Notes: generated by a model not told the origin, from the letters alone. A DNA stretch of 37,700 nucleotides from an uncultured Azospirillaceae bacterium (GCA_964342335.1 CAYFFN010000002.1:1-37700), one strand, 5' to 3'. Numbered from the stretch's first letter, positions 1 to 37,700 are shown. Translations and numbers: made by a program.

Positions 1-722
1 TGAGTGGTTTGGTGATGCTGTTGCCGCATGGTTATGAAGGCCAAGGCCCAGAGCATAGCTCGGCGCGTCTGGAGCGCTTCCTCCAGCTATGTGGCGAAGA
101 CAATATGCAGGTGGTGAACTGTACCACCCCTGCGAACTTCTTCCATGCGTTGCGCCGTCAGCTGCACCGCGATTTCCGCAAGCCGCTGATTGTGATGTCG
201 CCAAAATCGCTGCTGCGTCACAAATTATGCGTGTCTGATTTGGAAGATTTCGGACCGAAGACGACCTTCCAACGCGTGATTCCCGAAGTGGATAAGCTTG
301 CAGCGGATAAGGACGTTAAGCGCGTCGTGCTGACAAGCGGCAAGGTCTATTATGACCTACTGGAAAAGCGCCGCGAAGAGAAAATCAAGGACATTGCGCT
401 GGTGCGTGTTGAGCAATATTACCCGTTCCCGCATGCAGAGATTCTGGCCGAGCTGAAGCGTTATCCAAACGCGCAAGCGATGTGGTGTCAGGAAGAGCCT
501 GCGAATATGGGCGCGTGGTGGTTCATTCGCGGCAAGCTGCAAGACGTGCTGGATGAGCTGGGTCGCGAGAGTGATCGTGTGGCCTATGCGGGCCGCAAAA
601 CCGCAGCATCGCCTGCAGTAGGTTACCTCAAGCTGCACCTTGCAGAGCAAGAGGCCTTGGTAAAAGACGCGCTGACGCTGGATGCATCAGCAAAGAAAAA
701 ACCCAAACAGAAAGCATCTTAG
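1..722 (+). CDS. sucA: 2-oxoglutarate dehydrogenase E1 component, C-terminal fragment (gene starts upstream of window)
   Basis: The ORF is open from the window edge in the frame of 9..722. The translation carries E1o C-terminal motifs ([36 protein letters not shown]). sucB and lpdA follow immediately. Confidence 0.9.
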
Positions 723-731
723 GAGAGTATT

Positions 732-1919
732 ATGGGTAAAACGGTAAATATCGACGTTCCTTCTCTTGGAGAATCGGTAAGTGAAGCAACGGTTGCTAAA
801 TGGTTTAAGAAGGTGGGCGATGCCATCACCAAAGACGAGCCATTGGTGGAGCTGGAAACCGACAAGGTAACGCTGGAAGTAAACGCGCCCGTATCTGGTG
901 CGCTCAAAGAGATTAAGGCCGGCGAAGACGATACCGTTGAGGTAGGCGCACTGCTCGGCATTATCGAAGAAGGTGCTGCGGGTGCAGCTCCGGCAAAAGA
1001 CGAGCCAAAGAAAGAAGAAGCGAAAGCAGCGCCTACTCCTGCGGCGACGCAAGCGGCTTCTGGCAAAAACTCTGGCCCAGCGGTGAACAAAATGCTCGCA
1101 GAAAACCCACAGGTAGATGCGAAGAACATTCCCGCTTCGGGCAAAGATGGCCGCCTGAAGAAGGGTGATGTACAAGCAGCGCTGGAAGGCGATGGCATGT
1201 TGGCATCTCCGGCTTCTGGTCCACGCGAAGAGCGCGTGAAGATGACCAAGCTGCGTCAGGTGATTGCGAAGCGTCTGAAAGAATCTCAAAACACCGCTGC
1301 GATTCTGACCACTTTCAACGAAATCGATATGAGCAATGTGATGGCATTGCGCAGCGAATATAAAGAAGCGTTCGAGAAAGAGCATGGCGTGCGCCTTGGC
1401 TTTATGGGCTTCTTTGTGAAGGCAGCGGTAAACGCGCTCAAGCAAATCCCAGAGGTGAATGCAGAGATTGATGGCGATAGCATCATCTACAAGAACTACT
1501 ACGATATCGGGGTTGCTGTAGGCACGCCGCAAGGTCTCGTGGTTCCGGTGATTCGCGATTGTGATAAGAAATCCCTCGCCCAAATCGAAGCGGATATTGC
1601 GGAAGCAGCCGTGAAGGCGCGCGAAGGCACACTCTCTATGGAAGATATGACTGGCGGCAGCTTCACCGTTTCTAACGGCGGTGTCTATGGCTCACTGATG
1701 TCTACGCCGATCATCAACCCGCCGCAATCGGGCATTATGGGTATGCATAAAACCGAGCAACGCCCTGTGGTGGTGAATGGTGAGATCGTAATTCGCCCGA
1801 TGATGTATGTGGCGCTGTCATATGACCACCGCATTATTGATGGTCGCGAGTCGGTGACCTTCTTGGTGAAAGTGAAAGAAGCGATTGAAGATCCACGCCG
1901 TCTGTTGCTGGGCCTCTAA
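732..1919 (+). CDS. sucB: dihydrolipoyllysine-residue succinyltransferase (2-oxoglutarate dehydrogenase E2)
   Basis: It has an N-terminal lipoyl domain ([10 protein letters not shown]), an Ala/Pro/Lys linker and a C-terminal acyltransferase domain with the DHRIIDG motif. AGGAGA lies upstream of the ATG. Confidence 0.93.
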
Positions 1920-1949
1920 GAACGCGCAAAATAAATAAGGAGTTTTCTC

Positions 1950-3341
1950 ATGGCAGATGCATTTGATCTGGTAGTGATTGGTGGCGGCCCGGGTGGCTAT
2001 GTTGCCGCAATTCGTGCAGCACAGTTGGGTATGAAAGTCGCCTGCGTCGAGAAGCGCAGCACGCTGGGTGGCACGTGCCTGAATGTGGGCTGTATCCCGT
2101 CTAAAGCATTGCTGGAATCTTCGCACCATTATGAGGAAGCGAAAGACCATTTCGCCGATCACGGTATCGAAGTATCGCCCAAAGTAAGCGTGAAGAAAAT
2201 GCTCGCGCGCAAGAATGACGTGGTGGAGAGCCTGACCAAAGGTATCGAAGGCCTGTTTAAGAAAAACAAGGTTGAGTATATCAAAGGCCACGGCACGATT
2301 ACCGGTGCGAATGAAGTGACCGTGGGCAAGCAGAAAATCGAAGCGAAAAATATCCTTATCGCGACCGGTTCGGATGTAATGCCATTGCCGGGCGTAGAGG
2401 TGGATGAGAAGCAGATTGTTTCTTCTACCGGTGCGCTGGAGCTGGATAAAACGCCCAAAGAGATGATTGTTATCGGCGGCGGCGTGATTGGTCTGGAGCT
2501 AGGCTCTGTATGGCGTCGTCTGGGCGCGAAAGTGACCGTGATTGAATATCTCGACCGCATCACCCCAGGTTTGGATGGTGAAGTATCCAAGCAGTTCCAG
2601 AAGATCCTCACCAAGCAGGGCATGGAATTTAAGCTCGGCCACAAAGTGACTGGTGCGAAGAAAAGCAAAACCGGCGTAACGCTCTCGGTTGAGCCTGCTG
2701 CGGGTGGCAAGGCCGAAGAGATGAAAGCAGACGTAGTGCTGGTATGTATCGGCCGCAAAGCCTACACAGACAAGTTGGGCCTAGAGAATGTGGGCATCGC
2801 GACGGATGAGCGCGGCCGCATCGAAGTGAACGATACGCTGCAAACCAACGTGCCTAATATCTACGCGATTGGTGATGTGATTAAAGGCCCTATGCTTGCG
2901 CATAAAGCGGAAGAAGAGGGTGTAGCGGTAGCAGAGACCCTCGCAGGCCAACATGGCCATGTAAACTACGCTGTAATCCCCGGCGTGGTCTATACATGGC
3001 CAGAGGTGGCGGATGTGGGCCGTACCGAAGAGCAGCTGAAAGAAGCAGGCGTAGCCTACAAGGTCGGCAAGTTCCCGTTCATGGCGAACTCACGCGGCCG
3101 CGCGGTGGGCGAAACCGAAGGGTTTGTGAAGATTCTCGCCGATAAAGACACCGACGAAGTGCTCGGCGTTCATATCATTGGCCCCGATGCAGGCACGCTG
3201 ATTCACGAGGCATGTGTCGCGATGGAATTCGGTGCAAGCGCAGAAGATATCGCCCGCACCTGCCACGCACACCCCACGCTGAACGAAGCGGTGAAAGAAG
3301 CGGCCCTAGCCGCAACCGAGGCGCGCCCGATTCACATCTAA
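1950..3341 (+). CDS. lpdA: dihydrolipoyl dehydrogenase (E3)
   Basis: It shows the FAD fold [17 protein letters not shown], the redox-active disulfide [13 protein letters not shown] and the C-terminal HAHPTLNE interface motif. AAGGAG lies upstream of the ATG. Confidence 0.93.
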
Positions 3342-3343
3342 GC

Positions 3344-5377
3344 TTAGCCAAGCGCGGCGCTACGTTGCGGGTTGCTTTCTTTTAGGGTCTTTTCCCAGCT
3401 ATCTGCTGGGTTAGCGAAGTTTCCGTTATTGCGCGCTCTATCAATGAGATGGCCATAGGCGCCAATGCCAAAGTCTTTGAGGCGCTGCTGTACGGCGCGT
3501 TTTGTTTCGCCTTCAAATTCGTGCTTGGCATTTTCCATTTCACGCGTGGCACGTTTGAGCTGATAGAGTTTTTCTTCCTCGGGCAATACGATAGCACCTT
3601 GCTTGAGGCGCACCCAACGTAGCTGAGCTTGCGCATAGCGCTCCGCTTCATCGCACTGTTCTTCGCTAAGCTTAGCCATGCTATCTTCATAGGCGCTGGG
3701 GGGATTGGCTATATAGCCTTCGGCCTTGGCAAGGGTTGGGCTTTGCAAATTGAGCAGGCTATTGAATCGTGCTTTATCTTTTCCTTCTGCGTTGACGGGT
3801 TTTGCTGGCTTAATGGCAAAGCATAGCAGCTGCTGGTTGCTAGGATTGTCCCGCAAGCCCTGGATATAGACCTTATCCTCCTCTTTTAACGCATCATGCG
3901 TATCCAGATAAGCAGAGGCGAGCTCTGATAGTTTTTGCTTTTCTACATCCAGTGAGGGCAGAGCCTCGACCGTGTTACTTGTATTAACGGCTTTGTGCTG
4001 CATCTCTGCTAGCTGCTCCTTTAGTGCGGCATCAGGCTCATAGGGCAATTTACCATAGCCTCCATGTAGCAGTATGGCAAAGGGTGGATGCACGGCAAAC
4101 TCACTTGCGTAAAGCGTTTTATTGGCGCGCTTCTCTGCAATATTCTCCAGAAGGTCTTCTGCCGTGAAGTCTGGGTTGGCTCTCTGAATTTCTAAGAAGG
4201 CACCTAGCACGTTCTTAACGGCCTGTGTTCCTACAATTTGCGAGCTAGGGGTTACAAGGGTGATATAGCACGCCTCTGCACGCACATTTGCCATTTCCAG
4301 TAAAGAGGCGCGCAGCAGCTTGTCTGTAATATCATTGGGAAGCCCCGCTTCTTTGATTTGGTTCAGCAGTGTCGTTGTCATGCCGCCCGGTACTTGGCTT
4401 TTTTGCACGAGTGCTTGCAGGTCTTCGCTGAAGGGGTTTTCGTATTGCGCGTATTTGGGGCGGATGGCGCGCCAATGTTCGGCGTAAAGTTCGGTTGTTA
4501 CTTCTGCATCCCTATTGTAAAATTCTTTAGGATAGAGGTCGGGGCGACGACGATTGAGGCTATCCAGAATGGTCTCGGTGGCACTATGGCCTGAGCCATC
4601 GCTCAACCCTTCGCTAGCGACATCCACTTGATCTACGCCCGCTTCAATGGCAGCGAGGATGGCTTCATCGCTGAGGCCTAGACCGCTTTGTGCATGGAGG
4701 ACGATAGGAACATCTACGGCTTCTTTAAGCGCTTTCACAAGCGGGGCTGCATGCTCGGCATCAAGCAGGCCTGCCATGTCTTTGATGCAGATAGAATCGG
4801 CACCCGCTTCGACTAATTGTTTTGCTAACTTCACATAATAAGCAGGGCTATAGGTGTCGCCGATTTGTGGGTTGGCTTCGCGCACCTCATCGTCAATTAC
4901 GGTATAGCAGAGCGTGCCTTGGGCATGGACATCCCAGCCTTTCTCTTCGCGCATTGTGCGCACGGTCTCGATAGCGTGGCGCATATTATCGATATCGTTT
5001 AGCGCATCGAAAATGCGGAAGGTGTTTACGCCCATGCGCTCGTCATCTTCACCAAACGGCTTTGCCGCCTCTTTGAGGAAGGCATCCATAATGGAGTCAT
5101 CATGGATCGTGAAGCCCACAAGGTTGCGGCCGCGTAGCAGCATGCTGAGATTTTTGTCATCTCCCAGGGTTTCGCGGAACTGGCGAAGATTCTCGAACGG
5201 GTCCTCGCCCTTCACGCGCAGCGGTGCATCAAAAGTAGTGCCACCCCAGACCTCATACATATTATAAGGCACGTCCTTCGCGGACTCTGCGGCTTGCAGC
5301 AGGTCATGTTGTTGCACCATGCCGCCCAAAATAGATTGGTGGCCATCGCGGAGGGTTACGTCGTTTAGCTTAACCAT
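3344..5377 (-). CDS. pyruvate/oxaloacetate carboxyltransferase-domain protein (OadA/PycB/5S-like) lacking a biotinyl domain, with a ~200-aa non-canonical C-terminal extension
   Basis: The N-terminus reads MVKLNDVTLRDGHQS, followed by GGTTFD, MLLRGRNLVGF, ICIKDMAGL and VTPSSQIVGTQA, which is typical of the HMGL-like/PYC_OADA carboxyltransferase fold. No (A/V)MKM biotin-attachment motif occurs anywhere in the 677 aa. Confidence 0.75.
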   Translation of the reverse strand: MVKLNDVTLRDGHQSILGGMVQQHDLLQAAESAKDVPYNMYEVWGGTTFDAPLRVKGEDPFENLRQFRETLGDDKNLSMLLRGRNLVGFTIHDDSIMDAFLKEAAKPFGEDDERMGVNTFRIFDALNDIDNMRHAIETVRTMREEKGWDVHAQGTLCYTVIDDEVREANPQIGDTYSPAYYVKLAKQLVEAGADSICIKDMAGLLDAEHAAPLVKALKEAVDVPIVLHAQSGLGLSDEAILAAIEAGVDQVDVASEGLSDGSGHSATETILDSLNRRRPDLYPKEFYNRDAEVTTELYAEHWRAIRPKYAQYENPFSEDLQALVQKSQVPGGMTTTLLNQIKEAGLPNDITDKLLRASLLEMANVRAEACYITLVTPSSQIVGTQAVKNVLGAFLEIQRANPDFTAEDLLENIAEKRANKTLYASEFAVHPPFAILLHGGYGKLPYEPDAALKEQLAEMQHKAVNTSNTVEALPSLDVEKQKLSELASAYLDTHDALKEEDKVYIQGLRDNPSNQQLLCFAIKPAKPVNAEGKDKARFNSLLNLQSPTLAKAEGYIANPPSAYEDSMAKLSEEQCDEAERYAQAQLRWVRLKQGAIVLPEEEKLYQLKRATREMENAKHEFEGETKRAVQQRLKDFGIGAYGHLIDRARNNGNFANPADSWEKTLKESNPQRSAALG

Positions 5378-5642
5378 GGATATTCCTATATGTTATTTTC
5401 AGCTTACTTACATAGCGGGCACTATTTGGAATCGGTGTTACAATTATGTTAAGACTTGTTAACGCGCTGTACCGACTGCTGAGCGGGCTTTTTGGCGTTG
5501 TGCGACGCACCAATTCGTCATTGCATTGCAGCTACCGTGCTGCACTTAATGCGCTGCGGCATAAACAAATATCTGTATTTCCTCGATAAAAGTGTGTTGC
5601 AAAGCGAAGCCGCAATGCAGCAGAAAAACGCATATATTTCAT

Positions 5643-5672
5643 TGGCTTATTGCATTGCAGGCTTGGTATAAT
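5643..5672 (+). promoter_or_regulatory. putative sigma70-type promoter for the DUF378 gene (TTGGCT-N18-TATAAT)
   Basis: A perfect TATAAT at 5667..5672 lies 30 nt upstream of the ATG at 5702. AGGAGA is at 5691..5696. Confidence 0.35.
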
Positions 5673-5701
5673 GGGGACAGTCAACAAAAAAGGAGACTGC
5701 T

Positions 5702-5914
5702 ATGAATGTGATTCACTTATTTACGATAGTACTGGTACTGCTTGGCGGTATCAATTTCGGCTTTATCGGACTGACCGGCACCGACGTGTTTGTTAGCATG
5801 TTTGGAACGGGTTCGTTCACAACCGTACTGTATGTACTGGTGACACTTTCTACCTTGTATCATGTCTTCCCGATGCTGATGACGCACATCACCAGCGACA
5901 AGGTTGTCTCTTAA
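5702..5914 (+). CDS. DUF378-family small membrane protein
   Basis: The 70-aa protein has two TM helices and the DUF378-like pattern LLGGINFGFIGLTG.DVF..FG...VLYVLV.LSTLY. It has a strong RBS and a strong terminator downstream. Confidence 0.7.
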   Translation: MNVIHLFTIVLVLLGGINFGFIGLTGTDVFVSMFGTGSFTTVLYVLVTLSTLYHVFPMLMTHITSDKVVS

Positions 5915-5936
5915 CCTGTAGGTGAAAGAGCAAAAG

Positions 5937-5966
5937 AAACCCCGGCCTATGAGCCGGGGTTTTTTG
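5937..5966 (+). terminator. rho-independent terminator (CCCCGGC-ctatga-GCCGGGG followed by TTTTTT)
   Basis: A 7-bp GC stem and T6 tract lie 25 nt after the DUF378 stop. The A-run upstream makes it potentially bidirectional. Confidence 0.75.
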
Positions 5967-5972
5967 TGGTTA

Positions 5973-6139
5973 GTACACTCGGCTTTGCCTCGCTATATCG
6001 CTTACCTAACGGTTCGCTAAGGCGCTGCGCGGCGCTTCGCCCTGACGGGCTACGGGTCGCTCCCTATCGGAGAGTTCCCACTCGTACCCATGATGAGTTA
6101 AGAACCGCGGCAGGCACGACCCTTCAAGGATACAAGAAC
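5973..6139 (+). repeat. partial copy (left end, ~165 bp) of the 'A' MITE-like element, fused to a 'B' repeat
   Basis: It starts with the same terminus as the element at 21323: TA|GTACACTCGGCTT(T/C)GCCTCGCTAT. It shares the internal blocks GCGCGGCGCTTCGCCCT.ACGGGCTACGGGTCGC and CTCGTACCCATGAT. No matching right terminus is present. Confidence 0.6.
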
Positions 6140-6216
6140 GCGGTCAGGAGACCGCGCCTTTAGTGCGCGAAGCGCTTAGGCTCATTGCGTAGGCCAGTAG
6201 GCCGAAGCAGGAGCGA
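6140..6216 (+). repeat. 'B' structured intergenic repeat, copy B1
   Basis: The sequence is GCGGTCaggaGACCGC-gCCTTTAGT-GCGCgaaGCGC-TTAGGCTCATTGCG-taGGCCagtaGGCC-GAAGCAGGAGCGA. It abuts the 3' end of icd. Confidence 0.7.
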
Positions 6217-6230
6217 TAAAAGAAACGTAA

Positions 6231-7463
6231 CTAGGCCGCCGCCTTAGTCTTTCCCCACGCGTCTTTGAAGCGCGTCTCTACCGCATCCATGAATGCTTCG
6301 GTGGTGAGGAAGCTTTGTTCTGGGCCGACGAGCAGGGCGAGGTCCTTGGTCATATCGCCTGCCTCGACCGTCGCAATGACGGCTTCTTCTAATGCATCAC
6401 AGAAGGTGATGAGGGGCCTGTTCTCATCAAATTTACCACGGTAGCGCAGCCCGCTTGTCCACGCAAAAATGCTGGCGATGGGATTCGTGCTGGTGGCTTT
6501 GCCTTCTTGGTGTTGGCGGAAGTGGCGCGTCACAGTCCCGTGGGCGGCTTCCGTTTCCACCGTTTTCCCATCGGGCGTGAGCAGTACGCTGGTCATCAGG
6601 CCGAGGGAGCCGAAGCCTTGCGCTACGATGTCCGATTGCACATCGCCGTCATAGTTTTTGCAGGCCCAAACAAAGCCGCCATCGGATTTGAGGGCATAGG
6701 CCACCAAGTCATCAATCAGGCGGTGCTCATACCATAGGCCGGCCTTCTCGAAATCAGCCTTATATTCCTCATCGTAAATACGCTGGAAGAGATCCTTAAA
6801 TCGTCCATCATACTTTTTGAGGATAGTATTTTTAGTTGAATGCAGCACAGGCATGCCCTGCGCCAGACCATACTCAAAGCTCGCACGGGCAAAGCCTTCG
6901 ATGCTCTCATCGAGGTTATACATGCCCATGGCCACTCCGCCGGATTCAAAATCAAAAATCTTATGGGCAATCGGCGCGCTGCCATCGGCAGGGGTGAAGG
7001 TCATGGTCAGCTCACCGGGCTTATCAAGCACCATATCCGTCGCGCGGTATTGGTCGCCAAAGGCGTGACGGCCGACGATGATTGGTTTCGTCCAACCCGG
7101 TACATAGCGCGGGATGTTCTCGCAAATGATAGGGGCGCGGAAGATAGTCCCGCCGAGAATATTGCGGATGGTACCATTCGGAGAGCGATACATGCTCTTC
7201 AGGCCAAACTCTTCCACGCGCGCCTCATCAGGCGTGATGGTCGCGCATTTGATACCTACGCCATATTCTTTAATGGCGTTTGCGGCGTCGACGGTGATTT
7301 GGTCTTCCGTCTCGTCGCGCTTTTGGATGGAGAGGTCGTAATATTTCAGGTCGATATCGAGATAGGGCAGGATGAGCTTGTCTTTAATCATCGCCCAGAT
7401 GATGCGTGTCATTTCGTCGCCGTCTAGCTCTACTACCGGCGTTTTTACGTGGATTTTGCTCAT
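6231..7463 (-). CDS. icd: NADP-dependent isocitrate dehydrogenase (homodimeric, eukaryote-like subfamily II)
   Basis: The 410-aa protein starts [23 protein letters not shown] and also contains [12 protein letters not shown] and TVTRHFR, typical of IDH1/2-like enzymes. AGGGAG RBS present. Confidence 0.93.
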
Positions 7464-7578
7464 GGAAGCTCCCTTTGCTTTTGCATTTGCCGAGGGCTAG
7501 CATAGTATCACAAAATGGCCTGTCAAACCAGCGTTGTATGCTGTGCATTGCAGCGGAAATGCGAAGTCTTGCATATAT

Positions 7579-7655
<77 letters not shown>

Positions 7656-7667
7656 TTCTCTAAAGGA

Positions 7668-7696
7668 TTGGGTTCTTTGTAATATTTTCTTATAAT
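7668..7696 (+). promoter_or_regulatory. putative sigma70 promoter TTGGGT-N17-TATAAT upstream of the signal-peptide ORF
   Basis: A perfect -10 lies at 7691..7696 with a 17-nt spacer. It is followed by AGAGGA (7707..7712) and an ATG at 7719. Confidence 0.45.
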
Positions 7697-7718
7697 GCGT
7701 AAAAATAGAGGATTTGAG

Positions 7719-8016
7719 ATGCTGGCGAATAAGTGGTGTATGTTTGGTTTCGTTTGTGCATTCTTTAGCGCCCCAATGGCGCATGCCGCTACATCCAGAA
7801 GCATCCTATATGGAGTTGCGGTGTTTGCGGCAGTTAGATGAGGCGGCCGCATTTGCCCGTTTAGACGAGATGCTGAAGGACAATAGCCTTACGGCTATTC
7901 ATCCGATGATAGAGCGCTACAGGTTTGTACTTGGATGGGAAGACTCGGGACCCAATCCCAAGGCGCACTTGGAATGGCTATTGTCTATCGTGGAAAGAGG
8001 CCGCTCCAAAGAGTGA
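7719..8016 (+). pseudogene. 5' part of a secreted-protein gene apparently split over frames (signal-peptide ORF 7719..7841, then frame of 7714..8016, then the 7925..9538 ORF)
   Basis: The ATG at 7719, with good promoter and RBS, encodes MLANKWCMFGFVCAFFSAPMAHA|AT, a Sec signal with an AxA site, but this frame stops at 7839..7841. Protein-like sequence continues in the next frame to 8016 and then in the third frame to 9538. The frames overlap at 7714..7838 and 7913..8016. Confidence 0.35.
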
Positions 8017-9538
8017 GTTTATAGATTGGATGGCTGCCAAGTGGGTCTATAATATTTTTGATGCGGATTGGCTTTGGGCATTACATCAGAAAGACGATGT
8101 TTATTGGCAGCAAAACAAGCATATTGTTGATCATGCATGGCAGCGCTGGAAGAGCGGAGACGGCTTGGAGTGGCTGCAAATTGTCGCGCGCCGCATTCAC
8201 CCCTCTGACCCATTGGCCACTGAGGTGCTGGCAGATATAACGCCCTTCCTGCATCGCAACTGGAAAGACGAAACAATCCAATACCAAGGATGGCTTTTGG
8301 ATGTATGGGCTCAGGCATTACGTATTCGCTTAGGCCGTAAAGAATATAGTGATGCGGTAGCGTTGGTAGCTCAGCATAACGGTTTCTCTGAACTCCAATA
8401 TAGCCCATATCAAACGTATCCCGTTAAGGTGTATGAGCGCGTACTACAAGATGCTTTGCGTTGGCTGGTTTACGTCGGGGAGGCGGAGGTGGCTCGTTCG
8501 GTGCTGAGCAACGCCGCAAAGGTCCCACCTACAGGGTTTGCACATTGGAAGGTGTTATTGGCCACGGATTGGCAAAGTGCAGTGGCTGCTAACTATAGCT
8601 ATTCGCCGGAAGGGGAGGCGTTTGAAGGCGCTCATTCTGTGGGTTTGTGGTACAAGATGGTGAATAATGTAAGTATGCACGAGCTTGTGCGGCTTTCAAG
8701 AGATGAGCAGCTTGCTGAGGAGATACGTGCGCTACTTATTCGCAGTGCCTTAAGCCGAGCCATTTTGTTAGGGGAGCCAAAGTCAAATATTGATGACTAT
8801 GCTGCTGACGCAGTCGTGTTAAATTCCGGCCTCGCCGAGGCGTTGGAGACGGCGATGGAAGCCGAGGATATTCAGGCATATACGGAATTGTTTTTCTTCT
8901 TTCCTCGCCTGCGTCCGTTGCCGTATCTGAGCTATGCGTATGATGGCTATTTGAGGTATGGTAGTCAGCAGTATAATGCAGAGCCACGTCGCATAGATAT
9001 TTATAACCATAATGATAATAATTGGTGGTGTCGTGTGGATCAGAACAGACTTGGCGACGCAGTTTTTGAGGCGGTAGAAATACGCCCTAACGCCTATTAT
9101 CGTTCACGATTCTCGCTCTTTAGGGGCAAACTTTTTAAAGATAGTGATGCGCTGACCCAGGAAATAAACCAGTACCGCGATATTCAAAAAAAGTTGATTG
9201 CGGATCATCCGTATCACAGCAGGGTAAAGCGAGATGAGACTGCGGCGCTAGAGACCATTCCTTCTGGACCCGAATATATCTCGCAAGAGGCTATAAAGCA
9301 GGCCGGAGGCGGGTTGTTTGGTTTTTGGACACGCATAGATGATACGGAAAAAGCAGCCCAGCAGCTTCACGCTGCCATACGCTCAACGCGTTATGGCTGC
9401 CAAAGAGATGGGTCGCACACTATATATTCGCGAAAAGCCTATAAAATATTACATGAAGATTATGCAAATACGCCTTGGGCACATGACACGCCCTATTGGT
9501 TTGGCTGTAAGCATTTTAGAGGCGGTTGCCCGCAATAA
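7925..9538 (+). CDS. hypothetical protein (Trp-rich, Cys-containing C-terminus), the largest intact ORF of the putative secreted-protein gene
   Basis: This is a 537-aa ORF with no motif I recognise. The TTG start at 7925 has no convincing RBS, and an internal ATG at 8031 is also possible. See the frameshift finding. Confidence 0.6.
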   Translation: MYLDGKTRDPIPRRTWNGYCLSWKEAAPKSEFIDWMAAKWVYNIFDADWLWALHQKDDVYWQQNKHIVDHAWQRWKSGDGLEWLQIVARRIHPSDPLATEVLADITPFLHRNWKDETIQYQGWLLDVWAQALRIRLGRKEYSDAVALVAQHNGFSELQYSPYQTYPVKVYERVLQDALRWLVYVGEAEVARSVLSNAAKVPPTGFAHWKVLLATDWQSAVAANYSYSPEGEAFEGAHSVGLWYKMVNNVSMHELVRLSRDEQLAEEIRALLIRSALSRAILLGEPKSNIDDYAADAVVLNSGLAEALETAMEAEDIQAYTELFFFFPRLRPLPYLSYAYDGYLRYGSQQYNAEPRRIDIYNHNDNNWWCRVDQNRLGDAVFEAVEIRPNAYYRSRFSLFRGKLFKDSDALTQEINQYRDIQKKLIADHPYHSRVKRDETAALETIPSGPEYISQEAIKQAGGGLFGFWTRIDDTEKAAQQLHAAIRSTRYGCQRDGSHTIYSRKAYKILHEDYANTPWAHDTPYWFGCKHFRGGCPQ

Positions 9539-9581
9539 ACAAACAATAAAATATGTGAAATAATATAATTCACAATTTATA

Positions 9582-9610
9582 TTGCGCATTAGACATAAAA
9601 CTGTCATATA
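9582..9610 (+). promoter_or_regulatory. putative promoter TTGCGC-N17-CATATA with embedded palindrome GACAtaaaacTGTC (18-mer GACATAAAACTGTCATAT at 9592..9609)
   Basis: The 18-mer is repeated identically at 11082..11099, upstream of the paralogous gene. The palindrome sits in the promoter spacer, a typical operator position. Confidence 0.4.
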
Positions 9611-9662
9611 TCCGTGCTAAACTAGACAATGAGAAAAACTCTAACCGCTAGAAGGGCGAACA

Positions 9663-11069
9663 GTGAACCGTTACGAATGGCAAGCAGACTCTGCGCTTAA
9701 GAGCGTAGCGATACGGCATGATCAGGTCTATCCGACTGCCTATATCGTTGCGTCTGATGCAGCAAATACAGCGCTGTATAAGCGCTTGCCGGAGCAGTTA
9801 TGCCGTGCAGGGCTGCAATGTGTTGCGGATGAATTTGAGGGCAAGCCTGCCCTGCGTGTGACGGGGTTCAAATACGACCAGCAGGTCATTCAGTATTTGC
9901 AGCAGACAGGTTTCACGAAGGCCCTACCAACCCTTACGGAGCGCGAGCCTGAGAAGCCTTTTAATGCCGGTGAGTGGGTTAAGGAGAATTCCGCGGTGGC
10001 GGCTGGTCTCACCTATCTGGTGGCGGATGGTATGCAATATGTCTCTGGCGCATTGCGTAAAGACAATAACAACAAGGCAATGGCGGGTTTCTTCGCCTCC
10101 ACTAGCGTGCTGCTTACTTGGCTGGGTACGCCAGATCCGAACCGTCAGATGGAGCGTATTTACCGCAAGTTTGACGATTACATGAAGCGCGAGGGTTTGC
10201 CGCTTGAGGAAGTAGAGCGCCGTTTGTTAAGCGAGCGCTCCGAAGATCGCGGCAATATGATGCGCCGCTTGACGAACTTCCTTTCCGACCATTTGACGAC
10301 GATTAATAATCTCGGTCAGGGCATTGGTGGGTATCAGGCATTACGTGCGGGTATGAACCAGCAGAACAAGTTTAAATCGGCATCTGGCGTGGCGATTATG
10401 ACGGGCCAGTGGGGTGCGCTTGGTATTGAGGAAGATCCGCTTGCGGGTATGAATGATCAAGAAAAAGAAGCTTATTACGCCGCTCAACGAGAGGGGAAGA
10501 AAGCGGATTTGAAAAAGATTGATCCTTTGCAAGACCCAGGAACTTGGCTCAAGCAGAAGCCATTACGCTTAACGACCTTGGGGGCAGGGCTGCATAATAT
10601 TCTTACCCTGATTGGTGGTTTTAGGGAGCAAATGAAGCCCAAAGATGAGATGGTCGCGTTTCAAAGCCAGCGTGGCGCGCATCTGGATATGGGGGCGCAG
10701 GGCGTGAATATTGTGGCGAACACGCTCTATGGCATGTCTCCGCGTGATCGTAGTGGCTTCCTCAAGGAAGAGGGCTATGTCGACGAGCTGACCAGCGTAG
10801 CGGCGCAGATTTTCTGCCACAGCCAAGGGCCTGAGCGTGCCGCGCGTGTGAGCCAATTTGTGGGCTTTATGTCCAGTATGCCGGAGACGAAGTCCTCTGC
10901 GCAGGAGATTTATAAGGCGATTGTCGATAAGATGGAGAAGCTGGAGCAGAACCCGTGGCACAGCGCGTCACACCAGCATGCCCACGCGGAGCCAAAGCCT
11001 TTAAAGCAGGTGCAGTCGCCCGTTTCACGCGAGTTTATGGTAGCGCCAGAAGCGCAACTCGCACTTTAA
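9663..11069 (+). CDS. hypothetical protein, paralog 1 (N-terminal ~95-aa soluble domain plus three Gly-rich helical-hairpin-like segments)
   Basis: The 468-aa ORF starts at a GTG with GAAGGG 6 nt upstream. It aligns along its whole length with the next gene (NRYEWQA, YPTAYI, LRV.GF, NS.VAAGL.YL, W.LK.KPLRL, YGMSP.DR.GFL, PWH). Confidence 0.7.
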   Translation: MNRYEWQADSALKSVAIRHDQVYPTAYIVASDAANTALYKRLPEQLCRAGLQCVADEFEGKPALRVTGFKYDQQVIQYLQQTGFTKALPTLTEREPEKPFNAGEWVKENSAVAAGLTYLVADGMQYVSGALRKDNNNKAMAGFFASTSVLLTWLGTPDPNRQMERIYRKFDDYMKREGLPLEEVERRLLSERSEDRGNMMRRLTNFLSDHLTTINNLGQGIGGYQALRAGMNQQNKFKSASGVAIMTGQWGALGIEEDPLAGMNDQEKEAYYAAQREGKKADLKKIDPLQDPGTWLKQKPLRLTTLGAGLHNILTLIGGFREQMKPKDEMVAFQSQRGAHLDMGAQGVNIVANTLYGMSPRDRSGFLKEEGYVDELTSVAAQIFCHSQGPERAARVSQFVGFMSSMPETKSSAQEIYKAIVDKMEKLEQNPWHSASHQHAHAEPKPLKQVQSPVSREFMVAPEAQLAL

Positions 11070-11081
11070 ATCCCCTAAAGC

Positions 11082-11099
11082 GACATAAAACTGTCATAT
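11082..11099 (+). promoter_or_regulatory. second identical copy of the 18-mer GACATAAAACTGTCATAT (palindrome GACA-N6-TGTC)
   Basis: It is an exact 18/18 match to 9592..9609 and lies 22 nt upstream of the GTG start of paralog 2. Confidence 0.4.
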
Positions 11100-11120
11100 T
11101 CTCCTGCTATAGTAGTCATA

Positions 11121-12614
11121 GTGGAAAAGACTACAGAACATAAACCGACCTATAATCGGTATGAATGGCAAGCAGGCAGCCCGATTAAGGCTATGGCGGT
11201 TAGGAAAGACCAAACCTACCCTACGGCCTATATCGAGGCGAGCGCGGATGCGGCCGATTCACTTTACACGCAATTACCCAAATTGCTGTCCCAACGCGGC
11301 TTGCTGTTTTTTGCCGATGAGCTGGACGGTAAGCAAGTGCTGCGCGTTTGGGGTTTCGACAAGGAAAGCGATATCCATGCCGTGTTGGAGCGCTCTGGCT
11401 ATGTGAACGGCACGGGCACGCAGACCGAAGTTGCGCCCGAGAAAAAGACAGATGGTCCCATGGGCTGGGTGCGAAAAAACTCGGTTGTTGCCGCGGGGCT
11501 AGGATATTTGACCGGTGACTTATTGCTCATGGCGTCGGGTCAGGTGCGCAAAGATGCGAGCCAAACAATAGGGTCTATGAAGTTTGCTGTGACCTCGGCG
11601 TTGCTGATTCTGCTGGGGAACAAGAACCCACGTACGCAGCTAGACCATCTCTACAAGAAGATGGATAACTACCTTGAGAAATCCGATATTGATCTTAGCA
11701 ATACCGACCACCACGTGCTTAGCCGATTGCACAAGAATGTCGACAATGTCTCTTCGGATGTTGAGCATCTGCTTTCTGAGCATGTGATTACCCTTAATAA
11801 CACTTTATTTGGCTGGGGTGGCCTCAATATGGCCCGCGCCGGTATGACGGGTAAGGGAAATTTAGGAGGTAAGCCAAACCCCTTTAAAGCACTTACGGGT
11901 TCGTCTTACACGCTGGGCTATTGGGGTGCAGAGATCATCCCAGAGGATGAAGATGCGGGCATGACCCGTGAAGAGGTGAAGGCCAAAGAGCAGGCCAAAA
12001 GAGAAGATAAAGAATTCAAACCCGCCCCCATTGATCCATTTGTGGATCCATGGTCATGGTTAAAGCGTAAGCCGCTACGTTTGGCATCGGTTTCGGCCAT
12101 TACTGGCAACCTTTCTTTGTTGGTGGGTGGATTCGGGTATGAGCTCCCGGAGATGCGCAAGAAATTGGGCGAACTGGTTAAGGGCACGGAAGAATATAAA
12201 AAGACCTCCGCTTATTTGCAGGGCTCGTTCTTTGATGGTCTTACGCCGCTGGCCTATATTACCGGAGGCGCGATTTACGGTATGTCGCCAAAAGACCGCC
12301 GCGGGTTCCTGCGTGAAGATGATTATTTAGGCGAGCTTTACACGGTTGCTGCGCATCTCTTCAGTGGTTTCCCAGAAGAAGAGCGCACCGTCCGTATTGC
12401 ACAATTTGCAGGAAATATGGCGAGCCATGATGAAATGAAGTCCACGGCCGAAGAGATTCAAGCACATATTGAGCAAAAGATTGCCCAAATTGAAACCAGC
12501 CCATGGCATATTGGGATGGTAAAAGACCGTCCAGAATACCGCGCCCATGCGAATGCCTCCGCGCATGAAGGGGTTCTAGCCGAGCCAGAGAAACTTGCCG
12601 CTCTTACCCATTGA
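11121..12614 (+). CDS. hypothetical protein, paralog 2 of the preceding gene
   Basis: This 497-aa ORF starts at a GTG with a weak RBS. It shares architecture and conserved blocks with 9663..11069. Confidence 0.7.
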   Translation: MEKTTEHKPTYNRYEWQAGSPIKAMAVRKDQTYPTAYIEASADAADSLYTQLPKLLSQRGLLFFADELDGKQVLRVWGFDKESDIHAVLERSGYVNGTGTQTEVAPEKKTDGPMGWVRKNSVVAAGLGYLTGDLLLMASGQVRKDASQTIGSMKFAVTSALLILLGNKNPRTQLDHLYKKMDNYLEKSDIDLSNTDHHVLSRLHKNVDNVSSDVEHLLSEHVITLNNTLFGWGGLNMARAGMTGKGNLGGKPNPFKALTGSSYTLGYWGAEIIPEDEDAGMTREEVKAKEQAKREDKEFKPAPIDPFVDPWSWLKRKPLRLASVSAITGNLSLLVGGFGYELPEMRKKLGELVKGTEEYKKTSAYLQGSFFDGLTPLAYITGGAIYGMSPKDRRGFLREDDYLGELYTVAAHLFSGFPEEERTVRIAQFAGNMASHDEMKSTAEEIQAHIEQKIAQIETSPWHIGMVKDRPEYRAHANASAHEGVLAEPEKLAALTH

Positions 12615-12659
12615 TTCACAAAGCTTGCATTCATGTAGCGGGGCTACTAAGAGTCCAGC

Positions 12660-15600
12660 ATGAGTATTACCTTAAAAGAGATTAGCCAAAAGGCGCATGA
12701 GGCCGAGTCTGAGAGCATTCAGAACTTGCTGCAGCATGTCGGTGCTTACGAGCAAAAACATAAAGCGATTCACGCCCTCGCCGGAGATTTGGTCACGCGC
12801 CTGCGTGAGGAAGGTTCGGGCAGTGGTGTGGAATCGTTTCTGCATGCTTACGGCCTCAACACGCGCGAAGGCGTGGCGGTGATGTGTTTGGCGGAGGCGT
12901 TGTTGCGCATCCCTGACAGTGAAACCGCCGATAGGCTGATTGAAGACACCTTCTCCGAAAGTAAGTGGGAAGAGCATCTCGGCAAGAGCGACTCGCTCTT
13001 TGTGAATGCCTCAACCTATGGCTTGTTGCTGACGGGTAAGGTCATCAATCTCGATAAAGATTTAGAGGGCGCGACCAAGGTCGGCTCGATGATGCGCGGG
13101 CTGATTAAGTCCTCCGGCGAGCCGGTGATCCGTAATTCGATTCGCGCGGCGATGAAGTTGATGGGCGACCAGTTCGTATTGGGTGAGACGATTGACCGCG
13201 CACTCAAACGCGCACGCGAGCCAGAGAATAAAGGCTACCGCACTTCTTATGATTTGCTAGGCGAAGGCGCGCGCACCCACGCACAAGCGATGGCCTATCT
13301 GGATGGCTATCTCGATGCGATTGGCAAAATCGGCAAAGCGGCAAAAGGCAAGAAGGGCATAGAAGCCCCAAGCATTTCGGTGAAGCTCTCTGCCCTGCAT
13401 CCGCGCTACGATTACGTGCATCGCGAGCGCGTGTTTAAAGAATTACTGCCACGCGTGAAGCAGATTGTGTGCGCCGCGCGCGACCAAGGCATTACCGTTT
13501 CCATTGATGCGGAAGAAGCCTCCCGTTTGGATATTGAGCTGGAGCTGTTCGAGCGCCTCTATCTGGACGATGATTTGCGCGATTACGATGGGCTTTCCTT
13601 TGTGCTGCAGGCATACCAGAAACGCGCCTTCTATATTATTGATTGGCTGGCAGCCCTCGCCAAACAAGGCGGCCGCCAGATTCCCGTGCGCTTGGTGAAG
13701 GGTGCCTATTGGGACAGCGAAATCAAATGGGCGCAGGTCGAGGGGTTGGATGGCTATCCCGTCTTCACGCGCAAGTATCATACCGATGTGTCGTACCTCG
13801 CCTGTGCAAAGAAATTGCTCGATCAGGGCAGCGTGCTCTTCCCGCAATTCGCGACGCATAACGTGCTCACCGTTGCGGCGATTATTGAAGTGGCGGGCGA
13901 TGCGCCGTTCGAGTTTCAACGTCTTTACGGCATGGGCCAGCGCCTTTATGAGCAAACGATTAAAGATTATCCGTGCCGTGTATATGCGCCTGTCGGCGTG
14001 CATAAAGACCTGCTCGCATACCTCATTCGCCGCTTGCTGGAGAATGGCGCGAACAAGTCCTTTGTGAATCTGCTGATGGACCGCGAGAAGTCGCTTGAAG
14101 AAATCCTCGAAGACCCGATTGAAAAGGCGCGCGAGTCGCATGGCCGCCACGCGGCGAATATTGTGCTGCCAGAGCAAATTTACGCCCCTGACCGTCGCAA
14201 CTCGCATGGATGGGATTGGGGCAATAAGCATGAAGTTACCCATGCGCAAAAAGAGATTGGTTCTTATCTTGGTCAGCCACTTGTTGCGCCACGCAACGCG
14301 ACGAAGGACGACATACATACAGCCTACGAGACCGCGCAAGCCGCGTTTAAGGTCTGGGAGCGTCATAACGTCTTCCACCGCGCACAGGTGTTGGAGAAGG
14401 CCGCAGATTTGATTGAGGAGAACGCCTTCTCACTCATGGCGCTCTGCACCAAAGAAGCGAAGAAGACCCATATGGACGCCCTCGCAGAGATTCGCGAGGC
14501 GGCAGACTTCTGTCGTTATTACGCCGCACGTTCGCGCGATATTATTCACCCGCAATTGCTGATTGGCCCGACAGGTGAGAGTAACACGCTTTCCCTCCAT
14601 GGCCGTGGCATCTTTGTGTGCATCAGCCCGTGGAACTTCCCGCTCGCGATTTTTGTGGGACAGGTAGTAGCTGCGCTCGTGACGGGTAACTGCGTGCTCG
14701 CCAAGCCCGCAGAGCAGACCCCTGCGATTGCTGCGGCGGCAGTGAAATTGCTGCATGAAGCAGGCGTGCCTAAAGAGGTGTTGCAGCTGGTATGCGGTGA
14801 AGGTGAAACGGTCGGTGCAGGCCTTGTGGCGCATCCTGCTTGTGCGGGCGTGGCATTCACTGGGTCAACGGGTGCGGCGAAAGCGATTCAACGCGCATTG
14901 GCCGATAAAGATGGCCCGATTGTACCGCTCATTGCAGAGACAGGCGGCATGAACGCGATGATGGTCGATAGCTCCGCGTTGCTCGAACAAGCGACCGATG
15001 ATATTGTTAACTCCGCCTTTGGTTCCGCTGGGCAACGTTGCTCTGCGCTGCGCGTGCTCTATGTGCAAGAAGACATTGCCGATGACTTATGGGAGATGGT
15101 CAGCGGTGCGATGGATGCGCTCGAAGTTGGCCCAACCGATAAGCTCTCCTGCGATGTCGGCCCCGTGATTGATAGCGAAGCACAGGCAGGGCTGATGGCG
15201 CATATTGCCCGTATGAAGAAAGAGGCGAAACAGTATAAAGCCGCCCCAGCTGATACCGCTGTGGTGCAGAGCGACAGTTTTGTCGTGCCGCATATGTTTG
15301 AGATTAGCGACATTAAAGCGATTGGCCCGGAGCAGTTTGGCCCCATCTTGCATGTGATTCGCTACGCGGAGAAAGACACTGAGAAAGTGGTGCAGGCGAT
15401 TAACAGCACGGGCTATGGCCTGACTTTTGGTCTGCAAAGCCGCATCATCCAGAACCATATCCGCATTATGCCGGAGATTCATGCGGGCAATATGTATGTG
15501 AACCGTAATATGATTGGTGCGACGGTGGGCGTGCAGCCCTTCGGGGGTGAAGGCTTGTCCGGCACTGGCCCGAAAGCCGGTGGCCCATACTATCTGCTGC

Positions 15601-15671
15601 GATTCGCGTCCGAGCGCACCACCACCATCAACACCACGGCGATTGGCGGCAATCTCGAATTGTTAGGCTAG
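12660..15671 (+). CDS. putA: bifunctional proline dehydrogenase / L-glutamate-gamma-semialdehyde dehydrogenase (short PutA without DNA-binding domain)
   Basis: The 1003-aa protein has a PRODH barrel region (SVKLSALHPRY, LVKGAYWD, FATHN) followed by an ALDH domain (ISPWNFPLAI, ETGGMNAMMVD, GQRCSA). Confidence 0.92.
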   Translation: MSITLKEISQKAHEAESESIQNLLQHVGAYEQKHKAIHALAGDLVTRLREEGSGSGVESFLHAYGLNTREGVAVMCLAEALLRIPDSETADRLIEDTFSESKWEEHLGKSDSLFVNASTYGLLLTGKVINLDKDLEGATKVGSMMRGLIKSSGEPVIRNSIRAAMKLMGDQFVLGETIDRALKRAREPENKGYRTSYDLLGEGARTHAQAMAYLDGYLDAIGKIGKAAKGKKGIEAPSISVKLSALHPRYDYVHRERVFKELLPRVKQIVCAARDQGITVSIDAEEASRLDIELELFERLYLDDDLRDYDGLSFVLQAYQKRAFYIIDWLAALAKQGGRQIPVRLVKGAYWDSEIKWAQVEGLDGYPVFTRKYHTDVSYLACAKKLLDQGSVLFPQFATHNVLTVAAIIEVAGDAPFEFQRLYGMGQRLYEQTIKDYPCRVYAPVGVHKDLLAYLIRRLLENGANKSFVNLLMDREKSLEEILEDPIEKARESHGRHAANIVLPEQIYAPDRRNSHGWDWGNKHEVTHAQKEIGSYLGQPLVAPRNATKDDIHTAYETAQAAFKVWERHNVFHRAQVLEKAADLIEENAFSLMALCTKEAKKTHMDALAEIREAADFCRYYAARSRDIIHPQLLIGPTGESNTLSLHGRGIFVCISPWNFPLAIFVGQVVAALVTGNCVLAKPAEQTPAIAAAAVKLLHEAGVPKEVLQLVCGEGETVGAGLVAHPACAGVAFTGSTGAAKAIQRALADKDGPIVPLIAETGGMNAMMVDSSALLEQATDDIVNSAFGSAGQRCSALRVLYVQEDIADDLWEMVSGAMDALEVGPTDKLSCDVGPVIDSEAQAGLMAHIARMKKEAKQYKAAPADTAVVQSDSFVVPHMFEISDIKAIGPEQFGPILHVIRYAEKDTEKVVQAINSTGYGLTFGLQSRIIQNHIRIMPEIHAGNMYVNRNMIGATVGVQPFGGEGLSGTGPKAGGPYYLLRFASERTTTINTTAIGGNLELLG

Positions 15672-15674
15672 GGC

Positions 15675-16175
15675 TTAAGCTTCGCCTGCGGTATCCATCA
15701 ACGCGATTTTCAATGCATCTTTGGTGCTGTTTCCGCCCCAAGCAACGGCTTGGAAGGCTGGGTAGAAGCGGTCACATTCTGCAATCGCGATATCCAGCAA
15801 GTCTTCGAGCTGTTCGGAGGTGGCTCCTTCGCCGCCACGTAGTAGCAATGCATGACGGAAGGTAATCGCACCTTCATCCGAATCGATATCGAAATGGCCG
15901 AGCCATAATTTCTCATTCACCGCAGCGAGCATCGGATAGAGTGCTGCGCGTTTTGCCTCGGGGGTTTTGGTATCAAAGCCACAAGAGAAGATGAGTACGC
16001 CGAGGTCAGGCTGCCACGTAAACCAAATACGGTAGTTGCACCATACGCCAGAAAATTCGGCGAGCAGTTCTTCGTCGATAGGGCGATCGCACAGCCATTC
16101 GCGATTTTCAATCAGCTGTTCTGCAATATCGAGTGGGTTAGGTACGGAAGTGGTTTCGAGAAAAATGGCGCTCAT
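15675..16175 (-). CDS. YbjN-domain protein
   Basis: This 166-aa acidic protein has the alphaproteobacterial YbjN/DUF1821-like pattern (NPLD..E.....W..DR....EL......W..Y...F.W). The assignment comes from recognised sequence pattern only. Confidence 0.65.
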   Translation of the reverse strand: MSAIFLETTSVPNPLDIAEQLIENREWLCDRPIDEELLAEFSGVWCNYRIWFTWQPDLGVLIFSCGFDTKTPEAKRAALYPMLAAVNEKLWLGHFDIDSDEGAITFRHALLLRGGEGATSEQLEDLLDIAIAECDRFYPAFQAVAWGGNSTKDALKIALMDTAGEA

Positions 16176-16328
16176 GAAAGGCTCCTGCGGTTGGGGTTAC
16201 GCATTTGCCTGCCGGAATCTTGATACGGCCATTGCTGACCTGAAGTCATTAAACCATAAATCGAGGGTGATTACCAATAGATTTAGTAGGTGATATTCAC
16301 ATGCACCACTAGATAAGACGCTACGCGG

Positions 16329-16583
16329 CTATTTTGCCTTCTTCGCCGCGGGCTTCTCCAGCTTATCAAGGCGGGTTTTGAGCGTGGCATTCTCTTCGTA
16401 AAGCTTGGCGACCATATCTTTCACCGCGTCGAACTCTTCGCGTGTTACCAGTTGTGCGTTTGCAGCGAAGCGTTCCATTTGGCTATGAAAGAGCGTCTCC
16501 ATTTCTTTGCGCATTTCCATTGCGGCGCCCGTCGCGCCCGTTGCCATTTTCGCCATATCTTCAAAGAATGCGTTGCCCTTCAT
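16329..16583 (-). CDS. ubiK: UbiK/YqiC (BMFP) family accessory factor
   Basis: I prefer the start at Met19 of the tracked ORF, because AGGAGA lies 5 nt upstream. The protein reads MKGNAFFEDMAKMATGA...VTREEFDAVKDMVAKL.EEN..LK.RL..LE, a coiled coil typical of the family. Confidence 0.8.
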   Translation of the reverse strand: MKGNAFFEDMAKMATGATGAAMEMRKEMETLFHSQMERFAANAQLVTREEFDAVKDMVAKLYEENATLKTRLDKLEKPAAKKAK

Positions 16584-16658
16584 GTGCTTCTCCTGCGTTT
16601 TTGGTTGTGCTGCTACTCTATATAGAGCAGACTGCACCCAAAGTACAAGGAGGCTGAT

Positions 16659-17651
16659 ATGCAGCGTATTTTGGTGACCGGTGGAGCAGGGTTTATTGGC
16701 TCTAATATTGCGGGAGCCCTGGCCGATAAGGGCGAGTATCGCGTGGTCGTGTGCGACGAGTTCGGCGAGACCTTAAAATGGCGCAACCTCGCCAACCACG
16801 AAATTTTTGAGATTATCGCCCCGACCGATTTATTCTATTGGCTCGAAGGCCATACGGATGATTTGGCCGCTATCGTGCATATGGGCGCGGTATCCTCTAC
16901 GACCGAAACCAATGTGGACTATATTCTGGAGAATAACTTCTCCCTCTCCAAGCTGCTCTGGAAATGGTGTGCCCAGCATAGCAAACCGTTTATCTACGCC
17001 TCTTCCGCCGCGACGTATGGTGATGGCGAGGCGGGCTTTGATGATGATCTAGGCTCTTCCTATCTGCAAAAGCTCAAGCCGCTTAATGCCTATGGCTGGA
17101 GCAAGCAGCTGTTTGACCAATATGTCTCTGCCTGTGTGCGCGAGAATGATAAAATGCCACCGCAATGGGTGGGCCTGAAATTCTTCAACGTCTATGGCCC
17201 GAATGAGGAGCATAAGGGCAGCCAGAAGAGCGTGGTATCGCAAATCTTCCCACATGCGAAAGAAGGCCGTCCGGTCAAACTCTTCAAATCGTATAATCCC
17301 GAATATAAAGACGGCGGGCAAAAGCGCGATTTCGTCTATGTAAAAGACTGCGTGAGCGTAGTGGAGTGGTTCCTCAAGAACCCAACCAAGTCTGGCCTGT
17401 TCAACCTCGGCACCGGTGAAGCGCGCACGTTTGAGGATCTCGCCAGAGCGACCTTTACGGCGCTAGGGAAGGAGCCCGCGATTAGCTATATCGATATGCC
17501 GGAGCAAATTAAGGGGAAATACCAGTATTTCACCGAAGCGAGCATGGATCGTCTGCGCGCTGCGGGCTATTCGCAGCCCATGACCTCCATTGAGGATGGC
17601 GTGAAAGATTACGTTCAGACCTATCTCACCAAAGAATATCCGTACTACTAA
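16659..17651 (+). CDS. hldD: ADP-glyceromanno-heptose 6-epimerase
   Basis: Motifs seen: VTGGAGFIGSN, ASSAATYG, FNVYGP.E.HKGS, KRDFVYVKD, FNLGTG.ARTF, KGKYQYFTEA....LRAAGY. AAGGAGG RBS present. Confidence 0.85.
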   Translation: MQRILVTGGAGFIGSNIAGALADKGEYRVVVCDEFGETLKWRNLANHEIFEIIAPTDLFYWLEGHTDDLAAIVHMGAVSSTTETNVDYILENNFSLSKLLWKWCAQHSKPFIYASSAATYGDGEAGFDDDLGSSYLQKLKPLNAYGWSKQLFDQYVSACVRENDKMPPQWVGLKFFNVYGPNEEHKGSQKSVVSQIFPHAKEGRPVKLFKSYNPEYKDGGQKRDFVYVKDCVSVVEWFLKNPTKSGLFNLGTGEARTFEDLARATFTALGKEPAISYIDMPEQIKGKYQYFTEASMDRLRAAGYSQPMTSIEDGVKDYVQTYLTKEYPYY

Positions 17652-17654
17652 GGA

Positions 17655-18479
17655 TTGGCTGTGCGTGAGCTTTTAGAGGCAGCACTAGCGATAGACCCCG
17701 TGCTTATTCAGCTCGGCCCCATCGCGATTCGCTGGTATGCGCTGGCCTATGTCGCGGGCATTTTGCTCGGCTTCCAATATATCAAAAGCCTCAACAAACA
17801 GAGCGCGCCGGGCATCTTCTCCGAGAAGGGGCTGGATGATTTGGTGTTTTATGCGGTGGTGGGCATCATCATTGGTGGCCGATTGGGCTATGTGCTCTTT
17901 TACAACGCGCCTTATTACGTCGAGAACCCAGCCGAGATTGTCGCGATATGGCAAGGTGGTATGTCGTTCCATGGCGGGTTGATTGGCGCGACGGTTGCCT
18001 TTTATCGTTTCTCCAAGCGTCATTATGTGCCCTTCCTCTCCGTGATGGATTACATCGCCTGCGCCGCGCCGATTGGGCTGTTCTTTGGCCGCATTGCCAA
18101 CTTCATCAATGGTGAACTCTATGGCCGCGTGAGTGATGTGAATTGGGCGGTGGTGTTCCCGAATGGCGGGTCAATGCCGCGCCACCCTAGTCAATTGTAT
18201 GAGGCATTACTTGAAGGAGCGCTGCTGTTTATCATCATGGCGCTGCTTTGGCATCGCACGGCCTTGCGCCGCAAGCGGGGCTGCATGGCGGGTATCTTCT
18301 TGGTGGGGTATGGCCTCTCGCGCTTTGCTATTGAGTTCTTCCGCGAGCCGGACCCGCAGCTTGGCTTTTTGTTTGCGGGTGCGACGATGGGCCAGCTCTT
18401 GTGCATTCCGATGATTCTGCTAGGTTCGTGGCTCATTATCAAAGCAGAAGTTCCGCATGAGTCTCGCATCGCTGATTAA
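17655..18479 (+). CDS. lgt: prolipoprotein diacylglyceryl transferase
   Basis: Motifs seen: IRWYALAY, GMSFHGGLIG, GRIANFINGELYGR, RHPSQLYEA. The start is uncertain (TTG at 17655 or GTG at 17661). Confidence 0.9.
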   Translation: MAVRELLEAALAIDPVLIQLGPIAIRWYALAYVAGILLGFQYIKSLNKQSAPGIFSEKGLDDLVFYAVVGIIIGGRLGYVLFYNAPYYVENPAEIVAIWQGGMSFHGGLIGATVAFYRFSKRHYVPFLSVMDYIACAAPIGLFFGRIANFINGELYGRVSDVNWAVVFPNGGSMPRHPSQLYEALLEGALLFIIMALLWHRTALRRKRGCMAGIFLVGYGLSRFAIEFFREPDPQLGFLFAGATMGQLLCIPMILLGSWLIIKAEVPHESRIAD

Positions 18480-19566
18480 AGACGAAATCAAAACCAAAGG
18501 CCCCATCTCCATCGCACGCTATATGGAGCTGGCGCTTGGCCACCCCGAGCAGGGCTATTACATCAAGCGTGATCCGTTTGGTGAGCGTGGCGATTTTATT
18601 ACCGCTCCCGAAATCAGCCAAATCTTTGGCGAGATGATTGGCCTATGGTGCGCCGAGCTTTGGATGCAGCTCGGTGGAGGGCCTTTCCAACTGGTGGAGC
18701 TAGGGCCCGGCCGAGGCACGCTCATGCGCGATGCGTTGCGCGCGACCCGTCACGTGGATGGGTTCCATGAGCATATGAGCATCCATTTTGTCGAGACGAG
18801 TCCGGTGCTGCAAGATGCACAATATTACGCCGTGCGTGAAGAGCATGACCGCGTCGAGTGGCATGAGTCGCTAGAAGACGTGCCCGAGCAGATGAGTATT
18901 TTCATCGCCAATGAATTTTTCGACGCGCTGCCCATACGCCAACATATGCAAACCGATGCGGGCATGAAAGAACGTCTCGTCGGGCTGGATGAGGCGGGCG
19001 AGCTCTGTTTTGTGTTAGAGGCAGGCGGCCTAACCCTCGCGAAGGGTGAGAGCACGATTGCCGAAGGCACGGTGATGGAAAGCTGCACCGCAGGCAAGCA
19101 AGTGATGGGCGAGATTACCCGCCGCATTAAAGCATGGAATGGCGGCGCATTGATTATCGATTATGGCTATCTCGGTGAGGCGCATCAAGACACGCTGCAA
19201 GCGCTTAAAAATCACGCCTTCCATAATGTGCTCAGCGAGCCCGGCGAGGCAGACATCACCGCGCATGTGGATTTTGCTGCACTCATGGAAGTGGCCGAGA
19301 GCCAGCATGTCGGCGTGCATGGCACGGTGAATCAGGGCACGTTGCTTTCGCGACTTGGCGCAGAATTGCGCGTGAATATGCTGTTGCAACATTGCTCTCC
19401 CGAGCAACAAGAGCAATTGATTAGCGGGCTACGCCGCTTGGTTGACCCGAATCAAATGGGCGAATTATTCAAGGCGATTGCCGTCACTGCAAGCCCCTCG
19501 ATTGTGCCCGCAGGTTTCGAAGAAGGAGAGCCAGACCATGCCTATCCAGACGAAGAATCTGAGTGA
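18457..19566 (+). CDS. class I SAM-dependent methyltransferase, MidA/NDUFAF7 (DUF185) family
   Basis: Motifs seen: I....YM...L..P..GYY......FG..GDFITAPEISQ.FGE, LVELGPGRGTLM, ANEFFDALP. It overlaps the lgt 3' end by 23 nt. Confidence 0.85.
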   Translation: MSLASLIKDEIKTKGPISIARYMELALGHPEQGYYIKRDPFGERGDFITAPEISQIFGEMIGLWCAELWMQLGGGPFQLVELGPGRGTLMRDALRATRHVDGFHEHMSIHFVETSPVLQDAQYYAVREEHDRVEWHESLEDVPEQMSIFIANEFFDALPIRQHMQTDAGMKERLVGLDEAGELCFVLEAGGLTLAKGESTIAEGTVMESCTAGKQVMGEITRRIKAWNGGALIIDYGYLGEAHQDTLQALKNHAFHNVLSEPGEADITAHVDFAALMEVAESQHVGVHGTVNQGTLLSRLGAELRVNMLLQHCSPEQQEQLISGLRRLVDPNQMGELFKAIAVTASPSIVPAGFEEGEPDHAYPDEESE

Positions 19567-20305
19567 TCTTTCAGGGGTTTCTCACGGCTTTTTCACCCGC
19601 GAAGGTGGGGTGAGCGAAGGCATCTACGCCTCCCTTAATTGCGGCCCCGGCTCCAAGGATGATGGCCTGCGTGTGGCGGAGAACCGTGCCCGCGTGGCAG
19701 AGGCCATTTCCGGCAGCAAAGAGACGCCGCTTTGCACGCTGTATCAAATCCATTCCCCCGATGTGATTACCCTGTTGCAGCCATGGGAACATGCCGATGC
19801 ACCCAAGGCCGATGCAATGGTGACCAAGCAAAAGAATGTAGTGCTAGGCGTGCTAACGGCAGACTGCACCCCTGTGCTTTTTGCCGATGCCAAAGCGGGC
19901 GTAATTGGCTGTGCCCATGCCGGATGGAAGGGTGCACTTTCGGGCATCATTCGAAATACGATTGAAGCAATGGAATCCCTCGGTGCGACCCGTGCGAATA
20001 TCCACGCCTCTATCGGTGCGTGCATCGCGCAGGATTCCTATGAGGTGGGTGAGGAGTTTATGCAAAACTTCTTGCAGCAAAGCACCGAGAATAAATGGTT
20101 CTTCCTCGATGGCGCGCCGGGCAAATATTGGTTCGACTTACCGGCTTATGTTCGCAGCCGTTTGGAGAAAGAGGCGATTGCCTCCATCGGCGCGGTGGGT
20201 GAGGATACCTATATGGAAGAAGAGCGCTATTTCAGCTTCCGCCGCACCACCCACAATTCTGAAGCAGATTACGGCAGACAAATCTCCGCGATTTGTCTTT
20301 TATAA
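19538..20305 (+). CDS. pgeF: peptidoglycan editing factor PgeF (YfiH/DUF152 laccase-like family)
   Basis: I prefer the start at the internal ATG at 19538 because GAAGGAGAG lies upstream. Motifs seen: HGFFTR.GGVS, ADA..T, LTADC.PVLF, H.GW.G, SFRR. Confidence 0.85.
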   Translation: MPIQTKNLSDLSGVSHGFFTREGGVSEGIYASLNCGPGSKDDGLRVAENRARVAEAISGSKETPLCTLYQIHSPDVITLLQPWEHADAPKADAMVTKQKNVVLGVLTADCTPVLFADAKAGVIGCAHAGWKGALSGIIRNTIEAMESLGATRANIHASIGACIAQDSYEVGEEFMQNFLQQSTENKWFFLDGAPGKYWFDLPAYVRSRLEKEAIASIGAVGEDTYMEEERYFSFRRTTHNSEADYGRQISAICLL

Positions 20306-20384
20306 TCGCCCCTGCTCCGCGCTTCCTGCGCTACGCAATAGGCCTAAGCGCTTCGCGCACTAAAGATTGGCCTGCTGGCCAAAA
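20306..20384 (-). repeat. 'B' structured intergenic repeat, copy B2 (inverted orientation)
   Basis: The reverse complement reads TTTTGGCCagcaGGCCAATCTTTAGT-GCGCgaaGCGC-TTAGGCCTATTGCG-taGCGCaggaaGCGC-GGAGCAGGGGCGA. It starts 1 nt after the pgeF stop. Confidence 0.7.
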
Positions 20385-20447
20385 CACGATGCTTGTCTCT
20401 CTCATTTTTTCTTAGTAGATAGGCAGTAACAACAAGATAGGTGCCTT

Positions 20448-21323
20448 ATGTCGATAATACCTTTTGATAAACGTGACGGCTTCATCTGGATGGATGGAGA
20501 GATGGTTGAGTGGCAAAACGCCAAAACCCACGTGCTCAATCACGGGCTGCATTATGCGAGCAGCGTGTTTGAGGGGATTCGCGTCTATGAGGGAAACATC
20601 TTCAAGCTGACCGAACACTCCGAGCGTTTGATTCGTTCCGCTGAGATTTTGGATTTCAAAATTCCCTACAGCGTAGAAGAGCTGGATGCTGCGACCAAGG
20701 CGATTGTCGAGAAGCAAGGCATCGTGAATGGCTATATCCGCCCCGTCGCGTGGCGCGGTAGCGAGATGATGGCGATTAGTGCGCAGCATAGCACTACCCA
20801 TGTGGCGATTGCGACGTGGGAATGGCCGAACCTGTTCAAAGGTGATGCGGTGAATGAGGGCATCCGCGTGAAGACGTCGAGCTGGAAGCGCCCCGCACCG
20901 GATACGGCCCCTTGTGCGAGTAAGGCAGCAGGTCTCTATATGATTTGCACCATGAGCAAGCACGAAGCCCAGCGCGATGGCTATGACGACGCGCTGATGC
21001 ATGACTGGCGCGGATACGTCGCTGAGCTGACAGGCGCAAACTTGTTCTTCCGTTTTGGCGATGCGCTACACACCCCAACGCCGGACTGCTTCCTAGACGG
21101 CATCACCCGCCGCACGGTGATTGATCTTGCGAAGAAAGAGGGCATCGAAGTGGTAGAGCGCCACATCCAGCCCGAAGAGTTGAAGGATGCAACAGAAGTA
21201 TTCGCCACCGGCACCGCAGCCGAAGTCACCCCGATTGCCTCAATTGATGATAATCACTATGGCGTGGGGAATATGACCAAGAACCTCCAAGCCGCGTATC
21301 ATGAACTGGTAAGAAAGAAGTAG
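20448..21323 (+). CDS. ilvE: branched-chain amino acid aminotransferase (class IV)
   Basis: The 291-aa protein contains WMDGE.V.W..A..HV..H.LHY...VFEG.R.Y, YIRP and GAN.F, the fold-type IV pattern. Confidence 0.9.
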   Translation: MSIIPFDKRDGFIWMDGEMVEWQNAKTHVLNHGLHYASSVFEGIRVYEGNIFKLTEHSERLIRSAEILDFKIPYSVEELDAATKAIVEKQGIVNGYIRPVAWRGSEMMAISAQHSTTHVAIATWEWPNLFKGDAVNEGIRVKTSSWKRPAPDTAPCASKAAGLYMICTMSKHEAQRDGYDDALMHDWRGYVAELTGANLFFRFGDALHTPTPDCFLDGITRRTVIDLAKKEGIEVVERHIQPEELKDATEVFATGTAAEVTPIASIDDNHYGVGNMTKNLQAAYHELVRKK

Positions 21324-21553
21324 TACACTCGGCTTCGCCTCGCTATTTCGCTCCGCTCGGGCGATGCGCGGCGCTTCGCCCTACGGGCTACGGGTCGCAT
21401 CCTTACGGAATGCTCCCTCTCGTACCCATGATAAGTCAAGAATGCGAGCTTGCCCGATTAGGGCGCGAGCGATGGCGCGACTGCGCCACGCCAAATGTTT
21501 GGCGGGCGTGCCTAGCCGGCAAGACGGCGAAATAGCGAGCAACGCGAGTGTAC
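21323..21553. mobile_element. MITE-like non-autonomous element 'A' (231 bp) with ~27-nt imperfect terminal inverted repeats and flanking TA
   Basis: The left end is GTACACTCGGCTTCGCCTCGCTATTTCGC. The reverse complement of the right end is GTACACTCGCGTTGCTCGCTATTTCGC. The element is flanked by TA on both sides, has no coding capacity of its own, and has related copies at 5973 and 31170..31193. Confidence 0.6.
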
Positions 21554-22089
21554 TACCTAAGCGCCTTCAAGCAGACTTTACTATACTGATAGCCCGTAAT
21601 CACCGTTAGTGCGGTAGCAACCCAGAGCAGTATATCCCCTGCTTCATAGGCGTAAGGCACGAGACCGCCGAGCAGTAAGGCGCAAATGGCAATCATTTGC
21701 GTGGCGGTTTTCCATTTTGCGAGTTTAGAGACATGCACCACCGTGGCGCCGGCGAGCGCTTCGCGCAGCCCCGCCACCCAAATTTCGCGGCAGATAATGA
21801 GGCTCACGGCAATGAAATGCGCGCGGTTATCGAGCATCAGAATAATAAGCGCGACCGCAACAATAAGCTTGTCCGATACAGGGTCGAGCGCACGCCCTAC
21901 ATTGCTCATCACATTCCATTTGCGCGCGAGATAGCCATCGAAAAAGTCGGTGATGCTGGCAAGCGCGAACAGCGCAAACTGGGTAAGATAGCGCGAATCC
22001 TCCGGCAGATAATAGGCCGCCACATACAGCGGAATAATCGCAATACGCAGATAGGTGAGCTGATTAGGAATGTCTTTTTTCGCGAACAT
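21553..22089 (-). CDS. pgsA: CDP-diacylglycerol--glycerol-3-phosphate 3-phosphatidyltransferase
   Basis: The sequence PN.LT..R....P.......DFFDGYLAR......GR.LDP..DK carries the CDP-alcohol phosphatidyltransferase motif. The protein is multi-TM. Confidence 0.9.
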   Translation of the reverse strand: MFAKKDIPNQLTYLRIAIIPLYVAAYYLPEDSRYLTQFALFALASITDFFDGYLARKWNVMSNVGRALDPVSDKLIVAVALIILMLDNRAHFIAVSLIICREIWVAGLREALAGATVVHVSKLAKWKTATQMIAICALLLGGLVPYAYEAGDILLWVATALTVITGYQYSKVCLKALR

Positions 22090-22128
22090 AGAAGCGGAGT
22101 ATAGAGATTAGAAAGAACGGAGCAAGGG

Positions 22129-22215
22129 ACAAGAAGCGAGGTTAGTAAACCGAGCCCTTTAGTCGCCGAAGGCGTTAGGCTCATTGTGCGGAGCAGTAGC
22201 GAAGCACAGGAGCAA
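22129..22215 (+). repeat. 'B' structured intergenic repeat, copy B3 (long-left-arm variant)
   Basis: The sequence is ACAAGAAGCGAGG..CCGAGCCCTTTAGT-CGCCgaaGGCG-TTAGGCTCATTGTGCG-..-CACAGGAGCAAG. It lies between the convergent pgsA start region and the uvrC 3' end. Confidence 0.65.
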
Positions 22216-22226
22216 GTTATATACTC

Positions 22227-24080
22227 CTAACTATGAAAATAATCGTAAATCGTTTTCGCCACGGTTTTGCTGATGCCCTCTACATTCTGTAGCTCGGCAA
22301 GGGTGGCTTGCTCTACGCCGGACTTGGAGCCGAAATGTTGCAGTAGGGCACGTTTGCGGGTTGCGCCGACATTGGGGATGTCATCCAGCTCGGATTTTTG
22401 CAGGCTCTTGGAGCGCTTATTGCGGTGGGAGCCGATGGCATAGCGGTGGGCTTCGTCGCGCAGGCGTTGCAGATAATGCAGGCTGGAATCTCCCGGCGGG
22501 AGCTGGAACGGCTCGCGCTCCGGCATGAAGAATTGCTCGCGCCCTGCATTGCGGTCGGGCCCTTTGGCGATGGCGACTAAGGTAATATCGGCAATGCCGA
22601 GTTCTTCCATTACGCCGCGCACAATACCAAGCTGGCCGAGCCCACCATCGATGAGTACGAGGTCGGGCCAATGCTCGCGTGTGTGGTCGGGGTCTTCTTT
22701 TTGTAGGCGCGAGAAACGGCGGGTAAAGACTTCGCGCATCATCGCGTAATCATCGCCGGGCTCGGTCTCAAAATCTTTGATGTTAAAGCGGCGATAGCCA
22801 CTGCTATCGAACCCGTCTGGCGTCGCGGCGATCATCGCGCCGAGCGCGTGGCTTCCCATGATGTGGCTGTTATCATAGACCTCGATACGTTGCGGGGCGG
22901 CATCCATGCCAAATGTCTCGGCGAGCATCTCCAGCAGTTTGGCATCGCTGGCGCGTGCGGTGATGTGTCGCTCCAGCGCGACCTTCGCGTTGGTTTCGGC
23001 TTGAGTGATGACGTCTTTCTTGTCGCCGCGCTGGGGCAGATGGATTTGCACCTTATAAGGCGTGCGAAGCGATAGTGCCTCTTCTAATACGGCCTGTTCT
23101 TGTGGCTCGGTGTTGAGGATGATTTCTTTCGGCGGGGTATGGCGTTGATAGAATTGGCCGATGAAGGCTGCCATAATCTCGGCGGGTTCGGCATCTTTCG
23201 CGTGGCGAGGGAAGTAGGATTGGTGGCCAAAATGGTTGCCGCCACGGAAGAAGAAGACCTGCACGCAGCTCACCTCGTTGCCGTGGATGAGCGCCATCAC
23301 ATCCGCATCGCCAATGCCTGCAACGCGCAATTTCTGTTCTTGCTGCACGCGGGTGAGGGCACGGATGCGGTCGCGTAGGGCGGCGGCCTTTTCGTAATCC
23401 ATCGCCGCGCTGGCATCTTCCATCTCCTTCACGAGCCGTTCTTGGATGCCGCGGCTTTTGCCATGCAGAAAGTCGGTTGCCTCGCGCACTAGCTCTGCGT
23501 AGTCGGCTTTGCTGATGTAATCCACGCAAGGGGCGGAGCAGCGTTTGATTTGGTATTGCAGGCAAGGGCGCGTGCGGTTCTTGAAGATGCTATCGGAGCA
23601 GGGGCGCAGCAAGAACGCCTTCTGCAATGTCGCGATGGAGGCGTTAACTGCCCCAGCCGAGGCGAACGGGCCAAAATAGGCTTCGCCCTTTTTCTGCGCG
23701 CCGCGATGTTTGCGGATGCGCGGGAAGTCGTGCTGCATGGTGACGGCGATATAGGGGAAGCTCTTATCGTCGCGCAGCAGGATGTTGTAGCGAGGTTTAA
23801 GCGATTTGATCATATTCGCTTCGAGCAACAGCGCCTCGGCTTCGCTTGCGGTGGTGACTATCTCCAGCTTGGCGGTCTGCGCGACCATCCGCAAAATGCG
23901 CGTGGTGAGTTGGCGTTGCGAGGCATAGTTGCTCACGCGGTTTTTGAGGTTCTTCGCCTTACCAACATACAGCACGTCACCTGCCACATTCAGCATGCGG
24001 TACACGCCGGGTTTGGTCGGCATGGTTTGCAGCGCCTCTTTAATGACTTCAACGCCCATCTTCGGATTCTCTTCTGACAT
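22227..24080 (-). CDS. uvrC: excinuclease ABC subunit C
   Basis: It has a GIY-YIG N-terminus (PGVYRM....G..LYVGKAKNL..R), a UVR domain, an endonuclease V-like domain and a C-terminal HhH2. I prefer the start at the ATG at 24080 (MSEENPK). Confidence 0.93.
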   Translation of the reverse strand: MSEENPKMGVEVIKEALQTMPTKPGVYRMLNVAGDVLYVGKAKNLKNRVSNYASQRQLTTRILRMVAQTAKLEIVTTASEAEALLLEANMIKSLKPRYNILLRDDKSFPYIAVTMQHDFPRIRKHRGAQKKGEAYFGPFASAGAVNASIATLQKAFLLRPCSDSIFKNRTRPCLQYQIKRCSAPCVDYISKADYAELVREATDFLHGKSRGIQERLVKEMEDASAAMDYEKAAALRDRIRALTRVQQEQKLRVAGIGDADVMALIHGNEVSCVQVFFFRGGNHFGHQSYFPRHAKDAEPAEIMAAFIGQFYQRHTPPKEIILNTEPQEQAVLEEALSLRTPYKVQIHLPQRGDKKDVITQAETNAKVALERHITARASDAKLLEMLAETFGMDAAPQRIEVYDNSHIMGSHALGAMIAATPDGFDSSGYRRFNIKDFETEPGDDYAMMREVFTRRFSRLQKEDPDHTREHWPDLVLIDGGLGQLGIVRGVMEELGIADITLVAIAKGPDRNAGREQFFMPEREPFQLPPGDSSLHYLQRLRDEAHRYAIGSHRNKRSKSLQKSELDDIPNVGATRKRALLQHFGSKSGVEQATLAELQNVEGISKTVAKTIYDYFHS

Positions 24081-24358
24081 GCTCTTTAGGTAGTCCGAAA
24101 AAATAGTGATGTAAATGAAGGCTCTGGATTGGATATCCACCAAATCTGGGGATAAGCCTGTGAGTGAAAAATCGGATAAGTCATAAGCGGCTCATTTGTA
24201 AGGAAATGTTTTCCTATCGCCACAGGGAGTAGCAAGAATAAGCCGCTGAAATTTAGAGCCATATAGCGCCGAGTTGCGCATATGGCACAGTTGATTCACT
24301 GGTGTGGATTCCAGGCAACGCTCTGTGTTGCCTGTGAACAACTTACATACATTTCAGA

Positions 24359-25093
24359 TCAGATTCTTCGTGTTAAGTGTTGGCCGCCGGCCAAAGAAAT
24401 GACCTGTCCGGTGACACTCTGCGCATCCAGTAGCCAGTTAACCGCATCCAAAATTTCACTTGGATTGCTCTCGCGCTGCAAGGGTGTTTTGGCCGCGACA
24501 CGGGCGAACATCTCTGGGTCATCTTCGGGGCGCGGCAGGCTGAGGCCGAGCGCCAGCATGTTGATGCGCAGCTCGGGCGCGAGCGATTCGCCGAGCAAAG
24601 CGGGCAGGGATTCCATAGCGCTGCGACTCACGCCATAAGAGAGGAACGCGGGAGAATGGCTCCAACCTTTCAGCCCGTCGCCCAGCAAAATAAGTGGTGC
24701 GGGGGAGTCTGCTTTGAGTGTTTTGCGCTGCGCATGGAAATGTTTGGCGAGCGATAGGCTGGCATAGCAATGCACGCGCATATGGGCATCGAGTGTTTGC
24801 CACGTAAAGTCTTCCCAGCCGTCTTTCTCAAAGAGAGAGGCGTTGTGAATTACCGCATCCAAACCACCGCATCCCGCCAGCACGCGCGGGATGAGTTCCT
24901 CTGTCGCCGCTTCGTTGGTGAGGTCAGCTTGAAAGAGCTGACAAGCATCCCCCAGCTCGGCTTGTAGAGCTTCGGCCTCTGTTTGGGAGTGATGGTAATG
25001 CAGCGCCATTTGCCAGCTCTGCGCATGCAGGCTGTGGGCCAGCTCTGCACCGATACGCTTGGCACCGCCAGTAATGAGAATGGTTTTGGTCAT
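24359..25093 (-). CDS. SDR-family oxidoreductase (pteridine/dihydromonapterin reductase-like)
   Basis: It has the TGGAKRIG Rossmann motif, a short-chain dehydrogenase length of 244 aa and YxxxK-type spacing (YGVSRSA). Substrate assignment is tentative. Confidence 0.75.
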   Translation of the reverse strand: MTKTILITGGAKRIGAELAHSLHAQSWQMALHYHHSQTEAEALQAELGDACQLFQADLTNEAATEELIPRVLAGCGGLDAVIHNASLFEKDGWEDFTWQTLDAHMRVHCYASLSLAKHFHAQRKTLKADSPAPLILLGDGLKGWSHSPAFLSYGVSRSAMESLPALLGESLAPELRINMLALGLSLPRPEDDPEMFARVAAKTPLQRESNPSEILDAVNWLLDAQSVTGQVISLAGGQHLTRRI

Positions 25094-25132
25094 GCTATTA
25101 CTTAACAGGAATTAAAATAGTTTGACAATAAT

Positions 25133-26092
25133 ATGGCAGCGCAGCACAAAGAGGGCATGAAAATTCTTGCCTGCAACAGCAATGAGCCGCTCGCCAAAGC
25201 CATGGCCGATTATCTCGGCGTGGGATTGACCGATGCGAAGGTGCAGCGCTTTTCTGATAAAGAGATTTTTGTAGAGATTCAGGAGAATGTCCGCGGCGAA
25301 GATATGTTCGTGGTGCAGTCTACTTCCTGCCCATCCAATGACCATATAATGGAATTGCTGATTTGCTTGGATGCGCTAAAGCGCGCTTCGGCGCGTCGTA
25401 TCACGGCCGTGATTCCGTATTTTGGCTATGCGCGTCAGGACCGTAAGCCCGGCCCACGCACGCCGATTACGGCGAAGCTGGTGGCGAATCTTATTACCTC
25501 AGCAGGAGCAGATCGCGTACTGACCGTAGATTTGCACGCGGGGCAGATTCAGGGCTTCTTCGATATTCCGTTGGATCATCTTTATGCCCGCCCAGTCATG
25601 GTGGCGGATATTAAGGAACATTACCCCGAAGCGGATAAGCTGGTGGTGGTATCGCCGGATGTAGGCGGGGTGGTGCGCGCGCGTTCCCTCGCGAAGCGCC
25701 TTCATGCCGAGCTGGCGATTGTCGATAAGCGCCGCGAGAAGGCAGGCGTGTCCGAAGTCATGCATATTATTGGTGACGTGGATGGCCGCGATTGTATCCT
25801 GTTTGACGATATCGTCGATTCGGGCGGCACGCTCTGCAACGCGGCGGAAGCGCTGCTGGATAAAGGTGCGCGTTCGGTTGCAGCCTATGTGACCCATGGC
25901 GTGCTTTCAGGCAAGGCGGTGGAGCGCATTACTGCGTCGCGCCTTGAGTCTTTGGTGATTACCGACACAATTGCCGCAACCGCAGATGTCAAAAATGCCA
26001 AGAATATCAGAGAGGTAAGCGTAGCTCCGCTGCTCGCAGAGGCGGTTCAGCGTATCAGTGACGAGACCAGCGTCTCTAGCCTGTTTGATTAA
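25133..26092 (+). CDS. prs: ribose-phosphate pyrophosphokinase
   Basis: Motifs seen: [47 protein letters not shown]. An alternative start at the ATG at 25157 (MKILACNSN) is plausible because TTGACA lies at 25122..25127. Confidence 0.9.
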
Positions 26093-26117
26093 GCGCAAAA
26101 AAGCGCGTTTTTAGGGT

Positions 26118-26146
26118 TTGACTTACCCGCATCTTACGTTTATACA
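26118..26146 (+). promoter_or_regulatory. putative sigma70 promoter TTGACT-N17-TATACA for rplY-pth
   Basis: The hexamers are near-consensus with 17-nt spacing and lie 45 nt upstream of the rplY ATG. A weak GCGC-A6-GCGC-T5 hairpin follows prs just upstream. Confidence 0.5.
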
Positions 26147-26190
26147 CAGCCTCCTTTAAGATAAATAGGTAAGCATTTCCGGAGAATAAG

Positions 26191-26832
26191 ATGGAAGCAG
26201 CAATCACATTTGAAGCCACCCCACGCGAAAAAGAAGGCCGTGGAGCAAGCCGCGAACTGCGCCGTAATGGCCGCGTTCCTGCGATTGTATACGCAAATGG
26301 CAAAGAAAATATCAGCCTTTCAGTTGAAGAGCGCGAACTGAGCCGCGAATACCTTAAAGGTAGTTTCCGCAGCAAAGTGATCGCCTTGAACACGGGCAAA
26401 CAAACCATTCACGCTCTGGCGAAAGAAATGCAGAAGCACCCTGTGTCTGATCGTATTCAGCATGTTGACTTCCAGCAAATCGAAGCCGGTGAAGCGATTG
26501 TAGTGAACGTTCCTGTTCGCATGACCAACCGTGATCGTTGCCCAGGCATCAAGCGCGGCGGTGCATTGAACATCGTGCGTCACAATGTGGAGCTGAGCTG
26601 CACGCCAGAAACCATTCCTTCTCACCTCGAAGTAGACCTTTCTAAGGTAAATATTGGCGATTCTGTACATATCAGCCATTTGACGTTGCCAGAAGGTGTT
26701 GCTCCAGCGATTACCGATCGCGACTTTACCGTAGTGACCATCACTGGCCGCGGTAAGAAAGAAGCAGTGACGACTGAGACGGCTGAAGGTGAAGCGGCTG
26801 AAGGCGAAGCTGCAGCAGCTAAAGCTGAGTAA
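26191..26832 (+). CDS. rplY: 50S ribosomal protein L25 / general stress protein Ctc
   Basis: Motifs seen: R...GRG..R.LR..G.VPA..Y and H.VD.Q. It has an acidic Ala/Glu-rich tail. GGAGAA RBS present. Confidence 0.9.
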   Translation: MEAAITFEATPREKEGRGASRELRRNGRVPAIVYANGKENISLSVEERELSREYLKGSFRSKVIALNTGKQTIHALAKEMQKHPVSDRIQHVDFQQIEAGEAIVVNVPVRMTNRDRCPGIKRGGALNIVRHNVELSCTPETIPSHLEVDLSKVNIGDSVHISHLTLPEGVAPAITDRDFTVVTITGRGKKEAVTTETAEGEAAEGEAAAAKAE

Positions 26833-27422
26833 TGTGGCTGCTCGTTGGCCTCGGTAACCCCGGCGCCAAATACGCGCAAAACCGTCATAATATTGGATTC
26901 ATGGCCGCCGATGCGATTGCGTCGGACTATGGCTTTGCGCCGTTCTCCAGCAAGTTTCAGGGCGAAATCTCGCAAGGGACAATAGCGGGCGAGAAATGCC
27001 AGCTGCTTAAACCCCAAACCTATATGAACGAGTCTGGCCGCAGCGTGGGTGAGGCCTGCCGTTTTTTCAAAATCGAGCCAGAGAACGTCATCGTGTTTTA
27101 CGATGAGCTGGATTTGGTATTCGGCAAGTTACGCGTCAAGCAAGGCGGCGGCAATGGCGGGCATAATGGCCTGCGCTCTCTCGATGCGCATATCGGCAAA
27201 GACTATTGGCGCGTTCGCATGGGCATCGGCCACCCCGGCCATAAAGACCGCGTGACGGGCCATGTGCTCGGTGACTTTAGCAAACAAGAGCAGCCTTTCG
27301 TGCAGCAATGGTGCGACGATGTCGCCCGCCACCTCCCGCTCTTTTGGGAGAAGGAAAGTGAAGCGCTTATGAATAAGATAGCACTTGTATCTCCACCCCC
27401 CTCCGCTACAAAGGCCGAATAA
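26832..27422 (+). CDS. pth: peptidyl-tRNA hydrolase
   Basis: Motifs seen: LLVGLGNPG..Y...RHN.GF, P.TYMN.SG, YDELDL, GG.GGHNGL.S. Its start overlaps the rplY stop (TAATG). Confidence 0.92.
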   Translation: MWLLVGLGNPGAKYAQNRHNIGFMAADAIASDYGFAPFSSKFQGEISQGTIAGEKCQLLKPQTYMNESGRSVGEACRFFKIEPENVIVFYDELDLVFGKLRVKQGGGNGGHNGLRSLDAHIGKDYWRVRMGIGHPGHKDRVTGHVLGDFSKQEQPFVQQWCDDVARHLPLFWEKESEALMNKIALVSPPPSATKAE

Positions 27423-27431
27423 AAATGAACC

Positions 27432-27509
27432 TTTTGGCCAGTAGGCCAATCTTTAGTCGGCGAAGCCGTTAGGCCCATTGCGGAGACCAGTAGGTCGGAG
27501 CAGGGGCAA
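27432..27509 (+). repeat. 'B' structured intergenic repeat, copy B4
   Basis: The sequence is TTTTGGCCagtaGGCCAATCTTTAGT-CGGCgaaGCCG-TTAGGCCCATTGCG-gaGACCagtaGGTC-GGAGCAGGGGCA. It is inserted between pth and ychF. Confidence 0.7.
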
Positions 27510-27523
27510 TTAAAGGAAACTTT

Positions 27524-28627
27524 ATGGGATTTAATTGTGGAATCGTTGGACTGCCGAATGTGGGCAAGTCTACGTTGTTTAACGCATTGCTGCAAACCGT
27601 GCAGGCTGAGGCGGCGAATTATCCGTTTTGCACCATCGAGCCGAATAGTGGCCGCGTGGCCGTGCCGGATGCGCGTTTGGATAAGCTTGCAGAGATTGCC
27701 AAATCTGCCGAGAAAATCCCAACCTTCTTGGAGTTCGTGGATATTGCCGGTCTCGTGCGTGGCGCGAGCAAGGGCGAGGGCTTAGGCAACCAGTTTTTGA
27801 GCCATATCCGTGAGGTGGATGCGATTGTCTATGTGCTGCGCTGCTTTGAGGATGACGATATCACACACGTAGAAGGCTCAGTAGACCCGCTGCGCGATGC
27901 CGAAATTATCGAGACCGAGCTGGTGCTGGCAGACCTTGAGAGCCTGACCAAACGCAAAGAAGGCTTGGTGCGCAAAATCCGTGGGCAGGATAAAGAGGCC
28001 ATGGCCACCATGGCGCTGATTGAAAAGATTCTCCCCCTGCTCGAAGAAGGCAAGCCCGCGCGTATGTATCCAACAGCGGATGCAGAAGAGGCGCGCGCTG
28101 TGCGTCTGTTGCAACTCCTCACCAGCAAGCCTGCGATGGTAGTGTGCAACGTAGAGGAAGATGCGGCGGCGACAGGCAACGCACTCAGCGCCAAAGTCGA
28201 AGCGATGGCCAAAGAGCAAAATATGGCGAGCGTTGTCATCTCCGCGAAGATTGAATCGGAAGTAGCGCAGCTCGAAAGCGACGAAGAGAAGCAAGAGTTC
28301 CTTGAGGCGCTTGGGCTAGAAGAAACCGGCCTCGCGCAGATTATCCGCAGCGGCTATCAGCTGCTAGACTTGCTGACCTTCTTCACCGTTGGCCCGAAAG
28401 AAGCACGTGCTTGGACCGTGCATAAAGGCGCAACTGCACCCAATGCAGCGGGCGAGATCCATACCGATTTTGAGAAAGGCTTCATCCGCGCAGAAACCAT
28501 TGCGTTTGACGATTACGTTGCCTGCGGCGGCGAACAAGGCGCCAAGGATGGCGGCAAGTTACGACTTGAAGGTAAAGAGTATCTGGTTAAAGATGGTGAC
28601 GTGTTCCACTTCAGATTTAATGTGTAA
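27524..28627 (+). CDS. ychF: redox-regulated ATPase YchF
   Basis: It has GIVGLPNVGKSTLFNAL, the NYPFCTIEPN G-domain motifs and the C-terminal TGS-like FIRAE.. Confidence 0.93.
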   Translation: MGFNCGIVGLPNVGKSTLFNALLQTVQAEAANYPFCTIEPNSGRVAVPDARLDKLAEIAKSAEKIPTFLEFVDIAGLVRGASKGEGLGNQFLSHIREVDAIVYVLRCFEDDDITHVEGSVDPLRDAEIIETELVLADLESLTKRKEGLVRKIRGQDKEAMATMALIEKILPLLEEGKPARMYPTADAEEARAVRLLQLLTSKPAMVVCNVEEDAAATGNALSAKVEAMAKEQNMASVVISAKIESEVAQLESDEEKQEFLEALGLEETGLAQIIRSGYQLLDLLTFFTVGPKEARAWTVHKGATAPNAAGEIHTDFEKGFIRAETIAFDDYVACGGEQGAKDGGKLRLEGKEYLVKDGDVFHFRFNV

Positions 28628-29526
28628 TGTTCTTTCCTAAAAAGCCTCGCAAGCCTGCTCCCCGATGGTTCAAATGGGGGATGCTGCTCTTTATCGCGAT
28701 GGCATTTCTCAATGCAATATTCACTGATTCGGATCGATTGGACCGTTCCAGAGCCGAGCGTGTGAAACCTTTTGCAGAGAGGCAGTCACCTTATATGGCA
28801 ACGGAGATGCCGTCTTTGGGTGATTTTCCGAGCATTACACGTACCTTTGATGGTGAGCGCTGGAAGCGCGTGGTTAACCCTGAACTTATCGATAAAGTAA
28901 GTTGGGTGGCACTCAAACAAGGCGCTGGCGATGAGGCTATGTGCGGGCAGTCTGTTGAGGCTATATGGACGCAAGAAGAGACCGGTGGCGATGAGGCGCT
29001 CTCAGGTGTTTACTTTATTGGGATAAATGAAATGCCTGAAGGCGTTAAGCAGGGCATGAAGCGTATTAAACAGGGCGAGCAGCGTATGGTGCATATCCCT
29101 GCGCATTTGCTTAGCCAACCAGCAGGCGAGCCTACCTTGGAGACAGTGCAAATGACGGTGGAGGCGGTGACTATATCCCCACAGCCCGCAGCAGATGGCG
29201 TGCGCTTTTCTCGCACTGTAGCGCAAAGCGATATAGACGGTGCAGAAGCAGGCATCCCCGCCGCGTGTGGCGATGAAGTGGAGATGGAGCTGCAAGTGGC
29301 AGATGGGTTTGGCCAATTTGGCGCCACCGAGAAAGTGACGTTCACGCTGGGTGACATGCAATGGCCGCATGGTCTCACCCGTGCAGCGCTTGGCATGCGT
29401 AATGGCGAAGTGGTGACGGCGACGTTGCCGCCAGCCTATGCCGCTATGAAGGTGCATGCCGAAAACTATCAAGAAGCATTCACGGGTGAGCAGATTGTCA
29501 TTGTGCGAATGACGCGAATTCGCTAG
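28627..29526 (+). CDS. membrane-anchored hypothetical protein with two degenerate FKBP-like (PPIase-fold) repeats
   Basis: An N-terminal TM helix (WFKWGMLLFIAMAFLNAIF) is followed by two segments matching the FKBP pattern G....G..V.......G...F.LG......G...A/G.GM..GE.R...IP: GVKQGMKRIKQGEQRMVHIPAHL and HGLTRAALGMRNGEVVTATLPPAYA. The ATG overlaps the ychF stop. Confidence 0.45.
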   Translation: MFFPKKPRKPAPRWFKWGMLLFIAMAFLNAIFTDSDRLDRSRAERVKPFAERQSPYMATEMPSLGDFPSITRTFDGERWKRVVNPELIDKVSWVALKQGAGDEAMCGQSVEAIWTQEETGGDEALSGVYFIGINEMPEGVKQGMKRIKQGEQRMVHIPAHLLSQPAGEPTLETVQMTVEAVTISPQPAADGVRFSRTVAQSDIDGAEAGIPAACGDEVEMELQVADGFGQFGATEKVTFTLGDMQWPHGLTRAALGMRNGEVVTATLPPAYAAMKVHAENYQEAFTGEQIVIVRMTRIR

Positions 29527-29553
29527 CTAATGCTACTACATTAGAAAAGTCAT

Positions 29554-29632
29554 TTTTGGCCAGTAGGCCAATCTTTAGTGCCTGAAAGGCTTAGGCTCAT
29601 TGCGTAGCGCAGGAAGCGCGGAGCAGGAGTGA
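29554..29632 (+). repeat. 'B' structured intergenic repeat, copy B5
   Basis: The sequence is TTTTTGGCCagtaGGCCAATCTTTAGT-GCCTgaaAGGC-TTAGGCTCATTGCG-taGCGCaggaaGCGC-GGAGCAGGAGTGA. It ends 16 nt upstream of the aminotransferase ATG. Confidence 0.7.
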
Positions 29633-29648
29633 ACAAAAGGAACTCATT

Positions 29649-30851
29649 ATGTCGTATATTGCAAAACGTTTGGAAGTGATTCAACCTTCTCCAACCATGG
29701 CGATGACTGCCAAGGCGGGCGAGCTGAAAGCAGCGGGTAAGGATGTGATTGGTCTGGCCGCAGGAGAGCCGGATTTTGACACGCCAGAGCATATCAAAGC
29801 GGCGGCAAAGGCGGCGATTGACGGTGGCCAAACAAAATATACGGCCGCCGCAGGCACGCCCGCACTCAAGCAAGCGATTATCGATAAGCTCAAGCGCGAT
29901 AACGGGCTGGAATATACGGCTAACCAGATTGTGGTGACCAATGGCGCGAAGCAGCTACTGTTTAATGCCTTCCTCGCGACGCTGAACCCAGGTGATGAGG
30001 TGATTATCCCGTCGCCATTTTGGGTATCCTATCCCGATATGGTGCAGATTGCAGAAGGCACGCCGGTGATTGTCGATTGTCCTGCCGAGCATGGCTTTAA
30101 ATTGCAGCCAGACGCGCTGGAGAAGGCGATTACGCCGAGCACCAAATGGCTGGTGTTGAACTCCCCTAGCAACCCGACAGGCGCAGGCTATACGCGCGAC
30201 GAGATGAAGGCGCTTACCGATGTGCTGCTGAAGCATCCGCAAGTGATGGTGCTGGCCGATGATATCTACGAGTTTCTCGTCTATGACGGGTTTGAGTTTG
30301 TGACGCCCGCACAGGTGGAGCCAAAGCTCTTTGACCGCGTGCTGACCGTGAATGGCGTATCCAAAGCCTATGCGATGACCGGTTGGCGTATTGGTTACGG
30401 CGCGGGTCCTGTGGAGCTGATGAAGAAGATTGGTGTGATCCAATCGCAAAGCACGTCCAATGCTTGCTCTATCTCGCAAGCCGCGACCGTAGAGGCGCTC
30501 AATGGCAGCCACGAGTTTTTGAAAGAGTGGGTGCCAAGCTTTAAGCGCCGCCGTGATTTGGTGGTGAGCAAGCTGAACGCCATTGACGGCATCGAATGTG
30601 CCGTGCCACAAGGCGCGTTCTACGTGTTCCCTTCCATTAAGGGACTCATTGGTAAGAAAGCACCAGACGGCCGCGTGATTAGCGATAGCTATGTCTTCTG
30701 CGAGTATCTGTTAGAGGAAGTGCTGGTCGCTGCCGTGGCCGGTGCTGCATTCGGTATGGACGGCCATTTCCGCGTGTCCTATGCAACGTCAGACGAGGCG
30801 TTGGAGAAGGCGTGTGCACGCATTGCTGAGGCTGTCTCGAAACTTGTTTAA
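29649..30851 (+). CDS. aspartate aminotransferase (PLP-dependent, class I, subgroup Ib)
   Basis: The 400-aa protein contains GEPDFDTP, KYT...G...L, NSPSNPTG and the lysine motif SKAYAMTGWRIGY. Confidence 0.9.
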   Translation: MSYIAKRLEVIQPSPTMAMTAKAGELKAAGKDVIGLAAGEPDFDTPEHIKAAAKAAIDGGQTKYTAAAGTPALKQAIIDKLKRDNGLEYTANQIVVTNGAKQLLFNAFLATLNPGDEVIIPSPFWVSYPDMVQIAEGTPVIVDCPAEHGFKLQPDALEKAITPSTKWLVLNSPSNPTGAGYTRDEMKALTDVLLKHPQVMVLADDIYEFLVYDGFEFVTPAQVEPKLFDRVLTVNGVSKAYAMTGWRIGYGAGPVELMKKIGVIQSQSTSNACSISQAATVEALNGSHEFLKEWVPSFKRRRDLVVSKLNAIDGIECAVPQGAFYVFPSIKGLIGKKAPDGRVISDSYVFCEYLLEEVLVAAVAGAAFGMDGHFRVSYATSDEALEKACARIAEAVSKLV

Positions 30852-30917
30852 TCGCTCCTGCTCCGGCCTACTGGCCTACGCAATGAGCCTAACATGCATT
30901 CGCATGACCGCGTTTTT
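30852..30917 (-). repeat. 'B' repeat, copy B6 (inverted, truncated: lacks hairpin 1 and CTTTAGT)
   Basis: The reverse complement reads AAAAAACGCGGTCATGCgaaTGCATG-TTAGGCTCATTGCG-taGGCCagtaGGCC-GGAGCAGGAGCGA. It begins 1 nt after the aminotransferase stop. On the + strand, the CATGC-att-GCATG hairpin plus T6 could act as that gene's terminator. Confidence 0.65.
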
Positions 30918-31082
30918 TGTCCCCTGTATATAATTTTGACATCCTCGGGCCTGACCCGAGGATCTACAGCTCGGACCTTGTTTGTATACTTTGCCTTGCT
31001 ATTTTGCTGCTTCGCGGTGAGGCAAGCTCACATTCTTGTCTCATGAGGGTTTATGGGTTCTCTACTCATTTCTATCGTGGGT

Positions 31083-31225
31083 ACAAGAAGCGAGGCCAGG
31101 AGGCCGAGCCCTTTAGTCGCGCGAATGCGCGTTAGGTTCATTGCGCGGAGCAGTAGCGCAGCGCAGGAACAATAGCGAGCGCAGCGAGTGTACAAACCAA
31201 GCCCAGAAGGTCGAAGCAGGAGCGT
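31083..31225 (+). repeat. composite repeat: a B unit (31083..31169), an 'A' element right-terminus fragment (31170..31193) and a partial B 3' end (31197..31225)
   Basis: The B unit reads ACAAGAAGCGAGGCCaggaGGCCGAGCCCTTTAGT-CGCGCgaatGCGCG-TTAGGTTCATTGCG.... It is followed by CAATAGCGAGCGCAGCGAGTGTAC (compare 21530..21553) and then CCAGAAGGTCGAAGCAGGAGCG. Confidence 0.6.
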
Positions 31226-31238
31226 ATTATATATTTCT

Positions 31239-31280
31239 AAAAAAATGCCGGACGTCGCGCCAAATTGCGCGGGGTCCGGC
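31239..31280 (-). terminator. rho-independent terminator (GCCGGACCCCGCGC-aauuug-GCGCGACGUCCGGC, then A-U7)
   Basis: A ~13-bp GC-rich stem (one bulge) is followed by a U-tract on the minus strand only. Confidence 0.65.
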
Positions 31281-31357
31281 AAGCTAACAGGGAGGCTACT
31301 CGCCCGAAAAATTCGAGCGATGAGACCCGAAGAACGGGTCTGCGTCCGAAGACGTGA
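31239..31357 (-). ncRNA. candidate trans-acting small RNA (~120 nt), AbcR/alpha-r15-like by position and anti-SD motif
   Basis: On the minus strand there is a TTGCAT-N17-TATACC promoter. It is followed by hairpins CGUC-uucg-GACG, AGACCCG-uucuu-CGGGUCU and UCGCUCG-aauuuuu-CGGGCGA, a single-stranded GUAGCCUCCCUGUUAGCUU, and a strong intrinsic terminator. It lies immediately downstream of the trxB-lysR pair. Confidence 0.5.
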
Positions 31358-31362
31358 GGGGG

Positions 31363-31391
31363 GGTATAACACGCAGTTTTTTGCAATGCAA
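31363..31391 (-). promoter_or_regulatory. putative sigma70 promoter of the sRNA candidate (TTGCAT-N17-TATACC)
   Basis: The -35 is at 31391..31386 and the -10 at 31368..31363 (minus strand), with an AT-rich UP-like region upstream. The -35 is part of the palindromic TTGCATTGCAA motif. Confidence 0.45.
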
Positions 31392-31469
31392 CTATTTTTC
31401 TTAATAAAAATTAAGAACGGTCGAAAATCGGCCAAAATGAGCATAAACCCTAGGATAACTCGGGAATAA

Positions 31470-32360
31470 CTAGAACCTAAACTCGGCGATTTTACGGCTG
31501 ATGAATTGTTTAAAGACGCGCACGCGGGTCGAATTGCGCAATTCCATGGAATAAACGAAGTAGGCTTGCGTAGACGGGCCCTGCACGTCATCCAATACGC
31601 GGCTCACATGGCGGGCGCGGTACATCATATATTCGGGCAGCCACGCGATGCCGAGCCCTTCTTTCACGGCGGCGCGCATCCCGACAAGGCTGTTGATGTA
31701 AACAAACGGCTTTAGCTTTAGCTGCTTGGCCTCCTGCGATTCGCATAGCCAGTTTACATCCGCAAAGGGCAGGCGGCGGCTGCGGTCATAGGCGATGATG
31801 CGATGGTCTGCGAGGTCTGCAAAATTCTTAGGGATGCCGTGATGGCGGATATAGTCGTTAGAGGCATAGACGCCGTTTTGCAGCTCCACCAGCGGCTTTT
31901 GAATGAGGTCTGGATGCGTGGAGGGGAAGAGACGGATGGCTACGTCGGCCTCGCGCATGGTGAGGTCCAGCTCGCTGTCTTCGCAAATGAGGGAGACTTC
32001 GATATCCGGATAAAGGTCGGTGAATTCGCGCAGTAACGGCGCAAGCCAGATAGAGCCAATGGCGTGCGGCGTAGTGATTTTGAAAGGGCCACGTGGTTTG
32101 GCATTGGCCTCGCCTAGGCTGGTCTCGGCATATTGCAGCTTACGCACCATCTCTGCTACGGTTTTAAACAGCAACTCGCCCTGCTCATTAAGCACAAGGC
32201 CGCGCGCATGGCGCTGAAAGAGGGGGGTGTTCAGGCGGGCTTCGAGTGAGGTGATTTGGCGGCTAATCGCGGATTGGCTCAAATTAAGCTCACGCCCCGC
32301 TTTGCTCATGCTTTTGCATTGCGCGACCGTGTAGAAAGTTCTCAGCTTGTCCCAGTCCAT
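31470..32360 (-). CDS. LysR-family transcriptional regulator (LsrB/VtlR-like by synteny with trxB)
   Basis: It has an N-terminal wHTH (MDWDKLRTFYTVAQ...LSQSAISRQI..LE) and a C-terminal LysR substrate-binding domain, and lies directly downstream of trxB. Confidence 0.85.
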   Translation of the reverse strand: MDWDKLRTFYTVAQCKSMSKAGRELNLSQSAISRQITSLEARLNTPLFQRHARGLVLNEQGELLFKTVAEMVRKLQYAETSLGEANAKPRGPFKITTPHAIGSIWLAPLLREFTDLYPDIEVSLICEDSELDLTMREADVAIRLFPSTHPDLIQKPLVELQNGVYASNDYIRHHGIPKNFADLADHRIIAYDRSRRLPFADVNWLCESQEAKQLKLKPFVYINSLVGMRAAVKEGLGIAWLPEYMMYRARHVSRVLDDVQGPSTQAYFVYSMELRNSTRVRVFKQFISRKIAEFRF

Positions 32361-32367
32361 TAACGCA

Positions 32368-32498
32368 CCTCATCCATCGGTTTTGATGGGCGCCTACTGC
32401 GTCCTAATGGTCCTCGTATCCTCATGTACTCCCTCGTACATTGCGGTCCTGCGGGCCATTACTCCTTGTAATCACCACATCAAAACCGATGGCTGAGG
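32368..32498. repeat. 131-bp unit bounded by 21-bp inverted repeats (20/21 match) in the trxB-lysR spacer
   Basis: CCTCATCCATCGGTTTTGATG (32368..32388) pairs with CATCAAAACCGATGGCTGAGG (32478..32498). The interior holds small hairpins (GTACtccctcGTAC). The adjacent 15-bp palindrome GGCACGTtACGTGCC is at 32497..32511. Confidence 0.5.
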
Positions 32499-32549
32499 CA
32501 CGTTACGTGCCAAACCAGACATGCCTGAGCTATGCATGAAATGCAAGGC

Positions 32550-33494
32550 TTATTCGTTTTCCGCTAAGAACTTATCGGCTTCCAGCGCTGCCATACAGCC
32601 TGTGCCGGCTGCGGTGATGGCTTGGCGGAAAATTTTGTCTTGCGCATCCCCAGCCGCATATACGCCCGGAACATTGGTCTTGGTGCTGTCTGGCTTGGTG
32701 ATGATATAGCCGGTCTCGTCCATATCAATGGTGCCTTTAAACAGGTCCGTATTCGGGATATGGCCGATAGCGACGAACGCACCTTCCACGTTTAGCTCGC
32801 TGGTGGAGCCGTCGGTCGTGTCTTTCAGGCGCAGGCCAGTCAGGCCGATTGGGTCATCGGTGCCGAGGAACTCGTCCACGGTTTTGTTCCAATGCAGCTC
32901 CACATTCTCTTTCGCGAAGAGGCGCTCTTGGGCAATTTTCTCGGCGCGCAGTTCGTCGCGGCGGTGAATGAGATGCACCTTCGAGCAGATATTGGCGAGG
33001 AAGAGCGCTTCTTCTACCGCGCTGTTACCGCCACCAATCACCGCTACTTCTTTGCCCTTGAAGAAGAAGCCATCGCAGGTCGCGCAGGCAGAGACACCGT
33101 AATTCTGGAATTTCTTTTCGCTGTCCAATCCGAGCCAGCGCGCAGAAGCGCCGGTCGCAATCACCAGCGTATCGCCGTAATAGACATCGCCACCATCGCC
33201 TACCGCCTTAAACGGGCGAGAGGAGAGGTCCACCTCAACGATATAATCATGGATGATTTCCGTACCGACATGCTTGGCTTGGGCTTCCATTTGCTCCATC
33301 AGCCATGGGCCTTGGATCGCTTCTGCAAAGCCTGGATAGTTCTCTACCTCCGTAGTGATAGTGAGCTGTCCACCTGGCTGCATGCCATGCACCATCACCG
33401 GGGAGAGGCCCGCGCGTGCTGCGTAAATAGCGGCGGTGCATCCGGCAGAGCCAGAGCCAATAACCAGAACTTTGGTACGGATTTCGTTTGTCAT
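32550..33494 (-). CDS. trxB: thioredoxin-disulfide reductase
   Basis: Motifs seen: VIGSGSAGCTAAIYAAR, the redox-active CATCDGFF, GGGNSAVEEA and GVYAAGD. Confidence 0.93.
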   Translation of the reverse strand: MTNEIRTKVLVIGSGSAGCTAAIYAARAGLSPVMVHGMQPGGQLTITTEVENYPGFAEAIQGPWLMEQMEAQAKHVGTEIIHDYIVEVDLSSRPFKAVGDGGDVYYGDTLVIATGASARWLGLDSEKKFQNYGVSACATCDGFFFKGKEVAVIGGGNSAVEEALFLANICSKVHLIHRRDELRAEKIAQERLFAKENVELHWNKTVDEFLGTDDPIGLTGLRLKDTTDGSTSELNVEGAFVAIGHIPNTDLFKGTIDMDETGYIITKPDSTKTNVPGVYAAGDAQDKIFRQAITAAGTGCMAALEADKFLAENE

Positions 33495-33509
33495 GATTTT
33501 CCTCTTTAA

Positions 33510-33594
33510 TTGCTCCTGCTCCGGCCTACTGGCCTACGCAATGAGCCTAACGGCTTCGCCGACTAAAGGGCCGGACTACTGTCCGGCTTCTTCG
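33510..33594 (-). repeat. 'B' structured intergenic repeat, copy B8 (same orientation as trxB, immediately 5' of it)
   Basis: The reverse complement reads CGAAGAAGCCGGACagtaGTCCGGCCCTTTAGT-CGGCgaaGCCG-TTAGGCTCATTGCG-taGGCCagtaGGCC-GGAGCAGGAGCAA. It is followed by TTAAAGAGGAAAATC-ATG of trxB. Confidence 0.7.
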
Positions 33595-33608
33595 TATCGT
33601 TAGTTATT

Positions 33609-34211
33609 TTACAGGCTAGCTGCGTTGTCTTTCAGGAATGCAGCTACGCCATCCGCGTCTGCTTTCATGCCTGACTTGCCTTTGTTCCAGCCGGCTGGGC
33701 ATACTTCGCCATGCTCGTTGTGGAATTGCAGCGCATCCACCATGCGAATCGCCTCATCGACGTTACGGCCGAGTGGCAAATCGTTCACAATCTGGTGACG
33801 TACAGTGAAGTTTTCATCGATGAGGAACGTGCCGCGGAAGGCCACTGCATCGTTCAGCAATACGTCATAGTCGCTTGCGATAGACTTGGTGATGTCTGCT
33901 ACTATGGGGAAGGCTACAGGGCCAATACCGCCTTTTTCTACAGGCGTATTGCGCCATGCAGCGTGGGTGAAGTGTGAGTCAACGCTTACGCCAATCAGCT
34001 TCGCGCCGCGCTTTTCGAACTCTTCTACGCGGTTGTTAAACGCGATAATTTCTGAGGGACACACGAAGGTGAAGTCCAGCGGCCAGAAGAACAATACGCC
34101 CATTTTGCCGCCCAAATATTCTTTCAGGTTAAAACTCTCGTCAAAGCTGCCATCGCCCATAACGGCGGTTGCGTTGAAATCTGGTGCTTCTTTACCTACT
34201 AATACTGCCAT
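33609..34211 (-). CDS. typical 2-Cys peroxiredoxin (AhpC/Prx1 subfamily)
   Basis: I prefer the start at the ATG at 34211 because AGGAGA lies upstream. The peroxidatic motif is FFWPLDFTFVCPSEI and the resolving Cys lies in GEVCPAGW. Confidence 0.9.
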   Translation of the reverse strand: MAVLVGKEAPDFNATAVMGDGSFDESFNLKEYLGGKMGVLFFWPLDFTFVCPSEIIAFNNRVEEFEKRGAKLIGVSVDSHFTHAAWRNTPVEKGGIGPVAFPIVADITKSIASDYDVLLNDAVAFRGTFLIDENFTVRHQIVNDLPLGRNVDEAIRMVDALQFHNEHGEVCPAGWNKGKSGMKADADGVAAFLKDNAASL

Positions 34212-34283
34212 GATGCTCTCCTTTGCATTTGGTTTCAAGACAGGCGTAAGGTAGTCTCTTTGTGGGGAATGTAAAGGGGGCAG

Positions 34284-35201
34284 CTACGCTTTTTTAGCGA
34301 GTTTTTCATGGATGATGGTGGCGATGCGCGCCGCTTCATCGAGTCGCGTCTCGCTGCCATGTTTGACGAGGGCTTCATGCAGGCGGCGATGCTTATGCGC
34401 ACAGAGATGGGTGGGCGCGAAAATCTCTACGGGTTTTTGCGTGTAATAGGCCTCGCAGAGCATAGAAGCCGAGTCTCCGGTGACGATGAGTGCGTCCGCA
34501 CAGGCAAGGATACCATAGAATGGATTCTCGCCATCCCCCACCATATGCAGGAATATAGGCACTTTCACCTCGGCCAGCAGCGCATCCACAAAGCCCGCAG
34601 GGGTGCGGCGGCTGGTGGTGATGAGGGCGGAGCCATAGCGGTTGATTTTGGCGGCGAGGGCCGGCGCATCCTCTAGGAATAATTCGCCATGTTTGGAGTT
34701 CCCGCCAATCAGCACCCCTACAGGATTCTCAAAGTTGCCGAAGCGCGCTTGCCAATGGTCTTTGGCTTTGGCGAGGTCTGCATCGGTCACATTATGCGCC
34801 GCGCCGATGGTGGTGATGACCTGCTCATTTTGTGAAATGCCATCATGCTCAGGCACGGCGATGAGGTCAAGCTCGGGATGCGCTGCTCCTGGCCACATCA
34901 GTTGCACGGTGAAGAGATCAGGCCATGCCTTTTTGAGGTGGCGCATGAGGGGAACGCAGCGCCGACCGGCGGCAATGACCACATCAGGGTAGGGCGGCAC
35001 GAGTGCTTGTTTGGTGCCAGCGGACACGCCCCATAAATGGCTGCCTAACAGGGCATTGGGAAGCATCGCTATCTGATTAAATTCGAGTGGTATGAGCTCA
35101 TTCTGCGAACCGAGCGCGCGGCCTACGCCAAGCACTTGGCTTTGGTGGCCGGGGCGCTCATCCAGCAGCAGCCAGGCGCGTAATTTACTCGTAAGAAACA
35201 C
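34284..35201 (-). CDS. ELM1/DUF1022-family protein (mitochondrial-fission ELM1-like, glycosyltransferase-like fold)
   Basis: Pattern seen: W.L.D.R.GH..Q..G...AL, LIGG.S, TTSRRTP, V.GDS.SM..EA. The GTG start at 35201 overlaps the greA 3' end by 17 nt, so the start is uncertain. Confidence 0.7.
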
Positions 35202-35658
35202 GCAGCACTTCGTAATAGCGCACGCCTTTAGGCGTCTTCACTTCTACACTATCGCCTTGCTCTTTACCAATCAACGCGCGGGAAATAGGGGCGGTCAGTG
35301 CAATCGTGCCATGCTCCAATTTCGCTTCATACTCCCCTACGATTTGGTAGGTAATCTCTTCGTCCGTTTCTTCATCCACCAGATGCACCTTCGCGCCAAA
35401 TTTTACATGGGCGCCATCCAGCTTCTCGGGGTCGATCACATCGGCGCGAGAAAGAATCGCGGTGAGTTCCTCAATACGGCCTTCGATGAAGCCCTGCTTC
35501 TCGCGGGCAGCATGATATTCGGCATTCTCTTTCAAATCGCCATGCTCGCGTGCCTCGGCAATCGCGGTGATAACGGCGGGGCGCTCCACGGTTTTGAGCT
35601 GCTTCAGCTCGGCTTCTAAGCGTTCATACCCAATGCGCGTAATCGGAATACGTTCCAT
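35185..35658 (-). CDS. greA: transcription elongation factor GreA
   Basis: The 157-aa protein contains P.T..G...L..EL..L....RP.....[22 protein letters not shown] and a C-terminal FKBP-like domain. Confidence 0.93.
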
Positions 35659-35805
35659 TTGTTCCTCTGATTTCTAAATTCGAAAGGCAACTATAGCGCC
35701 GCCCCACGGGCAGTGCAAGCGCTGCAAATGTCACGTTATTGTCACAAAAATCTGACGCGTTTCTGCTAGAATATCCTGAAATAAAGTAAAATTTAGGAAG
35801 TTAAA

Positions 35806-36441
35806 ATGGCAAGAGCAGACAATTTACCGCGCATCCCAGGCCCTAAACCCAGTATTATAAACCATGATATGGGTATTGGTATGGTGGTGGGACAGCTTGT
35901 TGCTGGGGCTGCAGCTTTCGCCTTCCTTGCTTTGGCCGGCCCATCTTTGTTGGCGGGTGCTAGCGTTGCCGGTATTGCTACCGCTCAATTGGCGGTGATT
36001 GGTTCAGGATTAGCTGGAACAATTGGCGGAGCATTAATAGGTGGATCTAATGGCAAAAAGCGCATGGAGCGTGAGCAAGTAGAAGGCCGCGAGGTACATG
36101 AGCCGACTTTTTTCAATAAAGGAATTCTTTCCGGCCTTTGGCTGGCCTTTCCTATTGGCTCTATCGTGTTTAGCTTCATCCGTAAGAATGAGATGGAGCA
36201 AGAGGTAAAACAAGCCGAGGGAATCGCGGAGACGCAGCGTGCAGGTCATTTCATGCTGGCGCAGCATGTGGCGATAGGTCATGAGCATGCTCAACAACAG
36301 CATATGCAGGTCACAACGGAGGATATGGCGTTATTAAACGAGAGAATGCGCGGAGGTTCTCATCAAATGCCCCAGTTCGTGCAGAATGAACTGCATCGCC
36401 AAGAGGCGGCTGCATTACAATCACAAGAAGCGAATCGTTAA
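35806..36441 (+). CDS. hypothetical membrane protein with a glycine-zipper segment
   Basis: An AGGAAG RBS and an AT-rich upstream region with TGcTAGAAT (35764..35772) precede it. It has hydrophobic Gly/Ala-rich helices (VAGIATAQLAVIGSGLAGTIGGALIGGSNG), a further TM helix and a His/Gln-rich tail. No other motif was recognised. Confidence 0.55.
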   Translation: MARADNLPRIPGPKPSIINHDMGIGMVVGQLVAGAAAFAFLALAGPSLLAGASVAGIATAQLAVIGSGLAGTIGGALIGGSNGKKRMEREQVEGREVHEPTFFNKGILSGLWLAFPIGSIVFSFIRKNEMEQEVKQAEGIAETQRAGHFMLAQHVAIGHEHAQQQHMQVTTEDMALLNERMRGGSHQMPQFVQNELHRQEAAALQSQEANR

Positions 36442-37700
36442 GCTGCGTTGCTGGCGTGGTCGTCGGTATGCAGGTAATGCTGCATCGAGCGCACACAGAG
36501 ACCTTTGGATTCGGTCAGCATGGCTTCCAGTGCTTTCACCAGCGCTAGGGATCCTTCCAATGTCGTGGAGTAAGGAATCTTTTCCATCAGCGCGGTGCGG
36601 CGAATCGTGTAGCTGTCCTTGATGGCGAGCTGACCGTCGGTGGTGTTGATGACGAGCGAAATCTCACCGTCTTTAAGCAAATCGACGATATGCGGGCGGC
36701 CTTCACGCACTTTGTTTACGGTCTGTACCGATTCCAGCCCGCGCTCATGCAAGAAGCTTGCAGTGCCGCGTGTGCTTACGACTTTGAAGCCGAGGCGTAG
36801 CAGGGTTTCTGCAATCTCAATCGCCCCTTCTTTGTCGCCGTCTTTCACGGAGAGGAATACCGTGCCGCTCTCAGGCATGGTGCTGCCCGCTGCGAGATGC
36901 GCTTTGGCATAGGCTAGCGCGAAGTTCTTATCGATACCCATGGCCTCACCGGTCGATTTCATCTCGGGGCCGAGGATGATATCCACGTTCGGGAAGCGCG
37001 CGAAGGGGAACACCGCCTCTTTCACCGCGACATGCTCCATATGCGCGTAAGCACGCTTGGGCAGTTTGAAGTCAGGGAGTGGCTCATCCACCATCAGGCG
37101 AGAAGCAATCTTGGCAATCGGGTAGCCGGTCGCTTTCGCCACGAATGGCACCGTGCGGCTGGCGCGCGGGTTCACTTCGATGATGAAAATCTCGCCGTCT
37201 TTCACGGCGAACTGCACATTCATCAGACCCTTCACTTCCAGCGCGCGGGCGAGTGCCACGGTCTGCTGGCAAATCTCATCGACAATTTCGCTGCTGAGGG
37301 AATAAGGCGGCAGTGAACAGGCCGAGTCACCGGAGTGAATACCTGCTTCTTCGATATGCTCCATCACGCCTGCAATCACCACATTCTGGCCGTCACAAAG
37401 TGCATCTACATCCAGCTCGGTTGCGCCTTGCAGGTAGCCATCGATCAAGATTGGGCCATCGCCGAAATGCTTTAGCACCTCGCGCACATAATCTTTGAGT
37501 GCGGGTGCATCATGGATAATCGCCATTGCGCGGCCACCCAGCACGTAAGAGGGGCGGACTACCACGGGGTAGCCAATCACCTCGGCTTGCGCGACGACTT
37601 CTTCGGCACTGTGGCAGATATTATTTGCAGGCTGTTTGAGGTCGAGTGAGTAAAGCAGTTTCTGGAAGCGCTCACGGTCTTCGGCCAAATCGATAGAGTC
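36438..37700 (-). CDS. carB: carbamoyl-phosphate synthase large subunit, C-terminal part (gene continues beyond window end)
   Basis: It contains the second ATP-grasp half (PVVVRPSYVLGGRAM, IHSGDS, EVNPRASRT) and the MGS-like allosteric domain (FLSV.D.DK.....A..L...GF....T.GT). The ORF is open to the window edge. Confidence 0.93.
   Translation of the reverse strand, partial: DSIDLAEDRERFQKLLYSLDLKQPANNICHSAEEVVAQAEVIGYPVVVRPSYVLGGRAMAIIHDAPALKDYVREVLKHFGDGPILIDGYLQGATELDVDALCDGQNVVIAGVMEHIEEAGIHSGDSACSLPPYSLSSEIVDEICQQTVALARALEVKGLMNVQFAVKDGEIFIIEVNPRASRTVPFVAKATGYPIAKIASRLMVDEPLPDFKLPKRAYAHMEHVAVKEAVFPFARFPNVDIILGPEMKSTGEAMGIDKNFALAYAKAHLAAGSTMPESGTVFLSVKDGDKEGAIEIAETLLRLGFKVVSTRGTASFLHERGLESVQTVNKVREGRPHIVDLLKDGEISLVINTTDGQLAIKDSYTIRRTALMEKIPYSTTLEGSLALVKALEAMLTESKGLCVRSMQHYLHTDDHASNAA

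Follow-up and report, generated by a model that had tools for sequence, protein, structure and literature searches.

The window, the whole stretch of 37,700 nucleotides that was analyzed, carries icd on the minus strand (6231-7463), followed on the plus strand by a tRNA-Arg(CCU) gene (7579-7655; ARAGORN, and Rfam at 70.7 bits), the remnant of a gene (gene 1, 7719-9538), two genes with GTG starts encoding proteins of 468 and 497 aa (gene A, 9663-11069, and gene B, 11121-12614) and putA (12660-15671). An earlier note, made from the sequence alone, had described a three-gene cluster adjacent to the tRNA gene and lying between icd and putA. The placement was confirmed, and A and B are real paired genes, but gene 1 is an unrelated dead remnant. 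The near-consensus promoter proposed for the cluster, TTGGGT (7668-7673)-N17-TATAAT (7691-7696), was read from the sequence on the plus strand upstream of the gene 1 remnant. It is present with a -10 matching at 6/6 positions, but its -35 matches TTGACA at 3/6, and it fell below the threshold of the consensus promoter scan and was not listed there. Separate promoter-like regions were found upstream of A, B and putA. The last of these is a promoter-like CTTGCA element, and putA, a conserved downstream neighbour, lies outside the A/B unit. In the relatives L003/L004, tRNA-Arg(CCU) is located ~150 nt upstream of gene A, and it is missing from the A-B locus of L001 and L014. No integrase or other mobility gene was present among the ORFs in 7400-12800, and the repeat search revealed no direct repeat of the tRNA 3' end in the region. 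The tRNA gene is a mere neighbour, and its role as an integration site for A and B was rejected.

Gene 1 opens with a signal-peptide start at ATG 7719 (MLANKWCMFGFVCAFFSAPMAHA), and its Trp-rich body and Cys-bearing C-terminus were found in the sequence as the earlier note had read them. No intact full-length reading frame was found for it; the gene is frameshifted and twice deleted. Three out-of-frame pieces on the plus strand, namely a signal-peptide piece (7719-7841), a middle piece in a different frame (7786-7992) and the main piece in a third frame (7994-9538), correspond to about residues ~1-30, 176-245 and 301-809 of homologues of ~810 aa. Residues ~31-175 and 246-300 of the homologues, about 145 and about 55 codons, are gone, and the longest callable ORF is 8030-9538 (502 aa). 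When compared with P0008/P0009 by tblastn and local alignments, only residues 176-245 and 301-809 were matched, in different frames. The homologues (n = 35, 735-837 aa) have signal peptides, and some are labelled as TPR repeat proteins, so the claim that the protein has no assignable family did not hold for gene 1. Identity to this secreted TPR family (P0008-P0039) was 36-46% over the C-terminal ~510 residues, and the homology to P0008 (E 2.9e-150) spans the conserved C-terminal domain. Members of the family include Methylocucumis oryzae VZ94_06275 and SAR86 COC19_02900. Gene 1 shares the conserved Cys/Trp motifs of these ~810-aa proteins, whereas the window copy is deleted and split over three frames. 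Intact homologues are located in unrelated genomic contexts, and gene 1 is missing at the A-B locus in all close relatives found (L001, L003, L004 and L014). Gene 1 is a decayed gene unrelated to A and B that landed between the tRNA gene and A in this lineage only.

The proteins A and B are tandem paralogs, in agreement with the earlier note (38% identity, E 2e-105). In gene B, helices 5 and 6 are set apart by an insertion of 10-12 aa, which the B-type copies of relatives also have, and B-type orthologues were found as P0006, P0042, P0043 and L014 2946-4421. The order icd...A-B-putA was kept in 4/4 close relatives found (L001, L003/L004 and L014). Single family copies were present in L005, L006, L008, L009, L012 and L016; those of the more distant L008 and L009 are in the same icd...xerC-DUF484 neighbourhood, and that of the distant L005 (26% identity) is directly upstream of putA. 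The codon log-likelihoods of A and B (-1.07 and -1.11) were inside the window range of -0.92 to -1.23, and the GC content of the cluster was only slightly below that of its neighbours. A deviant composition was thus restricted to the gene 1 remnant, the sole outlier of the cluster with a GC3 of 0.48. With this locus kept in every close relative found and with core-like codon usage, A-B are not an island.

An exhaustive profile search (E ≤ 1e-3) put the family at about 520 clusters, whose source genomes are all uncultured and mostly alphaproteobacterial. Sequence searches of A and B against Pfam, NCBIfam, PADLOC and the PDB returned no match, the sole PADLOC entry being LmuA at E 0.051. Relatives of the family were not found in the viral contigs searched, and neither an operon partner nor a conserved functional neighbour hinted at a role. 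A known anti-phage defence or toxin-immunity system was rejected on the basis of these PADLOC and viral-contig results. That A and B represent a real, conserved, core-like family is nearly certain. They are anciently duplicated, separately transcribed members of an undescribed family of uncultured aquatic Alphaproteobacteria.

The shared operator-like motif of the earlier note, GACATAAAACTGTCATAT, is a real repeat, identical at 9592-9609 and 11082-11099 (chance expectation, 0.01) and the top direct repeat of the region. It was read here as a Pho box, and the same pattern also precedes Pho genes in other bacteria. The predicted PhoB-type promoter of gene A (plus strand, 9590-9623), which is conserved in orthologous promoters, consists of a box at 9590-9607 (TAGACATAAAACTGTCAT), a 10-nt spacer, TG at 9615-9616 and the -10 TAAACT at 9618-9623. 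That predicted for gene B (plus strand, 11080-11113) consists of a box at 11080-11097 (GCGACATAAAACTGTCAT), a 10-nt spacer, TG at 11105-11106 and the -10 TATAGT at 11108-11113; just 7 nt separate this -10 from the GTG, indicating that the gene B mRNA is leaderless or nearly so. In both cases the box is made of two CTGTCAT-like 7-nt direct repeats with a 4-nt A-rich spacer and an 11-nt period, and it occupies the place of the -35, exactly 10 nt upstream of the TG-extended -10.

The 37.7-kb window was scanned with the E. coli Pho-box consensus CTGTCATAWAWCTGTCAY, allowing ≤3 mismatches. Only the promoter regions of A and B were matched (one match at B, two overlapping at A; 0.07 expected); each of the two boxes agreed with the consensus at 15/18 positions, and the best family sites at 15-16/18. 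Box and -10 were alignable in the same spacing register in 10 promoters whose proteins are merely 22-57% identical, and four further promoters (L012, L014 A and B, L016) also carry the box. It was present in 14/15 independently found family promoters, the L013 member having a promoter without it. Family promoters scored 14.8-26 bits with a leave-one-out PWM, and the best non-family match was 17.7 bits (183 kb, both strands). Neither the consensus nor the PWM scan found a Pho box upstream of putA. The A and B boxes agree with the published definition of two 7-nt direct repeats plus a 4-nt A/T-rich spacer (PMC4415409, PMC3131613) and with the strict spacing required between a Pho box and the core promoter elements (PMC10294691), and this agreement was counted for PhoB control.

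A search pattern built solely from the family promoters was run on public genomes and matched at least 118 loci, compared with about 13 expected by our own estimate. Recognisable downstream genes were typically of the Pho regulon and belonged to genomes other than that of the window and the family-carrying MAGs. They encode PstS-type binding proteins (13 loci), UgpB-like binding proteins (3), a Na/Pi cotransporter (3) and polyphosphate kinase (2), in addition to phosphoesterases and TonB-receptor plug proteins, and several loci have phoB or pstB nearby. Among the genes retrieved with the pattern were classical Pho genes of Gamma- and Betaproteobacteria and the pstS of an alphaproteobacterial MAG, L092. 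Judged from these promoter sequences, A and B are likely to be under PhoB control.

In protein A, an N-terminal alpha/beta domain of ~95 aa precedes an all-helical body that contains three hairpins free of charges and rich in Gly, Ala and Ser (helices 110-131/135-154, 211-232/236-253 and 301-324/329-358). The three pairs of Gly-rich, weakly hydrophobic helices pointed out in the earlier note were confirmed and occur throughout the family; the hairpins show a weak signal of internal repetition. The six hairpin helices are 3-9% charged and 30-45% Gly/Ala/Ser, compared with 15-46% charged residues in the remaining helices, and they carry a conserved Gly every ~7 residues and hydrophobic residues on all faces. 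AF2 modelling with 56 sequences produced one compact unit (pLDDT 90.3, pTM 0.84). Foldseek comparison of the AlphaFold model with solved structures gave no significant match (best E, 0.35), and a notable TM-score for the core was seen only with a designed soluble six-helix barrel (TMt 0.43). As modelled, the A/B fold is confidently predicted and without counterpart among solved structures, so the claim of proteins with no assignable family stood for A and B. What appears new here is the protein family and its predicted fold; a new mechanism of action is not meant.

We favour, with a probability of roughly 45% for the whole account, that A and B are PhoB-activated, phosphate-starvation-induced proteins with three charge-free hairpins that are probably membrane-associated. 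When phosphate is scarce, phosphorylated PhoB would bind both boxes and recruit RNA polymerase, so that A and B would both be made during phosphate starvation. The cytoplasmic alpha/beta domain, the three hairpin repeats and the amphipathic helices are predicted to form one compact unit. The six hairpin helices may bundle in or at the cytoplasmic membrane, and the conserved mid-helix residues D122, N215/N216, N312 and N353 might line a polar path. Together, A and B, probably as a hetero-oligomer, could adapt the membrane to phosphate stress, conceivably by passage of small solutes or ions or by stabilising the remodelled membrane. Taken by itself, membrane association is an even call, and any specific molecular function is doubtful at best. 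A more far-reaching version is speculative and on balance unlikely. In this version, A and B are the first members of a new class of proteins under PhoB control, which share a six-helix-bundle fold of three hairpins not seen before and are widespread among the uncultured Alphaproteobacteria of marine and fresh waters. A and B would serve as a novel kind of phosphate-stress membrane device (a solute/ion conduit or a stabiliser of a phospholipid-poor membrane) and would be only the part seen so far of an extensive, unexplored Pho-type regulon, whose Gly-rich products would include those of the ORF at 35806-36441 and of the many small Gly/Ala-rich ORFs that follow the box in related MAGs.

With the same family and PhoB-type control, A and B could also be soluble cytoplasmic proteins. 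The six charge-free helices would then lie buried as the inner of two layers in an all-helical globule, surrounded by the N-terminal domain and by the amphipathic helices, of which there are roughly 10, and the function would be small-molecule binding or processing or conditional membrane insertion. We consider this possible, though not likely. In its favour, hydrophobicity is low: Kyte-Doolittle values peak at 1.0-1.4 at most and are 0.4-1.2 per hairpin helix, and no 19-residue window fell below 4.5 on the Hessa scale. The crude translocon-scale minima of A and B were 4.5-4.9 kcal/mol, compared with -0.6 to 3.8 for membrane proteins and 2.5-8.3 for soluble enzymes of the window. The hairpin tips are just as rich in Lys and Arg as the flanks opposite them, indicating no positive-inside bias, and in many members the tip of the third hairpin bears a charged insertion of about 49 residues on average. 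The compactness of the AF2 model and the designed soluble barrel, the only notable TM-score for the core, point in the same direction. However, six helices of 18-22 residues with so few charges and hydrophobic residues on every face are more typical of membrane helices, genuine Gly-rich, weakly hydrophobic membrane helices exist, and a known polytopic enzyme in the window also scored poorly on the crude scale (3.8).

The variable half-sites (TGTCAT, TGTAAC, TGACAT) resemble OmpR-type sites, and binding of the box by another OmpR/PhoB-family regulator, e.g. one of envelope or osmotic stress, would place A and B in an envelope-stress regulon. Several MAGs have 2-4 stringent matches each, and in alphaproteobacterial/'Rickettsiales' MAGs the pattern was found before genes for a D-Ala-D-Ala carboxypeptidase, a PG-binding M15 peptidase and an M48 peptidase, as well as before many small Gly/Ala-rich ORFs for putative membrane proteins, suggesting that the regulon there may exceed phosphate or that another regulator is involved. 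In the family-carrying MAGs MSM10 and D1_Bin_43, the genes behind the other pattern sites encode unknown proteins and are not pst genes. The window itself has similar repeats ahead of an oadA-like gene and of the gene for a Gly-zipper membrane protein (35806-36441). This alternative is nevertheless rather improbable in view of the 15-16/18 agreement of the best sites with the PhoB consensus, their canonical -10 spacing and the recovery of classical Pho genes and of pstS in L092; in addition, different motifs have been published for other OmpR-family regulators of Alphaproteobacteria (CenR, TGA-N8-TGA; ChvI, GCC-N8-GCC or TTGC-N3-GCAA).

A service of A and B to PutA in proline utilisation, as a proline/glutamate carrier or a membrane docking partner, is very improbable. 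In the window and in L001, L003, L014 and the distant L005, putA directly follows a family gene, but it has its own conserved promoter-like element and no upstream Pho box, a hairpin separates the two genes in L005, and the family gene has no adjacent putA in L006, L008, L009, L012, L013 and L016. The reading of the earlier note, a horizontally acquired tRNA-linked module made up of a secreted effector with its membrane partners or of toxin/immunity-like genes, has hardly any credit left: the adjoining tRNA gene, the lineage-specific gene 1 with its signal peptide and low GC3, the unannotated tandem paralogs and the bi- and tripartite alpha-pore-forming toxins among the top, non-significant Foldseek rows (E ≥ 0.26, TM ≤ 0.28) speak for it, but A-B are syntenic in all close relatives at the icd-putA junction and core-like in codon usage, integrase and att-like repeats were not found, each gene has a separate promoter, the PADLOC and viral-contig searches gave no real match, and gene 1, missing from the relatives' loci, is a pseudogene whose family members occur on their own in unrelated contexts. 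The signal of a tRNA-flanked cluster misled, as its lineage-specific and deviant part is the dead gene only.

Phosphate scarcity shapes life across much of the surface ocean, and what is known of the bacterial responses to it (Pst transport, phosphatases, lipid remodelling) has been learned mostly in cultured model organisms. If the PhoB-controlled reading of A and B is true, their family would be an unstudied part of the phosphate-starvation response in abundant aquatic bacteria, in which ~520 clusters pair a textbook Pho box with a confident fold prediction lacking a solved relative.

Among known systems, ClyA-type toxins (AhlB, SmhB, XaxB, Hbl) are likewise all-helical, with hydrophobic hairpins and tandem paralogs, and they recur in the top Foldseek rows at non-significant values (E 0.26-1.2, TM 0.11-0.28). 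A ClyA-type alpha-pore-forming toxin fold was rejected (best E, 0.26 for the first and 0.58 for the second model; TM ≤ 0.28). The helices of A and B are about 20 residues long, compared with 40-50 in these toxins, and A and B also lack a secretion signal, occupy a core position in the genome and have a Pho-type promoter. A weak match to the Gly-rich helices of TMEM14/UPF0136 (PF03647; E 0.019) was obtained with hairpin 1 of gene B. Membership in TMEM14 was rejected, with gene B at 16.1 bits (cut-off, 24.8) and 0/56 family members reaching E 0.01; TMEM14 proteins are about 100 aa without extra domains. The E. coli PsiE is a Pho-regulon protein encoded by a stand-alone gene behind a PhoB-type promoter, with a predicted inner-membrane link; it is not known to have a biochemical role. 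A and B have no sequence or fold relationship to PsiE (no Pfam or NCBIfam match), are three to four times larger, with an additional domain at the N-terminus and a hairpin repeated three times, and are confined to uncultured, mostly alphaproteobacterial genomes. What they have in common with PsiE is the arrangement of stand-alone genes with a PhoB-type promoter and a predicted link to the inner membrane.

Two tandem paralogs, gene A (9663-11069, plus strand, 468 aa) and gene B (11121-12614, plus strand, 497 aa), both with GTG starts and sharing 38% identity over their full length (E 2e-105), were found to be conserved and to carry, each of its own, a conserved Pho-box-type promoter. They are the second and third of three plus-strand coding regions between tRNA-Arg(CCU) (7579-7655, identified by ARAGORN and by Rfam, for which the tRNA was the sole match on the cluster) and putA (12660-15671), with icd (6231-7463, minus strand) on the left of the tRNA. 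The remaining window is housekeeping, including sucA/B, lpd, uvrC, lgt, prs, L25, pth, ychF and others. This layout agrees with an earlier note made from the sequence alone, whose observations were largely right but whose interpretation, a tRNA-linked accessory three-gene system acquired horizontally, is not. The near-consensus promoter that it described (TTGGGT-N17-TATAAT) is present at 7668-7696, but its -35 element agrees with the consensus in just 3 of its 6 bases, and the promoter was absent from the output of the consensus scan.

The comparison of the icd-putA junction in relatives showed that A and B are retained there. The gene order was icd ... A-B-putA-amt-xerC-DUF484-tal-priA in contig L001, icd ... 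tRNA-Arg-A-B-putA in L003/L004 (Tara Oceans, Red Sea MAG RS372) and icd-A-B-putA-amt in L014, and an insertion common to the B-type copies is missing from the A-type copies, indicating that the duplication is older than the divergence of these genomes. More distant family members have one copy only: in L008 (UBA6178) and L009 it stands in a retained icd ... xerC-DUF484 neighbourhood with putA absent, the L005 copy, 346 aa long and lacking the N-terminal domain, is immediately upstream of putA, and in L016, L006, L012 and L013 the gene lies in other neighbourhoods. The codon log-likelihoods (-1.07 for A and -1.11 for B) and GC3 values (0.60 and 0.55) fall within the range of the other genes of the window, an integrase and a repeat of the tRNA end were looked for around the cluster and neither was found, and no relatives occurred in viral contigs. 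Given the synteny, the core-like codon usage and the lack of an integrase or tRNA repeat, A and B are conserved, core-like genes and not an accessory module, judged by the junction and composition comparisons that the earlier note had itself proposed.

Gene 1 (7719-9538, plus strand), which precedes A, has a different history. For its long ORF (7925-9538, 537 codons, with two shorter out-of-frame ORF pieces upstream) 35 homologues were found. Almost all are 735-837 aa long; they have N-terminal signal peptides and faint TPR matches, and a few are labelled "tetratricopeptide repeat protein". Alignment with these proteins resolved it into three pieces in three frames: 7719-7841 encodes the signal peptide and about 10 residues before a stop codon, 7786-7992 corresponds to homologue residues 176-245, and 7994-9538 to residues 301-809. 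Two internal deletions of about 145 and 55 codons thus broke the frame, in line with the decay noticed earlier. The signal peptide is not part of the largest callable ORF (8030-9538, 502 aa), which occurs in identical form on 3 contigs. This ORF has a GC3 of 0.48, well under that of the other long genes of the window, and a codon fit of -1.20, near the low end of the window range. Gene 1 was found at none of the relatives' A/B loci, with just 238 nt between icd and A in L014, the closest relative. The neighbours of its intact homologues are unrelated, among them thrS, lying downstream, and a saccharopine dehydrogenase-like gene, and an A/B relative was never seen beside these homologues in the examined neighbourhoods, which ruled out gene 1 as a functional partner of A and B. 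Being absent from the relatives' loci and having homologues in unrelated contexts, it is a gene that was inserted next to the tRNA in this lineage alone and is now dead, and it gave the locus its island-like look. The intact relatives (P0008-P0039) form an uncharacterised family of signal-peptide proteins of about 800 aa with the conserved motifs YNHNDNNWWC, RTTRYGC and TPYWFGC, found in Alpha- and Gammaproteobacteria including Methylocucumis and SAR86.

Co-function of A and B with PutA was considered and ruled out as the main reading, since the promoters are separate and the adjacency is missing in many relatives; the adjacency is local synteny. A promoter-like element of putA itself (12615-12659; CTTGCA, about 17 nt, CTA-rich) is conserved in the window, L001, L003 and L014, and no Lrp-type putR gene lies next to putA in the window. 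In L005, a long GC-rich inverted repeat (GAGCGAAGTGCGAAGC ... GCTTCGCTTCGCTC) at 10991-11080, between the family gene and putA, looks like a terminator or REP-like element; L016 has a similar one upstream of gene A.

The motif shared by the two promoters, also recognized in the earlier note, is an 18-mer, GACATAAAACTGTCATAT, identical upstream of A and of B, and it is a Pho box. When the E. coli Pho-box consensus CTGTCATAWAWCTGTCAY was searched with up to 3 mismatches, only the A and B promoter regions were matched in the window, where 0.07 matches were expected by chance. The second CTGTCAT is followed in both promoters after exactly 10 nt by a TG-extended -10 (TAAACT or TATAGT), so that the box occupies the usual place of the -35 element. 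The same box and -10 could be aligned in the promoters of relatives despite protein identities of 22-57% (consensus ..G(a)CA(t)A(a)AA(c)TGT(c)A.A-N6-TG(c)TA.a.T), and the box was present in 14 of 15 independently found family promoters. Leave-one-out scoring with a PWM built from family promoters gave 14.8-26 bits, the best unrelated match in 183 kb scoring 17.7 bits. The exception, L013 (6001-7608, protein P0119), is the sole examined family member without a Pho-box promoter; it lacks the N-terminal domain, carries a C-terminal GNAT acetyltransferase domain (PF13302), and lies at a rhodanese/ArsR-HTH/CMD triad as found upstream of gene A in L001.

Two further features of these promoters were observed. 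An inverted repeat, TGTGAA-N9-TTCACA (9554-9574), lies in an AT-rich stretch immediately upstream of gene A's Pho box and could be a second operator or UP-like element; similar AT-rich palindromic stretches precede A in L001, L003 and L014. The -10 hexamer of gene B ends 7 nt from the GTG start (11108-11123), implying an mRNA that starts translation at GUG and has little or no leader. B of L001 is laid out alike, and the L003 B gene differs in having a 40-nt leader with a hairpin.

Other box-like sites occur in the window. At 35728-35772, three Pho-box-like direct repeats (ATGTCAC, TTGTCAC, ATCTGAC) at 11-nt spacing are followed after 10 nt by a TG-extended TAGAAT upstream of an ORF (35806-36441, plus strand) whose 211-aa product has a Gly-zipper-like membrane segment and matches no Pfam family. 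The codon usage of this ORF is atypical (GC3 0.45). It is possibly a third member of the A/B regulon in the window, and showed no similarity to A/B or to other box-linked ORFs. Three (G/C/T)(T/G)TAAC or TGTCAC-type repeats at 10-11-nt spacing (5436-5463, minus strand, 13.8 bits) precede an oadA-like HMGL-like/PYC_OADA carboxylase gene (3344-5377, minus strand); they are about one helical turn farther from the -10 than in A/B, and the orthologous position in L001 (6534, minus strand) scored 17.7 bits. A 17-bit match (CTGCCATATTATTGTCAAA; 25121-25139, minus strand) in the 39-nt gap between prs and a short-chain dehydrogenase gene (24359-25093, minus strand) may be due to chance.

A and B represent a real, previously undescribed protein family. 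Searches of Pfam, NCBIfam and PADLOC with the proteins of the three genes returned no match above threshold, Pfam on 56 diverse family members gave no family match except one GNAT fusion, and neither a single protein nor the family profile had a sequence match in PDB. A word-indexed search of 5.8 billion proteins returned only five A/B relatives (41-57% identity, all metagenomic and without names), and only 7 proteins with the 56-sequence profile. When 1.84 billion representatives were searched exhaustively with an HMM, 520 clusters passed a threshold of E<=1e-3 and 124 one of E<=1e-30. The ten sampled clusters were of MAG or metagenome origin only, the names among them being "hypothetical protein [Pseudomonadota]" and "GNAT family N-acetyltransferase [Rickettsiales bacterium]", a fusion protein.

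AlphaFold2 modelling gave a pLDDT of 79 with 7 sequences and of 90.3 (pTM 0.84) with 56. The predicted fold is novel: it is compact, confidently modelled and unmatched, with three charge-free hairpins. Foldseek with two models found nothing at E<=0.001 in PDB (best 0.26 and 0.35, TM<=0.28) or among the viral structures of BFVD, and its top rows, a mixture of GPCRs, ABC-transporter membrane domains, ClyA-type toxins and a designed six-helix barrel, are the unspecific background expected of helix bundles. For the N-terminal domain (1-95; predicted as beta-beta-beta-alpha-beta-beta-alpha-beta) there was only weak SUI1-like similarity (E>1), and none to the neighbouring YbjN gene by hhalign (probability 0.5%). 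The predicted hairpins (110-131/135-154, 211-232/236-253 and 301-324/329-358), each followed by amphipathic helices, correspond to the three Gly-rich helix pairs of the earlier note: across the 56 members their helices are 3-9% charged and 30-45% Gly/Ala/Ser, the other helices being 15-46% charged. Gly is conserved at about 7-residue spacing, most hairpin helices have one conserved Asp or Asn at mid-helix, and hhalign aligned hairpin 1 weakly, as a repeat, with hairpin 2 (58 columns, probability 71%) and likewise with hairpin 3.

It is an even call whether the proteins sit in or at the cytoplasmic membrane by way of these hairpins. The near absence of charge across six helices of about 20 residues, with large, variable hydrophobic residues on every face, argues for it, whereas the KD peaks of only 1.0-1.4, the Hessa-scale minima of 4.5-4.9, between those of the window's known membrane proteins and soluble enzymes, and the lack of a positive-inside (Lys/Arg) bias in the hairpins argue against it; these tests, with helix periodicity, are crude.

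In the proposed mechanism, phosphate limitation would lead to phosphorylated PhoB, which would activate both A and B, and the hairpins of the products would sit in or at the cytoplasmic membrane. The two proteins may act jointly, as they are always adjacent where B exists. No operon partner or recurrent neighbour pointing to a biochemical role was found among the examined loci, and the working guess, which we consider improbable in either form, is that the proteins serve phosphate-starved cells as a conduit for small solutes or ions or by stabilising the membrane.

The box was also tested across other genomes. A fixed pattern from the family promoters, GWCAYMWAAHYGTMAYANNNNNNTGYTANNNT (about 36 bits), scanned against one GTDB genome per species, matched at least 118 loci, compared with about 13 expected by our estimate. 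The recognisable downstream genes among the matches listed were mostly classical Pho-regulon genes: PstS-type binding proteins (at least 7 and at least 5 loci in two clusters, and one alphaproteobacterial MAG), UgpB-like binding proteins and Na/Pi cotransporters (at least 3 loci each), polyphosphate kinase (at least 2) and a PlcN-type phosphoesterase (Pseudomonas). TonB-receptor plug proteins and MFS transporters were also among the matches listed, as were several loci with phoB or pstB inside the retrieved 8 kb, and the pattern led to at least 2 further family members (L040 from Lake Mendota, and L050, the L004 B gene). The pst/pho promoters with the pattern come from genomes other than those carrying the family. 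In alphaproteobacterial or "Rickettsiales" MAGs, among the matches listed, peptidoglycan peptidases and small Gly/Ala-rich ORFs often lie downstream of the pattern. Stringent box and -10 combinations recur within single MAGs (at least 4 each in CALJMC01 and JANNSK01, at least 2 each in JBMOIY01, JABDCC01 and JAKFUW01), with downstream genes mostly without clear phosphate functions among the matches listed, which may mean that the regulon of these lineages is a different one or unusually broad. Since the pst/pho matches lie outside the family-carrying genomes and such peptidase and Gly/Ala-rich ORF matches occur, we infer PhoB control of A and B from promoter sequence with a probability of about 0.7. 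CenR (TGA-N8-TGA) and ChvI (GCC-N8-GCC or TTGC-N3-GCAA), alphaproteobacterial OmpR-family regulators, were ruled out because their published motifs differ from the box. The Pho box, in Alphaproteobacteria included, consists of two CTGTCAT repeats with a 4-nt spacer (PMC4415409, PMC3131613), and PhoB requires strict spacing to core promoter elements (PMC10294691); the link of A and B to the phosphate-starvation response is strong and testable.
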